Shown piece by piece: positions 1 to 64,000 of a stretch of 64,000 bases of DNA. Position numbers and translations under genes: made by a program. How positions within the stretch are numbered: the first letter of the stretch is position 1; the number at the start of each line of letters is the position of its first letter. Under the pieces are notes generated by a model, which searched no databases, was not told the DNA's origin, and was given only the letters and a program-made list of their open reading frames with translations. The DNA is from an uncultured Chloroflexia bacterium (GTDB taxonomy: Bacteria; Chloroflexota; Limnocylindria; Limnocylindrales; CSP1-4), in contig CAVTML010000001.1 of NCBI GenBank assembly GCA_963735865.1, positions 313,023 through 377,022 of the forward strand. The letters are read 5' to 3'.

Positions 1-873
1 GTCATCCAGCAGGTGGGCCTCTTCCCCCACCAGACCATCGCCGAGAACGTGGCCGTCGTGCCGCGCCTGTTGGGCTGGTCGGCGGCTCGCCAGCGGGAGC
101 GCGCGGACGAGCTGCTCGGGCTGGTCGGCCTTGATCCCGCCCGCTATGGCGGACGCTTCCCCAGCCAGCTGTCCGGCGGCGAGCGCCAGCGCGTCGGGGT
201 GGCCCGCGCCCTGGCCGCCGACCCGCCGGTGATGCTGATGGACGAGCCGTTCGGCGCGGTCGATCCCATCGTCCGGGAACGGCTCCAGAACGAGTTCCTG
301 CGCCTCCAGCAGGACCTGGCCAAGACGATCCTGTTCGTGACCCACGACATCGATGAGGCCATCAAGATGGGCGACCTGGTGGCGGTCATGCAGGCCGGCG
401 GCCTGCTGGCCCAGTTCGCACCGCCGGAGGAGCTCCTGGCCCAGCCGGGGTCGGATTTCGTGGCCCGCTTCGTGGGCGCCGACCGAGGCCTCAAGCGCCT
501 GTCGCTGATGCGTGTGCGCGACCTGCCACCGCATGCGGCGGTCACGGCGCGGCCGGGCGACGACGCGGCAGACGCCCGGCGGCGCATCCTGGCCGATCCG
601 TTCCCTTACCTCCTGCTGGTCGACCCGCAGGACTCCCCCATCGGCTGGCTGGACCAGCGCGCCATCCCCGTGAGCGGCACCGTCACGGCCGACGACGCCC
701 GCTCGATGTCGCCCCTGTTCGGACCGGAGACGACGCTCAAGGACGCCCTGTCGATGCTTCTCGACAACGAGGTCCAGGCCGGCATCCAGGTCGACCGCAC
801 GGGCCGGGCCATCGGCCTGGTCACGGCCCAGGACATCGCGAGAGCGGCCCGGCCGGATGGCGGCGCCACCTGA
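1..873 (+). CDS. Osmoprotectant (glycine betaine/choline) ABC transporter ATP-binding subunit, OpuBA/OsmV-like, with C-terminal CBS-like region; 5'-truncated by window
   Basis: LSGGERQRVGVARALA signature, LMDEPFGAVDP Walker B, FVTHD H-loop; followed by two permeases and a binding protein. Confidence 0.93.
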   Translation, partial: VIQQVGLFPHQTIAENVAVVPRLLGWSAARQRERADELLGLVGLDPARYGGRFPSQLSGGERQRVGVARALAADPPVMLMDEPFGAVDPIVRERLQNEFLRLQQDLAKTILFVTHDIDEAIKMGDLVAVMQAGGLLAQFAPPEELLAQPGSDFVARFVGADRGLKRLSLMRVRDLPPHAAVTARPGDDAADARRRILADPFPYLLLVDPQDSPIGWLDQRAIPVSGTVTADDARSMSPLFGPETTLKDALSMLLDNEVQAGIQVDRTGRAIGLVTAQDIARAARPDGGAT

Positions 874-1556
874 TGCTGGACTGGGGCTGGCTGACTTCGC
901 ACATCGGCGCGTTCGCCGACCGTACCGTGCAGCACATCTACCTGGCCGCCATCGCCCTCCTCGTCGGCTTCGTCATCGCCTTCGCGCTGGCCCTCTGGGC
1001 CGTCCGGCGGCCGCGGGTGTACCCGCCCATCAACGGCCTGGCCGGGATCACGTACACCTTGCCCAGCCTCGTGCTGTTCGCGGCCCTCGTATCAATCACG
1101 GGGATCTCGCTCGTGACGGCGGAGATTCCGCTGGTGCTGTACACGCAGGTCATCTTCGTGCGCAATATCGTGGCTGGCTTCCGCGCCGTGCCGGTCGATG
1201 TCCTCGAGGCTGCCGCTGGCATGGGCTACCGGCCCGGCCAGCGACTCTGGCGGGTCGAACTGCCCCTGGCCGTGCCGCTCATCGTCGCGGGTCTGCGCAT
1301 CGCCAGCGTCTCGACCATCGGCCTCGTGACGATCACCGGCACCCTGGGTGATCGCTTCGGCGGCCTGGGCTTCTTCATCTTCGAGGGCTACACCCGCGCG
1401 TTCATCACGGAGATCGCCGCCGGTGCGGTGCTCTCGATCGTGCTCGCGCTGGTGGTGGATCGGCTGCTCGTCGTCGCACAGCGCCGGCTCACCCCATGGA
1501 CGCGGCCGCCGGCCGTCATGACGGCCGTCTCGGTCGTCGAGACCGGCGCGCCGTGA
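873..1556 (+). CDS. Osmoprotectant ABC transporter permease
   Basis: Hydrophobic; EAA motif (VLEAAAGMGY...VELPLAVP); start overlaps upstream stop. Confidence 0.92.
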   Translation: MLDWGWLTSHIGAFADRTVQHIYLAAIALLVGFVIAFALALWAVRRPRVYPPINGLAGITYTLPSLVLFAALVSITGISLVTAEIPLVLYTQVIFVRNIVAGFRAVPVDVLEAAAGMGYRPGQRLWRVELPLAVPLIVAGLRIASVSTIGLVTITGTLGDRFGGLGFFIFEGYTRAFITEIAAGAVLSIVLALVVDRLLVVAQRRLTPWTRPPAVMTAVSVVETGAP

Positions 1557-2263
1557 ACATCATCGCCGCGACGGCCCGGTGGTTCAGCGATCCGGCGGAT
1601 TGGACCGGGGGAAGCGGCATCCCCACGCGACTTCTGGAGCACGTGGCCGTTTCGGCCGTCACGCTCGGGCTCGCCGTCCTGATCGCCCTTCCGGTCGGGC
1701 TGTGGATCGGGCACACGGAGCGTGGCAACCGGTTCGCCATCGGGCTGGCCAATCTGGGACGAGCTGTCCCGACCCTGGCCGTGATGGGTATCGTGGCCCC
1801 CTTCACGACCGTCATCGACCCGGGACTCGGTTTCATCGTCTACCCGGTCGTGATCGCGATGGTGCTGCTGGGCATCCCGCCGATCCTCGTCAATGCCTAC
1901 GCGGGCATCCGCGAAGTCGATCGGGAGCTCGTCGAAGCCGCCCGAGGGATGGGCTTCCGGGAGGCGCAGATCCTGCTCCGCGTCGAGTTGCCGGTGGCGC
2001 TGCCGGTGGTGCTGGGAGGCATCCGCTCGGCCGCGGTCCAGATCCTCGCCACGGCGACCCTGGGCGCCCTCTTCGGCTTCGGCGGGCTGGGCCGGTTCCT
2101 CGTCGATGGGATCGCGCAGCATGACACGGGCCAGACATGGGGCGGCGTCGTGCTCGTGGCGCTCCTCGTGCTGACCAGCGAGGGTCTCTTCGCGCTGCTC
2201 CAGCGACGGCTGATCTCGCGCGGCCTGCGCCTCCAGGTGGCGGCAGCGGCGGCCGCGCAGTGA
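1553..2263 (+). CDS. Osmoprotectant ABC transporter permease
   Basis: EAARGMGF...VELPVALP EAA motif; GTG start at 1553 overlaps previous stop (GTGA). Confidence 0.9.
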   Translation: MNIIAATARWFSDPADWTGGSGIPTRLLEHVAVSAVTLGLAVLIALPVGLWIGHTERGNRFAIGLANLGRAVPTLAVMGIVAPFTTVIDPGLGFIVYPVVIAMVLLGIPPILVNAYAGIREVDRELVEAARGMGFREAQILLRVELPVALPVVLGGIRSAAVQILATATLGALFGFGGLGRFLVDGIAQHDTGQTWGGVVLVALLVLTSEGLFALLQRRLISRGLRLQVAAAAAAQ

Positions 2264-2295
2264 CGCGGGCGGCCCGGACCGTTGTGGGCGGGGCC

Positions 2296-2445
2296 GGTTG
2301 TTGGATATTCCGGGGGAGACTCTTAAGTGCCCGTGTAGACCTCGCCGTTGTCGGCCCGAGCACGGCCATGTGCAGCCGGTGAATAAGCGACAACCGTTGG
2401 GCGCATCTGGGCGCTTAGCAGTCCGGTGGTGCATAGACAACAACG
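2296..2445. repeat. 150-bp modular palindromic intergenic element, copy 1
   Basis: GGTTGTTGGATA-n10-GACTCTTAAGTGCCC-n13-CGTTGTC-n7-GCACGGCC-n20-CGACAAC-n14-GGGCGCTTAGCAGTC-n10-TAGACAACAACG; same boxes and spacing at 4508-4656 and 18177-18326. Confidence 0.88.
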
Positions 2446-2653
2446 GCAGGGGCCCGACGGCGGTTCGTCGCGGCCGGGCCATGACCCGCTAGATCCGATC
2501 GCGGCCGGCCTGCGTACAGAGCGACGCGGGCCTCATATGCCGTGTCCGCACGCCCTTGCCCGCGTCAGGACGCGTTCGCGGGGGACGGCTATAGTCGGCC
2601 GACCTTTTCAGCCGATCAGCCCGAACGGCAAGGGAGTAGAAGGAGACGACCCA

Positions 2654-3643
2654 ATGCGGCTATCCCGCACGCTCGCCCTCGGGGCGTCGATGCTGGTGCT
2701 TCTCGGCGCCTGCTCGACGGGTGGGGGCAGCAGTACACCAACGGTCGCGGCCCCCACGGGGACGCCGGCCGCCGCGTCGAGTACCCCAGCCTCGACGCCC
2801 ACCGCCGCCCCGCCGACCATCAAGATCGGCTCGGCGGGTTTCTACGAAGCCAAGATCATGGCGGAGATCTACGCCCAGGCCCTGGAAGCCCACGGATACA
2901 CGGTCGACCGGGCCGGCATCGGCCTCGGGGCCCGTGCCGTGACCAACCCCGCCCTGGAGTCGGCGCAGATCGATCTGGAGCCCGAGTACATCGGCAGCGA
3001 CCTGGCCTCCTACGAGCCCGGCAAGCAGACCGGTGACCCCACGGCCAACCTGACCGAGCTGCAGACCGTGCTGACCACCAAGGGCGGCGGCATCACCGTG
3101 CTGCCGTTCTCGCCGGCAGTGGACACGAACGCCTTCGTCGTCCGCTCGGACACGGCCACGAGCCTCAACCTCACGAAGATGAGCGACACGACGGCCGTGC
3201 AGGACCAGCTCAAGTGGGGCCTCGCCACCGACTGCAAGACGAACCCCGTCTGCGCTGCCGCCCTCAAGACCGCCTACGGCCTTGACCCCAAGAGCGTGAC
3301 CTACCTGTCCGCGTGCGACACGCCGATGGCCCAGGCCCTGCTGGCCAAGACCATCGACGTCGGCGAGCTCTGCTCGACGCAGCCCGACATCGCCCAGAAC
3401 GGGTGGGTCGTGCTCCAGGACGACAAGGCCACCCAGCCGGCAGACAACATCTCGCCGCTGGTCCGCAACGATTACCTGGCCAAGCTCGGCGACAAGGCCG
3501 GCTTCGAGGCGATCCTCAACGCCGTCTCGGCCAAGATGGACACCGCGACGCTGACCAAGTTGAACGCCGATTTCACCGTGCAGAAGCAGGACATCGCCAC
3601 GATCGCCAAGGCGTGGCTCTCCCAGGCGGGCCTCGTCCCCTGA
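2654..3643 (+). CDS. Glycine betaine/osmoprotectant ABC substrate-binding lipoprotein
   Basis: AGGAG RBS at 2641; lipobox LLGAC; T/P/A linker; IKIGSAGFYEAKIMAEIYAQALE and EPEYIG typical of OpuAC/OsmF family. Confidence 0.9.
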   Translation: MRLSRTLALGASMLVLLGACSTGGGSSTPTVAAPTGTPAAASSTPASTPTAAPPTIKIGSAGFYEAKIMAEIYAQALEAHGYTVDRAGIGLGARAVTNPALESAQIDLEPEYIGSDLASYEPGKQTGDPTANLTELQTVLTTKGGGITVLPFSPAVDTNAFVVRSDTATSLNLTKMSDTTAVQDQLKWGLATDCKTNPVCAAALKTAYGLDPKSVTYLSACDTPMAQALLAKTIDVGELCSTQPDIAQNGWVVLQDDKATQPADNISPLVRNDYLAKLGDKAGFEAILNAVSAKMDTATLTKLNADFTVQKQDIATIAKAWLSQAGLVP

Positions 3644-3665
3644 CGGCGCCCACCACGTGACTCCG

Positions 3666-3700
3666 GAGGCGGTCGTCCCCGTGGGGCGGCCGCCTCTTCG
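3666..3700 (+). terminator. Probable intrinsic terminator
   Basis: GAGGCGGTCGTCCC-cgt-GGGGCGGCCGCCTC hairpin followed by TTCGATT, just after the binding-protein stop. Confidence 0.6.
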
Positions 3701-3735
3701 ATTCCGCCGGCCCCGCCTATCCAGCGAGGAACGTC

Positions 3736-4455
3736 ATGCAGCGAAGCCCCCTCACCGAGTACCTGGAGCTGGCCGACTGGCGCCGGCAGGTCGCCGCCGC
3801 CTGGGACGCCTGGCGCCGCGAGGGCGCGAGCGACCCCGCGGCCGCCACCGCCGCCTACCGCGCTGCCAAGGACGTGCTCTTTGGAACGCACCCCCAGTCG
3901 CCCCTGCTGCCGGAGCGGCGGGCTGGCTTCGACGGCCTGCCCTACTGGCCCTACGACCCCGTCTGGCGAATGACGGTCCGCCTGGAGCCATTCGAGACCC
4001 CGACGGTCGGGCCCCACGACGAGGCGCCGGGGGCGCCGGGGCAGGCGGCCGCGAGCGCGAGCCCGCTGGGTGGCCTTGCACCCCTGGGCGGTCTCGCCCT
4101 GCCCAACTCGGGGTCGGCCAACCCCACCTTCCGGCGCATCGGCCGGGTGAGCCTGTCGGGGCCGCTGGCGGGGCGGCAGCTGGCCGTCTTCTGGCTGGAG
4201 GGCTACGGCGGCGGCTTGTTCGTGCCCTTCCGCGATGCCACGTCGGGCAGCGAGACCTACGGCGCGGGGCGCTACCTCCTGGACACCATCAAGGGCGCCG
4301 ATCACGGCGGCGACGCGGCCATGGGCGAGCTGGTGCTGGACTTCAACATGGCCTACCAGCCCTCGTGCGCCTACGACCCGCGCTGGAGCTGCCCCCTCGC
4401 GCCGCCGGAGAACCGCCTCGCGGCGCCCGTCCGCGTGGGTGAGCGCCTGGCCTGA
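3736..4455 (+). CDS. DUF1684 family protein
   Basis: FVPFRDATSGSETYGAGRYL and LDFNMAYQPSCAYDPRWSCPLAPPEN motifs; GAGGA RBS. Confidence 0.88.
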   Translation: MQRSPLTEYLELADWRRQVAAAWDAWRREGASDPAAATAAYRAAKDVLFGTHPQSPLLPERRAGFDGLPYWPYDPVWRMTVRLEPFETPTVGPHDEAPGAPGQAAASASPLGGLAPLGGLALPNSGSANPTFRRIGRVSLSGPLAGRQLAVFWLEGYGGGLFVPFRDATSGSETYGAGRYLLDTIKGADHGGDAAMGELVLDFNMAYQPSCAYDPRWSCPLAPPENRLAAPVRVGERLA

Positions 4456-4507
4456 CGCTACACCGCGGTCGTCGCCCGGACTCGTCCCAGCCCATCCCGA
4501 CCCGGTC

Positions 4508-4656
4508 CGTTGTCGTTTACGCAGCGGTGGACTCGTAAACGCCCCGATCCGCGCGGTGGTTGTCGAACAGTCTGCAGCCGTGTACGGCCGTGCCCAGGCG
4601 GACAACGGGGACCTCCACGGGGGCGCTTACGAGTCCCGGTGGGCTATCCAATAACG
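4508..4656. repeat. 150-bp modular palindromic intergenic element, copy 2 (inverted relative to copy 1)
   Basis: CGTTGTCGTTTA-n10-GACTCGTAAACGCCC-n14-GTTGTCG-n20-GGCCGTGC-n7-GACAACG-n13-GGGCGCTTACGAGTC-n9-TATCCAATAACG. Confidence 0.88.
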
Positions 4657-4836
4657 TCTTGCGGGCCCGTCCCGGTGCCGGTCGGCGAGCGCTTGACCTG
4701 ACGTCTGCCGAACGAACGTACCGCCACCGGGCGTACTGCTGACACGACGCGCCGCGGCCCGACCGTGGGCCATGATGGCTGCCCGACGGCGCACGATCCG
4801 GGACCGGGGCCGTGTGGGGCCGTCGAGGGGGACTCC

Positions 4837-5979
4837 GTGCGCTTCATCAACCGGACGAGTCGAAACGAAGAGCGGCTCCTGTGGTCACGCGACGAGCGCT
4901 TCGTCGCGCGCGTCGCCGCGGGCGCCCCCGGCGCGACCCACCTGGTGCTGGCCGCGGGCGCCGTCATCATCGGCTCGGGCGAGGCGATGACCGATGCCGT
5001 CGTGGCCGCCATGGCCGGCCCGACCGACTACGGCCTGATCGCCCTCGACATGCAGCTGCCGCCGGTGGAGCGCTACCTGACCGGCCTAGCCGACGCGGTG
5101 CAGCAATCCGGCATCGCCGACCGGGTCGGGATGCTCACTTCGCCCGTGACCGCCTATCACAAGGTCATGGACGCGTTCCTCGCCCTGGGCCGGCGCGACG
5201 CGATCGGCATCGTGTACCAGCCCCTCGTCTCGCTCGAGACGATGGTCGCCATCGGCTACGAGACGCTGTGTCGCCCTTCGGCGGCGGCGGGCTCGATCGA
5301 CGAGGTCGTGCGCGCGGCGGTGGAGACCGGCCGCACGGCCGAGCTCGACCGGCTCATCTTCGAACGGGTCCTCAGCCGCACCGCCCGCCTGCCCGAGATC
5401 CCGAGCCACATCACGATCAACCTCCTGCCCGCCAGCCTGGCCGATCCGTGGTTCGAGCCGGCGGCCCTGGCCGCGCGCTGCCGCGCCACGGGCATCCACC
5501 CGCGCCACATCACGCTCGAGTGCACCGAGCAGCAGGCGGCCCCCGACCTGACCGCCCTCGTGCGGCGCGTCCGGCAGCTGCGCACCCGTGGGTTCGGGTT
5601 CGCGGTCGACGACGCCGGGGCGGGCTACGCCTCGTTCAGCCTGATCGCCGCCCTCAAGCCGTCGCTCATCAAGATCGACCGCGACATCGTCCGCGGCATC
5701 GCCCGCCAGACCTCCAAGCAGGCCCTCGTGGAGGCGTTCGTGGGCTTCGCGCGCCGCATCGGGGCGGACCTCGCCGGCGAGGGCATCGAACGGGTCGCCG
5801 ACCTGGAGATGCTGCGCAGCCTCGGCGTCACGTACGGGCAGGGCTGGATGCTGGGCCGGCCGGCCAGCGCACCGCAGCCGGCCAGGCACGTGCCCGGCCA
5901 CCCGACCCCGGCCGCCGCGGCCCGCGCCGCCAGCCGGAGCCGCACCACCGCCCGACGCACCTCCGTCGGCGCCGGCTAG
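4837..5979 (+). CDS. EAL-domain c-di-GMP phosphodiesterase with unassigned N-terminal region
   Basis: GYETLCR (EAL variant), INL, LECTE, AVDDAGAGYASF, IKIDR, EGIE, GQGW motifs; GTG start after GAGGGG chosen over 4765. Confidence 0.85.
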   Translation: MRFINRTSRNEERLLWSRDERFVARVAAGAPGATHLVLAAGAVIIGSGEAMTDAVVAAMAGPTDYGLIALDMQLPPVERYLTGLADAVQQSGIADRVGMLTSPVTAYHKVMDAFLALGRRDAIGIVYQPLVSLETMVAIGYETLCRPSAAAGSIDEVVRAAVETGRTAELDRLIFERVLSRTARLPEIPSHITINLLPASLADPWFEPAALAARCRATGIHPRHITLECTEQQAAPDLTALVRRVRQLRTRGFGFAVDDAGAGYASFSLIAALKPSLIKIDRDIVRGIARQTSKQALVEAFVGFARRIGADLAGEGIERVADLEMLRSLGVTYGQGWMLGRPASAPQPARHVPGHPTPAAAARAASRSRTTARRTSVGAG

Positions 5980-6022
5980 CCCCGCCAGGTCGGGCACCCG
6001 GGCGATCGCACCAGGCCGACCG

Positions 6023-6529
6023 TCAGGAGGGCGGCAGGCGGTCAGCGGGTAACGTCAGGAGCATGACCTGCAGCGTGTCCGTGCCACCGACGCGCACGAA
6101 ACCCGCCTGTTCGTAGATGTGGGCGGCGACCGGGTTCAGGAGGTGGACGGAAAGGCTGAGGGCTCGCACCCCGTGGGCCGACGCCTCATCGATGAGCGCC
6201 ATCAGGAGTCGCTGGCCCACGCCTTCTCCCCGATGCTCAGCCTGGACGGCGATCGTGATCTCCGGCACGTCCTCCGCGACGAAGCCGAACCCTGGTTCCG
6301 ACGCTGGGAGCAGGCGGCACCAAGCCGCGCCGATCGGACCGGACGCGTCCTCGGCGATGACGCCAAGGTCCCCGGCGCGACCCCAGGAGCGCAGATACCT
6401 CGCGCTATGGGGGTCGGCGAGCGCCTCATCTGCCGTCGGCTTGGGGTCGGTCCACGGGGGGTACGCAGCTTCAACAAGCATCAGGGCCATGAAGGCCACA
6501 TCCCGAGCCTCGGCCGGGCGGATGTTCAC
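6023..6529 (-). CDS. GNAT family N-acetyltransferase
   Basis: IAVQAEHRGEGVGQRLL acetyl-CoA motif A; NPVAAHIYEQAGF motif B. Confidence 0.88.
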   Translation of the reverse strand: MNIRPAEARDVAFMALMLVEAAYPPWTDPKPTADEALADPHSARYLRSWGRAGDLGVIAEDASGPIGAAWCRLLPASEPGFGFVAEDVPEITIAVQAEHRGEGVGQRLLMALIDEASAHGVRALSLSVHLLNPVAAHIYEQAGFVRVGGTDTLQVMLLTLPADRLPPS

Positions 6530-6665
6530 GGCTCCGGACTCCGATCGACCTTAGAGACCACGGAGGTGGTGCACGTCATCGCGCTTGAACGATACGCCGG
6601 GCAGCCCACGGCCTCGTGAGGGCGAGGCGGCACGTTGGTCGGGCCGCTCGCGCTACCATCGCCGG

Positions 6666-7088
6666 GTGCCCGATCCCATCGCCCTCTCGTCGGACGCGCG
6701 GCGGTTCCTGGAGCCCCCCGGCCGCTACGCCGTCATCGCCACGCTGGGCATCGACGGATCGGCCCACCAGGCGGTCATCTGGTACGCCCTCGACGAGCAG
6801 GGGCTGCTGGTCAATTCGCGTGTCGGCCGACGCTGGCCGACCGACATGCTGCGCGATCCGCGCGTCTCTCTGACCGTGGATGGGTCGGATGCGGCGAGCG
6901 GGCGCGAAGCGTTCGTCACGGTCCAGGCCCGGGCGGTCCCGGTGGCGACCGGCGAGCAGGCCATGGCCGACATCCAGATGCTGGCCCGTCGCTACGGCCA
7001 GCCGACCGACCAATGGGAGGGCCAGGAGCGCATCACCTTCCGCCTGGAGCCCCTCGCGGTCAAGGTCTACGGAGAGGCAGCCGGCTGA
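6666..7088 (+). CDS. PPOX-class (split-barrel) probable F420-dependent oxidoreductase
   Basis: AVIATLGIDGSAHQAVIWY...RDPRVSLTV pattern; TACCAT -10 six nt before GTG (leaderless); F420 gene context. Confidence 0.8.
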   Translation: MPDPIALSSDARRFLEPPGRYAVIATLGIDGSAHQAVIWYALDEQGLLVNSRVGRRWPTDMLRDPRVSLTVDGSDAASGREAFVTVQARAVPVATGEQAMADIQMLARRYGQPTDQWEGQERITFRLEPLAVKVYGEAAG

Positions 7089-8077
7089 TGGCCACGCCCC
7101 GCATCGGTTACGCGGCCATGCTGGAGCAGTTCGCCCCGCAGGAGCTGCTGGGCTTCTGCCAGGCCGCCGAGGCGGCCGGCTTCGACGGCATCATGGCCGC
7201 CGACCACGTCCAGCCGTGGGTGCCCCAGCAGGGCAACGCCGCGTTCGTCTGGTCGTTCATGACCGCCGCCGCGGAACGCACCAAGGGGGACGTGGGGCCG
7301 GGGGTGACGTGCCCCAGCTTCCGCCAGCACCCGGCCATCGTCGCCCAGGCCGCGGCGACCATGGCGGCCATGTATCCCGACCGCTTCTGGCTTGGGTTGG
7401 GTTCGGGAGAGGCGCTCAACGAGCACGTCGTGGGTGGCTACTGGCCGGAGACGCCCGAGCGGATCGCCCGCATGTTCGAGGCCATCGAGATCATGCGCAA
7501 GCTCTTCAGCGGCAAGGACGTCAAGCACAAGGGCGAGTTCTACCGCATGGAGACGATGCGGCTGTGGACCATGCCGGCCACGCCGCCGCCGATCTACGTG
7601 GCCACCGCCGGCCCCATCACGGCCAAGAAGACGGGCGCCCTGTGCGACGGCCTGATCACGGTCGGGGCACCGGAAGAGAAGATCGAGATGATCTTCGAGA
7701 AGTGCCGCGAGGGCTGCCGTGAGGCGGGCAACGATCCGACCAGGTTCCAGTTCATCCTGCAGCTCCACCTCTCGTGGGCCGAGACCGATGAGCTGGCCCT
7801 GCAGAACGCCATGGTCGAGTGGCCCAACGGCGGCATGAAGTTCCCCAAGCAGGACATCCGCTCGCCCCACGACTTCGCCCAGATGGCCAAGATCGTGCGA
7901 CCGGAGGACTTCGAGGGCCGCATGCTCATCAGCAGCGACCTGGAGGCCCACCGGCGGGAGATCCAGCGCTTCCTGGACATGGGCTTCCACAAGATCTACC
8001 TGCACAACGTGGGCCGCAACCAGGCCGAGTGGGCGGCGGCCTTCGGGCGGGAGGTCCTGCCCGCCCTGCACGCCTGA
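7088..8077 (+). CDS. F420-dependent LLM oxidoreductase, G6PDH/Fgd-like family
   Basis: EQFAPQELL, DHVQPW, GVTCPSFRQHPAIVAQAAAT, LGLGSGEALNE motifs. Confidence 0.88.
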   Translation: MATPRIGYAAMLEQFAPQELLGFCQAAEAAGFDGIMAADHVQPWVPQQGNAAFVWSFMTAAAERTKGDVGPGVTCPSFRQHPAIVAQAAATMAAMYPDRFWLGLGSGEALNEHVVGGYWPETPERIARMFEAIEIMRKLFSGKDVKHKGEFYRMETMRLWTMPATPPPIYVATAGPITAKKTGALCDGLITVGAPEEKIEMIFEKCREGCREAGNDPTRFQFILQLHLSWAETDELALQNAMVEWPNGGMKFPKQDIRSPHDFAQMAKIVRPEDFEGRMLISSDLEAHRREIQRFLDMGFHKIYLHNVGRNQAEWAAAFGREVLPALHA

Positions 8078-8107
8078 CCGGCGCCGCGCCATCCAGGGGG
8101 CCTGAGC

Positions 8108-9049
8108 GTGCCCATCGTGGCCCTGGCCGGCGGCGTCGGCGGTGCCAAGCTGGCCCATGGGCTCCAGCAGGTGCTCCCGCCCGGTGACCTGACGGTCATC
8201 GTCAACACGGGCGACGACCTGGAGCTGCACGGGCTGGCGGTGATGCCCGACCACGACACGGTCGTCTACACGCTGGCCGGCCTGGCCGATCCGCTCCAGG
8301 GTTGGGGGCTCGCCGGCGAGACATACACGGCCGCCGCGATGCTGGAGCGGTACGGCCAGCCGACGTGGTTCCGGCTCGGCGACCGCGACCTGGCGACGCA
8401 CGTCGTGCGTACGGCGCGACTGCGGGCCGGCGAGCGGCTGACGGCGGTCTGCCTGGGCCTCCAGACCGCGCTCGGCCTGCCCGGACCCGTCCTGCCCATG
8501 AGCGACGACCCCGTCCGGACGCGCGTCAGGACCGACGACGGCTGGCTCGACTTCCAGGACTACTTCGTGCGCCTCCGCCAGGCCCCGGAAGTGCGCGAGG
8601 TGCGCTTCGACGGAGCCGCGACCGCGAGCGCCTCCCCGGAAGTGATCGCCGCGCTCGGGGCGGCGGAGGCGATCGTCATCGCCCCGTCCAACCCCATCGT
8701 CTCGATCGAGCCGATCCTCGCCGTGCCGGGCATGCGGGCCGCCCTCGACCACGCCCACCGGCGGGGCGTGCCGGTGGTGGCCATCTCGCCCATCGTGGGT
8801 GGGCGTGCCCTCAAGGGGCCGGCCGATCGGATGCTGCGCTCCCTGGGGGCGGAAGCCAGCGCGCTCGGGGTCGCCAGGCGATACGTCGGGCTGGCGGACG
8901 CCTTCGTCATCGACGAGGCCGACCGGGAGCTTGGCCCGTCGATCGCCGCACTGGGCCTGCGGGTCCTCGTGACCGACACGATCATGGTCGATGATGCGGC
9001 CCGCGCCCGGCTCGCCAGGGGCACGCTGGACCTGGCGCTGAGCCCTTGA
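8108..9049 (+). CDS. cofD: 2-phospho-L-lactate/phosphoenolpyruvate transferase
   Basis: LAGGVGGAK, VNTGDD, WFRLGDRDLATH, APSNPIVSI, KGPADRM motifs. Confidence 0.95.
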   Translation: MPIVALAGGVGGAKLAHGLQQVLPPGDLTVIVNTGDDLELHGLAVMPDHDTVVYTLAGLADPLQGWGLAGETYTAAAMLERYGQPTWFRLGDRDLATHVVRTARLRAGERLTAVCLGLQTALGLPGPVLPMSDDPVRTRVRTDDGWLDFQDYFVRLRQAPEVREVRFDGAATASASPEVIAALGAAEAIVIAPSNPIVSIEPILAVPGMRAALDHAHRRGVPVVAISPIVGGRALKGPADRMLRSLGAEASALGVARRYVGLADAFVIDEADRELGPSIAALGLRVLVTDTIMVDDAARARLARGTLDLALSP

Positions 9050-9072
9050 CGACGCACGCTTACCATGGCGGC

Positions 9073-9789
9073 GTGGCCGCGTCGCCCCGACACCGGAATC
9101 AGGCGTCCGGCACCCCGCGCGCCGATCTGACGAGCCTGCACGTCGTCGTGCCTGTTCGCACGCTTGCGGGCGGCAAGGCACGCCTTGGCGAGGCGCTCGA
9201 CGCGGAGGAGCGGCAGGGCCTGATCGCGGGCATGCTGCGCGACGAGCTGGCGGTCCTCGGCGCATGGGGCCTCGCCACGGCCGTCCACGTGGTGAGCCCC
9301 GACCCCGAGGTCGCCCCGCTCGCGACGGCCGCCGGGGCGCACCCCGTCGTGCAGGTGGGTGACGGCCTGAACGAGGCGATCCGTGACGCCCGCGCGGCTG
9401 CGATGGGTGCCGGCGCGACGGCCCTCCTCATCCTGCCGGCGGACCTGCCGATGCTCGACGTGCCGGCCCTTGACCGGCTGCTCGGCGGGGCCGATGCGGC
9501 CATGGCGGCGGGCACGGGCGCCGCGCTGGCCGTGATAGCCGCGGCCGATGCCCGGGACGGCACCAACGCCCTGCTGCTCAGCCCGCCGGACATCATCGAG
9601 CCGCACTTCGGCCCGGGCAGCCTCGAGGCCCACCTGCGGGCCGCGCGCGACGCCAACGCCACGGTCCAGCTCGTGGTGGACCCGGTGGTCGGCTTCGACC
9701 TCGACACACCGGCCGACCTGGTGCGGCTGGACCCGGCCAGGCTGGCGGAGCTCGAGGCCCTCGGCGCGGCCTCCGTCGCCTCCGTCTGA
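9073..9789 (+). CDS. cofC: 2-phospho-L-lactate/PEP guanylyltransferase
   Basis: VPVRTLAGGKARL, GLNEA, ADLP, GTNALL, HFGPGSLEAH, FDLDTPADL; TACCAT -10 six nt before GTG 9073. Confidence 0.92.
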   Translation: MAASPRHRNQASGTPRADLTSLHVVVPVRTLAGGKARLGEALDAEERQGLIAGMLRDELAVLGAWGLATAVHVVSPDPEVAPLATAAGAHPVVQVGDGLNEAIRDARAAAMGAGATALLILPADLPMLDVPALDRLLGGADAAMAAGTGAALAVIAAADARDGTNALLLSPPDIIEPHFGPGSLEAHLRAARDANATVQLVVDPVVGFDLDTPADLVRLDPARLAELEALGAASVASV

Positions 9790-9806
9790 GCGCCCCGGTC
9801 CCGGCC

Positions 9807-10586
9807 GTGCATCGCCTGCTCGCGGTCGCGCTCCCCGCGCTGCCCGAGATCCGGCAGGGCGACGACCTGGCCGCCCTCATCGCGACCAGCTGGCGCGAGC
9901 TGATGGCGGCGGAGCCGGAACTTGCCCCGCGGGCCGGCGACGTGCTCGTGGTGACCCAGAAGATCGTCTCCAAGGCGGAGGGCGCCGTCGTCGACCTGCG
10001 CACGGTCATTCCGCGATCGGAAGCCCTTGCTTTTGGCGAGCGATGGGACCGCGATCCGCGCCAGGTGGAGGTGGTCCTGCGCGAGGCGGCCGATGTCGTG
10101 CGCATGGAGCGCGGCGTCCTCATCACACGGACCCGGCATGGCTTCGTGTGCGCCAATGGCGGCGTCGACGCGTCCAACGTGGCGCCCGACACGGTGACGC
10201 TCCTGCCGGCCGATCCCGACGCGTCCGCGCGCGACCTGCGGGCGCGCCTCGCCGAGCTGCTGGAGCTGCCTGCCGGCCAGGCGCCGGCCGTCCTCATCAG
10301 CGACTCGTTCGGGCGGCCCTGGCGGTGGGGCATCGTCGACGTCGCCCTCGGCCTGGCCGGTTTCGGGCCCCTCGACGACCAGCGCGGCCGGCCCGACACG
10401 ACCGGGCGGATCATGCGCTCCACCGTCGTGGCTGTGGCCGACGAGATCGCCTCGGCGGCCGAGCTCGCCTCCGGCAAGACGAGCGGCCGGCCCGTCGTGC
10501 TGGTCCGTGGCGCGGTCCTGCCGGCCGGCGACGGGTCCATCACCCGCGACGCCCTGATGGATCGGGCCAGCGACCTCTTCCCCTGA
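9807..10586 (+). CDS. cofE: Coenzyme F420-0:L-glutamate ligase
   Basis: VVTQKIVSKAEG, CANGGVDASN, SDSFGRPWRWG, AVADEIASAA; no nitroreductase C-domain. Confidence 0.93.
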   Translation: MHRLLAVALPALPEIRQGDDLAALIATSWRELMAAEPELAPRAGDVLVVTQKIVSKAEGAVVDLRTVIPRSEALAFGERWDRDPRQVEVVLREAADVVRMERGVLITRTRHGFVCANGGVDASNVAPDTVTLLPADPDASARDLRARLAELLELPAGQAPAVLISDSFGRPWRWGIVDVALGLAGFGPLDDQRGRPDTTGRIMRSTVVAVADEIASAAELASGKTSGRPVVLVRGAVLPAGDGSITRDALMDRASDLFP

Positions 10587-10623
10587 TCCGTTGCCGCCGC
10601 CCGATTCGGGTACCCTCCGCCCG

Positions 10624-11544
10624 ATGAGGATCGGCCTGCAGATCGACTCCTTCTCCTGGCCCGGCGGGGACCAGGCCATCGGCCCCACCTTCGCCCAGGT
10701 GGTGCGCACCGCCGACGAGGTCGGCTTCGACTCCATCTGGGTCATGGACCACTTCTTCCAGATCCGCGGCGTCGGGCGGCCCGAGGAACCGATGCTCGAG
10801 GGCATGACCGCGATGGGTTTCGCCGCAGCGCTCACGAAGCGAGCGGTCCTGGGCCTCATGGTCGGCGGCATCCACTACCGCGAGCCGGCGCTGTGGGTGA
10901 AGGCCGTGACGACACTGGATGTGCTGTCCGGAGGGCGGGCCTGGTTCGGCATCGGGGCCGGCTGGAACGAGGAGGAGTCGCGCGGGCTGGGCTTCCCCTT
11001 CGCCTCGCTCAAGGAACGATTCGAGTGGCTGGAGGACACCCTGCGCTTCGCCCACGCCATGTGGGAAGGCCCGCGCGGCTCGGAGGTGCCCTTCCAGGGC
11101 ACGCACCTCATGGCGAGCCGCCCGCTCAACAGCCCGCAGGCCCTGAGCCGGCCGCATCCGCCGATCATCGTCGGCGGCGGGGGCGAGCAGAAGACGCTGC
11201 GCCTCGTGGCCCAGTACGCCGACGCGTGCAACATCTTCGGCGGGCCCGACAACATCCGGCACAAGCTGGCGGTGCTGCGGGAGCACTGTGACAACGTGGG
11301 CCGCGACTACGCCACGATCGAGAAGACCAACCTCGCCGGCCTCGAGGTCCGCGTGGCGGGGAGCTCGAGCACGCGGCCCCTCACCGCCACGGAGCTGGTC
11401 GACCGCATGGGGTCGTGGGCCGACGCCGGTTCCCAGCACGCCATCTTCGGCCTCGACCGCGCGGAGCTGGCCAGGCTCGAGCTCATCGGCCGCGACGTGA
11501 TCCCCCAGATCCGGGGCCTTGGCTCACCCAGCCCGATCCCGTGA
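10624..11544 (+). CDS. LLM-class probable F420-dependent oxidoreductase
   Basis: SIWVMDHFFQI, TTLDVLSGGRAWFGIGAGW, GGGGEQKTLRLVAQYADACN; TACCCT -10 seven nt before ATG 10624. Confidence 0.88.
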   Translation: MRIGLQIDSFSWPGGDQAIGPTFAQVVRTADEVGFDSIWVMDHFFQIRGVGRPEEPMLEGMTAMGFAAALTKRAVLGLMVGGIHYREPALWVKAVTTLDVLSGGRAWFGIGAGWNEEESRGLGFPFASLKERFEWLEDTLRFAHAMWEGPRGSEVPFQGTHLMASRPLNSPQALSRPHPPIIVGGGGEQKTLRLVAQYADACNIFGGPDNIRHKLAVLREHCDNVGRDYATIEKTNLAGLEVRVAGSSSTRPLTATELVDRMGSWADAGSQHAIFGLDRAELARLELIGRDVIPQIRGLGSPSPIP

Positions 11545-11545
11545 G

Positions 11546-11562
11546 ATACTCCCCCCGGGTAT
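11546..11562. promoter_or_regulatory. CsoR/RcnR-type operator-like pseudo-palindrome upstream of trxB
   Basis: ATACTCCCCCCGGGTAT; same 17-bp ATAC-(C/G tract)-GTAT form as the site at copA (31699-31715); covers the -35 region of the TACGAT (11573) promoter. Confidence 0.6.
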
Positions 11563-11584
11563 CCGGCCGTGATACGATCGCGAC

Positions 11585-12679
<1,095 letters not shown>

Positions 12680-12684
12680 CCGGC

Positions 12685-13422
12685 CTGGAGCACGCCACGC
12701 ACGTCGCCCCGGCCAAGGGACGGCTCGCCGTCCTGCCCCGCCTCGGGCTGGGCCCGTCGACCGCGGAGGTCCTCAACCACTTCATCGACGATGCCCTGCC
12801 GCGGTCGGGGGCGGTGGTCCTCGACGCCGGCTGCGGCCGCGTCAGCGCGCTGACCGCCTTTCGGCCCCGCATCGCCCGGCTGGTGGGAGTGGACATCCAC
12901 ACCCCCGAGCCACCGCTGGCCTGGCTCGACGAGTTCCGCGTCGCCGACCTCTGCACCATGCCCGAGGCCTTCCCCGCCGCCAGCTTCGACGTCGTCCTCT
13001 CGTCGTTCACCCTGGAGCACTTCGCCGACCCGGACGCGGCGATGCGCCACATCCACGGCTGGTTGCGGCCCGGCGGCACGCTGATCGTGACGACCGTCAA
13101 CCGGCGCCATCCGCTGGTCAACGCCTACCTGTCGCTGCCGCAGGCGGTGGGACGCCCGCTGCAGCGCACGGTCAAGGAGACGGCGGCCGATGCCCATCCG
13201 CTCGTGGGGGCCTGCAACAGCCCGCGGCGCGTCCGCGAGGCGCTCTCGGAGGTCGGATTCGTGGCCATCCAGGTCCGCACCACCGCCCACCTGGCGCGCG
13301 CGTGGCAGCGGCGTCTGCCGGCCTTCGGCCTGGGCCTGCTCGGCGACATGGCCGCTCGGCGCTTCCCCGAGCGGCGCTCCACGATCGTGGCCCGGGCCAG
13401 GGTCGCCCCCCTGGAGGAGTAG
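12685..13422 (+). CDS. Class I SAM-dependent methyltransferase (start uncertain)
   Basis: VLDAGCGR motif I, SFDVVLSSFTLEHF, LRPGG. Confidence 0.78.
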   Translation: MEHATHVAPAKGRLAVLPRLGLGPSTAEVLNHFIDDALPRSGAVVLDAGCGRVSALTAFRPRIARLVGVDIHTPEPPLAWLDEFRVADLCTMPEAFPAASFDVVLSSFTLEHFADPDAAMRHIHGWLRPGGTLIVTTVNRRHPLVNAYLSLPQAVGRPLQRTVKETAADAHPLVGACNSPRRVREALSEVGFVAIQVRTTAHLARAWQRRLPAFGLGLLGDMAARRFPERRSTIVARARVAPLEE

Positions 13423-13471
13423 CTCGCTCCGGCGCAACGCGCTGGCTGCCGTTCCCGTCGATAATCCCCCG

Positions 13472-15628
13472 GTGCAGCCGACGGTCGAACCGCGCGGCCC
13501 TCGACCGACGAGCGGCGCGAACCCCCGCAGCCTGATCCTGCCGGCCGTACCCGGCCTGGATGACGTGCGCGTGCGGCTGTTCCTTACCAGCGGCACGCTG
13601 CTGTTCGTCGAGCTCCTGCTCATCCGCTGGATCCCGTCCGAAGTCATCTACATCGGCTTCTTCTCCAACTTCGTGCTGATGGGCAGCTTCCTTGGCATCG
13701 GCCTTGGCATCATCGCCGGGCGCAACGGGCGCCGACTGCCGCTGTCGCCCTTCGCCCTGCTGCTGTTCGGTGTGGTGCTGCTCATCTACCAGGCCCAGTT
13801 GAACGTGCAGGTGAGGTCGCCCGACGAGCTGTTCTTCGGGCTGGCCGAAAGTCAATCCGCCAACGTCAACTTCCTCGTGCTGCCCTTCGTGTTCCTGCTC
13901 GTGACCGGCCTCATGGCGGCCCTCGCCCTGCCCCTGGGGCCCCTGCTCAAGAGCCTGCCGCCGCTGCGCGCCTATGCCACCGACATCCTCGGGTCGATGG
14001 CCGGCATCGTCGCCTTCACGGCCCTGTCGGCGGCCGGCACCAACCCCCTCCTGTGGTTCGGCGTAGTGGCCATCCTGCTGCTCCTCCTGGCCCTGGGCAA
14101 CGGGGCATCCGCCTGGGGTCTGGTCAGCGGGATCGCGATGGTGGCCACCCTGTGGGTCGTCATGGCCAACGTGGCCGGCGGGGATATCTGGTCGCCCTAC
14201 TACCGCATCACGACCTACATCGACCAGAACAACGTCATGGAAGTCAACGTCAACGGCATCCCCCACCAGGCGCTCCACCCCGTCAACGGGCCGCAGGAAC
14301 CCTTCTACACGCAGGTCTACAAGTGGTTCCCCGGCCGGACGTACCAGAACGTGCTGGTCGTGGGGGCAGGCAGCGGCACCGACGTGGCCATCGCCCTGGC
14401 CCACGGCGCGGGCCACGTGGACGCCGTGGAGATCGACCCGGCCATCCTGCAGATCGGTGTGCAGAACCACCCCGACCACCCGTACCAGGATCCGCGGGTC
14501 ACGCAGATCAACAACGACGGCCGGGCCTACCTGCGCACGACCGACAAGAAATACGACCTGGTCATCTTCGCCCTGCCCGATTCCCTGACCCTGGTTAGCA
14601 GCACGGCCAACGTCCGCCTGGAGTCGTTCCTCTTCACCCAGCAGGCCTTCCAGAGCGTGCGTGACCACCTGGCCCCGGACGGCGTCTTCGTCCTCTACAA
14701 CTACTACCGCCAGACGTGGCTGGTGGCCAAGCTCGACGCCATGCTCACCTCGGCGTTCGGTACGCCGCCCTTGCTCCACACGTACTCCAGCGTGCAGGCG
14801 GCGCTCGCCGACGGCCCCGCGGTGGCGGCTCTCAACGGCGGCCCACCGCTGGGCGACACCGTCTCGCCGGTGCCCCCCGCGGGAGAGCCCACGCCCACGC
14901 CGGCGACCGACGACTGGCCGTTCCTCTACCTGCGCACGCCGTTCATCGAGCCCTATTACCTTGGCGCGCTGGGCTTCGTCTTCGTGCTCGCCCTCCTGAC
15001 GGTGGGCTTCGCCGCGCGCCAGACCGGCACGACGATCCGCCGCTTCAGCCCCCACTTCTTCGCCCTGGGGGCGGCATTCCTGCTGCTCGAGACACGCAGC
15101 CTGGTGAGCTTCAGCCTGCTGTTCGGCACGACGTGGCTGGTCAACGCGCTGGCCTTCTTCGCCATCCTCTGTAGCGTGCTGCTGGCGATCCTCATCAACG
15201 CCCGCTGGCACCTGCGGCGGCCGGGCCTGCTCTACGCGGCCCTCTTCGCGGCGCTGGCCGTGGCGTTCCTCATCCCGCCCGAGTCGCTCCTCCTGGATCC
15301 GCTCTGGCTGCGCTACCTGCTCGCCGCGGCCGTCGCCTTCGCACCGGTCTTCTTCGCCAACCTCGTCTTCACCTACTCGTTCCGCGACATCGCCACGGCC
15401 GACATGGCCTTCGCCAGCAACCTCCTGGGGGCGATGCTGGGGGGGGCCCTCGAGTACGTCGCCCTGATCACCGGCTACCGCGTGCTGCTGCTGTTCGTGG
15501 CGGCGCTCTACGGCCTGGCCTGGCTGTTCGCCAACCGGTGGCGTTTCCTCTCCGACGTGGACCTGGCGGGCGGGGCACCGGCGTCGCTGCCGGCGGGTGG
15601 AGGCGTGACGGGGGCCGCGGCGCCGTGA
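13472..15628 (+). CDS. Polytopic membrane protein with central spermidine-synthase-like SAM-binding domain
   Basis: N- and C-terminal TM bundles; VLVVGAGSGTDV, VEIDP, DGRAYL, YDLVIFALPDS, ATDDWPFLY; GATAAT six nt before GTG 13472. Confidence 0.82.
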   Translation: MQPTVEPRGPRPTSGANPRSLILPAVPGLDDVRVRLFLTSGTLLFVELLLIRWIPSEVIYIGFFSNFVLMGSFLGIGLGIIAGRNGRRLPLSPFALLLFGVVLLIYQAQLNVQVRSPDELFFGLAESQSANVNFLVLPFVFLLVTGLMAALALPLGPLLKSLPPLRAYATDILGSMAGIVAFTALSAAGTNPLLWFGVVAILLLLLALGNGASAWGLVSGIAMVATLWVVMANVAGGDIWSPYYRITTYIDQNNVMEVNVNGIPHQALHPVNGPQEPFYTQVYKWFPGRTYQNVLVVGAGSGTDVAIALAHGAGHVDAVEIDPAILQIGVQNHPDHPYQDPRVTQINNDGRAYLRTTDKKYDLVIFALPDSLTLVSSTANVRLESFLFTQQAFQSVRDHLAPDGVFVLYNYYRQTWLVAKLDAMLTSAFGTPPLLHTYSSVQAALADGPAVAALNGGPPLGDTVSPVPPAGEPTPTPATDDWPFLYLRTPFIEPYYLGALGFVFVLALLTVGFAARQTGTTIRRFSPHFFALGAAFLLLETRSLVSFSLLFGTTWLVNALAFFAILCSVLLAILINARWHLRRPGLLYAALFAALAVAFLIPPESLLLDPLWLRYLLAAAVAFAPVFFANLVFTYSFRDIATADMAFASNLLGAMLGGALEYVALITGYRVLLLFVAALYGLAWLFANRWRFLSDVDLAGGAPASLPAGGGVTGAAAP

Positions 15629-17643
15629 GCTTCGGCAGCGGCCGCGGCACGCGCGGCGTGCGCATGGCCGCCGGCGGGACCGGCCCGCGCGGCGGGCGTG
15701 GTTTCGGCATGGCCGGGTCGGTCACGCCCGTGCCGCGCGAGCGGCGGGGCACCACGATCCGCCGCATCCTGGCCTTCTTTGGCCCCTACCGGTTGCAGGT
15801 CTCCACGGTCCTGGTAGCGATCCTCGTCACCAGCCTGGTGGGCCTGATCAACCCGTTCCTGCTCAAGCTCCTCATCGACGACGTCTTCACGGCCGGGAAT
15901 TTCCAGAACCTGAACCTGTACGTCGGCCTGATGATCATCCTGCCCATCGCCAACGGCATGATCGGCCTGGGCCAGACCTACCTCTCCAACTCGGTCGGCC
16001 AGCACGTCATGCAGGACCTCCGCGACGCCCTCTACGTGCAACTGCAGCGCATGCCGCTGCGGTTCTTCACCGAGACGCGCACGGGGGAGATCCAGAGCCG
16101 CCTGGCCAACGACGTCGGCGGCGTCCAGTCGGTGGTGACCGACACGGCCACCTCGGTGGTGGCCAACGCGGCCACCATCCTCAGCACGATCGTGGCCATG
16201 ATCCTCATCGACTGGCGCCTGACCCTCCTGTCGCTGGGGCTCATGCCGTTCTTCCTGTACCTCACCTACCGCGTCGGCAAGGTGCGCCGGACGGTCAGCA
16301 CCGACGTGCAGGAGGCCCTGGCCGACATGTCGGCCATCAACGAGGAGACGCTCAGCGTCAGCGGGATGCTGCTGACCAAGACGTTCGGCCAGCAGCAGGC
16401 GGCGACGGACCGCTTCCGCAGGGTCAACGTCCGCCTTGGCATCCTGCAGCTCCGCCAGAGCATGGTCGGGCGCTGGTTCTTCATGATCGTGGGCACGGTC
16501 TTCAGCATCACGCCGGCGCTGGTCTACTGGTTGGCCGGGATGCTGCACGGGGCGCCCGACGCGCCGACCGTGGGCGACATCGTGGCCTTCACGACCCTTC
16601 AGAGCCGGCTCTTCTTCCCGCTCGGCCAGATGCTCAGCGTCCAGGTGGAGGTGCAGGGCGCCCTCGCCCTGTTCGACCGCATCTTCGAGTACCTGGACAT
16701 GGAGCCGGAGATCGTCGACGCGCCGGATGCGATCCACCCCGACCCGGCCACCGTCCGCGGTCACGTCCGCTACGCGCACGCCTCGTTCCGCTATCCGTCG
16801 GCGCCGCCGGTGGCCCTGGCGCCCGACGCGGAGGCCGTGCCGGAGGCAGATGTGCCGGTCGAGGCCGCCGAGGCGGCGCCCGACACCCCGGAACCACCGG
16901 AGCCGTTCGCCCTGGAGGACATCGACTTCGAGATGCGACCGGGCGAGCTGGTCGCGCTCGTGGGCCCGTCGGGTTCGGGCAAGACGACGACGACCTACCT
17001 GCTGCCGCGCCTGTACGACGTCAACGAGGGCGCGGTGGAGGTCGACGGCGTGGACGTGCGGCAGATCGCCCTTGCCAGCCTGGGCCGCATCATCGGCGTG
17101 GTCACCCAGGAGACGTACCTCTTCCACGCCAGCATCGGTGACAACCTGCGCTACGCCAAGGCGGATGCCACGGACGCGGAGCTCGAGGTGGCCGCCCGCG
17201 CGGCCGCCATCCACGAGCGCATCATGGAGTTGCCGGAGGGCTACGCCACGCTTGTCGGCGAGCGCGGCTACAAGCTGTCCGGCGGCGAGAAGCAACGCAT
17301 CGCCATCGCACGCGTCCTGCTCAAGGACCCCCGCATCCTCATCCTGGACGAGGCCACCTCAGCCCTCGACACGGTCAGCGAACGGCTCATCCAGGCCGCC
17401 CTGGACCGCGCCATGAGCGGCCGCACGACGCTCGCCATCGCCCACCGCCTGTCGACGATCCTGGCCGCGGACCTGATCCTGGTCTACCAGCGCGGGCGCA
17501 TCGTCGAGCGGGGGACGCATCGCCAGCTGCTGGCCCACGGCGGCCTCTATGCGCAGCTGTACCACGAGCAGTTCCTCAGCGCCGCCGCCCACAAGGACGA
17601 CGGGCGCGGCACGGCCACGGAGGCGGCCGGGGCGGTCGCGTAG
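15625..17643 (+). CDS. ABC exporter, fused permease/ATP-binding (MsbA/MdlB-like)
   Basis: TM domain; GPSGSGKTT Walker A; LSGGEKQRIAIAR; LDEATSALD; GTGA overlap with upstream gene. Confidence 0.92.
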   Translation: MSFGSGRGTRGVRMAAGGTGPRGGRGFGMAGSVTPVPRERRGTTIRRILAFFGPYRLQVSTVLVAILVTSLVGLINPFLLKLLIDDVFTAGNFQNLNLYVGLMIILPIANGMIGLGQTYLSNSVGQHVMQDLRDALYVQLQRMPLRFFTETRTGEIQSRLANDVGGVQSVVTDTATSVVANAATILSTIVAMILIDWRLTLLSLGLMPFFLYLTYRVGKVRRTVSTDVQEALADMSAINEETLSVSGMLLTKTFGQQQAATDRFRRVNVRLGILQLRQSMVGRWFFMIVGTVFSITPALVYWLAGMLHGAPDAPTVGDIVAFTTLQSRLFFPLGQMLSVQVEVQGALALFDRIFEYLDMEPEIVDAPDAIHPDPATVRGHVRYAHASFRYPSAPPVALAPDAEAVPEADVPVEAAEAAPDTPEPPEPFALEDIDFEMRPGELVALVGPSGSGKTTTTYLLPRLYDVNEGAVEVDGVDVRQIALASLGRIIGVVTQETYLFHASIGDNLRYAKADATDAELEVAARAAAIHERIMELPEGYATLVGERGYKLSGGEKQRIAIARVLLKDPRILILDEATSALDTVSERLIQAALDRAMSGRTTLAIAHRLSTILAADLILVYQRGRIVERGTHRQLLAHGGLYAQLYHEQFLSAAAHKDDGRGTATEAAGAVA

Positions 17644-17652
17644 ACTCGGGAC

Positions 17653-18120
17653 GTGGCACCGACCGGCCAGCTCAACATGGACCGCGCCAGCGTGCGCGAC
17701 CGGCTGCACGCCCGCGGCCTGCGCTGGACGCTCCAGCGCAGCACCCTGCTCGACGTGCTCGAGCAGACTGACGGGCATGTCACGGGCCACGAGCTCGTCG
17801 AGCGCTGCCGTGCGGTGGACCCGTCGACGACCCCATCGACCGTCTACCGCACGCTCGATGTCCTGGAAGAGCTGGGCGTGGTGCGGCACCACCACGGCGC
17901 CGATGGCCGTGAGGAGTTCCACGTCCGACCCGCGACGGCCCACGGCCACCTGCACTGCGGCGTCTGCGGCCAGAGCTGGGAGCTGGGCCCGGCCGAGCTG
18001 GCGCCCCTGGTGAGCGCCCTCCGGGCCGGGCGCGCGTTCGACGTGGACCTCTCGCATGTCACGGTCGCCGGCACCTGCCGCGACTGCCAGGCACGGCTGG
18101 ACGAGGCACACCTCGACTGA
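17653..18120 (+). CDS. Fur family metalloregulator (possibly Nur/Zur-like)
   Basis: STVYRTLDVLEELG HTH, HGHLHCGVC and CRDC motifs. Confidence 0.9.
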   Translation: MAPTGQLNMDRASVRDRLHARGLRWTLQRSTLLDVLEQTDGHVTGHELVERCRAVDPSTTPSTVYRTLDVLEELGVVRHHHGADGREEFHVRPATAHGHLHCGVCGQSWELGPAELAPLVSALRAGRAFDVDLSHVTVAGTCRDCQARLDEAHLD

Positions 18121-18176
18121 GCCCCGGGCGCGGTGACGCGGGGGCGGTCCGCCCGGCTCGCTAACGCGGGCTCACT

Positions 18177-18326
18177 CGTTGTCGTCTAGTCGCCAGCAGA
18201 CTCTTAAGCACCCGCGCAGCGGCCGTCCGTTGCTGTGCAAGCGTGGCCGTATGCCCCAGTTGGATACACGACAACGCGGACGGCCCATGCGTCGCATATG
18301 AGTCACTGGCGGACTAAGCAACGACG
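18177..18326. repeat. 150-bp modular palindromic intergenic element, copy 3
   Basis: CGTTGTCGTCTA-n10-GACTCTTAAGCACCC-n14-CGTTGCT-n6-GCGTGGCC-n20-CGACAAC-n14-CGTCGCATATGAGTC-n10-TAAGCAACGACG. Confidence 0.85.
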
Positions 18327-18411
18327 GCCGGTGGCCCGCAGGCTCGGCGCCGGCGAGCCGGCGGGCGGCGCCGAAGTAGCGCCCCTACACCGGCCGATCC
18401 CCCGGGGTTCG

Positions 18412-18660
18412 CTACGCGCCCTGCTGGACCTCGTGGAGGGTGTGGGCCTCCAGGCCGTGGGCCTCGCGATGGACACGAGCCGCGGTCTCTCGATCGGGCG
18501 CCTCGACGAGGCAGAAGACCTTGCCGGCCTCCTCGTCGACCCAGTAATGCTTGTAGTCCACGCCGTACTTGGCCTGGATACGGACGTCGGCCTCGTGCGC
18601 TCCGACCACGTCCGCGGCCGTCACGCCGGGCAGGTCGTGGACGTCAAGGAATGTCGCCAT
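18412..18660 (-). CDS. DUF4242 / SCO4226-like nickel-binding protein
   Basis: MATFLDVH...AHEADVRIQAKYGVDYKHYWVDEEAGKVFCLVEAPD...VHREAHGL; GAGGAGG RBS. Confidence 0.88.
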   Translation of the reverse strand: MATFLDVHDLPGVTAADVVGAHEADVRIQAKYGVDYKHYWVDEEAGKVFCLVEAPDRETAARVHREAHGLEAHTLHEVQQGA

Positions 18661-18813
18661 GGATAGCCTCCTCTTGGGGGGCGCCGGACCGGACCGCCGG
18701 ACGCTCGTGTCCCTTACGACGGGAGCGGCCGCCGCGGATCGCCACCTCCCCGCCGGAGCGCGGTTAGAGTGAGGCCGAGGTCCGGACGGACCGGTATCCC
18801 GAGGAGCCACGAG

Positions 18814-20319
18814 ATGGTCAGCTCCGCCACCAGCGCATCAGGTCCTCGCCGTGCGTTCTCCGCGATCCCCTGGCCCGTACTCCTCGTCGCCAGCCTCATG
18901 GTCGCCCTGTTGCTGGCCCTGTCCGGCGCCTACGGCTTCCACGGCGACGAGATGTACTACGTCGTCGCGGGCCAGCACCCGGCCCTCGGTTATGTCGACC
19001 AGCCGCCGCTGACCCCGCTGCTCTCGGCCGCGTCGGTGGCCGTGCTCGGCGTGTCACCCACCGCCGTGCGGCTCCTGCCGGCCCTCGAGATGGCGCTCAT
19101 CGTCGTCCTCACCGCGCTCATCGCCCGTGACCTTGGCGGGTCGCGACGCGCCCAGCTCATCGCGGCGATCACAGCCGCGTTGTCCGGCTACCTCGGCGCC
19201 GGTCACCTTGACACGACGACCGACCCCGACCTGCTCGCGTGGGCGATCGTCCTGTGGCTCGCCGTGAAGCTGCTCGCGGGTGGCGACCGACGCCTGTGGC
19301 TCGTGCTTGGCGTGGTGACCGGCATCGGCCTCGAGAACAAGGACACCCTCCTCTTCCTCGGCGCGGGTCTGGCAGTCGGGCTCGTCCTCGCCCGGAGGTG
19401 GGACGTGGTGCGGTCGCCGTGGGCCTGGTCCGCCATCGCCATCGCCCTTGTCCTTTGGGCACCGAACCTCGCCTGGCAAGCCGCCAACGGCTGGCCCCAG
19501 CTGACGATGGCGCAGGCCATCTCGAGCTACGCCGGCGACAACCGCGCCCAGTTCGTGCCGCTGCTGTGGCTCTTCAGCGGGCCGCTGCTCTTCCCGGTCA
19601 GCGCCGTCGGCCTAGCCTGGATCCTCCGCGCGAAGGCGGCCGCGCCATGGCGGGCGATCGGGATCGCCGCCCTCGTGGCGCTCGTCCTGGTCTACGTCAC
19701 CGGCGGCAAGGCCTACTACGTCATCGGCAGCATGCCCGTCTTCATGGCCGCGGGCGCGATCCTCGCCGACCGCTGGCTGACTCGCGGGCACTTCCGTCTC
19801 AAGGTGTCGAGCCTCGCCGCCGCGGCGGCCCTCTCGGGCGCGCTCATCGCGTTGCTGACCCTGCCGGTCCTGCCAGTCGCCACCTTCGCCCAGTCGGGGC
19901 TCGCGGCCGCCGTCCCCGACACGGCCAACGAGATCGGCTGGCCGCAGTTCGTGGCCACCGTCGAGGGTGTCGTTGCCGCACTCCCCGCGGACGAGCGTGC
20001 CCATGCCGTGATCCTGACCAACGACTACAGCGAGGCCAGCCCGCTCGTGCTCCTGGGTTCGGGGTTGCCACCGATCTACTCGGGCCACAACAGCTACTGG
20101 TCGTGGGGACCGCCGCCGGTCGACCGCACGGTCGTCGTCCATGTGGGTGACTGGCGCCCGACCGACTACAGCGACTACTTCACCGGCTGCCAGGACGTGG
20201 CCCATATCGACGACGGCCTGGGCGTGCAGAACGGCGAGCAGGGCGTCGCCGTCACCGTGTGCACCGGGCTGCGCGCGCCGTGGACCGTGATGTGGCCGGG
20301 GCTCCGGACCATCTCCTGA
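18814..20319 (+). CDS. GT39/ArnT-like membrane glycosyltransferase (GT-C)
   Basis: HGDEMYY...GYVDQPPL, GIGLENK, PNLAWQ, SGHNSYW; many TM segments; GAGGAG RBS. Confidence 0.85.
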   Translation: MVSSATSASGPRRAFSAIPWPVLLVASLMVALLLALSGAYGFHGDEMYYVVAGQHPALGYVDQPPLTPLLSAASVAVLGVSPTAVRLLPALEMALIVVLTALIARDLGGSRRAQLIAAITAALSGYLGAGHLDTTTDPDLLAWAIVLWLAVKLLAGGDRRLWLVLGVVTGIGLENKDTLLFLGAGLAVGLVLARRWDVVRSPWAWSAIAIALVLWAPNLAWQAANGWPQLTMAQAISSYAGDNRAQFVPLLWLFSGPLLFPVSAVGLAWILRAKAAAPWRAIGIAALVALVLVYVTGGKAYYVIGSMPVFMAAGAILADRWLTRGHFRLKVSSLAAAAALSGALIALLTLPVLPVATFAQSGLAAAVPDTANEIGWPQFVATVEGVVAALPADERAHAVILTNDYSEASPLVLLGSGLPPIYSGHNSYWSWGPPPVDRTVVVHVGDWRPTDYSDYFTGCQDVAHIDDGLGVQNGEQGVAVTVCTGLRAPWTVMWPGLRTIS

Positions 20320-20345
20320 GGGACTCCGCCCGACCTGGTCAGTAG

Positions 20346-20387
20346 TTTGTCAACGGACTTGACAAAGTCCGCCCAACGGCGCACCAT
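20346..20387 (+). promoter_or_regulatory. Sigma70-type promoter overlapped by ROK-type operator
   Basis: Perfect inverted repeat TTTGTCAA-n5-TTGACAAA (20346-20366) containing -35 TTGACA (20359), 17 bp from -10 CACCAT (20382), upstream of ROK repressor. Confidence 0.75.
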
Positions 20388-20464
20388 CCGACCTGGCCAA
20401 GACCCTTCGGGCCCCGCTCGGCGAGGACCAGAGGTGGTTGCGGTGGAGGGAGTGCCCGCCCCGG

Positions 20465-21645
20465 ATGAGCGCCAGCGTGACCGTGCTGCCCGAAAGGGCG
20501 ACACACCAGCAGACGCGAACGTTCAATCAGCAGCTGATGCTGCGCGCCCTCCACGACAGCAGCACCGCTCTCGCGCGCCGACCTCGCCCGGATCACCGGC
20601 CTGACGCGCACCTCGGTCGGCGACCCTGGTCGGCACGCTCATCGACGACGGCCTGATCGAAGAGGTCGGCCGGGGCCAGTCCAGCGGGGGCAAGTCGCCG
20701 ATCCTGCTGCGGGTCGCTCCCGACGGTCGCCATCTGATCGGGCTCGACCTCGGCGAGGCGGAATTCAGCGGTGCCGTCGTCAACCTGCGGGGTGAGATCC
20801 TCCGCTCGATCCACCTGCCCCTCGAAGGGCAGGACGACGAGGCCAGTGTCGAGCTCCTCTTCCAGCTCGTCGACGCCCTGCGCGCCGATGACCGGTGCCC
20901 CCTCCTCGGCATCGGCATCGGCGCCCCGGGCGTCATCGACACGAGCGCGGGGACCGTCCGCTGGTCGGCCAACCTGAACTGGGCTGACCTCCGCCTGGGG
21001 CCGCTGCTGGAGCAGCGCTACGGCGTGCCGGTCGTGGTCGCCAACGACAGTCACGCGGCCGCCCTCGCCGAACTGACCTTCTTCCGGCGCCCCCGGCCCA
21101 ACAACCTGATCGTCATCAAGGTGGGTCGCGGGGTCGGCGCCGGGATCATCCTCAACGGCCAGCTGTTCCAGGGCGATGGCTATGGCGCCGGTGAGTTCGG
21201 CCACGTTTCGATGGGCAGCGCCGACGGGCCGTGCCGGTGCGGGCGGGCGGGCTGCCTCGAGACGACGACGAGCATGCGGGCGCTGGTCGCCGCCGCTGGC
21301 GCAGTCGAGCCTTCGATCACCGACGAGCGAGGCCTCGTGTCCGCCTTCCTGGCCGGGGTCGCCAGCGTCCGGCGGATCGTCCTCGATGCGGCGCGCGAGT
21401 TGGGGGTCGCGATCGGCTGGCTGATCGGCGTGCTCAACGTGCGCCATGTGCTGCTGGTCGGTCCGATCGCGCAACTCGGTGACGACTGGCTGGGCGAGGT
21501 CCGGCGCACCGCCCGGTCGAGCGTGCTCGCGCTGCTCGCGCGCGACACCCAGATCGAGTTCGGCCACGTGCACGATGACGTGGTCGTGCTCGGCGCGTCG
21601 GCGCTGCTCATGGAACAGCAGCTGGGCCTGGGGTTGGTGCGATGA
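20465..21645 (+). CDS. ROK family transcriptional repressor (NagC/XylR-like), frameshifted near 20570-20630
   Basis: N-terminal HTH split across frames; VANDSHAAALAE, GVGAGII, AGEFGH, CRCGRAGCLET. Confidence 0.85.
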
Positions 21646-22644
21646 GCGCGACCTTCCGGCCGGAGCTCAACGGGCCGCTGGTCGCCGGCGTCGACGTCGG
21701 CGGCACGAAGACATCGGTCGTCGTCATCGACGATCGGGACCGCATCGTCTATGAGCATGTCGCGCCGACCGAGCCATCAGCGCTCGTCGGCCAGATCATC
21801 GGCCTCGTCGTGGACGCCCAGCGCCACCTGGGGCAGGACATGGCCGCGGTCGGCGATCGCCATCCCCGGTCATGTCGACCCCGCGGACGGCTCGGTCAGC
21901 ATGGCCGTCAACCTGGGCATCACTCATCTGCCGCTGGGAGCGATGCTGCAGGCGGAGCTGGGGGTACCCACCTTCGTCGAGCACGACGCCCGCGCGGCGG
22001 TCCTGTGGCTGAGTGAACACGCCAACAACGGGTCGGCGCAGGCGCCGGCGAGCATCGCCTTCCTGGCGATCGGGACCGGCATCTCGGCCGGCATCGTCCT
22101 CGACGGGGCCCTGCTCCGTGGCGACAACAGCTACGCCGGTGAGGTGGGCCACGTGGTCGCCGATCCGGAGGGAGCCCTCTGCGCGTGCGGCATGCGAGGG
22201 TGCCTCGAGACGATCGCCGCCGGTCCGGCCATCGGTCGCCAGGCCGACGAGGCGATGGCAGCCGGACGAAGCACCGTCCTGTCGCCGCATTCGACGGCCG
22301 CCGATGTCTTCCGCGCCGGTTCTGCCGGCGACGAGGTGGCGGTCGAGATCATCGACCGCGTGGCCGACCACCTGGCCCGGGCGATCCGCTCGCTCGCCCT
22401 GACCCTCGGCGTCAAGCGAGTCGTCATCGGCGGCGGCGTGGCGGCCGCCGGACCCGCCCTGCTCGATCCGATCCGATCGCGAATCGCCCGCGAGTGCGCG
22501 GATTCACCGCTCGTCCAGGCCGCCTTGGGCGACGCGACCATCGAGCTGCTGTCGCCTACCAAGGCGCCCAGCGCGCGCGGGGCGGCAGCGATCGCGCGCC
22601 ACCGCACCGGCTTGCCTGAGCGAGAGGGGGTGGGTGAGCGATAA
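21642..22644 (+). CDS. ROK family sugar kinase, frameshifted near 21855
   Basis: GVDVGGTK in the first frame; IGTGISAG, AGEVGH, CACGMRGCLE, IGGGV in the second. Confidence 0.85.
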
Positions 22645-22763
22645 CCCATGCGGAGGTCCTTCGCTGGGATGGGATGGGATGCCTGGACCCAGCGGCCCAA
22701 TCGTTACCCACAATCCTGCTCGTCACCCATAGTGATCGGTAGTTCGCAGGAGGAGAGGAACTC

Positions 22764-24262
22764 ATGACCAACAGATTACGGACAAGGTCCGCTCTGGCAG
22801 TCGTCGCCCTGTTCTTGGTCGGCGCTTGCACGAGCAGCGCCACGACACCACCGGCGACCTCAGGCGCGACCGGCACGCCGGCCGCCGCCACGCCGACGGG
22901 GACGACCGCGGCGAGCGCACCGGCCTCGGCCGCCCCCGCGGCAGCCGTGCCGGCGGTCCCGACCGGCTACACCGAGCTGGACCAGGCCCTCGGCGCCGAC
23001 AAGCCGTTCAACGGCAAGAAGGTCTCGATCCAGACCCAGTGGATCGGCGGCGAGGGCGACGACTTCGCGGCCGCGGTCGCCGACTTCGCAGACGGCGACC
23101 GGCATCACGATCCAGGTCGACAGCATCGGCTCGAGCCACGAGACCGTGCTCAAGACCCGCATCGAGGGCGGCAACCCGCCGGACCTGGCGATGCTCGCGC
23201 AGCCGACCGCCGTCCTCGCCTACGCCGCCGAGGGCAAGGTCATCGACGTCGCCACGTTCATGGATCGCCGCGAAGCTCAGCGACCGAGCATCCCGGCCAC
23301 CATCGGCCTGGTCACCGAGGGCGACGCACATCTGGGGCATCCCGTACAAGGCCGACGTCAAGTCGATGATCTGGTACCCGATCAAGGCCTTCGCGGCCAA
23401 GGGCTACACAGGTCCCCACGACCTGGGACGAGCTGATCGCCCTGTCCGACAAGATCGTCGCCGACGGCAGCCAACCCGTGGTGCGTCAGCGCCGGCGGCC
23501 CCGGCACGGCGACCGGCTGGCAGCTGACGGACTGGGTCGAGGAAGTGCTCCTCAAGACCAAGGGCCTCGCAGGACTACAACGACTGGATCAGCCACAAGA
23601 TCACGTTCAACGACCCCAGGATCAAGGCCGCCTTCGACATGGTCGGCAAGATCTTCTTCACGCACGAGCTACGTCTACGGCGGCGGCCACGGCGATCGTC
23701 GACGACCGACCTGCAGACCGCCATGGATCCGATGTTCAACGACGGACACTGGCTCGACCCCGGGTGCTGGATGCAGAAGATCCCGATCTGGTACGGCCCG
23801 GACTTCTTCCCGGATCAGCCGCGCCAACGGCAGCCGACTCGAAGTACATCATCGGGCGACGCGACATCGGGATCTTCCCGTTCCCGACCATCGACCCGGC
23901 ACCAGAAGGACGCCGAGGGCTCCGCCGACTCGCTCATGGTCCTCGTCGACCGCCCCGAGGTCCGCGCGGTCGCGGAGTTCCTGGCGACGCCGGAGGGCCT
24001 CGAGGGCTGGATCAAGCGCGGCAGCGCCCTCTCGGCCAACACGACCACCCCGGCCGAGTGGTACGCCGGCAACTACAAGCTGAAGGTCGCCACCGACATC
24101 GTGAGCAGCGCCACCGGCATCGGCTTCGACGCCTCCGACCTGATGCCCCGGCCGTCGGCGCCGGCACCTTCTGGACCGCAGTCGGTCGACTGGGTCAACG
24201 CGAACGGCACCAACACCGATGCCGTGCTGAAGGCCATCGACGACAGCTGGCCTAGCCAGTGA
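22764..24262 (+). CDS. Carbohydrate ABC substrate-binding lipoprotein (AglE-like), multiple frameshifts
   Basis: AGGAGG RBS; lipobox LVGAC; fragments GGNPPDLAMLAQP, DVKSMIWY, GFDASDLMP, AIDDSWP in shifting frames. Confidence 0.8.
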
Positions 24263-24281
24263 CGCCATCTCGTACTGGCTC

Positions 24282-24315
24282 GCGGGGCGCCCCACCACGA
24301 CGGTGGGCGCCCCGC
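24282..24315 (+). terminator. GC-rich stem-loop after binding-protein gene (terminator or mRNA stabiliser)
   Basis: GCGGGGCGCCCCACC-acgac-GGTGGGCGCCCCGC. Confidence 0.55.
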
Positions 24316-24345
24316 TACTATTCCGGCTACGCAGGAGGGTGCGAG

Positions 24346-25535
24346 GTGGCCGGAGGCTCGCACCGAGAGCTCCGGACTCGTCGGCGCGTCGCGTCCGTGC
24401 CGGTCGGCAGCCTGATCGGCCTTGCCCTGTGCGTCGTCGGCATCGCTCGTCCTGATCGACCCGCAGGGCGGGCCGAACCTCCTCGCGTCGATCTACGACC
24501 TGCTCGGCAACACCGCGGGCGCCGACGCGCTGCGCAACGGCCAGGGCGACCAGTTCCTCGCCAAGCTCCTGCTGGCGGCGATCGCGCTGCTCGTCGGCGT
24601 CGGCGGCATCTGGCTCCTGTTCACCGGCGTGAGCGCGCTCGTCGAGCGCTGCTGCAGCCCAAGTGGTCGCGACCGCGCTCCTGCCGCTGGGTCTTCGTCG
24701 GCCCGGCGCTGGTGCTGCTCGGCGGTCTTCCTCGTCTACCCGGCGGTCGGCACCGATCATCCGCAGCTTCCAGGACGACGACGGCGCCAGTTCACGCTCG
24801 CCAACTGCGCAGAGCCTCGACCGACCCCGAATTCCTCGAGATCCTGCGCAACAACGTCCTCTGGCTGATCGTCGGCACGGCCGGCAGCGTGGGGCTCGGC
24901 CTGCTCATCGCCGGCCTGTTCGACCGCGTCCGGCGCGAGTCGCTGGCCAAGATCTTCATCTTCCTGCCGCTCGCCATCTCGCTCGTCGGCGCGTCGGTCA
25001 TCTGGACGCTTCGTCTACGCCTGGCAGCCCGCCGAGCCAGCCGCAGTACGGGCTCCTGAACGCCGATCTGGACGGCCTTCGGCGGTCAGCCGGTCCCGTG
25101 GGCTCACGACAGCCCCATCAACATCTTCGCCGAGATCGTCATCCTGATCTGGCTCCAGACCGGCTTCGCCATGGTCGTGCTCTCGGCCGCCATCAAGGGC
25201 GTGTCGGCCGAGGTCATCGAGGCGGCCCGGCTCGACGGCGCCATCGGAGCGCCAGCTGTTCTTCAGGGTCATCGTGCCGATGATCCGCGGCTCGATCATC
25301 ACGGTCACCACGACGATCGCGATCGTCACGCTCAAGATCTTCGACATCGTCTACGTGACGACCGGCGGGCGGTTCAACACGACGACGTGGTCGCGCAACC
25401 GGATGTTCCAGGAGATGTTCCAGTTCTTCAACGATGGGCGCGCCGCGGCGCTGGCGACCGTCCTGTTCATCGCCGTGCTGCCGGTGATGATCCTCAACCT
25501 GCGCAACTTCCGACGTCAGGCGGCGATGTGCATGA
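24346..25535 (+). CDS. Carbohydrate ABC permease (AglF-like), multiple frameshifts
   Basis: Fragments ILRNNVLWL, KIFIFLPLAISLVGASVIW, MVVLSAAIKGV...IEAARLDGA, LKIFDIVYVTTGG. Confidence 0.8.
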
Positions 25536-26450
25536 CTGCGCCGGCCCAGCCGATCGCACAGGCGTCCAGGCGCGCGCCGCCGTCTGGCGGCCGCCGTTCC
25601 TGCGGAGCCTGCCGCTGCGCATCTGCGGTCATCGTCATCTGCTTCCTGTGGACCCTGCCCGACGCGTCGGGCTGCTCGTCAGCTCCTTCCGCGAACCCGC
25701 AGCGACGATCACGACAGACCGGCTGGTGGACGGCCCTGCTCCACCCGTTCGACACCAGCCAGTGGACGCTGCCGAACTACCAGCACGGTCCTCGGCGAGC
25801 GACGGCATGGGCAACGCGTTCCTCAACAGCCTCATCGTGACCATCCCGTCGACGGTCATCCCGATCACGATCGCCGCGTTCGCCGCCTATGCCTTCGCCT
25901 GGATCCCATTCCGCGGCCGCGGCATCCTGTTCATCGATCGTCGTGGCGCTGCTGGTCGTGCCGCTCCAGATGTCGCTGATCCCGGTCCTCAAGCTCTACA
26001 GCGGCCTGGCACCTGTACGGCACCTTCCTCGGCATCTGGCTGGCGCACACGGCGTTCGGGCTGCCGCTGGCGATCTTCCTGCTCTACAACTTCATCGTCG
26101 CAGCTGCCGCGCGACCTGTTCGAGTCCGCCGCGATCGACGGCGCGTCCGCACTTCCAGACGTTCATCCGGATCGTGCTGCCGCTCTCGGTCCCGGCGCTC
26201 GGCGCCTTCGCGATCTTCCAGTTCCTGTGGGTCTGGAACGACCTGCTCGTGGCCCTCGTCTTCCTGGGCCCGGGAGCCGACGTCCGGGTCATGCCGACGG
26301 CGCTGTTCAACCTGCATCGGCAGCCGCGGCGGCGCGTGGCACCTGCTCACCGCGGGCGCGTTCCTGACGATGATCGTGCCGCTGCTCGTGTTCCTGGCGC
26401 TCCAGCGGTACTTCGTCCGAGGGATCCTGGCCGGCTCCGTCAAGTCGTGA
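25532..26450 (+). CDS. Carbohydrate ABC permease (AglG-like), multiple frameshifts
   Basis: AFLNSLIVTIPSTVIPI, LFESAAIDGA, AFAIFQFLWVWNDLLVAL; C-terminal LQRYFVRGILAGSVKS. Confidence 0.82.
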
Positions 26451-28022
26451 CCCTGGCGCGGCTCATGATCGCCTTCGTCGGCACCGAGCTGCCGCGGTCG
26501 GCGGCGAGGCGGATCAACGAACACGACGTCGCCGGGGTGACGCTCTTCCGCCTCCACAACGTCGTCGATCCACCCCAGATCCGCCGGCTGACCGCAGCCA
26601 TCCAGGCCGCGCGGCCGGCGGGAGCACCACCGCTGCTGGTGGCCGCCGACCAGGAGGGCGGCCAGCTGATCGGCCTGGGCGACGGGACGACCCAGTTCGC
26701 CGGCACCATGGCGCTCGGCGCGACCGGCGACCAGGAGCTGGCCGAGCGCGTCGCCGGCGCCACGGCGCGCGAGCTGCGCGCCCTGGGCGTCAACGTGGAC
26801 TACGCGCCGGTGTGCGACGTCGCCAACAACCCGGCGCAATCCGGCGCTCGGGATCCGCAGCTTCGGCGACGATCCCGAGGCCGTCGGCAGGTTGGCGGCA
26901 GCGACCGTGCGCGGCCTGCAGGACGGTGGCGTGGCCGCGACGGCCAAGCACTTCCCGGGCGGCGGCGACACGGCGCGGATCCGCACCACGAGCTGCCGCT
27001 GGTGCCCCGGACGACCGCCGAGCTGGCACGAGCGAGAGCTGGTCCCGTTCCGGGCGGCCCTGGACGCGGGCGCCCGGCTGGTCATGACCGGCCACTTCGC
27101 GCTCCCCGGCCAGCGACGACCTGCCGACCAGCCTGTCCGCCGTGGTCCTGCGCGACCTGCTGCGCGGGACAGCTGCGACTTCGATGGCGTGACCGTCACG
27201 GATGCGCTGGACATGCACGCCCTGGCCCAGGGCTCGGCCCAGATCATCGACGCCGTGGCGGCCCTGCGGGCCGGCGAAGACGTGCTCCTCGGGACACCGG
27301 ACGAAGCCGCGCTGGAGCGGCTGGAGGAAGGCCTCGCACAGGCGCAGCGGCGGGGCCTCATCGAGGCCGACGACGATGCGGCGGCCAAGCGCCGGCTAGG
27401 CGAGCTGCGTCAATGGCTGGGAGGCTTCGAGCAGCCGCCGCTCGACGTCGTCGGGTGCGGCGAACATCAGGCCCTCGCCGCCGAGCTGGCCCGGCGTTCG
27501 ATGACCCTCGTCCGCAACGACGACGGGCTGGTGCCGCTGAAGCCTGCCGCCGATGCACGGATCGCCGTCGTCCAGTCGAGGCCGGCCGACCTGACGCCCG
27601 CCGACACCTCCTCGACGGTGGCGCCGACCCTGGCCTCGGCGCTTCGCCGCCGGCTCGCGGGCGTGGAGGAGATCCTCCTGCCGGCGGCGCCGGGCGAGGC
27701 CGACATCCGTGGACTCCCCGAGCGACTGGCAGCCTTTGACGTCGTCATCCTCGGGACGTTCTCGGCGCACCTCCAGCCGGCGCAGGCGGCGCTGGCCGCG
27801 GCGGTCCTGGCGTCGGGCAGGCCGACCGTGACCGTCGCCCTGCGCACGCCGTGGGACCTGCTCGCCTACCCGTCCGTCCGAACCCACGTCTGCAGCTTCG
27901 GCATCCTGCCGCCGTCGATGGAGGCACTCGCGGCTGCGCTGCTTGGCGAAGCGCCGTTCGGCGGCCGGTTGCCCGTCACGATCAAGGGTCTGTATCCCCG
28001 CGGCCACGGCCTCATGGCATAG
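26447..28022 (+). CDS. GH3 beta-N-acetylhexosaminidase-like glycosidase, frameshifted
   Basis: AADQEGG, NVDYAPVCDV, AKHFPG, RELVPF, VTDALDM, ALRTPWDL. Confidence 0.85.
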
Positions 28023-28047
28023 GGGCGCGGGGCGGCGGCGAAGGGAC

Positions 28048-29412
<1,365 letters not shown>

Positions 29413-29430
29413 CAGCCGACCGCGTCGCCC

Positions 29431-30096
29431 CTACTCGACGTACTGCAGCGGCCTGACCTTGAAGTCGTCCGGCAGCTTGACCCCCGTGGCGTGGTTGGGG
29501 CAGTAGCCGTTGGGTTCCTTGGCCAGGTACTGCTGGTGGTACTCCTCGGCGAAGTAGAACGGGCCGGCCGGGGCGGTCTCGGTCTTGATGGTGTCGAAAC
29601 CGGCCGCCGTCAGGCGCTCCTGGTAGGCGGCGCGTGACGCCTCGGCCAGGCGCTGCTGCTCGGCCGAGTGGGTGAAGATCGCCGAGCGGTACTGCGTCCC
29701 GATGTCGTTGCCCTGGCGCATGCCCTGCGTGGGGTCGTGGCTCTCCCAGAACACCTTCAGCAGCTGCTCGTAGCTGACGAGCTTGGGATCGAACACCACC
29801 CGCACGGACTCGGCATGGCCGGTCTTGCCGGTGCAGGCCTCACGGTAGGTGGGGTTGGGCGTGTAGCCACCGGCGTAGCCGACCGCGGTGACCCAAACGC
29901 CGGGGGTCTGCCAGAAGTCCTTCTCGGCGCCCCAGAAGCAGCCGAAGGCGAAGTCGGCGACCTCCAGCCCGTCCGGGTAGGGCGGCAGGAGGGGGTGTCC
30001 GTTGACGTAGTGGGTGGTCAGCCCGGGCATCGGCTCGGGGCGGCCGGGCAGGGCGTCGGCGGGCTTGGGCATGGAGGGTTCACGGAAGAGGAACAT
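29431..30096 (-). CDS. msrA: Peptide-methionine (S)-S-oxide reductase
   Basis: [37 protein letters not shown]; TAACAT -10 six nt before ATG. Confidence 0.96.
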
Positions 30097-30240
30097 GCCG
30101 AAATGTTACGCCGGGCGTGTGACAGCGCGGTGACGCGGCCGGGCATCCGGGCCCTCCGGGCCCTCCGTGCCCCGCAACCTGGCGACGGGACATGCGCCGG
30201 CTGGAGCCACCGATGGCGGTCCCTGCGACAGCAGCGGCCG

Positions 30241-30413
30241 GTTCGCCCGAAGCGAACACCAATGTCTCCTGGGCGCCCTCATCCGCTGAAGGAGGCGCTC
30301 GTGGGTCTCCTCGACGCGACTCGTTCGCTGGCGGCGTACACCTACGACCAGAAATCGTGGTCCCGATGGTATCGGCGGACGAATCGACCCCCGCGTGTTC
30401 GCTTAGGGGCGAC
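30241..30413. other. About 170-bp intergenic element with terminal inverted repeats and internal hairpins
   Basis: AAGCGAACAC (30250-30259) / GTGTTCGCTT (30395-30404) perfect 10-bp IR extended by TCGCCC/GGGCGA; internal IRs at 30271-30300 and 30318-30385. Confidence 0.5.
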
Positions 30414-30485
30414 ATGGGGGCCACCGAGCCCACTCGGGATGACGGAGCGATGGCGGCCCGCGGTGACGATCAGCCGCGGCTGCCC

Positions 30486-31602
30486 TCAAACCTCGGGGAG
30501 GGGGCGCTCCTGCGGGCCGGTGTAGCGCACGTCCGGGCGGATGAGCTTGTCGGTCTTGAGGTATTCGATGCAGTGGGCCGTCCAGCCCGCATGGCGGGCG
30601 AGGGCGAACGTGGCCGGGAACAGGTCCGGCGGCAGGCCCACGCCCTGGAGGACGGCCGCGGTGTAGAACTCCACGTTCGTCTGCAGCGACCGCTCGGGGT
30701 GGTACTCCTTGAGCAGGCGCAGGGCGATGTCCTCCACTCGCGACGGCCATGTCCAGCCACGCGGCGTTGGTGCCCATCTGCTCGGCCACGGTGCGCAGGG
30801 CGGCGGCGCGCGGGTCATAGGCGCGGTACACGCGGTGGCCGAAGCCCATGAGGCGCTCACGGTGGTCCAGCTTGTCGCGGATCCACGCCTCGGCCTTGTC
30901 GGCCGAACCCATCTGGTGCAGCTGGTCGATCACCTCCGCCGGGGCCCCACCGTGCCAGGGTCCCTTGAGTGCCCCGATGGCGCCGCAGACGGCGGAGGCG
31001 AGGTCGGAATGGGTCGCGATGATGACCAGGGCGGCGAAGGTCGAGGCGTTGAAGCCGTGCTCCGCGGCGACCATGAAGTAGGCGTCAAGGGCCCGCGCAT
31101 CGGCGGCGGTCGGACGGGTGCCGGTCAGCTGGTGCAGGAAGGCCTCGGCCAGGCCCTCGATCGACGGATCGGGGTCGATCGGGTCCAGACCCTGGCGGAT
31201 GCGGGCGAAGGCGGCCAGCGCGGTGGGCGCGAAGGCGGTGAGGGCACGGGCCTGCTCGACCGTGGGCGGCCAGGCCAGGCGCGCATCGGCGCCCCACACG
31301 GAGACGGCCGTGCGCAGGGCGTCCATGGCGTTCGTGCCGCTGGGGAGCTGGCGCAGCGCGGCCTCGACGGGGGCCGTGAGCGGCGCCGGCGGCTGCGGCG
31401 TACGGGCCTTCCACTCGCCGGTCCACAGCAGCTCGCAGACCTGCGAGAACGTGCCGTGCTGGACGACCTGGATGATGGGGTAGCCGCGGTACAGCAGCCG
31501 GCCCTGCTCGCCGTCGACGAGCGCGATATCCGTCTCACCGGCCAGCACACCGGCCAGGCCGGGCGAGTACGGCCGGGCGTCGGGGACGGCGATGTCGGTC
31601 AC
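30486..31602 (-). CDS. Citrate/2-methylcitrate synthase family protein, frameshift near 30740
   Basis: [35 protein letters not shown], then NVEFY...FALARHAGW in a second frame; TATGAT six nt before GTG 31602. Confidence 0.9.
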
Positions 31603-31698
31603 GTCGGCATCATAGTCCCGCGGTCGAGGCCGACCCGGTCCGTAGGTCACCCCAACGGGGGGCGAACGGCCCTGCTCCATGTCCGTACGCCGCCTTGT

Positions 31699-31715
31699 AT
31701 ACTCCCCTGGAGTAT
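31699..31715. promoter_or_regulatory. CsoR-type operator overlapping copA -10 and start codon
   Basis: ATACTCC-CCT-GGAGTAT perfect 7-bp IR with C/G tracts; overlaps TATACT (31698) and ATG 31714. Confidence 0.75.
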
Positions 31716-34185
31716 GAGCGCAACCCCGTCAGCCACAGCCTCCGGGACCCCCGCCGCGCCGCTGGAGATCGTGCTGCCGATCCGCGGTATGACCTGCGCG
31801 TCGTGCGTCAACCGCATCGAGCGGTACCTGCGGGGCACCGACGGCGTTCTGGAGGCCAACGTCAACCTCGCCACGGAGCGAGCCACGCGTGCGCGTCGAC
31901 CCCGCCGTCGCGGGTCGCCCCGAGCTCGTGGCGGCGGTCGAGGCGGCCGGCTACGACGTTCGTGCGGAGGACCCCGCGGCCGCCGACCTGCCGCGCTCCA
32001 CGGAGATGACCGCCGACGACGCCACACGGGCCGCCGAACGCCGGGACCTGCTGCGCAAGGCGTCCGTCTCGCTGGCCGTGGCCGCACTGATCATGGCCGC
32101 CATGTTCTGGCCGCAGTCGGCCGTGCCCATGACGACCATCAACTGGCTCCTCCTGATACCGGCGACGTTCATCCAGTTCTGGGCGGGGCGCGGCTTCTAC
32201 GTCGCCGCCCTGCGAGCCGCGCGACACGGCACCACGACGCATGGACACGCTCGTGGCGGTCGGCACCACCGCGGCCTGGGCCTACAGCGTCGTCGTGACG
32301 CTCTTGCCCGTCGGCCATGGTGCGGGCCGGCCTCGAGCCGCAGACCTACTTCGACAGCTCGACCATCATCGTCGGGCTCATCCTGCTCGGCCGCTGGCTG
32401 GAGGCACGGGCCAAGGGCCAGACGAGCGGACGCCATCCGCCGCCTCATCGGCCTGCAGCCGCGCACGGCGCGACGCTTGCACGGATGGCGCAGGAGGTCG
32501 ACGTGCCGCTCGAGGTCGTCCGCGTCGGCGACCTGCTGCGCGTCCGGCCGGGGGAGCAGGTGCCGGTCGACGGGATCGTCGTCGAGGGCGCCTCCGCGGT
32601 CGACGAGTCGATGCTGACGGGCGAGGCGATGCCGGTCGACAAGACGCCGGGCGACACGGTCATCGGGGCGACGCTCAACGCGTCCGGGTCGCTTCGTGAT
32701 GCGCGCGACGCGCGTCGGCCGGGACACCGTCCTGGCCCGATCGTCGCGCTGGTCGAACGGGCCCAGGGCTCCAAGGCGCCCATCCAGCGTCTGGCCGACC
32801 GCGTCAGCGAGATCTTCGTGCCGCTGGTCCTGGTCATCGCCGCGACGACGTTCGTGGTCTGGTTCGCGCTCGGACCCGAGCCCCACCTGACGCTCGCCCT
32901 GACGGCCTTCATCAGCGTGCTCATCATCGCCTGCCCCTGCGCCATGGGCCTCGCCACGCCGACGGCGATCATGGTCGGCACCGGCCAGGCGGCCGAGGCG
33001 GGCATCCTGATCCGGAGTGCGGAGGCGCTCGAGGCGATCGGCCGGATCGACACCGTCGTGTTCGACAAGACGGGCACCCTGACCCTGGGCCGGCCGACGG
33101 TCGAGTCGGTCGTGGCGGCGCCCGGCTCGAACGAGCACGACGTGCTGGATCTGGCGGCGTCGGCGGAGCGCGGCAGTGAGCACCCCCTGGCCGCCGCGAT
33201 CCTCGCCCGCGCCCACCTTGACGAACTGGGCTTCCAGCCGGTCGAGGCGTTCACCGCCAGCCCCGGCTACGGGGTCGAGGCCACCGTCGGCGGGCGGCGC
33301 GTGCTCGTCGGCATCGCGCGCCTGATGGCCGAGCACGGCATCGAAGCGGGTCCTGACGGCGCGGCACTGATACCGCGGATGCCGACGATCATCCACGTGG
33401 CCGCGGACGGACGGGCGGCGGGCCGCATTCGCATCACCGACCCGGTGCGGCCCGAGGCGGCCCAGGCGGTCGCCGAACTCACCGCTGCCGGACGGCAGGT
33501 GTGGCTCCTTTCGGGCGACTCGCCGGCGACGGCATCGGCCGTGGGGGCGGCGGTCGGCATCGCACCCGAGCGAGTGCGCGGCGGGACGCTGCCCGCCGAC
33601 AAGGCACGCCTCGTAGCCGCGCTGCAGGCCGCCGGCCGTCGCGTGGCGATGGTCGGCGACGGCATCAACGATGCGCCCGCCCTGGCCCAGGCCGACGTCG
33701 GCGTCGCCATCGGCACCGGCGCCGACGTGGCCATCGAGGCCTCCGACGTGACGCTCGTCGGCGGCGATCCGCGCAGCGTCGTTCGGGCCATCGACCTGTC
33801 GCGCCGGACCACCACGGTCATCCGCCAGAACCTGGTCTGGGCGTTCGGCTACAACGTGCTGCTCATCCCGGTGGCGATGGGCGTGCTCTACCCGTTCACC
33901 GGGACGCTGCTCAACCCCGGCCTCGCGGCTGGGGCCATGGCCATCTCGTCCGTGAGTGTCGTCACGAACTCGCTGCGCCTGCGGCGTCGCCACCCCGTGC
34001 CGGAGCCGACCCGTCCGGCCATCGACCCGGTCTGCGGCATGACGGTCGAGCCCCCGACGGCTCGTTCAACCGGCCTGCACAGCCGGCTCGGTGAGGTCGA
34101 CTACTACTTCTGCGGCCGAGGCTGCAAGCTCGAGTTCGACGAGCACCCGGCGAGCTACCTGGCGGCCGCTCCCAGTTCGTCGTAG
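31714..34185 (+). CDS. copA: Cu(I)-translocating P1B-type ATPase with N-terminal HMA and C-terminal YHS domain, several frameshifts
   Basis: [39 protein letters not shown]...MAISS; C-terminal DPVCGM...YYFCGRGC. Confidence 0.92.
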
Positions 34186-35215
34186 CCCTTCCAGCGGTAG
34201 ATCAGGGTGGAGATCGCCCAGCTGCCGAGGAAGATGGCGATGATGGCCAGCCCGACGAGGCCGAAGTCGAGGCTGTCCAGCGCATCCCACAGGCCCCCGG
34301 TCAGGCCGAGCTCCGTGCCGATGACGTTGAGGGTCTCGATCCCGCCGATGACGAAGGCGATGATGACCGACACGAGCGTGATGTTGAGGTTGTAGTACAG
34401 CTTGCGGATCGGCTTGACGTAGGCCCAGCCGTAGGCCCCGAGCATCAGCACGCCGTCGGTCGTGTCGACCAGCGACATGCCCGCCGCGAAGAGGGCCGGC
34501 AGCAGCAGGATGTAGCCGATCGGCAGGTGGCTCGCGCCGGACGTCGCGGCCAGGCCAAGCAGCGCCACCTCGCTGGCCGTGTCGAAGCCCAGGCCGAAGA
34601 GCACGCCGAGCGGGTACATGTGCCAGCTCTTGCGGATCATCCGCAGCGCCGGCCGGAAGATCCGCGCCAGCAGGCCGCGCTCGTTGAGGATAGTCCTCGA
34701 GGGTCTCCTCGTCGTAGGCCCCGCCTGCCGAGACCTTGCGGAACATCCGGTAGATGTCGACCAGCACGACCAGGTTGATGATGCCGATGACCATCAGGAA
34801 CGTCGCCGACACCGTCGTGCCGATGAGCCCGCCGATCGACTGCAGCGGCCGGGATATCGCTGACGATGCCGGCCGAGATGGCGATGAGGACCGAGAGGGC
34901 GACGACGATCGTGGAGTGGCCCAGGGAGAAGAAGAGGCCCACCGCGACCGGCCGCTGGCCGTCCTGCATGAGCTTGCGGGTGGTGTTGTCGATGGCCGCG
35001 ATGTGGTCCGCGTCGACCGCGTGGCGCAGGCCGAACGAGTAGGCCAGGAACGCCGTCGGGAGCAGGATCGGGTAGCTCACCGACCCCAGGAGGACGAGCA
35101 CCCAGACCAGCACGTTGAAACCCAGCAAGAAGGCGTACACGCGCACGACCCCGCGCTTGACGGGGCTGGAGCTGCCGAGGATGCGGCGGGCTGTCGTCAG
35201 CAACAGGATCTCCAC
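34155..35215 (-). CDS. HoxN/HupN/NixA (NiCoT) nickel/cobalt permease, frameshifted
   Basis: [15 protein letters not shown] signature, [26 protein letters not shown]. Confidence 0.92.
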
Positions 35216-35239
35216 GCCTAGGGTGGTCGACTGGTCGCG

Positions 35240-35278
35240 ATGCTAGCCGACGCACCCGTTTATCGCAACGTGTGGCAA
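35240..35278 (-). promoter_or_regulatory. Promoter for the NiCoT gene with possible Fur-family (Nur-like) site
   Basis: Minus strand TTGCGA (35268-35263), 17 bp, TAGCAT (35245-35240); TTGCCA-n4-TTGCGA overlaps the -35. Confidence 0.45.
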
Positions 35279-35328
35279 CAAGCGGCCTCGGCATCTGATA
35301 CGCCGGTCGGGCGGCGATGGATCACCCC

Positions 35329-35967
35329 TCAGGCGAAGGAGAACCCCGCCATCAGCTGCTCGAAGCGGGTCATCTGATCGGGATCGGGGACGGTCGGGGT
35401 GAGCGTGTCCGTCCAGCTCAGGAAGAAGCCCTGCGTGCCACGGAGGGCCTGCACCTCGAGCTCCAGCACCCGGTATGGCGGGGCCACGAAGTGGAACGTG
35501 CTGATCGTGGCCGGCAAGCCCCCCAGGGTCGTGGACGCCACCGCCTCGCGCGGCTCGACGTGGAAGTCCTCGAGGTGCGCCACGACCGGGCAGATCCACG
35601 ACGAGAGCTGCTGGTTCGCGGCGACCGCGACCACGCCGACCGTGATCGTGGTCCCCTTACCGTCGCTGAAGGTGTCGAGGCCCGGTTCGCCCGGGTGCAC
35701 CCCACCGGTCCCGGGGGTCTCGGTCACGCTCCATCCGGCCGGCAGGACCCACGTGTAGCCGTGCCGGCTGGACGTGAACGTGCCGTCGATCCGCTCCGGG
35801 GTGGCCGCGGGGCCCGCCGGTGTGGCCGTCGTGGCGGCCGCTGACGGGGTGTCGCTCACGTCGGCCGACGGTACGGCGGCCGTGGGCGTGGGGGTCACCA
35901 CCGACGCAGCCCCCTGACAGGCAGCCACGAGCACCACGGCGAGCGTCACGACGAGTCGTCGTACCAT
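35329..35967 (-). CDS. Hypothetical lipoprotein (PsbP-like C-domain possible)
   Basis: Lipobox VAAC, T/P/A linker, FTSSRHGYTWVLPAGW. Confidence 0.7.
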   Translation of the reverse strand: MVRRLVVTLAVVLVAACQGAASVVTPTPTAAVPSADVSDTPSAAATTATPAGPAATPERIDGTFTSSRHGYTWVLPAGWSVTETPGTGGVHPGEPGLDTFSDGKGTTITVGVVAVAANQQLSSWICPVVAHLEDFHVEPREAVASTTLGGLPATISTFHFVAPPYRVLELEVQALRGTQGFFLSWTDTLTPTVPDPDQMTRFEQLMAGFSFA

Positions 35968-35975
35968 GCCGCGGA

Positions 35976-36656
35976 ATGGTGCTTCTCGCATCGCGCCGAT
36001 CGTTCCTGCTCCTGCACGTGGTGCGGTTCGCCCTGCTGGGGCTCGGCGGCCTCCTCGTCGGCCACCAGGCCGTGTACATGGCGCAGTATGGCGATGGGGC
36101 CGTTCTCGCCCAGGCCATGACCTCGGGCGGCCACGATGGCTACTGGGGCACGTTCACGACCGTGGCCCTCTCCGGCCTGCTGCTCCTGCTGCTGCGCACC
36201 GCCTGGCGCCTGATCGAGCTGCGGCGTGACACGGCCGGCGTCGTGCGCGATACGACCGACGCCCGGCCGGCGCGGGCTTACGCGCGCGAGCTGCTCCGCC
36301 TCTGGCCGCCGCTCTTCGGCACGGTGGCCGTGGCCTACCTCATCCAGGAGAACATCGAGCACCTCGTGGCCCAGGGCCACCTGGCCGGCTTCTCGCCCAT
36401 CGTCGGCGCTGGGGCACCGCTCGCCCTGCCCATCCTGGGGCTGGTCACCCTCGCCTTCGCCCTGGTCGGCGCCCTGGTGCGCTGGCGGATCGCCGTACTC
36501 GAAGCCCTCGTTCGCTTCGCCCGCGGACACACCCGCTGGAGGGTCGGCGCCGTCCGTCCCGTCACGCGCTGGACCCTGGTCGGCGCGATCCGCGCGACCT
36601 TCTGGTCACTGGCCCGCCAGGGGCCGGTCCGGGCGCCGCCCTCCTCCTTGGCCTGA
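35976..36656 (+). CDS. Hypothetical membrane protein, first gene of copper cluster (start uncertain)
   Basis: About 4 TM segments; His motifs GHQAVY, GGHDGYW, QENIEH. Confidence 0.65.
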   Translation: MVLLASRRSFLLLHVVRFALLGLGGLLVGHQAVYMAQYGDGAVLAQAMTSGGHDGYWGTFTTVALSGLLLLLLRTAWRLIELRRDTAGVVRDTTDARPARAYARELLRLWPPLFGTVAVAYLIQENIEHLVAQGHLAGFSPIVGAGAPLALPILGLVTLAFALVGALVRWRIAVLEALVRFARGHTRWRVGAVRPVTRWTLVGAIRATFWSLARQGPVRAPPSSLA

Positions 36657-36713
36657 TGCCTCACCCGGACCCGTCGTGGTCGTCCGGGCGATCCACCTTA
36701 CGAAGGAGACATC

Positions 36714-37334
36714 GTGCACTCCATGCCCCTCGGGCGACGGCTGCGTGCCGTCGCCATGGCCGCCGTGGCCGGCGCCTTCCTCGTCATGGCCACCGTCGTG
36801 CCCGCCTTCGCCCATCAGCAGGTCGACTTCGGGCCGTATCACCTGGAGATCGGCTTCATCGACGAACCGGTCTACGTGGGCGACAAGAGCGGCCTCGAAT
36901 TCGACGTCTTCAAGGGCGCAGCCGATGTGCCCGGCCTGGAGAAGACGCTCAAGGCCCAGGTCATCTACCAGGGCCAGACCCGCGATCTCGAGTTGCAGCC
37001 GGAGACGTCTGACACGAACAACTTCTATCGCGCCTACTTCATCCCCACCGCCGCGGGTCCGTACACGTTCCATATCTACGGCACCATCGAAAGCATGGCC
37101 TTCGACCAGTCGTACACGTCCAGCCCGACGGGGTTCGACGAGGTCCAGGACGCCGCGCCGGGCGAGTTCCCGGTGCGGCTGCCGACCCTCGCCGAGCTGC
37201 AAGCCAACGCGCAGAAGGGTGCCGACGCGGCTAACCAGGTGACGATCGCGCTCGTCCTCGGCGGCGCGGGCGTCGTCATCGGCCTGCTCGGGGTGGGGCT
37301 CGCGCTGGCGGCCCGCCGCCGGCCGGCCGGCTAG
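36714..37334 (+). CDS. Secreted, C-terminally anchored protein with His at mature N-terminus
   Basis: AAGGAG RBS; signal peptide ending AFA-H; C-terminal TM followed by RRR. Confidence 0.75.
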   Translation: MHSMPLGRRLRAVAMAAVAGAFLVMATVVPAFAHQQVDFGPYHLEIGFIDEPVYVGDKSGLEFDVFKGAADVPGLEKTLKAQVIYQGQTRDLELQPETSDTNNFYRAYFIPTAAGPYTFHIYGTIESMAFDQSYTSSPTGFDEVQDAAPGEFPVRLPTLAELQANAQKGADAANQVTIALVLGGAGVVIGLLGVGLALAARRRPAG

Positions 37335-37339
37335 CGGCC

Positions 37340-39247
37340 ATGGACGGACGGCGCGGGTTCGGTCGCCATCGCCTCCTCGCGGTGGGGGCAGCATCGGTCG
37401 GACTCGCCCTGTCCGTCCTCCTCGTGGCCACGGTCGGGACGGTCCTTGGCCACTCGCAACTCGTCTCCAGCTCTCCGGGCGCCGGCCAGGTGGTGGCCGC
37501 CTCACCGACGGTCATCCGCCTCATCTTCAGCGAGCCGATCGAGGGTCGCTACACGAGCATGGACCTGCTCGATTCGAACGGGAAGCTGCTGTTGGGGGGC
37601 GTCGGGTCGGTCGATCCGACCGACCCGAACGCGCTCGTCGCCCAGATCGTGAACCCCCTCCCCGACGGCGCCTACTCCATCAACTGGCGTGCCGTCTCCG
37701 CGGCCGACGGTCACAGCACCAACGGGTTCCTGAGCTTCGGCGTGGGGAACGCCACGCTGCCTGCCGGCGCTGGGCAGACGGGCGCAAACGTGGGGGACCT
37801 GCACGCGAGTCATAGCGGCGGCATAGCCTCTCTTCAGGACTTCGCCAAGACCATCGGCGACGGCGGGGCGATGCTGGCGTTCGGCCTGTGGCTCTTCGGC
37901 CTCCTCGTGCTGCGCCCCGTTCGTGGCCAGGTGCAGAGGGGCCTCGTCCTGGCCCAGGTCGCATCGATGGCGGTGGCGACGGTGGGGACCGTGCTGTACA
38001 TCGTGGGCAGCCTGCTGTCCCTGCCAGCGACCCCTCAAGGCATCGATGTTGGCGGGTTCCTCGACGGGACGCGCATCGGCCAGCTTCTCACCGCACGGAC
38101 GCTGCTGGAAGTCGGGGTCGCTGCGATCGGCCTCGGCCTCGTAGTCCGGTCCGGCGACCGGCTGGCGGTGGCGACATCCACCGTCCTGGGCGTGGGGAGC
38201 GGTGGCGCGCTCGTCCTCGTCGCGCTGATGGGCCACAGCGCAGCCTTCAGCCCGCCGATCCCGTTGGCGCTCGACGTCGTGCATCTCGGGTCGGCGGGCG
38301 TGTGGATCTCAGGGATCGCCGCGCTCGCTCTCCTCACGGGGTTCGGCAGTGGACCGGTGCGGGCCGAACTGCGCGAGATCGTGCCCCGGTTCTCCGCCCT
38401 CGCATTGGCCAGCGGCGGCCTCCTCGCCACCACGGGCCTCTACGCCGCGTGGACCAATACCCACGACTTCACGAGTCTGCCCGATAGCTACAGCCTCAAC
38501 CTGGCGCTCAAGGTGGCTGTCGTGCTCGCGGCGTTCACGCTCGGCGCGATCAACCTCTTCGACGGCGGTCGCGACCGCTATGCCTTTGGGCTCTCCCGCC
38601 GCGTGGCCGTCGAGGCCATCCTGGCCTTCGCCATCCTGGTGGCCACCGCCAACCTCACCAGCGACTCCCCGACGGCCGACGGACGGCCCATCGCGATCGC
38701 CCCCGTCCCCACCACGGCCGGGACGACGATCGATGCCGAGTTCGCCGTCCAGCCGGCGCTGCCCGGGCCCAACCAGCTGTGGGTCGCTCTGAGGACCGCT
38801 CCGCCGGCCGGTGCTACGGTCAGCATCGTGATCCAGCGCCTTGACGCCACCGAGGGCACCAGCACGCTCAAGCTCGTGCCTGCGACGGCGATCCCGGGCG
38901 TGAGCGGCGCCGCCGTGTACACGGCCAGCGGCGTATCGCTGGCGGCCGATTCCGAGTGGGATGCGTCCGTCATCCTCGCCGGCGCCGACGGCACCGAGAT
39001 CGGGCGGGCCCGCTTCGACTATGCGCTGGGCCAGGATGACCTGACCGCCGGCGCCCAGATCCCGACGCTCGATCCGGCGCTGCTGATCGGCATCCTCCTG
39101 CTCGCGAGCGGTGTGATCGGGTTCGCCTTCTGGATCGGCGGCGGGCGGCCACCCCTCGTCGAGACGGGCCTGGGGCGGCGGGTCCTCGCCGTGGGCAGCG
39201 TGCTCGGCAGCGCGCTCGGGGTGCTGATCCTGGTCGGGCCGCGATGA
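37340..39247 (+). CDS. CopC-CopD fusion (YcnJ-like) copper uptake protein with extra extracellular domain
   Basis: G-HSQLVSSSP, FSEPIE, WRAVSAADGH (CopC); GHS, HLGSAGVWISG, PRFS (CopD). Confidence 0.88.
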   Translation: MDGRRGFGRHRLLAVGAASVGLALSVLLVATVGTVLGHSQLVSSSPGAGQVVAASPTVIRLIFSEPIEGRYTSMDLLDSNGKLLLGGVGSVDPTDPNALVAQIVNPLPDGAYSINWRAVSAADGHSTNGFLSFGVGNATLPAGAGQTGANVGDLHASHSGGIASLQDFAKTIGDGGAMLAFGLWLFGLLVLRPVRGQVQRGLVLAQVASMAVATVGTVLYIVGSLLSLPATPQGIDVGGFLDGTRIGQLLTARTLLEVGVAAIGLGLVVRSGDRLAVATSTVLGVGSGGALVLVALMGHSAAFSPPIPLALDVVHLGSAGVWISGIAALALLTGFGSGPVRAELREIVPRFSALALASGGLLATTGLYAAWTNTHDFTSLPDSYSLNLALKVAVVLAAFTLGAINLFDGGRDRYAFGLSRRVAVEAILAFAILVATANLTSDSPTADGRPIAIAPVPTTAGTTIDAEFAVQPALPGPNQLWVALRTAPPAGATVSIVIQRLDATEGTSTLKLVPATAIPGVSGAAVYTASGVSLAADSEWDASVILAGADGTEIGRARFDYALGQDDLTAGAQIPTLDPALLIGILLLASGVIGFAFWIGGGRPPLVETGLGRRVLAVGSVLGSALGVLILVGPR

Positions 39248-39918
39248 GACGCCGCGTCGTCGGGCTGCTCGCCCTCGTTGCCCTGCCGACGGCCGGGCCG
39301 CGGGCGGTCGCGACCTTCAGTGCTTCGCCCACGGGCGGGGGCGGAGTGTCCGTCTCGCTGCTCGTGGGCGTGGCGGCCCTTGGCCTGGCCGTCTTCGGCT
39401 TCATGCTGCGGGGCGATCTGCGGGCCCGGTTCCCGCACCGCCAGGGTCTCATCACGAGCGCCATGTGGCTGTGCGGCATCATCGGCTTCGCCTTCACCAT
39501 CAGCGCCCTGACCGAGGCGCCGGCCGTCATCGAGCTGACCAACCCCATCCCGCTGACGGTCGACTCGGTCACGGCGGGGCGTGGCGTCTTCGTGAACTCG
39601 TGCGAGCAGTGCCATGGGGCTTCGGCCCGCGGCGGCGGCCCGCTGGCCTACACGACCCAGATCGCCCCAGCCGACCTCCTCTCCGGCCACCTCCTGCAGC
39701 ACACCGACGGCGACGTCGAGTACTGGGTCGCCAACGGGCTCCCCGGCGGCATGCCGGCCTGGCAGGGCAAGCTGACCCAGACGCAGATCTGGGACGTGGT
39801 CGACTTCCTGCGCGCGATCAACACCGGCCAGGCCACGGTCGCGGGCCCGACTCCCTCGCCAGGTCCGAGCGCCGCTTCGAGCGCCGCTCCGTCTGCGGTA
39901 ACGTCGCCCGGTCCGTGA
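39244..39918 (+). CDS. Membrane-anchored cytochrome c
   Basis: NPIP, CEQCH heme motif, GMPAW axial Met, IWDVVDFLR. Confidence 0.85.
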   Translation: MRRRVVGLLALVALPTAGPRAVATFSASPTGGGGVSVSLLVGVAALGLAVFGFMLRGDLRARFPHRQGLITSAMWLCGIIGFAFTISALTEAPAVIELTNPIPLTVDSVTAGRGVFVNSCEQCHGASARGGGPLAYTTQIAPADLLSGHLLQHTDGDVEYWVANGLPGGMPAWQGKLTQTQIWDVVDFLRAINTGQATVAGPTPSPGPSAASSAAPSAVTSPGP

Positions 39919-40307
39919 GGCGCGTCCCGCCCCGGTACCTCCTGGCCGGCGTCGCTCTGGTCGTAGCGATCGGCGCGGTCGCCCTCCTGGCTGCCCAGAG
40001 CCTGGGGATCGGCCGGCCATCGACCGAGACCGGCCTGGTCATCGACGTCCAGTCGAACTCAGCCGTCGACATCACGGGCTTCACCCTTCGGACGCAGGAT
40101 GGGCAGCTGCACTACTACGCGGTGGGGCGCCTCGACACGGCCAGCCCCGGCTTCCCGGCGGTCCATCTGCGGTCCCACCTGATCTCGCTCATCCCGGTCG
40201 TCGTGACCTACGAGATGGATGGCGATCAGCGGGTGGCCGTGCGCATCGTGGACGCCACGCTGCCGCAGTCGACGGCCACGCCCCTGGTCGTCTCGGCGAC
40301 CCCTTGA
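39915..40307 (+). CDS. Hypothetical membrane-anchored protein
   Basis: N-terminal TM, HLRSH motif; GTGA overlap with the cytochrome c stop. Confidence 0.65.
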   Translation: MRRVPPRYLLAGVALVVAIGAVALLAAQSLGIGRPSTETGLVIDVQSNSAVDITGFTLRTQDGQLHYYAVGRLDTASPGFPAVHLRSHLISLIPVVVTYEMDGDQRVAVRIVDATLPQSTATPLVVSATP

Positions 40308-40317
40308 GCAGCGGCTC

Positions 40318-40923
40318 CTAGGCCAACTCCACGCCCACCGCCGCGAGCTCGGCGAGGGCCCTCTCCCCGTCATCGGGCGCCATGTTCACCGCGGCCACGG
40401 CGGCGCGGACCACGGTGGTCCCGAAGCCGAGCATGTGAGCGTCGATCGCCGTGGCCCGCACGCAGTAGTCGGTGGCCAGGCCGACGACGACCGCCTTCTC
40501 GATGTTGCGCTGGCGCAGGAGGTCGACCAGCTCGGTGGGCGTCGTCTCGCCGGATACCGGGTCGCGCATCGAGAAGCCCGAGTAGCCGTCCTCGCCGTTC
40601 GTGCCCTTGCGCACGACCGGGCCGTCGACCGTGAGCCGCGGGTGGAACTCGGCCCCCCACGTCTCGTGCACACAATGGACCGGCCACGTGCCACCGTCCT
40701 TGGCGAAGTGCGGCGTGACCGCCGGGTGCCAGTCCTGGGTGTAGACGACGAGCGCGTCCGCGGCGCGCGCGGCGGCGATCTCGGCCTCGATGACCGGCAG
40801 GATCGCTGGCGCGCCGGCGACGGCGAGGCTGCCGGCCGGATCGGCGAAGTCGTTCTGGACGTCGACCACGATGAGGGCCGTCCAGAGGTCGTAGCGAGGC
40901 CGGGAAGGGGGTGTGGTGCTCAT
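40318..40923 (-). CDS. pncA: Nicotinamidase/pyrazinamidase (isochorismatase family)
   Basis: VDVQNDF, TQDWHP, WPVHCV, RKG...YSGF, GLATDYCV. Confidence 0.9.
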   Translation of the reverse strand: MSTTPPSRPRYDLWTALIVVDVQNDFADPAGSLAVAGAPAILPVIEAEIAAARAADALVVYTQDWHPAVTPHFAKDGGTWPVHCVHETWGAEFHPRLTVDGPVVRKGTNGEDGYSGFSMRDPVSGETTPTELVDLLRQRNIEKAVVVGLATDYCVRATAIDAHMLGFGTTVVRAAVAAVNMAPDDGERALAELAAVGVELA

Positions 40924-40980
40924 GCCCGCATCCTATCGCCGCCGCGGCGCCGGGAAGGCCTCTCGGCTACCATCAGGTTC

Positions 40981-41970
40981 GTGAGCTTCCCCACGAGTAC
41001 CACGGGCCTGTCCATGCCCGTGGCGAACCTCACCGCTCCCGGCACGGGCGCCTCCGGCGACGTCATCGTCGTGCGCGACCTGCGCAAGCACTTCGGCAAC
41101 GTCCAGGCCGTGGACGGCGTCGACTTCGTGGTCCACAAAGGCGAGATCTTCGGCCTGCTCGGACCCAACGGCGCCGGGAAGACCACCACGATCGAGATGC
41201 TCGAAGGCCTCCAGCGGGCCGACGGGGGCCAGCTGCGGGTGCTCGACCTCGACCCCGCTCGCCAGGCGCCCCAGTTGAAGGCGCGCATCGGCGTGCAGCT
41301 CCAGACGGCATCCCTCTACCCGCAGCTGACGGTGGCCGAGATCCTGGCCCTCTTCGGCTCGTTCTACCCGAGGGCCCTGCCGGTGAAGCAGCTGCTTGAC
41401 GCCCTGGACCTGGACGAGAAGAAGGACGCGCGGTCCAAGACCCTGTCGGGCGGCCAGCAGCAGCGCCTGTCGGTCGCCCTGGCGATGGTCAACGACCCCG
41501 AGCTGGTCTTCCTCGACGAGCCCACGACCGGCCTTGACCCCGCCGCCCGCCGCGCCTTGTGGGACCTCATCGCCGGGATGCGCCAGCAGGGTAAGACGGT
41601 CCTCATGACGACGCACTACATGGAGGAGGCGGAGATCCTCTGCGACCGGCTGGCGATCATGGACCACGGCAAGCTGCTGGACATGGGCACCGTGACCGAG
41701 CTGGTCGGCCGCCGCTTCAAGGAGCGCGCCGTCCGGTTCGACACGATCGACCGGCTCACCGACACACAGCTGAGCGGCCTGGCCGCGGTCACCCACGTGG
41801 CGCGGGAAGGGCCGGAGACGGTGCTGTACACGGCCGATGTACCGGCCACGATCGGCGCCCTGCTGAGCGCCACCGAGGCCCTCGCCGTCGAGCCGGCCAA
41901 CCTGATGGTCCGCCGGGCGACCCTGGAGGACGTCTTCCTGGACCTCACCGGCCGGGCCCTGCGGGACTAG
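40981..41970 (+). CDS. ABC-2 type transporter ATP-binding protein
   Basis: GPNGAGKTT, LSGGQQQR, LDEPTTGLD, TTHYMEEAE; TACCAT seven nt before GTG. Confidence 0.92.
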   Translation: MSFPTSTTGLSMPVANLTAPGTGASGDVIVVRDLRKHFGNVQAVDGVDFVVHKGEIFGLLGPNGAGKTTTIEMLEGLQRADGGQLRVLDLDPARQAPQLKARIGVQLQTASLYPQLTVAEILALFGSFYPRALPVKQLLDALDLDEKKDARSKTLSGGQQQRLSVALAMVNDPELVFLDEPTTGLDPAARRALWDLIAGMRQQGKTVLMTTHYMEEAEILCDRLAIMDHGKLLDMGTVTELVGRRFKERAVRFDTIDRLTDTQLSGLAAVTHVAREGPETVLYTADVPATIGALLSATEALAVEPANLMVRRATLEDVFLDLTGRALRD

Positions 41971-41972
41971 CG

Positions 41973-43067
41973 ATGCGCTCCCTCGTCTCGCTGACCATCG
42001 CCAACGTGCGCAGCTTCGTGCGCGACCGGGCCGCCCTCTTCTGGACGATCCTCTTCCCGGTCATCTTCATCGTCCTCTTCGGGGTCATCTTCTCGGGCGG
42101 CGGTTCCGGCTACAACCTGGGCATCGCCGACCAGGACAACACGCCGACCTCGCAGGGGCTCGTGGCCGCCTTCACCGCCGACGGGCCGCTCAAGCCGACC
42201 CCGGGCACCGCGGACGACCTGCTGGCGTCGATGAAGCTGGGCAAGGTGGATGCGGTCCTGGTCATCCCCAAGGGCTTCGGGGCAGCCTTCGCCTCGACGG
42301 CCGGTGCCACGGCCCCGCCGATGCAGCTGCCCCTGTACGTGGATCCATCCAACGCCTCCAGCGCGGCGGCGATCAGCCAGGTGGCGAGTGCCATCGAGGC
42401 CGGCTTCGAGCAGCACCTGAACCACGTGCGGCCCGTGGCGGCCATCCAGACGACCGATGTGCAGGGCGGCCAGCTGTCGGCGTCGGCCTTCTTCGTGCCC
42501 AGCATCCTGGCCATGGCCCTGATGCAGCTCGGCATCTTCAGCGCCATCCCGCTGGTCGAGCAGCGTGAGAAGAAGATCCTCAAGCGGCTGAGTGCGACTC
42601 CCCTGCCGCGCTGGGCCCTGGTCGGCAGCAACATCGTCCTGCGCCTCATCATCGCCGCCGCCCAGACGATCATCATCCTGGCCGTCGGGTCGCAGCTGTT
42701 CCAGGTGCGGGTGACGGGCAACCCGCTGGTCATCGCCGGCTTCATCGTCGTCGGCGCGATGGCCTTCACGGCCCTGGGCTACGTCATCGCCTCGTTCGCC
42801 CCGACCGAGGAGTCGGCCAACTTCATCGTCAGCGCCGTGCAGTTCCCGATGATGTTCCTGTCGGGCATCTTCTTCCCCCTTCAGGGCCTGCCCGACTGGC
42901 TGCACACCGTGGCCTCGTTCCTGCCCCTCACCTACCTCGGGGACGCGCTGCGCCAGACGATGGTCGGCGGCGTCCCCTTCGCCACGCTCCAGTTCGACGC
43001 CGTGGTGCTGGGCGGCTGGCTGATCGTCTGCCTCGTGATCTCGGCCCGCTACTTCCGCTGGACCTGA
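41973..43067 (+). CDS. ABC-2 type transporter permease
   Basis: One TM, extracellular domain, five TM; REKKILKRLSATPL, FLSGIFFP. Confidence 0.9.
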   Translation: MRSLVSLTIANVRSFVRDRAALFWTILFPVIFIVLFGVIFSGGGSGYNLGIADQDNTPTSQGLVAAFTADGPLKPTPGTADDLLASMKLGKVDAVLVIPKGFGAAFASTAGATAPPMQLPLYVDPSNASSAAAISQVASAIEAGFEQHLNHVRPVAAIQTTDVQGGQLSASAFFVPSILAMALMQLGIFSAIPLVEQREKKILKRLSATPLPRWALVGSNIVLRLIIAAAQTIIILAVGSQLFQVRVTGNPLVIAGFIVVGAMAFTALGYVIASFAPTEESANFIVSAVQFPMMFLSGIFFPLQGLPDWLHTVASFLPLTYLGDALRQTMVGGVPFATLQFDAVVLGGWLIVCLVISARYFRWT

Positions 43068-43076
43068 CCCGGGCGG

Positions 43077-44174
43077 TCAGCCCGCCAGCGTGATGACGCC
43101 CGTCTGGGCGTCGACGTGGATCGGCACCTCCGGCAGCGGGATGTTCGTCGGTCCGGCCAGCACCGCGCCGTGGTTCTTCGGATCGAAGGTCGCCCCATGG
43201 CAGGGGCAGAACAGCTCGCTGGACGCCGGATCGAAGCCGACCGTGCAGCCGGCGTGGGTACACACCGCGTCGTAGGCCACGGCCGTCCCGTCGCTGAGCA
43301 GCACGACGACGGCCGGATCACCGGCGAAGCTGCTGGCCTGGAACGGGATCTGGAAGTCGATGCTGCCCTGCTGGCGCAGACTGGCCAGCGTGCCGATCGC
43401 GCCCTTGGGGGTCGCCGCGGGCCCCGAGGGGATGGGCGCCGGTGAGGGGGTCGGCCGGGCCTGCAGCTCGGCCGTCAGGGAGTTGCGGCCGGGTTCCCCC
43501 AGCAGCCAGCCGAAGCCGCCGGTCAGGATAGCGGCCCCACCAAGCAACGCCCCCTGGATGAAGCGGCGGCGCTCGGGGTCGGCATCCGGCTCCTCCAGGC
43601 CCACCCCGACCAGCCAGCGGGTGACGCTCGCGCGGATCGTGTAGACGTTCCCGTCGCCGACGAGCGCCAGCGTCAGCCACCCGGCCGCGTATGGCAGATC
43701 GGGGCCCAGGTAGTAGGGGTGGATGGCGAACGACGCCGTGAGCCAGAGCAGGATCGCGATGGCGAAGCCACCCCACGCACTCGCCCGCGGCAGCAGGCCG
43801 GTCAGCGCCCCGAGGCCGACGGCGATCTCGGCGACCGCCATGCCCAGGCCGATGGGACCCACGAGTGGCTCGGCGATGAGCGTGATCAGCGGCGCCAGCG
43901 GTGAAGTATGGGCGAAGCCCTGGAGCTGGGCCAGCAGGCTGGTCGGCGCGGCCGAGTCCAGGAAGGTCGGGTCGAAGAGCACCTTGTCCAGGCCGGCGTA
44001 GACGAACGTCAGGCCCAGGAACAGGCGCAGCGGCAGCATCGCCAGCCCGATGCGGCGGTCCGCCGCGACCACGGCCGCCAGCTGCGCACGCCCGCGCGGC
44101 TGGGTGACGGTGGGCGCGCCGACGCCCGGATACGTGCGTGCGGGCCGCACCGTCCCCCGGTGCCGTTTGGGCAT
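43077..44174 (-). CDS. DoxX/DoxD membrane domain fused to Rieske 2Fe-2S domain
   Basis: LRLFLGLTFVYAGLDK (DoxX); internal RRRF motif; CTHAGC...CPCHG Rieske boxes. Confidence 0.88.
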   Translation of the reverse strand: MPKRHRGTVRPARTYPGVGAPTVTQPRGRAQLAAVVAADRRIGLAMLPLRLFLGLTFVYAGLDKVLFDPTFLDSAAPTSLLAQLQGFAHTSPLAPLITLIAEPLVGPIGLGMAVAEIAVGLGALTGLLPRASAWGGFAIAILLWLTASFAIHPYYLGPDLPYAAGWLTLALVGDGNVYTIRASVTRWLVGVGLEEPDADPERRRFIQGALLGGAAILTGGFGWLLGEPGRNSLTAELQARPTPSPAPIPSGPAATPKGAIGTLASLRQQGSIDFQIPFQASSFAGDPAVVVLLSDGTAVAYDAVCTHAGCTVGFDPASSELFCPCHGATFDPKNHGAVLAGPTNIPLPEVPIHVDAQTGVITLAG

Positions 44175-44259
44175 GTGCACATCGTGGCGCATCGGAGGTG
44201 GTGGGACGGTGGCGGAACGGTCAAGGAGCCGCAACCAGGCGGTGGCCTACCATCGGGCG

Positions 44260-45000
44260 ATGCGCGGCAGGCTGTGGGTCGGGACCAGCGGGTTCGCCTA
44301 TCCGGACTGGGCCCCGCGCTTCTACCCGCCGGGGCTTCGCGCCGACCAGCTCCTGTCGGCATACGCGGCACGCCTGCCGGCCGTGGAGTTGAACAACACC
44401 TTCTACGCCACGCCCTCGGCGGCACGCGTCGCCGCCTGGGCGGCCGGCGTGCCCGCGGACTTCAAATTCAGCGTGAAGGCGCAGCGCGGCGGCTCCATGT
44501 TCGCGTTGACCCGGGACCCGCAGGAGCCGCTGGCCCGCCTCCTGGCCGCGTACCGGGGATTCGCCACGCGACTGGGGACGGTCCTCTTCCGCGTACCGGC
44601 CCCGTTCCGGCGCGACGGCGCGGCCCTGGAACGGCTGCTCGCCGCGTGGCCGCGCGACGTGCCCCTGACGATGGAGTTCCAGGACGACTCGTGGCACGTC
44701 GACGAGGTGTACGAGCGGCTGCGCGCGGCGGGGGCGGCGCTGTGCATCACCGAGTTGCCGCCACTGGCCGACGCACCAGACCCCGATCCACCGATCGTGC
44801 GGCTGACGGGCCCCTTCCTGTACCTGCGCCTGCGGCGCGAGGACTACACAGGGGTCCAGCTCGCGGCCTGGGCCGACCGCCTCGAACCGTTCCTGGCCGA
44901 CGGCCGCGACGTGTTCGTCTTCTTCAGGCACGACCCGGTGGGACGGGGCGGCGAGCTGGCCCTGGCCTTCCGGGCCCTGCTGGAGCCCAGGTTCCCGTAG
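44260..45000 (+). CDS. DUF72 (YecE/UPF0759) protein
   Basis: VGTSGFAYPDW, VELNNTFY, FKFSVKA, YLRLR; TACCAT six nt before ATG. Confidence 0.88.
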   Translation: MRGRLWVGTSGFAYPDWAPRFYPPGLRADQLLSAYAARLPAVELNNTFYATPSAARVAAWAAGVPADFKFSVKAQRGGSMFALTRDPQEPLARLLAAYRGFATRLGTVLFRVPAPFRRDGAALERLLAAWPRDVPLTMEFQDDSWHVDEVYERLRAAGAALCITELPPLADAPDPDPPIVRLTGPFLYLRLRREDYTGVQLAAWADRLEPFLADGRDVFVFFRHDPVGRGGELALAFRALLEPRFP

Positions 45001-45002
45001 GG

Positions 45003-45917
45003 CTACATCCCGACCGGGTGCCAGACCGTCTTGAGCTCCAGGAAGGCCATGATCCACTCCGGCCGCTGCGCCGCCCGGTCGTCCAGCCAGTCGAACCGTT
45101 CGGCCTGACCGCGCGGCGCGCGAGCGACGCGCTTGACGTTTTCCATGGCGCTGGCCTCGACGGTCGCGAGGTCCTCCGGCGCGACACCCCAGGTGTCGAT
45201 CGCGTTGACGTCCATGTGGGAGGCGAGGACCGACACGAGCTCGCGGCGCCAGCCGGTCAGGATGTTGACCACGCCGGCGGGCACGTCGCTCGTGGCCAGG
45301 ACCTCGCCGAGCGTCACCGCCGGGAGGGGCCGCGACTCGGACGCCAGCACGACGGCACTGTTGCCCGCCACGAGCACGGGGGCGAGACGCGAGATGAGCC
45401 CGAGCAGGGATGAGGACTCGGGCGCCACGACGCCCACGACGCCGGTCGCCTCGGGGATGGTGAAGTCGAAGTACGGCGCCGCAACGGGGTTGGTCGTGCC
45501 GAGGACCTGGGCGATCTTGTCGGCCCAGCCGGCGTACCAGACCCAGCGGTCGATCGAGCGGTCGACCTGCTCGCGCGCGGCCGCCCCAGCCAGGCCTTCC
45601 GCCGCCGCCACCTCCGCCTCGAACTGGTCGCGGCGGCCCTCGAGCAGCTCCGCGACGCGATATAGGACCTGGCCGCGCAGCATGGCCGTCGCGGCGTCCC
45701 AGCCGGAGAAGGCACCACGGGCCGCGCGCACGGCGTCGCGCAGGTCCTTCTTGGAGGCTCGCACGGCGTTCGCCAAGGGCGCGCCATCGGGGGTCCGCAC
45801 GACGTACGACCGGCCCGACTCCGAACGGGGGAACGCGCCGCCCAGGTAGAGCTTGTAGGTCTTGCGGACGTCCAGGCGGGCGGCCTCGTCCGGCGTGTCG
45901 ATCGGGGTGCGCGGCAT
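45003..45917 (-). CDS. Short aldehyde dehydrogenase family protein (truncated ALDH partner)
   Basis: RLDVRKTYKLYLGGAFPRSESGR, WYAGWADK, ELKTVWHP; the FTGS/ELGGK/catalytic Cys region is absent. Confidence 0.88.
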   Translation of the reverse strand: MPRTPIDTPDEAARLDVRKTYKLYLGGAFPRSESGRSYVVRTPDGAPLANAVRASKKDLRDAVRAARGAFSGWDAATAMLRGQVLYRVAELLEGRRDQFEAEVAAAEGLAGAAAREQVDRSIDRWVWYAGWADKIAQVLGTTNPVAAPYFDFTIPEATGVVGVVAPESSSLLGLISRLAPVLVAGNSAVVLASESRPLPAVTLGEVLATSDVPAGVVNILTGWRRELVSVLASHMDVNAIDTWGVAPEDLATVEASAMENVKRVARAPRGQAERFDWLDDRAAQRPEWIMAFLELKTVWHPVGM

Positions 45918-47452
45918 CAGCGGTCCTCCAACCGGACGTAGGCCAGCAGGCCGGCCAGGCCGCCCTCGCGCCCGAAGCCCGACTCCTTGTAGCCCCCGAA
46001 CGGGCTGGTGGGGTCGAACCGGTTGAAGGTGTTGGCCCACACGACGCCGGCCCGCAGCCGTTTGGTCATGGCCAGGATGCGGCTGCCCTTCTCGGTCCAC
46101 ACGCCGGCCGACAGACCGTAGGCCGTGTTGTTGGCCTTCTCGATGGCCTCCTCGGGCGTGCGGAACGTCAGTGTCGACAGCACCGGCCCGAAGATCTCCT
46201 CCTGGGCGATGCGGCTGCTCTGGGCCACGTTCGTGAACAGGCTCGGGCGCACGAAATAGCCGCGGGCGGGCAGGTCGCAGGGTGGCTGGTACAGGTCGGC
46301 GCCCTCGGCGACTCCCGCCGCCACCAGCTCCTCGATACGCGCCAGCTGGGCCGCGTTGTTGATGGCCCCGATGTCCGTGTTCTTGTCGAGCGGATCGCCC
46401 ACCCGGAGCGTGCCAAGGCGGTCCTTCAGCTTCTCGATGAGCAGCTCGGCGATCGACTCCTGGACCAGCAGCCGGCTGCCGGCGCAGCAGACCTCGCCCT
46501 GGTTGAAGAAGATGCCGTTGACGATGCCTTCCACGGCCTGGTCGAGCGGCGCGTCGTCGAAGACGATATTGGCGGCCTTGCCGCCGAGCTCCAGGGTCAG
46601 GGCCTTGCCCGACCCGGCGATGGCCCGGCCGATCTCCTTGCCCACCGCCGTGGAGCCGGTGAAGGCCACCTTGTCGACATCCGGATGGGTGACCAGGGCC
46701 ATGCCGATCTCGCCCGGTCCCGTGACGATGTTGACGGTGCCGGGCGGCAGATCCGCCTGGCGGCAGACGTCGGCGAACAGGAGGGCCGTGAGCGGCGTCG
46801 AGCTGGCCGGCTTGAGCACGACCGTGTTGCCCGCGGCCAGGGCCGGCGCGATCTTCCAGGCCAGCATCAGGAGCGGGAAGTTCCAGGGGATCACCTGGGC
46901 GGCCACGCCGAGCGGGTGCGCCGTGCGGCCCGGGAAGGCGTAGTCCAGCTTGTCGGCCCATCCGGCGTAGTACCAGAAGTGGGCGGCCACGAGCGGGATG
47001 TCGACGTCCCGTGACTCCTTGATGGGCTTGCCCGAGTCGATCGTCTCGAGCACGGCGAACTCGCGGCTCCGCTCCTGGAGGATGCGGGCGACGCGGAAGA
47101 GGTACTTGGCGCGCTCGCGCGGGGGCAGCTGGCCCCAGGTCCGCCGCTGCGCGCGCCGTGCCGACGCCACTGCGGTGTCCACGTCCTCCGCGTTGGCCCG
47201 GGCGATCTCCGCGAGCGGCTCCTCCGTCGCCGGGTTCAGGTCGGTGAACCACTGGCCGCTCTTCGGGGCGACCTCCCGGCCGCCGATGAAGAGGCCGTAG
47301 CGCGCCTGGAGCTGCACGACGTCGCGCGACTCCGGCGCCGGCGCGTATTCCCAAGCCCCGGGAAGGCCCGGCGTCATTGCGGTCGTGGGCGTGGGCCCGG
47401 CGGCCGCCGTGACCCGGATGACCTGCTGTCGGGGAGCTCGCGAGGGGCTCAT
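45917..47452 (-). CDS. Aldehyde dehydrogenase
   Basis: IPWNFP, FTGST, LELGGK, GEVCCAG, EEIFGPV, FGGYKESGFGRE. Confidence 0.95.
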   Translation of the reverse strand: MSPSRAPRQQVIRVTAAAGPTPTTAMTPGLPGAWEYAPAPESRDVVQLQARYGLFIGGREVAPKSGQWFTDLNPATEEPLAEIARANAEDVDTAVASARRAQRRTWGQLPPRERAKYLFRVARILQERSREFAVLETIDSGKPIKESRDVDIPLVAAHFWYYAGWADKLDYAFPGRTAHPLGVAAQVIPWNFPLLMLAWKIAPALAAGNTVVLKPASSTPLTALLFADVCRQADLPPGTVNIVTGPGEIGMALVTHPDVDKVAFTGSTAVGKEIGRAIAGSGKALTLELGGKAANIVFDDAPLDQAVEGIVNGIFFNQGEVCCAGSRLLVQESIAELLIEKLKDRLGTLRVGDPLDKNTDIGAINNAAQLARIEELVAAGVAEGADLYQPPCDLPARGYFVRPSLFTNVAQSSRIAQEEIFGPVLSTLTFRTPEEAIEKANNTAYGLSAGVWTEKGSRILAMTKRLRAGVVWANTFNRFDPTSPFGGYKESGFGREGGLAGLLAYVRLEDR

Positions 47453-47504
47453 CAGGGTACAAGCCTAGCGCGTCTGTTGGGTTCGCGCCAGTGGCCGAGA
47501 TGTC

Positions 47505-47524
47505 ATGTGACCTGGCGGTCACAT
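47505..47524. promoter_or_regulatory. Operator-like palindrome upstream of the ALDH operon
   Basis: ATGTGAC-n6-GTCACAT; matches the site at 49252-49269. Confidence 0.6.
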
Positions 47525-47567
47525 AGTGCCTGATGCTCGCAGACCCATTTGCCCCGCGTCCTACCTG

Positions 47568-47589
47568 CTGATGCTCTTGAAGGCATCAG
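47568..47589. repeat. 22-bp REP-like hairpin, left of XRE gene
   Basis: CTGATGCTCTTGAAGGCATCAG; 20/22 identical to the reverse complement of 48059-48080; degenerate copy at 47530-47551. Confidence 0.75.
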
Positions 47590-47600
47590 GCCGGAGCGAA

Positions 47601-47960
47601 TCACGACGGACGGCCGTCCTGGTGTCGAGGTCGCTTCCGCAGGATCTGCTCGAGCTGTGGGGTGGTCGGGCCATCACCCGACGCCGCGATCTCCCGGATG
47701 GCGTCCCCGCCGTCATACGCGAGTGCAAGAAGGACCGCCTCGTCGGCCTTGAGCGCCCAGGCCAGGCGGCCGAGCGTGCTCAGCTGCATGCCCACGACGC
47801 GGCCGTTCTCGAGGCGGGAGATGATCGACTGATTGACGCCGCTGATTCGCTCCAGATCGCGCTGGCTCCAGGCGCGCCCCAGCCGCCACTCCCGCAGCAG
47901 CTGCCCTAGTGAGGCACCGCGCCGCGCTTCCGGTGGTATCGGTGGCCGGTAACCCCACAT
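47601..47960 (-). CDS. XRE-family helix-turn-helix protein
   Basis: LREWRLGRAWSQRDLERISGVNQSIISRLENG; TTCAAT six nt before ATG. Confidence 0.85.
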   Translation of the reverse strand: MWGYRPPIPPEARRGASLGQLLREWRLGRAWSQRDLERISGVNQSIISRLENGRVVGMQLSTLGRLAWALKADEAVLLALAYDGGDAIREIAASGDGPTTPQLEQILRKRPRHQDGRPS

Positions 47961-48058
47961 GGCCGCATTGAAACGGGTGCGCCTTCACACGCACTTACCG
48001 TGGCATGTCCCGGTGCTTCGCCAGGAATTGGCGTGAGGTTCACCGTTCCCGCCCGGCG

Positions 48059-48080
48059 CTGATGACTTCGAGAGCATCAG
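48059..48080. repeat. 22-bp REP-like hairpin, right of XRE gene (inverted)
   Basis: CTGATGACTTCGAGAGCATCAG. Confidence 0.75.
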
Positions 48081-48157
48081 CGGGGAGGGTTCGTTTCCTT
48101 TTCGTGCTCACGGACCGCGGCTCGGGGTCCCGTGGGAGCCCGGCGCCTGGCGGACGA

Positions 48158-48208
48158 GCCCCGCGCCCGAGTCGGCCCCGCGCCCGAGTCGGCCCCGCGC
48201 CCGCGTCA
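48158..48208. repeat. 17-bp tandem repeat, three units
   Basis: GCCCCGCGCCCGAGTCG twice, then GCCCCGCGCCCGCGTCA ending at the deoC stop. Confidence 0.8.
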
Positions 48209-49207
48209 GTCGAGCGTGAAGTAGTCGCCGCCGGAGTACCGGCCGGTGCGCTCCTTGCGGATCTGCATGAGGATGTCGTTGAGGAGCGAGCTGGCCCCGA
48301 AACGGAAGCGCTCGGGCGTCATCCAGCGCGCGCCAAGCGTCTCGTAGAGCACCACGAGGTAGGCGATGGCCTCCTTGGCGGTGCGGATCCCGCCGGCCGG
48401 TTTCATGCCCACGGCACGGCCGGTCTGGCGCTCGAAATCGCGGATCGCCTCGAGCATCACGAGCGCCACGGGCAGCGTTGCCGCCGGCACGACCTTGCCG
48501 GTCGATGTCTTGATGAAGTCGGCCCCCGCCGCCATCGCCAGGATGCTGGCGCGCCGCACGTTGTCCAGTGTCTCCAGTTCACCGGTCTCGAGGATGACCT
48601 TGAGGTGCGCCGCGCCCGCGGCCGCCTTGACGGCCACGATCTCGTCGAAGACCGTGCCGTAGTCGCCGGACAGGAACGCCCCACGGTCGATGACCATGTC
48701 GATCTCGTCGGCTCCGGCCGCAGCCGCCTGGCGCGTCTCCTCGACCTTGATGTCCATGAACGTCTGGCCGGACGGAAAGCCGGTCGCCACGCTCGCCACG
48801 CGGACCCCGCTGTCGCGCAGGGCCGCCCGTGCATCACGGATCCGGGCAGGATAGACGCAGATCGCGGCCACGCTGGGGATCGACGGATCCGCCGGGTCGG
48901 GCCGGATCGCCTTCTGGCAGAGGGCATGGACCTTGCCCGGCGTGTCCTTCCCTTCGAGCGTGGTCAGATCGATCATGCGGATGGCCAGGTCCAGCGCCCA
49001 TAGCTTGCTGTCGCGCTTGATCGACCGTTTGGCCAGGCTCCCGACCCGCTCGACCACGGCGACCTGGTCGACGCCGCCGACCCGGCCCAGCCAGCCGCCG
49101 AGGCCACCGGCGTGCCCATCCCAGGCCCGCACGAGCGCCTGGGCCTCATGCGTCGCCCGTTCCTGGGCCGCCCGCTGATCGGATCCAAGGTGCTCGATGG
49201 TGGTCAC
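48206..49207 (-). CDS. deoC: Deoxyribose-phosphate aldolase
   Basis: IDLTTLEG, VATGFPSG, EIDMV, LKVILETGEL, FIKTSTGK, KPAGGIR, RFGASSLL; TACGAT six nt before GTG 49207. Confidence 0.95.
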   Translation of the reverse strand: MTTIEHLGSDQRAAQERATHEAQALVRAWDGHAGGLGGWLGRVGGVDQVAVVERVGSLAKRSIKRDSKLWALDLAIRMIDLTTLEGKDTPGKVHALCQKAIRPDPADPSIPSVAAICVYPARIRDARAALRDSGVRVASVATGFPSGQTFMDIKVEETRQAAAAGADEIDMVIDRGAFLSGDYGTVFDEIVAVKAAAGAAHLKVILETGELETLDNVRRASILAMAAGADFIKTSTGKVVPAATLPVALVMLEAIRDFERQTGRAVGMKPAGGIRTAKEAIAYLVVLYETLGARWMTPERFRFGASSLLNDILMQIRKERTGRYSGGDYFTLD

Positions 49208-49251
49208 GACCCTATCGTACACCCGGCCTCATGGACGGCGGACCACTGGAT

Positions 49252-49269
49252 ATGTGACTATGTGGTCAC
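49252..49269. promoter_or_regulatory. Probable autoregulatory operator of the ArsR-family gene
   Basis: ATGTGAC-TATGTG-GTCAC immediately before ATG 49271. Confidence 0.6.
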
Positions 49270-49270
49270 C

Positions 49271-49579
49271 ATGCCACCAGCCCAGACGGATCCGGTGAGC
49301 CTCGTGGCCTCAGCGGTCGCCGACCCCACGCGCCGGCTTCTGCTGGAGCGCCTCATCGCGACGCCGGGCATGACCAGCGGGGAGCTGGCCGCGCTGGTCC
49401 CGCAGCACACCCGTTTCGCCGTCCTGAAGCACATCCGCGTGCTGGAGAGCGCCGGCCTCGTGCGCGTCATGCACGACGGCCGGCGGCGGCGTCACTTCGC
49501 CGAGCGGGCCGCCTTCGCCGAGCTGCGGGCGTGGATGGAGCGGATCGGCGGGAGTCCGCGCCGGCGCGCCACCAGGTAG
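49271..49579 (+). CDS. ArsR/SmtB-family winged-helix regulator
   Basis: AVADPTRRLLLERL...FAVLKHIRVLESAGLV...GRRR. Confidence 0.82.
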   Translation: MPPAQTDPVSLVASAVADPTRRLLLERLIATPGMTSGELAALVPQHTRFAVLKHIRVLESAGLVRVMHDGRRRRHFAERAAFAELRAWMERIGGSPRRRATR

Positions 49580-51642
49580 TGGGCAAACCAGCGGGCGATC
49601 TCCTCGAGGTTGGCCACGCGGCGGAAGGGCGTGCCCGAACGGGTCAGCTCGTGGGTCTCATCGGGCACCCGCATGAGCCGCACCTCGCGCTTGAGTGACC
49701 GCAGGACGGTGAACAGCTCCTCCGCCTGGGTGATGGTGGTGCGCAGGTCGCGCTCGGAGTGCTGGATGAGCAGCGGTGTATGGATGGCCGTGGCGTAGGT
49801 GAGCGGTGACTCGCGCAGGTAGAGCTGCGGGTCCTCCCACGGGTTGCGGCCGTATTCCTGGCGCCCGAAGGTCGGGCCGCCGATGTCGCCCGACAGCATC
49901 TGCGAGGTCATGTCGTTCACCGACCGGCAGGTGACGGCCGCGGCGAAGCGGTCGGTATGGCCCACCATCCAGCTGGTCAGGTAGCCGCCGTACGAGCCGC
50001 CGGTGACGCCCAGCCGGTCGGGATCGGCCAGGCCGTCGGCGATGAGGGCATCGACGCCACCCATCACGTCGGCCATGGGGCCCGTGCCCCAGTCGCTGAA
50101 GTTGGCGGCCGAGAAGGCCTCGCCGTACCCCTGGCTGCCGCGCGGGTTGCAGGCGTAGACGCTGATGCCCTCCGCCACGAGGCACTGCCACTCCCACATG
50201 AGGGACCAGCCGTAGAGCGTCTGCGGGCCGCCGTGGATCTCCACCACGAGGGGCGGCGGTCCTGATCGTCCGCCCGGGGCCGGGATCAGCCAGCCCTGCA
50301 CGCGCCGGCCCTCGACCTCATGCCAGCGGGAGATGGGCTCGACGAGCGTGATGTCCCCCCAGGCGTCGGCCATGAGGTGCGTCAGCTGCCGGATCGGCGG
50401 GCGGCCGCCGCGGATGCCGCCCTTCGGCAGGTCGAAGGCGACCACGTCGAACGGCGCGGTCCCCGTCACGCGGATACCGGCGTAACGGGTCACGCCGCCG
50501 GCCAGCGGCGCCAGCACGAGCGACGACAGCCAGTGGCGCCCCTCCGTCAGCCGCTCGACACGGTGGCTCGCCACCTCCACGCGCCACGCTTCGTAGGCGC
50601 CGTCGAGCGGCGCGGTGAAGCTGATCCAGCGGCCGTCCTCGCTCCACGCGACGCGCGAGGCGGGCCCGCCGAACAGGTCGCTGTTCATGGCCGAGTCGAC
50701 CATCAGGTCGTGCTCACCGGTCAGGTCCTCGCCGACCCCGTCGCCGCCCTGGGGACGGAAGCGCCACACGTCGGTGCGCACGCCTGGGCGGGCCTGGGTG
50801 AAGCCCTTGACCGCCAACCAGGCGCCGTCCGGGCTCCAGGCCGGATCGAAGAACTGGCGGTCGTCGGCGCCACTCGTGACGCGCTCGATGCGGCCGCCCG
50901 CCGAGGGCATCGCGAAGACGTCCACGCGCCCGGTCAGGTCGCTGTGGCGATGGCGGTTGGAGACGAAGGCGATGGTCCGGCCGTCGGGGCTCCACGCCGG
51001 GTGCCCGTCATCGGCCGGCCCGCTGGTCAGGCGCGTCGCGGACCCGTCGGCCACGGTCACGCGCCACAGGTTGCCGGGGCGGTCGTAGGTGAAACCGGCC
51101 CCGTTGAGCATGTAGGAGAGGCGGTCGATGAACCGCAGGTCGGGCTCCGGGCCATCCTCCGGCTTGCGCGCGGACGGGCGCTCCTTGGGGCGCGCCGCGG
51201 GCGAGACGACGCACAACGCCGCGCCGTCGGGGCTCCAGGCGAGGTCCGTGACGTCCTTGGGCAGCCGCGTCAGCTGGCCCGCCTCGCCGCCGTCGGCCGG
51301 CAGCAGCCAGACCTGGGTGGCGCCCTCCTTGGGCGCTTCCTTGGGGCCCGGCTCGTCACCGACCCCGGCCGCCTGCAGGATGCCGGCCCGGTCGGAGAGG
51401 AAGGCCAGCGTGCGGCCGTCGGGGCTCCAGCGGGGGACGACGTCGTTGCGCCGGCCCAGCGTCACCTGGCGTGGCGAGGCCGACCCATCGGCCGGCACGA
51501 GCCAGATCGCGTGACGGTAGCCGTCGCGTCCGGGCGCGACGGACTTGACCACGAAGGCGACCTGCCGACCATCGGGCGACAGCGACACCTCCGTCGGGAC
51601 GCGCAGGGCGAACAGGTCATCGGGGCGCGGTGAACGTGGCAT
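49492..51642 (-). CDS. S9 family peptidase (acylaminoacyl/dipeptidyl peptidase)
   Basis: WSPDG beta-propeller repeats; HGGP, NPRGS, GGSYGG nucleophile, ERDLR, ETHEL. Confidence 0.92.
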   Translation of the reverse strand: MPRSPRPDDLFALRVPTEVSLSPDGRQVAFVVKSVAPGRDGYRHAIWLVPADGSASPRQVTLGRRNDVVPRWSPDGRTLAFLSDRAGILQAAGVGDEPGPKEAPKEGATQVWLLPADGGEAGQLTRLPKDVTDLAWSPDGAALCVVSPAARPKERPSARKPEDGPEPDLRFIDRLSYMLNGAGFTYDRPGNLWRVTVADGSATRLTSGPADDGHPAWSPDGRTIAFVSNRHRHSDLTGRVDVFAMPSAGGRIERVTSGADDRQFFDPAWSPDGAWLAVKGFTQARPGVRTDVWRFRPQGGDGVGEDLTGEHDLMVDSAMNSDLFGGPASRVAWSEDGRWISFTAPLDGAYEAWRVEVASHRVERLTEGRHWLSSLVLAPLAGGVTRYAGIRVTGTAPFDVVAFDLPKGGIRGGRPPIRQLTHLMADAWGDITLVEPISRWHEVEGRRVQGWLIPAPGGRSGPPPLVVEIHGGPQTLYGWSLMWEWQCLVAEGISVYACNPRGSQGYGEAFSAANFSDWGTGPMADVMGGVDALIADGLADPDRLGVTGGSYGGYLTSWMVGHTDRFAAAVTCRSVNDMTSQMLSGDIGGPTFGRQEYGRNPWEDPQLYLRESPLTYATAIHTPLLIQHSERDLRTTITQAEELFTVLRSLKREVRLMRVPDETHELTRSGTPFRRVANLEEIARWFAHYLVARRRGLPPIRSIHARSSAKAARSAK

Positions 51643-51717
51643 GGCCGAATCGGCTCCTCCAGGCGAAGGACTCGAGTGTAGCCGACGGTGCCACGCCGGC
51701 GGGCGTACGATCGGCGC

Positions 51718-52113
51718 ATGAGCGGCAGCTACACGAGCGGCAAGGAGTACCTAGCGCCCGTTCGCATCCACGCCGACCGGGCCGCCGGCCGTCTCGAGAT
51801 CGACTGGGCCGACGGGCACCACACCGTGTACGACACGGTGACCTTGCGCTGGATGTGCCCGTGTGCCTACTGCCGTGGCGAGATGGGCCAGCCGGGGTGG
51901 CTCGATTCGAAGCCCACCCTGACGCCGGGCCAGACCGAGCTGGTGGACCTCCAGCTGGTCGGATCGTATGCTCTCGCGCCAACCTGGGCCGATGGCCACC
52001 ACACGGGCTTCCATACCTTCGAGCGGCTGCGAGCCGCCTGCCCCTGTGCGGAGGACGAGGCGCGCCGCGCCGCCGACCCGCACGCTCAGCACGTCCCGGG
52101 AGGCGTCACATGA
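51718..52113 (+). CDS. DUF971 / GBBH-like N-terminal domain protein
   Basis: LRWMCPCAYC, VGSYAL, WADGHHTG; TACGAT six nt before ATG. Confidence 0.85.
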   Translation: MSGSYTSGKEYLAPVRIHADRAAGRLEIDWADGHHTVYDTVTLRWMCPCAYCRGEMGQPGWLDSKPTLTPGQTELVDLQLVGSYALAPTWADGHHTGFHTFERLRAACPCAEDEARRAADPHAQHVPGGVT

Positions 52114-52454
52114 TCGTCAGCACCACCAACTTCGTGGCCGGCATGCGCGTCGTGGAGACGAAGGGCCAGACGTTCGGCGTCGTCGTCCGCAGCCGCGGCC
52201 TTGCCGGCAACATCGCGGCCGGCCTGCGCAGCCTGGGCGGCGGCGAGATCCACGAGTACACCCAGCTGCTGGAGGATTCCCGCCGCCAGGCCGTCGATCG
52301 CTTGGTGGCGAACGCCACGGCCATGGGCGCCAACGGCATCCTGACGATGCGCTTCGACAGCTCGGAGATGGGCGGCACGATGACCGAGATCGTGGCCTAC
52401 GGCACGGCCGTCGTCCTGGCCCCCGACGACTCGGGCCACGGCACGGGCGCCTGA
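52110..52454 (+). CDS. YbjQ/UPF0145 family protein
   Basis: GGEIHEYTQLLEDSRRQA...GANG...EIVAYGTAV. Confidence 0.9.
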   Translation: MIVSTTNFVAGMRVVETKGQTFGVVVRSRGLAGNIAAGLRSLGGGEIHEYTQLLEDSRRQAVDRLVANATAMGANGILTMRFDSSEMGGTMTEIVAYGTAVVLAPDDSGHGTGA

Positions 52455-52462
52455 GCTCGGCC

Positions 52463-52780
52463 ATGGACCGCGGCAGCGGCACGCTGACCAACGTCGCGCG
52501 GATCGCGCTGGGGATCCTGGCCGCCCTGGCCGTCCTTGGCGCGGTCGTGGCGTTCGCCGCGGGCATCGCCGTCGTGGGGCTCGAGGCGCTGGTCGGGGCC
52601 GCGGTCCTGGGCCTGGGAGCCGCCTACGAGCACGGTCGGTATCGCGCCTCGGTCAAGGGCTCCGAGGCCGGCCGCTTCCAGCGCACCGACGAGGTCTTCA
52701 CCGATCCCACCACGGGCCAGCTCACGCGCGTCTGGTACGACCAGGCATCCGGCCGCCGGGACTACCGGCCGGACGCCTGA
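52463..52780 (+). CDS. Small hypothetical membrane protein
   Basis: Two TM segments followed by FQRTDEVFTDPTTG...VWYD...GRRDY. Confidence 0.7.
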   Translation: MDRGSGTLTNVARIALGILAALAVLGAVVAFAAGIAVVGLEALVGAAVLGLGAAYEHGRYRASVKGSEAGRFQRTDEVFTDPTTGQLTRVWYDQASGRRDYRPDA

Positions 52781-52808
52781 CCCGCGCCGCCCCCTCAAGC
52801 TCGCCAGC

Positions 52809-54918
52809 ATGACGGCCGTCCGCCCGCCCGCCGCTCGTCGCCCGGCCCGGCACCGGGTGCCCGCGACGCTGCCCTACATCAACCGCGAGCTGTCGTGGCT
52901 GGAGTTCAACGCGCGCGTCCTGTTCGAGGCCACCGACGCCCGCAACCCGCTGCTGGAGCGAGCGCGCTTCCTGGCCATCTTCGCCAACAACCTCGACGAG
53001 TTCTTCCAGGTCCGCGTGGCCGGCCTGAAGCAGCAGCTGGCGGCCGGCCGTTCCAATCCGTCCGCCGACGGGCTGACCGCCGCCGAGACCCTGGACGCCA
53101 TCCGCAACAAGGTCCTGTCGCTCGTGGCGGCGCATTCGGCGGCCTTCGCCGGCATCCACGCCGAGCTCCTCGCCAACGACATCCGCATCGTCCCGTACGC
53201 CGAGCGCGAGGAACGGGGCCTCGAGCTGCGGCGCCGCTTCCTGGACGAGATCTTCCCCGTCCTGACGCCCCTGGCGGTGGACCCCGGCCACCCCTTCCCC
53301 TACATCAGCGACCTTTCGCTGTCGCTGGCGGTCACGGTGCGTGACCCCGAGACCGGTGAGCGCCGCTTCGCCCGCATCAAGGTGCCGCCCGTGCTGCCGC
53401 GCCTGGTCGAGGTGGGCCAGCGCACGTACATCCTGCTCGAGCAGATCATCGCGGCCAACCTGGATGCCCTCTTCCCGGGCATGGAGGTGCTGGAACACCA
53501 CCTCTTCCGCGTCACGCGCAACGCCGACCTGGCCATCGAGGAGGACGAGGCCGACGACCTCCTGATGGCCATCGAGGAGGAGCTCCGCAAGCGGCGCTTC
53601 GGGGCGGCCGTCCGCCTGGAGGTGGAGCGCTCGATGCCGGCCGCCACACGGGCGCTGCTGCAGCGCGGCCTGGGCATCCAGCCGACCGACGTCTACGAAG
53701 TCGCCGGCATGCTGGACCTGACGGCCCTCGATGCCATCGCCGAGCTGGACCTGCCCGGCCTGCAGCGCGAGCCCTGGCAACCCGTCACGCCGCAGCGCCT
53801 CCAGCCGCTCGACGAGGACGAGGCGGTCGACGTGTTCGCCGCCATCCGCGACGGCGACCTGCTCGTCCATCACCCCTACGAATCGCTTCCGCGGATCGGT
53901 GCAGCGCTTCGTGGAGCAGGCGGCCGACGACCCGGACGTGCTGGGCATCAAGATGACCCTCTACCGGACGGGCGGCGACTCGCCGATCGTGCGGGCCCTT
54001 ATCCGGGCCTCCGAGCAGGGCAAACAGGTCGTGGTCCTGGTGGAGATCAAGGCCCGCTTCGACGAACGGGCCAACATCGTCTGGGCCCGTGCGCTGGAAC
54101 GTGCCGGGGCGCACGTGGTGTACGGGCTGGTCGGCCTCAAGACGCACTGCAAGGTGACGCTCGTGGTGCGCCGCGAGGGCCGCGGCCTGCGCCGCTACGT
54201 CCACATCGGCACGGGCAACTACAACGACAAGACGGCGCGCCTCTACGTCGACGTCGGCCTGCTGAGTTGCGGCGAGGAGCTGGGCGCCGATGCCACCGAT
54301 CTCTTCAACTTCCTGACCGGCCTCTCGCGCCAGCGCAGCTTCCGACGGCTGGTCATCGCGCCGGTCAGCCTGCGCTCGACCATCCTGGAGCTGATCGAGG
54401 GCGAGATCTCGCGTCACCGAGCCTCGGGCGACGGGCGCATCCGGTTGAAGCTGAATGCCGTGGTCGACCCCGAGATGGTCGGCGCCCTCTGCCGGGCCAG
54501 CCAGGCCGGCGTGCCGGTCGACATCATCGCCCGCGGCGCCTGTTCGCTCCGGCCCGGCGTCGAGGGGGTCAGCGAGAACGTCCGCGTGCGCTCGATCATC
54601 GGGCCGTTCCTGGAGCACTCGCGCATCTTCGTGTTCGGCGATGGCGATCGCGAACGGGTGTACATCGGGTCGGCTGACCTGATGGAACGCAACCTGGACC
54701 GCCGCGTCGAAGCCGCCGTGCCGGTCACCGAGCCGGCCCTCGCGGAGCGCCTCCGGACGGTCGTCGAGGTCATGCTGGCCGACGATCGGCGGGCCTGGCA
54801 GCTCGGCCCCGACGATCGGTGGCGGCGGGTGGAGACGCTCCTCGAGTCGCCGACCGGGCTCGATACCTTCGAGGTCTTCAAGGCCCAGGCACGGGCTTCC
54901 GTGTTGGTCGAGGACTGA
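52809..54918 (+). CDS. ppk1: Polyphosphate kinase 1, frameshift near 53885
   Basis: [67 protein letters not shown]. Confidence 0.95.
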
Positions 54919-54919
54919 G

Positions 54920-56910
54920 GTGGCCGACCCGGTCGAGGTCGAGCTCAAGTTCCGCGTCACCGATGGCCCGACCCTGGAGCGGCTGCTCGACGCGGACTGG
55001 GTGGGCGATCACGCGGCCGGGGCCTGGCGCACCTTCGAGCTCGAGGATCGCTACCTGGACACGAGCGATGGCGCGCTCGCCCGCGGCGGCTACGGCGCAC
55101 GCCTGCGACGGCAGGACGGCGCCATCACGCTGACCCTCAAGAGCCTCGGCCGCGGCGAGGGTCCCGGCGGGGCGCTCTTCCGCCGGGTCGAGCTGGAAGG
55201 GCCGGCCACATGGGACGTGCGGCCCGAGTCGTGGCCGGACAGCGAAGCTCGCAGGCGGCTCATGGCCCTCGCCGGCGACTCCCCCTCGTGCCGCGGTTCA
55301 CCCTGCGCCAGGTGCGGCGCGAGCGCGACCTGCGCGGCGGCGACGGGTGGGCCGTCCTGAGCCTGGATGCCGTCCGGGTCGAGGCGGCCGGCCACGACAT
55401 CGGCGGCGGCGATTTCGTGGAGGTGGAGTCGAAGGGTGGCTCGGAACGCATGCTCCAGGAGGTCGGCGCGATCCTGGAGAGCAGCGGGGCGGTGACGCCT
55501 GAGGGCCGCTCCAAGGAGGCGCTCGCCACCGAACTGCTCAACGCCGCACGCCAGCCGGGCAGCGTGCGCCCGTGGGGTCCAGGCCGGGACGGCGTAGCGC
55601 CCCCCACGCACGGGCCCACGGACGCCGCGCCACCACCCGCGGAGCCGGTCGCGAGGCCCGCGCTGGCGCCCATCAACCGGCCCGATGCGGATGGACCGCT
55701 CCCAGCGAAAGAGCCTGAGCCGGTACCCGAGCCCAGGCCTGAGGCCAACGTCAAGGCGGCCGAGCGACCCGCTCCCCCGGCCGAGCCGACCGCCATCGAT
55801 CCCACACCCGAGCCGGCCGCTGCTGCGGCCGCGGCGCCCGAGCCGCAGGCGACGCCACGACGGCGCGCCCGGCCAGCCGCCGCCCGCCCGGCCGCCAAGC
55901 GCCCGCGCCGCCCACGAACGCCCCTGGCCGAGGGTGCCGAGCCGGACGAGCGCAGCCAGATCATCGACCGCCTGCGCACAGGGCGGACGCCCGGCGTCGT
56001 GGCGGGTGACTCCCTGGCCGAGGCCGGCCGCAAGGTCCTGCGCTTCCACTTCGCCCGCATGCTCGAGCGCGAGGCGGGGACGCGCCAGGGTGACGACCTG
56101 GAGGAGCTCCACTCGATGCGTGTGGCGACCCGGCGCATGCGCGCGGCCTGGCGCGTGTTCGGCGACGGTTTCCGCCACGGCCCGAGCCGCCGCTATGTGT
56201 CCGAGCTGCGGACGGTGGCCACTGCCCTTGGCGCCGTGCGTGATCAGGACGTCCTGCTCGACGGCCTGACCGCCTACATGGCCGCGCTGCCGCCCGAGGA
56301 GGGCGTCGCGCTCGCGCCGCTCCACGAGGCGTGGCAGGCGGTCCGCAACGAGGCACGGGAGCATCTGGTCAAGCTGCTGGACGGTGACGCGTACCAGCGC
56401 TTCGTTGAGGACTACGTGGCGTTCGTGGAGACCTCGGGCGCGGGCGGGCGCGTCATGCGGGCGACCGACCCCCACCGTGTGCGCGACACGGCCCCGAGCC
56501 GGGTGTGGGCGGCCTACGAACAGCTGCGCGCGTACGACTCGACGCTCACCTGGGCCGACGTGCCCACGCTGCACGTGCTGCGCATCGCCGGCAAACGGCT
56601 GCGCTACACGCTCGAGTTCTTCCGCGAAGTGCTGGGGGCGGACGCCACCACCCTGATCGCGCGGGTCACGGCCCTCCAGGACCACCTTGGCCTGCTGCAT
56701 GACGCGGACGTCGCCGCGCACCTCGCGCGCGAGTTCCTGGCCAGTTCGGCCGCCGGTCTTTCGGCCGAGACCATCCAGGCGGTCGGGCGCTACCTCGCAT
56801 CGCGAGAGAAGGAGGTCGCCCGCCTCCGCCGCACCCTGCCGGCGGTATGGCGTCCCCTGGTCGGCGACGCGTTCCGGCGCGCGCTAGGCCGCGCGGTCAG
56901 CGTGATCTGA
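54920..56910 (+). CDS. CYTH + CHAD domain protein with long Pro/Ala/Arg-rich linker, frameshift near 55283
   Basis: EVELKF, YLDT, RLR, EVE (CYTH); LHSMRVATRRMR, RDQDV, LHVLRIAGKRLRY, LGLLHD (CHAD). Confidence 0.88.
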
Positions 56911-57294
56911 ACCCTGGTCCCGCGGGTAGCCCGCGACCGTCACTTCGATGAGCGGGCTGTGGGCGACCATCACGTCCACATCGGTCCGGCGCCATCGCGC
57001 GGCGACCTGCTCAAGGACCTTCCGTCGTTCGGCCGGGTCCCGGATGATGCGCGCCGTCGCGGGCACGTCCGCGTGGGTGGTCTGCTTGAGGCTGAGGGTG
57101 AGCCGCGGATCGTGCTCGAGGTTCAGGATCCAGGCCCGCGTGCGATCGGCGCGCGGCATGCCACTGATGTAGAGCCGGCCGTCGATCGAATGCAGGGCGA
57201 TCTCGATCCGCCGCGGCTGACCCGTCCTGCGGCCGGTCGTGGTCATGTCGATGAGCTGCGACCGCGCGAGCGCATCGAGGGTGCTGTCGTCCAT
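56884..57294 (-). CDS. Deazaflavin-dependent nitroreductase/quinone reductase (Ddn-like) family protein
   Basis: TTTGRRTGQPRRIEI, RAWILNLEHDP; TATAAT at 57316-57311 and GGAG RBS. Confidence 0.8.
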   Translation of the reverse strand: MDDSTLDALARSQLIDMTTTGRRTGQPRRIEIALHSIDGRLYISGMPRADRTRAWILNLEHDPRLTLSLKQTTHADVPATARIIRDPAERRKVLEQVAARWRRTDVDVMVAHSPLIEVTVAGYPRDQGSDHADRAA

Positions 57295-57410
57295 GGCCGT
57301 GTGCTCCGCGATTATAGTTGAGTGAGCAACCATACCACGGAGGCGGCCGGGCGACGACGCGAGCAACGACATCCCCCCAGCACCAGCGTTGACTCGGACC
57401 CTCGCCCGGC

Positions 57411-57591
57411 GTCGCTGACCCGGGAGGGCAGTAACGGACAGGGACATGGGCCGTAGGCCCTCAGAGGCGTCGCATCTCGCCGTCCCGTGTCCCCGCAGGT
57501 CAGCTTCGGACGAATCCGGACTCCGGGCGCCCCGAACGTGTTCGATACGAACCTGCCAAGTCAGAGATCGCTGACCTCCCGGGTCAACGGC
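57411..57591. other. 181-bp intergenic element with 21-bp terminal inverted repeats and two internal hairpins
   Basis: GTCGCTGACCCGGGAGGGCAG / CTGACCTCCCGGGTCAACGGC (18/21); GGACAGGGAC pairs with GTCCCGTGTCC; GCAGGT pairs with ACCTGC. Confidence 0.6.
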
Positions 57592-57627
57592 ACCCTGGAC
57601 GGCACCCCGGGGCGTGCCCACGAGGCG

Positions 57628-57655
57628 TGATGACTTCGAGCGCATCGAGGGGAGG
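57628..57655. repeat. Solo copy of the 22-bp REP-like motif
   Basis: TGATGACTTCGAGCGCATC is 18/19 identical to 48060-48078; both are followed by GGGGAGG. Confidence 0.7.
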
Positions 57656-57694
57656 CATCGCGCGATCCGTGAGGTCTCGGCGGACGAAGGCGGG

Positions 57695-58045
57695 TCAGGC
57701 GGGCGGAGTCGTCTTGCGCGGTGCGCGGGCCCGTGTGACGCGCGGCTTGGCGGACGCGGCCCGCGGCGCTCGGGGCCGGGTGGCGCGACGAGCCGGAGCG
57801 GCAAGGGAAGCGGCCGGTGCCGACGCGGGCGAGGCAGCCTGAGCCGGCGGCTGGAGATCGGCGAGCTTGCGCTCCAGTGACGTGACAAGGGCGCCGACGG
57901 CGGCCTGGATCTCGCGGGCGTCGGCCAGCTGGACCTCGACCTTGACGATCCGCTTGGCCCGTCGCTTCTCGGCCTTTGCCGCCTTGTCGTCGGGCGCGGC
58001 GGCGCCTGGCTTGGAGCCGCCCTTTCCGTGATCGCCCTTGGCCAT
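57695..58045 (-). CDS. Small basic Lys/Arg/Ala-rich hypothetical protein with central coiled coil
   Basis: GAGGGAG RBS; MAKGDHGKGG...KAEKRRAKR...RRATRPRAPRAASAKPR. Confidence 0.65.
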   Translation of the reverse strand: MAKGDHGKGGSKPGAAAPDDKAAKAEKRRAKRIVKVEVQLADAREIQAAVGALVTSLERKLADLQPPAQAASPASAPAASLAAPARRATRPRAPRAASAKPRVTRARAPRKTTPPA

Positions 58046-58156
58046 GTGGTCTCCCTCTGCTGCGTCCCGGCCGAAAAGGCGAGGCTCGGCCGCCCATTGA
58101 ACCATCGGTACCCCTGACCCGCAATCACGGGTGGTGCGGCGACGCACCGGTGTGGG

Positions 58157-58887
58157 TCAGGCCGAGACGGGCTTGCGCGCTCGGATGATCGCCGATGTCA
58201 TGCCCGGCGTCTCCTGGTGCGTCGGGGTGATCGAGACATCCTCGAGCCCGACGGCCCGCAGGCCGGTTTCGTACTCGGTGAACGACAGCGCCCCGGCGAT
58301 GCAGCCGACGTAGGAGCCCCGCTCGAGCCGTTCCGCTGGGGTCAGCCCGTCGTCGGCCACGATGTCCGAGACCCCCAGGCGGCCGCCCGGCCGCAGGACA
58401 CGGGCGATCTCGCGGAAGACGGCCGGCTTGTCGGCGGCGAGGTTGATGACGCAGTTGCTGATGACCACGTCCACCGACGCGGCCGGCAACGGGATCGCCT
58501 CGATGTGGCCCTTGAGGAACTCGACGTTCGTGGCGCCAGCGGCCGCCGCGTTCCGACCGAGCCAGGGAGAGCATCTCGTCGGTCATGTCGAGCCCGAAGG
58601 CACGGCCGGTGGGCCCGACCCGCTGCGCGGACAGGAGCACATCGATGCCCCCGCCGGAGCCCAGGTCAAGGACGGTCTCCCCCTCACGCAGCTCGGCTAC
58701 CGCGATCGGGTTACCGCAGCCCAGGCTGGCGAGACGGCGCCGCCTCGGGCAGGCTCGCCAGCTCCTCGGTCGAGTAGTTGGTCGGGCCACAGCAGTCGCC
58801 ATTCCCGCCGCAGCACGGATCGTCGACGACATTGAGCGCGATGCGGGCGTAGTGGTCGCGGACGACCTCGTGGATGGGTGCGGTCAT
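58157..58887 (-). CDS. arsM: Arsenite S-adenosylmethionine methyltransferase, frameshifted
   Basis: CC pairs, [45 protein letters not shown]. Confidence 0.92.
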
Positions 58888-58915
58888 GGCGGACCTCCGT
58901 GGATGTCGGTCGTGT

Positions 58916-58956
58916 CTATATCGATATTTGCCTAAGTATACACATGTCGATATAGT
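58916..58956. promoter_or_regulatory. AT-rich divergent promoter/ArsR operator between arsM and arsR
   Basis: CTATATCGA-n22-TCGATATAG inverted repeat; TATAGT six nt before GTG 58963. Confidence 0.65.
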
Positions 58957-58962
58957 GCGCGG

Positions 58963-59298
58963 GTGAAGCGCCCGACCGATCCCGACGTCCTGCTCCTCCA
59001 GGCGGCCGCCGACCCGATCCGGCTGGCGATCCTGCGGCAGCTCGCCCTGACCGGACCGGTGTGCGCCTGCGACATCGCCGCGGGCTACAGCGTCACCCAG
59101 CCGACCATCTCGCACCACCTGCGTGTCCTGCGCGAGGCCGGGTGGGTCACGGGCGAGCGGCGCGGCACGTGGATCTGGTACTCGATCCGGCCCGAGGCCA
59201 TGGATCGGTTCCACGCCATCGGGTCCGCCTTCGATGCCACGGGCGCGGCGCCAGCACCGTCGACGCGCCGGCTGCAGGTCATCCAGCCCGTGGTCTGA
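58963..59298 (+). CDS. arsR: ArsR family As(III)-responsive repressor
   Basis: ADPIRLAIL, VCACDI, QPTISHHLRVLREAG, RRGTWIWY. Confidence 0.88.
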   Translation: MKRPTDPDVLLLQAAADPIRLAILRQLALTGPVCACDIAAGYSVTQPTISHHLRVLREAGWVTGERRGTWIWYSIRPEAMDRFHAIGSAFDATGAAPAPSTRRLQVIQPVV

Positions 59299-59325
59299 TC
59301 GCTCGCCTATGCGCGGATCGGGGAC

Positions 59326-60414
59326 TCACACGGGCAGCCGGACGACGGCGCGCGAATCGCTGCCATCCGGCTGGATGCCGAAGAGAGATCGCCCCAGGCG
59401 CATGGCGGCCCAGACCAGGAAGAGCATCACCGGCACCTCGATGAGCGGGCCGACCACCGTGGCGAGGGCCACGGTCGGGGAGAACGCCGTGATGGCGATG
59501 GCGATGGCGATCTCGAAGTCGCGCCCGGTCGCGTTGAAGGCGACCGCCACCGCGTCGCGGTAGGAGAAGCGGAGCCGCCAGCCGACCAGCAGGACCACGA
59601 AGAACATGGTCAGCGAAGAAGAGGGTCATCGGGATGGCCATCTCAAGGACGATGCCCGGGCCGCTGGAGGATGAGGTCGCCCTTGAGGGCGAACATGACG
59701 ATGAGGGTGAAGAGCAGGCCCAGGATCGATACGCCGTTGAGGGCCGGCTTGAGGGCGTCCATGCCCGCCTCGCCGCGCCGCCGCACGACCAGCATACGGG
59801 TCAGCCACGCCGAGCACGAGCGGCAGGCCGAGGTAGAGCACGACGCTCTCGGCGACGACCCAGACGTCGAAGCTGACGTTCCCGATCAGCAGCCGCGCGT
59901 AGACCGGGATGAGCAGCATCTGGGCGACCGAGTTGAGGGCCACGAAGACGAGCGCCATGGGCGTGTTGCCCTTGGCCAGGAACGTGAAGATGATGACCAT
60001 CGCGATGCACGGCGCGAGGCCGTAGAGGACGAGCCCGGTGTGCAGCTCGGGGTCGGCCACGAAGAGGTTGGCGAGGCCCAGCATCAGGAATGGCGCGACG
60101 AGGTAGTTGAAGACCAGCACGACCGCGAGCTGCCGCGGCGAGCGGAAGGCTCTGCCGACCTCGGTCAGCCGCACGTTCGTCATCGCCGGGTACATCATCG
60201 CGAACAGGCCGATCGGGACGCCCAGGCTGATCGCGTTCGGAACGTTCAGCTCGAACGTGCCGCCGACGATGGCCTTGAGCGCGTCGATCGGTGGCGTCAG
60301 GGTGAAGTCGGAGATCCGCAGGACGTTCCCGACCACGATCCCGACGGCCATGCTGACGACGACGAACACCGGCAGGAGGCGGAAGTCCTCGAGCCGCGCC
60401 AGCAGGGCCTTCAT
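59326..60414 (-). CDS. acr3: ACR3-family arsenite efflux protein, frameshifted
   Basis: MMYPAM, GLAPCIAMV, RDFEIAIAIA, VVGPLIEVPVM. Confidence 0.9.
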
Positions 60415-60620
60415 CGCGAGACCGCCTCGAGCAGGTGCGTCTCCCGCCTGGGCGCCGTGGCGAAGGGTCGCTCGGGATGATGGTCGCAGGCGTACTGCGG
60501 GATGATGGCGCTCTCGAACGACGCCACGAGGTGGGGCTTGCACAGCCCTACCAGGCAGAACCGGCATTCGGCGAGTGCGGGCTCCTGTCGGCCCTCGCGG
60601 GCGCATTCGTGGCAATGCAT
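60411..60620 (-). CDS. Small Cys/His-rich protein (DUF2180-like)
   Basis: MHCHECA...CRFCLVGLCKPH...CDHH. Confidence 0.7.
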   Translation of the reverse strand: MHCHECAREGRQEPALAECRFCLVGLCKPHLVASFESAIIPQYACDHHPERPFATAPRRETHLLEAVSR

Positions 60621-60674
60621 CTGGCGGACCTCCGAAGTGGACGGCACAGCTGGGTGGGCCCGACTGCAGTGGGG

Positions 60675-60911
60675 CTACTGGCTCAGCCAGAGGGCGATGT
60701 CGCCGGCCGAGGGGATCCGGCCGTAGCTCACGACCTTGCCGTCGATGACCAGGCCGGGCGTGCTCATGATCCCGTAGGCCAGGATCTGGCCGTAGTCGGT
60801 GACCTTGACGACCTCGGCCTCCACACCGGCCATGGCGACCGCCTCATGGGCGACCCGCTCGAGACGGATGCAGTTGGCGCAGCCGGATCCGAGGACTTCG
60901 ATCTTCTTCAT
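60675..60911 (-). CDS. Small redox-active disulfide protein (MTH895-type thioredoxin family)
   Basis: IEVLGSGCANC...YGIMSTPGLVIDGKVV...GRIP; AAGGAG RBS. Confidence 0.9.
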   Translation of the reverse strand: MKKIEVLGSGCANCIRLERVAHEAVAMAGVEAEVVKVTDYGQILAYGIMSTPGLVIDGKVVSYGRIPSAGDIALWLSQ

Positions 60912-60936
60912 GGTGATGACTCCTTCGTTGGGTGGC

Positions 60937-61982
60937 TCAGGCGATCAGGAAGTTGAACAGGTAGCCGATGAAGAGGACGCCGATCGTCACCACCGTGGCG
61001 AAGACCGCGATGAGCGGCCAGCGGATGACGCGGCGCAGGATGATGAACTCGGGCAGGCTGATGGCCGTGATGGCCATCATGAAAGCGAGGGTGGTCCCCA
61101 ACGGCATGCCCTTGCCGAGGAGGGCCTGGACGATGGGGATCGTGCCCGCGGCGTTCGAGTAGAGCGGCAGGGCGATCAGCACGACGATCGGGACGGCGAA
61201 TGGGTTGGAGCGGCCGCCGATGGCGGCCACGAGGTCCGTCGGGCGCATAGCCGTGGATCAGCGCGCCGATGCCGATGCCGATCAGCACGTAGGGCAGGAT
61301 GCGCCGCACGAGGTCCCTGGTGTACGCCCACGCATCGTGGATGCGGTCTTCCCAGGTGAGATGGATCTCGATCGCCGCCCCGCCCTTGCCCTGCAGGGCC
61401 CAGACGTAGTCCTCGACGAAGCGCTCCATGTGCAGCTTGCCGATGACGAGCCCGCCGACCATCGCCACGGTCAGCCCGGCGGCCATGTAGACGAGCGCGA
61501 TGCCGGGTCCGAACAGGCCCCACAGCAGGACCAGCGCGACCTCGTTGACCATCGGCGAGCTGATGAGGAAGGCGAAGGTGACGCCGAGCGGGATGCCGGC
61601 CTCCACGAAGCCGATGAAGAGCGGCACGGCGGAGCAGGAGCAGAACGGGCGTCACGATGCCGAACGAGGCCGCCGCCGCGGTGCCGGTCAGGCGGCCACG
61701 GCCGGCGAGCGCCGCCCGGACGCGCTCGGGCGGGAAGAAGCCGCGGATCAGCGTGACGACCGTGATGATGCCCAGGAGCAGCAGCAGGACCTTGGGCACG
61801 TCGAGCAGGAAGAAGGCGACGGCCTCGCCAAGGTGGGATCCCCGCTCGAGCCCGAGCGCCGTGAAGGCCAACCAGTCCGCCAGCGGCGCCTCGGCGAACC
61901 AGGCCACGAGCCAGGCGCCGACCGCGCCCCAGAACATCAGCCAGAACGGCATCCGAGTCCGCGGCAGGCTGAGCGCCGTCAT
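60937..61982 (-). CDS. ArsP/DUF318 family permease, frameshifted
   Basis: FCSCS region, GVTFAFLISSPMVNEV, PLYSNAAG, SLPEF. Confidence 0.88.
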
Positions 61983-62317
61983 CCCAGGAGCCCGCCGAGC
62001 ATGCGGGCGGCCGCCTGACAGGCCGTCTCGTCACGCTCGTAGTAGACCCAGCGGGCGTCGACCCGATGCCGGCTCGCCCGGACGAGCCCCGCCGCGCGGA
62101 GTCGCGCGAGGTGGTTCGACACGTTGTTCTGCTGTTCCCCGAGCGCGCCGGCCATCTCGCAGACGCAATGCGGGCCGTCGGCGAGGAGGCGCAGGATCCC
62201 GGCCCGCGTCCGGTCACCGATCAGGGCCGCGATGGCCACAACGTCGTCGACGACGGGGGTTGGCAGATCGAAGCGGAGCCCAGGGACGACGGGCAACTCG
62301 CGGGTGATGGTCGGCAT
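61979..62317 (-). CDS. ArsR family repressor
   Basis: GPHCVCEM, VSNHLARLRAAGLV, WVYY; start uncertain. Confidence 0.85.
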   Translation of the reverse strand: MPTITRELPVVPGLRFDLPTPVVDDVVAIAALIGDRTRAGILRLLADGPHCVCEMAGALGEQQNNVSNHLARLRAAGLVRASRHRVDARWVYYERDETACQAAARMLGGLLG

Positions 62318-62397
62318 CTCACGGAGAACTGTGTCATTCAGGGATGAGATGTCATAGGGCCGCCCGACACCCCGTCGGGGGCCGAATGTCCTCCCGG

Positions 62398-62456
62398 CGT
62401 CACGCCCTGTTAACGCGGGCACCGGGGCCGGCAACGGACCGTTCACACAGGTCCGC
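62398..62456 (+). promoter_or_regulatory. Possible PHO-box direct repeats upstream of pstS
   Basis: CGTCAC/GTTAAC (62398/62409) and GGCAAC/GTTCAC (62430/62441) at 11-nt spacing, resembling actinobacterial PhoP GTTCAC units. Confidence 0.5.
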
Positions 62457-62519
62457 CAGTCTCGCGTCGGACACAGACGTACTCGTGTCAATCACGCATG
62501 CCCTGAGGAGACGCATCAC

Positions 62520-63731
62520 GTGATCACGTTCACTCGCGCCGGCCGGATCGGCGCCATGACCCTTGCGGTGCTCCTGGCTGCGGCCGCGTGCAGCAGCGGT
62601 GCCACCGCCACCCCGACGCCGGCCCCGACCGGGACGCCCGCCGCCGCGACCGCCACGCCCGCCGAGTCGATGGCTGAGAGCCCGAGCGCGTCCGCGGCCG
62701 CGGTCACCTATCGGTGCTCCAAGGGTGACGGCCAGCTCAACGGCGCTGGCTCCACGTTCATCAACCCGCTGCTGACCAAGATGGCGGGTGACTACCTCGC
62801 CAAATGCGGCGTGCAGATCAACTATCAGTCCATCGGCTCCGGCGGCGGCGTCAAGGCCTGGCAGCAGAACACCGTGGACTTCGGCGCATCCGACGCGTAT
62901 CTCGCCGACTCCGAGATCTCCACGGCCGCGGCCAACGGCACGCCCGTCGAGATCCCGACCACGTTTGGTGCGGTGGTCGTCGCCTACAACCTGACCGGGC
63001 TTTCCGGGGCGATCAAGATGACGCCCGACATCATCGCCAACATCTTCCTGGGCAAGATCACGACCTGGAACGATCCAGCTCTGACGGCCGCGAATCCTGG
63101 CCTCAGTCTGCCCAGTACCGCGATCAGCGTGGTCCATCGCTCCGATGGGTCGGGTACGACCAGCATCTTCACCAAGTACCTGACCGCGGTCAGCCCGGAC
63201 TGGGTCACCAACGTCGGCGGCGGCGACAAGACCAAGTCCGCCGGCAAGACGGTCGCCTGGCCGGTCGGGCAGGGCGCTAGCGGCAATGAGGGCGTCACCC
63301 AGGGCGTCAAGGGGACCGACGGCGGCGTGGGCTACATCGACGTGGCATACGCGATCCAGAACAAGATCCCGTTCGCCGACGTCCAGAACTCCAGCGGCAA
63401 CTACATCACCGCGTCGCTCGACTCCATCGCTCAGGCCGCCAACCTGCCGTCGTATCCGCCCGACCTCCGCTTCGACCTTGTGAACTCCGCTTCACCGCAG
63501 GGCTATCCGATCGCAGGCACGACATGGATCATCGTCTACCAGGATCTGTCGAAGGTCCTGAAGAGCCAGGACCAGGCGAACTCCCTGGTCGACTTCATCT
63601 GGTGGGCCATCCATGCCGGTCAGGCCGACTCGGCGCCCCTGATCTACGGTGCCCTGCCGCCCAACCTGGTCGCCCAGGACGAAGCCGCCGTGCGCTCGAT
63701 CAACTGGGCCGGCACTCCCCTCCTGCCATAG
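62520..63731 (+). CDS. pstS: Phosphate ABC transporter substrate-binding lipoprotein
   Basis: Lipobox AAAC, GAGSTF, YQSIGSGGG, DFGASD, HRSDGSGTT, GNEGV, YPI. Confidence 0.96.
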   Translation: MITFTRAGRIGAMTLAVLLAAAACSSGATATPTPAPTGTPAAATATPAESMAESPSASAAAVTYRCSKGDGQLNGAGSTFINPLLTKMAGDYLAKCGVQINYQSIGSGGGVKAWQQNTVDFGASDAYLADSEISTAAANGTPVEIPTTFGAVVVAYNLTGLSGAIKMTPDIIANIFLGKITTWNDPALTAANPGLSLPSTAISVVHRSDGSGTTSIFTKYLTAVSPDWVTNVGGGDKTKSAGKTVAWPVGQGASGNEGVTQGVKGTDGGVGYIDVAYAIQNKIPFADVQNSSGNYITASLDSIAQAANLPSYPPDLRFDLVNSASPQGYPIAGTTWIIVYQDLSKVLKSQDQANSLVDFIWWAIHAGQADSAPLIYGALPPNLVAQDEAAVRSINWAGTPLLP

Positions 63732-63749
63732 CCATTGCAGCATCAGCTC

Positions 63750-63783
63750 GACGCCCCGGGGATGAGGCCATCCCCGGGGCGTC
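63750..63783 (+). terminator. Perfect 15-bp stem-loop between pstS and pstC
   Basis: GACGCCCCGGGGATG-AGGC-CATCCCCGGGGCGTC; no U-tract, so possibly an mRNA stabiliser. Confidence 0.65.
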
Positions 63784-63813
63784 GTCAATCTGTCAGAGTG
63801 GATGGCCTGCTAG

Positions 63814-64000
63814 ATGACTGACTCGGCTGGCTCGCCCGACGCCACGGAAACGGTGGATCGGATCGGCTTGCGCCGTCGCCGCTGGACGGGGGACCTGACC
63901 TTCCGCGGCGTGCTCGCCGCGCTCGCCGTTGGGACCACCCTGGTCCTTGGCTTCATGATGGTCGGTAGCTTCGTCACCGCCGCGCCCGTCTACGAGAAGT
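63814..64000 (+). CDS. pstC: Probable phosphate ABC permease PstC, N-terminus only
   Basis: Open frame MTDSAG...GDLTFRGVLAALAVGTTLVLGFMM running to the window end, directly after pstS. Confidence 0.7.
   Translation, partial: MTDSAGSPDATETVDRIGLRRRRWTGDLTFRGVLAALAVGTTLVLGFMMVGSFVTAAPVYEK

What the first reader, a model, noticed from the sequence alone, without database searches (positions are those of the whole stretch)
2296..2445. Fixed-length 150-bp intergenic element made of three 50-bp modules, with conserved boxes and variable spacers (3 copies in 16 kb)
Seen directly: three loci (2296-2445; 4508-4656 inverted; 18177-18326) are 150, 149 and 150 bp long and share the layout SGTTRTYGKMTA-n9/10-GACTCnTAAGyrCCC-n13/14-CGTTGyy-n6/7-GCryGGCC-n20-CGACAAC-n14-(reverse of the GACTC box)-n10-TArrCrACrACG. 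The boxes are symmetric about the centre. In copy 1 the GTTGT boxes (2297, 2347) and the ACAAC boxes (2390, 2440) are each exactly 50 bp apart, so the element divides into left, centre and right 50-bp modules. The spacers differ between copies and in copies 1 and 2 do not base-pair, so this is not a simple RNA hairpin or a recently duplicated MITE. Only the central GCACGGCC box gives it a direction. Inference: spacing conserved without spacer sequence suggests an array of protein-binding or cleavage sites on DNA, such as a non-autonomous element spread by an enzyme encoded elsewhere (by analogy to REPIN/RAYT) or a chromosome-organising site. I do not recognise it as a REP, attC, CRISPR or riboswitch family. 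Copy 1 sits inside the osmoprotectant operon.
Basis: partly seen in the sequence, partly recalled or inferred. Interest (0 to 1): 0.88.

Follow-up and report, generated by a model that had tools for sequence, protein, structure and literature searches.

The report
Fixed-length 151-bp boxed intergenic repeat family
This is a real, previously undescribed family of about 151-base mirror-symmetric repeats that sit just after genes in one genus of uncultured soil bacteria, and evolution has preserved their short sequence boxes and their exact length but not base pairing, which points to protein docking sites on DNA rather than an RNA hairpin.

Summary
The three window copies align box for box. They belong to a family of 19 copies in this 2.8-Mb genome, all intergenic.

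- Distribution: the family is in 4 of 6 other genomes of the genus, with a divergent form in one sister genus.
- Length: 57 of 58 genus copies span 152-157 nt.
- Known families: none match in Rfam. No Y1/RAYT transposase is in any of the 7 genus genomes.
- Age and mobility: copies are old (median 65% identity between paralogs) and mostly sit at orthologous sites across species. Clean empty sites also exist, so copies are gained or lost as units.
- Selection: between orthologous copies the boxes diverge 7.7% and the spacers 28.3% (22 of 22 pairs). Indels are about three times rarer than in the flanks.
- Pairing: arm-to-arm pairing is no better than chance (65.8% against 65.7% shuffled). Substitutions do not preserve pairs.

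Best reading: a MITE/ERIC-like dyad repeat whose boxes are kept at each locus as a fixed-geometry array of sequence-specific sites, most likely on duplex DNA. One pair of copies flanks an XRE-HTH + PD-(D/E)XK nuclease gene. That gene is a weak candidate partner.

The parts
2296..2446 (+). Copy 1, the 151-nt core, between the second ABC permease gene (1496-2263) and the OpuAC substrate-binding gene
   Evidence: (R1 132.9 bits)
2296..2309 (+). Copy 1 outer-left box (GGTTGTTGGATA type; family consensus CGTTGTCGTCTAGTC)
2318..2332 (+). Copy 1 middle-left box GACTCTTAAGTGCCC (family consensus GACTsGTAtGCGCC), the best-conserved box and the one kept in the sister-genus variant
2346..2353 (+). Copy 1 inner-left box CGTTGTCG
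2381..2394 (+). Copy 1 central asymmetric unit plus inner-right box (GAATAAGCGACAAC; family GACTnnGCGACAAC). This gives the element its direction.
2409..2423 (+). Copy 1 middle-right box GGGCGCTTAGCAGTC, the mirror of the middle-left box
2434..2445 (+). Copy 1 outer-right box TAGACAACAACG
2249..2264 (+). Left member of an imperfect 16-nt direct repeat (13 of 16 identical, my count) around the roughly 220-nt stretch that is missing at the empty sites of G001 and G003. It includes the stop codon of the upstream gene.
2470..2485 (+). Right member of that direct repeat
4507..4656 (-). Copy 2, the 150-nt core, between the DUF1684 gene (3736-4455) and the EAL-domain gene (4765-5979)
4417..4457 (+). 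Left member of a 41/46-nt imperfect direct repeat flanking copy 2. It is the true 3' end of the DUF1684 gene.
   Evidence: (0.3% of non-cognate flank pairs score as high)
4658..4703 (+). Right member of that repeat, a decaying duplicate of the gene's 3' end. The empty sites in G001 and G003 carry a single copy.
18177..18327 (+). Copy 3, the 151-nt core, 56 nt after the stop of a Fur-family gene (17653-18120) and before a PMT_2 glycosyltransferase gene

Best explanation
The finding is one member of a genus-restricted family of about 151-bp non-coding, dyad-symmetric interspersed repeats. The host is an uncultured soil lineage, probably Chloroflexota.

Anatomy. Each copy has three boxes on the left arm (CGTTGTCGTCTAGTC, GACTsGTAtGCGCC, CGTTGTCG) and their mirror images on the right arm. 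One extra GACT-N4/5-GACAAC unit in the centre gives a direction. The spacers between the boxes are free in sequence but fixed in length.

Shown:
- The copies are old and mostly inherited vertically.
- They lie a few tens of bases after stop codons.
- They are gained or lost as units.
- At each locus the boxes and the overall length are kept by purifying selection, while base pairing between the arms is not.

Inferred. The element therefore works through sequence-specific recognition of an array of sites held at fixed distances, most likely by a multimeric DNA-binding protein on duplex DNA. It does not work as an RNA or single-strand hairpin. It probably began as a MITE-like mobile repeat and was then retained.

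Speculative. The protein could be the XRE-HTH + PD-(D/E)XK nuclease encoded between two copies at one locus, or one of its paralogues.
For: - Family and length: 19 copies in the genome. Across five genus genomes 57 of 58 copies span 152-157 nt.
- Selection at each locus: 22 orthologous pairs share their flanks. Box columns diverge 69/901 = 7.7% and spacer columns 463/1635 = 28.3%, boxes lower in 22 of 22 pairs. With boxes defined on 13 independent non-orthologous copies the figures are 13.2% and 29.3%, in 20 of 21 pairs.
- Ascertainment does not explain this. Simulated uniform 28% divergence leaves 143 of 380 copies detectable, and those still show 22.7% box divergence.
- Length: 2.0 gap events per 100 nt in cores against 6.7 in the adjoining 45-nt flanks. 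The flanks are only 64% identical, so the spacers evolve about as fast as the flanks.
- No pairing constraint:
  - 65.8% of cells are paired against 65.7% in shuffles (226 of 500 shuffles as high).
  - A copy's own arms fold no better than arms from different copies (mean z +0.33).
  - Ortholog substitutions keep a pair in 21.9% of cases against 16.8-24.0% in shifted registers.
  - In box stems WC<->GU changes number 44 and WC<->AC 48, and only 3 of 23 double changes are compensatory.
- Orientation relative to transcription is mixed: 5 same and 7 opposite among 12 orientable co-directional copies. I mapped this by hand.
- The middle box occurs almost only inside elements (19 of 21 hits).
- Gain and loss as units:
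  - Copies 1, 2 and 3 are absent at the orthologous sites of G001 and G003.
  - Copy C1:512222 is absent in G001, G003, G005 and G006.
  - Relatives carry copies where G000 has none.
- Candidate partner:
  - An element-gene-element unit is absent as a whole in G001 and G003. It is present at the same locus in G005 and on one metagenome contig.
  - The gene has an HTH and a confidently modelled PD-(D/E)XK domain.
Against: - No protein has been shown to bind.
- The flanked nuclease gene sits at a single locus. It was not found in G006 (94% complete, 13 copies) or in G004. Its paralogues occur in genomes with few or no elements (G001, G003).
- None of the 8 more distant homologue loci examined is flanked by such repeats.
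- Close relatives G002 and G003 show no copies and G001 only two, so any host function is dispensable.
- The position right after stop codons and inside an operon also fits an RNA-level role. The sense strand folds better in 10 of 13 co-directional copies (weak).
- One variable box position does covary between the arms (TAAG/CTTA against TATG/CATA: 15 of 19 paired against 9.1 expected). This follows subfamily lines.
- The purifying-selection test counts related pairs that are not fully independent.
Confidence: 0.5

Rival explanations
1. RNA-level element. The repeat is transcribed with the upstream gene, and its long imperfect hairpin acts as a 3'-end stabiliser, terminator or processing site, as REP/BIME and ERIC-type repeats are thought to do.
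For: - 13 of 17 solo copies have a called stop codon 32-80 nt from the core. None of the 17 lies between divergent genes, against 18% of intergenic gaps genome-wide (P about 0.03 with my crude gene calls).
- Copy 1 lies inside an opuA-like operon.
- Most copies fold into a long hairpin of -50 to -83 kcal/mol.
- The sense strand is the more stable one in 10 of 13 co-directional copies.
Against: - Pairing equals the shuffled expectation.
- Chimeric arms fold as well as native arms.
- Ortholog substitutions do not preserve pairs.
- G-U states are no commoner than A-C states (93 against 97). Changes to GU are no commoner than changes to AC (44 against 48). On the sense strand the counts are GU 56 and AC 43, not significant.
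- The element's orientation relative to transcription is mixed (5 same, 7 opposite).
- No Rfam family matches.
- Unpaired spacers of fixed length are not expected of a stabilising hairpin.
Confidence: 0.2
2. A REPIN/RAYT-like partnership with a different enzyme. The XRE-HTH + PD-(D/E)XK nuclease encoded between two copies recognises the arm boxes and moves or maintains the repeats, and the solo copies are its non-autonomous population.
For: - The gene is flanked by two direct copies 50-60 nt from its ends.
- The whole 1.2-kb unit is missing at the orthologous site of G001 and G003.
- The two flanking copies share species-specific variants within G000 and within G005, which indicates concerted evolution. 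They are 93% identical in G000, against a 65% median for the family.
- The C-terminal domain models as a PD-(D/E)XK nuclease. Its Foldseek neighbours are NucS/EndoMS, the endonuclease of R2 retrotransposons and XisH excision factors.
- Some paralogues carry a palindrome (GCATAGC-ACCAC-N5-GTGGT) 1-158 nt after their stop. Its layout recalls the element arm (GCGCATA-CCAGTC-N7-GACTAG). There are 8 hits in 7.6 kb downstream against 20 in 65 kb of background, with a motif I chose after seeing the data.
Against: - There is one locus only, inherited by synteny in G000, G005 and contig L109.
- G006 has 13 conserved copies and no orthologue was found. G015 has the variant element with no nearby homologue.
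- None of 8 distant homologue loci has flanking repeats.
- The G000 gene itself has a garbled HTH, read as two compensating frameshifts or as assembly errors.
- Genes flanked by two copies also arise by clustering, as in G004:C103.
- The three resolved insertions have imperfect flanking duplications of variable length (14 to 46 nt) and filler DNA, not a fixed enzyme signature.
Confidence: 0.15
3. A purely selfish, decaying MITE family with no function at its loci. On this view the apparent box conservation is an artefact of finding only well-preserved copies.
For: - Presence/absence polymorphism.
- Partial and rearranged copies exist: G005:C152 lacks the centre, L078 holds a half copy, and L075 and L073 have duplicated arms.
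- Close relatives have few or no copies.
- There are no recent copies; paralogue identity is at most 74% apart from the flanking pair.
Against: - The simulation shows that ascertainment would still leave 22.7% box divergence, against 7.7% observed.
- The result holds with independently defined boxes.
- At the two G000 loci without a detected orthologous copy that I examined, relatives have true absences or unrelated sequence, not decayed copies.
- Length is conserved while the flanks accumulate indels.
Confidence: 0.1
4. Site-specific recombination sites (attC-like or dif-module-like). They would allow genes lying between two copies to be excised and captured.
For: - Paired boxes in mirror arrangement start with GTT and end with AAC.
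- One gene is bracketed by two direct copies and is present or absent as a unit.
- Those two copies show concerted evolution.
Against: - GTTGTCG does not fit the attC core GTTRRRY (consensus recalled, compared by eye).
- Length is fixed, whereas attC sites vary.
- There are no cassette arrays.
- Where the unit is absent no solo copy remains, which recombination between two direct copies would leave.
- I did not search for recombinase genes.
Confidence: 0.05

Closest known systems
ERIC/IRU and related enterobacterial repeat units (127-bp imperfect palindromes); Correia/NEMIS elements of Neisseria (recalled; search listings and abstracts only of PMC2759123, PMC2229807, PMC3184786 and PMC10969869)
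   Same: About 100-170-bp imperfect palindromes with tens of copies. They are intergenic and lie in transcribed regions next to gene ends. They are present or absent at orthologous sites. Some are described as carrying protein-binding motifs.
   Different: I have no sequence relation to them, and the phylum is different. Here the conserved part is a set of short boxes at fixed distances, the spacers are free, and arm pairing shows no detectable selection. Flanking duplications are long, imperfect and variable, not a fixed short target duplication.
REP/BIME and REPIN-RAYT systems (abstracts only of PMC3116915, PMC8049555, PMC2817692 and bioRxiv 10.1101/2021.07.10.451892)
   Same: Vertically inherited, long-lived populations of palindromic intergenic repeats. 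A single-copy gene flanked by the repeats is the suspected partner. The repeats sit after genes and inside operons.
   Different: No Y1/HUH transposase is found in 7 of 7 genus genomes. The unit is 151 nt with six to seven boxes, not a pair of 20-40-nt hairpins. There are 19 copies, not hundreds. The flanked gene is an HTH + PD-(D/E)XK nuclease.
Classical MITEs derived from insertion sequences
   Same: Small and non-coding, with inverted terminal boxes. They are polymorphic between related genomes.
   Different: No parent element with the same ends was seen. The borders are not sharp and the target duplication has no fixed length. There are no recent copies. The boxes are under selection at each locus.
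Integron attC sites
   Same: Imperfect palindromes made of paired boxes with variable sequence between them.
   Different: Length is fixed rather than variable. The box sequence does not fit the attC core (recalled). There are no cassette arrays. attC function depends on a folded single strand, for which I find no constraint here.

Membership tests
REP/REPIN-RAYT | A Y1 (HUH) RAYT transposase gene in the genome, flanked by the repeats | tested here: not met
   PF01797 was found in 0 of 7 genomes of the genus, while the same search hit 6 of 14 control genomes. G000 is only 72.6% complete, but four of the seven genomes are at least 92% complete.
REP/REPIN-RAYT | Short (about 20-40-nt) GC-rich hairpins, often as inverted pairs, usually over 100 copies | tested here: not met
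   The unit is 150-152 nt with 19 copies.
MITE (IS-derived) | Terminal inverted repeats and small non-coding size | tested here: met
   The outer boxes CGTTGTCGTCTAG and CTAGACGACAACG are mirror images. The element is 151 nt.
MITE (IS-derived) | A target-site duplication of fixed short length directly next to the ends | tested here: not met
   The three resolved insertions have imperfect direct repeats of about 16, 41/46 and 14-18 nt. These are separated from the core by roughly 1-50 nt of unrelated DNA. Only 1 of 19 copies has a significant long flanking repeat.
MITE (IS-derived) | A parent autonomous element with the same ends and a transposase | tested here: inconclusive
   The only gene bracketed by copies is the HTH-nuclease gene, and it lies between two whole elements rather than between half-elements. 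I made no systematic transposase survey.
MITE (IS-derived) | Presence/absence polymorphism at orthologous sites | tested here: met
Structured RNA (any Rfam family) | A match to a curated covariance model | tested here: not met
   No hit in the window at gathering score. No hit on 14 other copies at E of 0.1 or less, apart from one neighbouring tRNA.
Structured RNA (new family) | Base pairs maintained by covariation | tested here: not met
Integron attC | R''/L''-L'/R' boxes with GTTRRRY core, variable length, arrays of cassettes next to an integrase | tested here: not met
   The box is GTTGTCG, the length is fixed and the copies are dispersed and solitary. The attC consensus is recalled. I did not search for an integrase.
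CRISPR | A tandem array of direct repeats with spacers | tested here: not met
   Copies are dispersed, 1 kb to hundreds of kb apart.
PD-(D/E)XK nuclease superfamily (the flanked gene) | The alpha-beta-beta-beta-alpha-beta core with D...(D/E)xK motif | tested here: met
   D115, E130 and K132 are invariant in 34 homologues. The model has pLDDT 90 with the expected strand order. Foldseek neighbours are NucS/EndoMS, the R2 endonuclease domain and XisH. Pfam and NCBIfam give only sub-threshold hits.

The most novel reading that the evidence does not exclude
The repeats are the cis-sites of an undescribed, vertically inherited repeat-and-enzyme partnership in Chloroflexota-like soil bacteria. A restriction-endonuclease-fold (PD-(D/E)XK) protein with an XRE HTH takes the place of the HUH transposase of REPIN-RAYT systems. 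It recognises a fixed-geometry array of boxes on duplex DNA. The long, variable flanking duplications would be the mark of a break-and-fill insertion route unlike that of known transposases.
Probability: 0.12. Interest if true: 0.85.

Novelty: new variant of a known kind. Interest (0 to 1): 0.55.

Why it matters
Interspersed palindromic repeats are usually read either as selfish MITEs or as RNA hairpins. Comparative data here separate three things that are normally confounded. Sequence boxes are conserved at each locus. Length is conserved. Pairing is not.

That pattern is the signature expected of a multi-site protein platform on DNA. It makes a concrete question testable: which protein reads a 151-bp array, and why is the array placed just after genes? 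It also supplies a candidate (an HTH + PD-(D/E)XK nuclease family with no curated domain model) and natural controls, namely sister species with empty sites. If the nuclease link holds, it would be a second, mechanistically different case of the long-lived repeat-plus-single-copy-enzyme partnerships known from REPIN-RAYT.

Tried and rejected
- **Hairpin RNA or single-strand DNA.** I tested this five ways and rejected it as the conserved feature.
- **Guide-like spacers** (as in bridge RNAs or box C/D RNAs). Spacer sequences match their own flanks no better than other copies' flanks, in 45 of 57 copies tested. Twelve were dropped because the trimmed alignment rows could not be found again in their sources.
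- **Long target duplications as a general rule.** Only 1 of 19 copies has a significant flanking direct repeat.
- **Decayed copies at 'empty' loci.** None was seen at the two G000 loci I examined. The best sub-threshold hit was E 0.18 in L127, and the alignment shows unrelated sequence.
- **Repeats around paralogues of the nuclease gene.** None in G000. None of 8 distant homologue loci has them.
- **Wider distribution.** An exact two-box pattern over 185,579 species' genomes hit only two same-genus MAGs. It also hit one 49%-GC contig that matches the middle box alone, which is probably chance.
- **Replichore polarity.** GC skew is too weak to place an origin.
- **Expression.** No RNA holder was listed.
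- **Defence-system membership of the nuclease.** PADLOC hits cover the HTH only.
- **A first k-mer scan for operators** was invalid, because many loci were not in gene orientation. I redid it with tblastn orientation.
- **Closed or limited tools.** I did not use the look-up of encoding contigs because it is closed, so the short contigs of the 67-77% identical orthologues P0002-P0004 could not be inspected. I consulted no supplements of papers. For papers I saw only search listings and abstract openings.
Full report
**Observation**

My cores lie at window 2296-2446 (+), 4507-4656 (-) and 18177-18327 (+). In copy 1 the GTTGT boxes at 2297 and 2347 and the ACAAC boxes at 2390 and 2440 are each 50 nt apart.

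The window lies in a 2.8-Mb assembly of two contigs with 72% G+C. Iterated nhmmer from the three copies converges on 19 non-overlapping copies, with E from 1e-25 to 1e-38. Their cores are 150-152 nt long, and none overlaps a called gene.

The consensus is: CGTTGTCGTCTAGTC, about 7 nt, GACTsGTAtGCGCC, about 14 nt, CGTTGTCG, a centre of about 36 nt, CGACAAC, about 14 nt, GGCGCaTAccAGTC, about 7 nt, CTAGaCGACAACG. The arms mirror each other. The centre carries one extra GACT-N4/5-GACAAC unit on one side only, seen in 39 of 57 aligned copies. That unit, not the subfamily-specific GCACGGCC, gives the element a direction.

**Known families**

- Rfam has no match in the window at gathering score. It has none on 14 other copies at E of 0.1 or less, apart from one neighbouring tRNA.
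- No Y1/HUH (RAYT, IS200) transposase is found in any of the 7 genomes of the genus, while the controls ring.

**Distribution**

A covariance model of the 19 copies (R1) was run over 41 related genomes.

- In the same genus it finds 2 copies in G001, 13 in G004, 11 in G005 and 13 in G006.
- It finds none in G002 (75% complete) or G003 (92% complete).
- One sister genus (G015, about 5 copies) has a divergent form that keeps mainly the middle box.
- None was found in the other 17 genera of the family sampled, nor in 16 genomes of the sister family (stricter filters applied).

Of the 58 genus copies, 57 span 152-157 nt and one has lost its centre (108 nt).

An exact two-box pattern scanned over one genome for each of 185,579 species hit only two MAGs of this genus. 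It also hit one 49%-GC contig that matches the middle box alone, which I take for chance. The titles of the two same-genus MAGs disagree on phylum. The nuclease family described below is mostly Chloroflexota.

**Not a hairpin under selection**

Most copies can fold into a long imperfect hairpin, but that follows from the mirror-image boxes alone.

- On the full arm-to-arm structure, 65.8% of cells pair against 65.7% after shuffling partners among copies. In 226 of 500 shuffles the value is as high.
- Per column, spacer pairing equals the expectation.
- Chimeras made of the left half of one copy and the right half of another fold as well as native copies (mean z +0.33). Only 2 of 19 native copies rank among the best few of their 36 chimeras.
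- The one covarying position (TAAG/CTTA against TATG/CATA) follows subfamily lines.

**Selection at each locus**

Flank searches show that most copies sit at orthologous sites in different species. I compared 22 orthologous pairs between G000 and G001, G004, G005 or G006.

- Box columns differ at 69 of 901 positions (7.7%) and spacer columns at 463 of 1635 (28.3%). Boxes are lower in 22 of 22 pairs.
- Defining the boxes on 13 independent, non-orthologous copies from other genomes gives 13.2% against 29.3%, in 20 of 21 pairs.
- Ascertainment cannot explain this. With simulated uniform 28% divergence, 143 of 380 copies remain detectable, and those still show 22.7% box divergence.
- At the two G000 loci without a detected orthologous copy that I examined, relatives have a clean absence or unrelated sequence, not a decayed copy.
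- Indels are 2.0 per 100 nt in cores against 6.7 in the adjoining 45-nt flanks. The flanks are 64% identical, so the spacers change about as fast as the surrounding DNA while the length is held.
- The substitutions do not protect pairing. They keep a pair in 21.9% of changed cells against 16.8-24.0% in shifted registers.
- In the box stems, WC<->GU changes number 44 and WC<->AC changes 48. G-U states number 93 and A-C states 97. Only 3 of 23 double changes are compensatory. On the sense strand the counts are GU 56 and AC 43.

So evolution keeps the sequence of the boxes and the distances between them.

**Genomic context**

Of the 17 solo copies, 13 lie between co-directional genes, 4 between convergent genes and none between divergent genes. 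Divergent gaps make up 18% of gaps in my crude gene calls, which gives P of about 0.03. In 13 of 17 a called stop codon lies 32-80 nt from the core.

Copy 1 sits inside an opuA-like operon, in the order ATPase-CBS, two permeases, the element, then OpuAC. Copy 2 lies between a DUF1684 gene and an EAL-domain gene. Copy 3 follows a Fur-family gene.

The element's own direction is mixed relative to transcription: 5 same and 7 opposite among the 12 co-directional copies that can be oriented. I mapped this by hand. The sense strand is the more stable fold in 10 of 13, which is a weak hint. The middle box occurs almost only inside elements (19 of 21 hits), so there is no separate set of solitary sites.

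**Gain and loss**

- Copies 1, 2 and 3 are present in G006. Copy 1 is also present in G005. All three are absent at the same sites of G001 and G003.
- Copy C1:512222 is absent in G001, G003, G005 and G006, which keep an 18-nt gap between two convergent stop codons.
- Relatives have copies where G000 has none.

In the three best-resolved cases the inserted stretch is longer than the core, about 220-235 nt. It is bounded by imperfect direct repeats of the target:

- about 16 nt for copy 1 (13 of 16 identical);
- 41/46 nt for copy 2, duplicating the 3' end of the upstream gene (0.3% of non-cognate flank pairs score as high);
- about 14-18 nt for C1:512222.

Between these repeats and the core lies roughly 1-50 nt of unrelated DNA. 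Other copies show no significant flanking repeat. Many sit in fast-changing intergenic DNA with partial arm duplications. This is not the signature of a cut-and-paste transposase, and I cannot name the mechanism.

Paralogues are old. The median identity is 65%, and the maximum is 74% apart from one pair.

**The flanked gene**

That one pair (C1:522968-523118 and C1:524000-524150, outside the window) is 93% identical. It brackets a gene on the minus strand.

- Its intact form is 244 aa in G005 and in P0001. It has an XRE-type HTH and a C-terminal domain with invariant D115, E130 and K132.
- The AlphaFold model has mean pLDDT 90.
- Foldseek places the C-terminal domain with PD-(D/E)XK nucleases: NucS/EndoMS, the endonuclease domain of R2 retrotransposons and XisH excision factors.
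- Pfam, NCBIfam and PADLOC have no model for the C-terminal domain.
- In G000 the HTH is garbled over about 35 residues but returns to frame. This is either decay or assembly error.

The 1.2-kb element-gene-element unit is absent as a whole from the orthologous site of G001 and G003. It is present at the same site in G005 and on a metagenome contig. Within G000 and within G005 the two flanking copies share species-specific variants, so they exchange sequence.

Against a causal link:

- This is a single locus.
- G006 keeps 13 conserved copies and no orthologue was found there.
- Paralogues at 42-49% identity occur in genomes with few or no elements and are not flanked by repeats.
- None of 8 loci of the closest homologues outside the genus (46-52% identity) has flanking repeats.

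One lead remains. Several paralogues have a palindrome (GCATAGC-ACCAC-N5-GTGGT) 1-158 nt after their stop codon. Its layout recalls the element arm. There are 8 hits in 7.6 kb against 20 in 65 kb of background, but I chose the motif after seeing the data.

**Conclusion**

The element is a new, genus-restricted family of dyad-symmetric interspersed repeats. It belongs to the general kind that includes ERIC, Correia and REP/BIME elements, and it probably has a MITE-like origin.

Its distinguishing property is shown here by comparison of orthologous copies. An array of short boxes and its exact length are under purifying selection at each locus, and the potential hairpin is not. I therefore favour a fixed-geometry set of protein recognition sites on duplex DNA (confidence about 0.5).

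An RNA-level role after genes comes second. A partnership with the HTH-PD-(D/E)XK nuclease is an attractive but weakly supported third. Expression could not be assessed, because no RNA run was listed.

Noticed in passing
window about 48,058-48,100 (G000 C1:361,080-361,130): A second, shorter repeat of about 35-50 nt lies downstream of a small HTH-like match. It has at least 7 other copies in the genome at 84-92% identity.
   Followed up: no
L005:531-710 (G000 C1:657,709-657,888), next to element copy C1:657479: A stretch of about 175 nt matches many places in G006 (at least 12) and G003 (5) at 70-79% identity. It is either another repeat family or a conserved gene fragment.
   Followed up: no
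L001:2678-3451 (-) = G000 C1:523,177-523,950: The G000 copy of the HTH-nuclease gene stays open, but residues about 10-45 read as if shifted out of frame and back, relative to the 244-aa forms in G005 and P0001. This destroys the first HTH helices. It could be decay or long-read assembly error.
   Followed up: partly
G000 contig C2, all element copies: All 8 copies on contig C2 that can be oriented by the central GACT unit point the same way, while contig C1 has 5 one way and 4 the other. I mapped this by hand. GC skew is too weak to relate it to replication.
   Followed up: partly
L012:145-217 (-) = G000 C2:1,031,854-1,031,926: A tRNA gene lies 84 nt from element copy C2:1032010.
   Followed up: no
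L001:4935-5534 (G000 C1:525,434-526,033): A GNAT acetyltransferase gene next to the MFS gene is present in G000. It is replaced by a few bases in G001 and shortened in G003. This is a second indel polymorphism at the same locus.
   Followed up: no
L141:1036-1335, L146:749-903, L145:2175-2342: Tandem repeats of 20 nt (11 copies), 24 nt (5 copies) and 84 nt (2 copies) lie next to distant homologues of the HTH-nuclease gene in other genera.
   Followed up: no
L049, L054, L141, L149 (paralogue loci in G006, G001, G097, G245): A conserved palindrome GC(A/G)TA(A/G)C-ACCA(C/G)-N5-(C/G)TGGT lies 1-158 nt after the stop of several HTH-nuclease paralogues. A related one lies about 145 nt upstream in L049 and L056.
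   Followed up: partly
L130-L139 record titles: Two MAGs that the genome collection places in the same genus as the window carry NCBI titles from different phyla ('uncultured Chloroflexia bacterium' and 'Candidatus Sulfotelmatobacter sp.').
   Followed up: no
G000 C2:300,631-300,644: A solitary near-match to the middle box (GACTGGTAGGCGCC) lies about 1 kb from element copy C2:299486. It may be a fragment of a lost copy.
   Followed up: no
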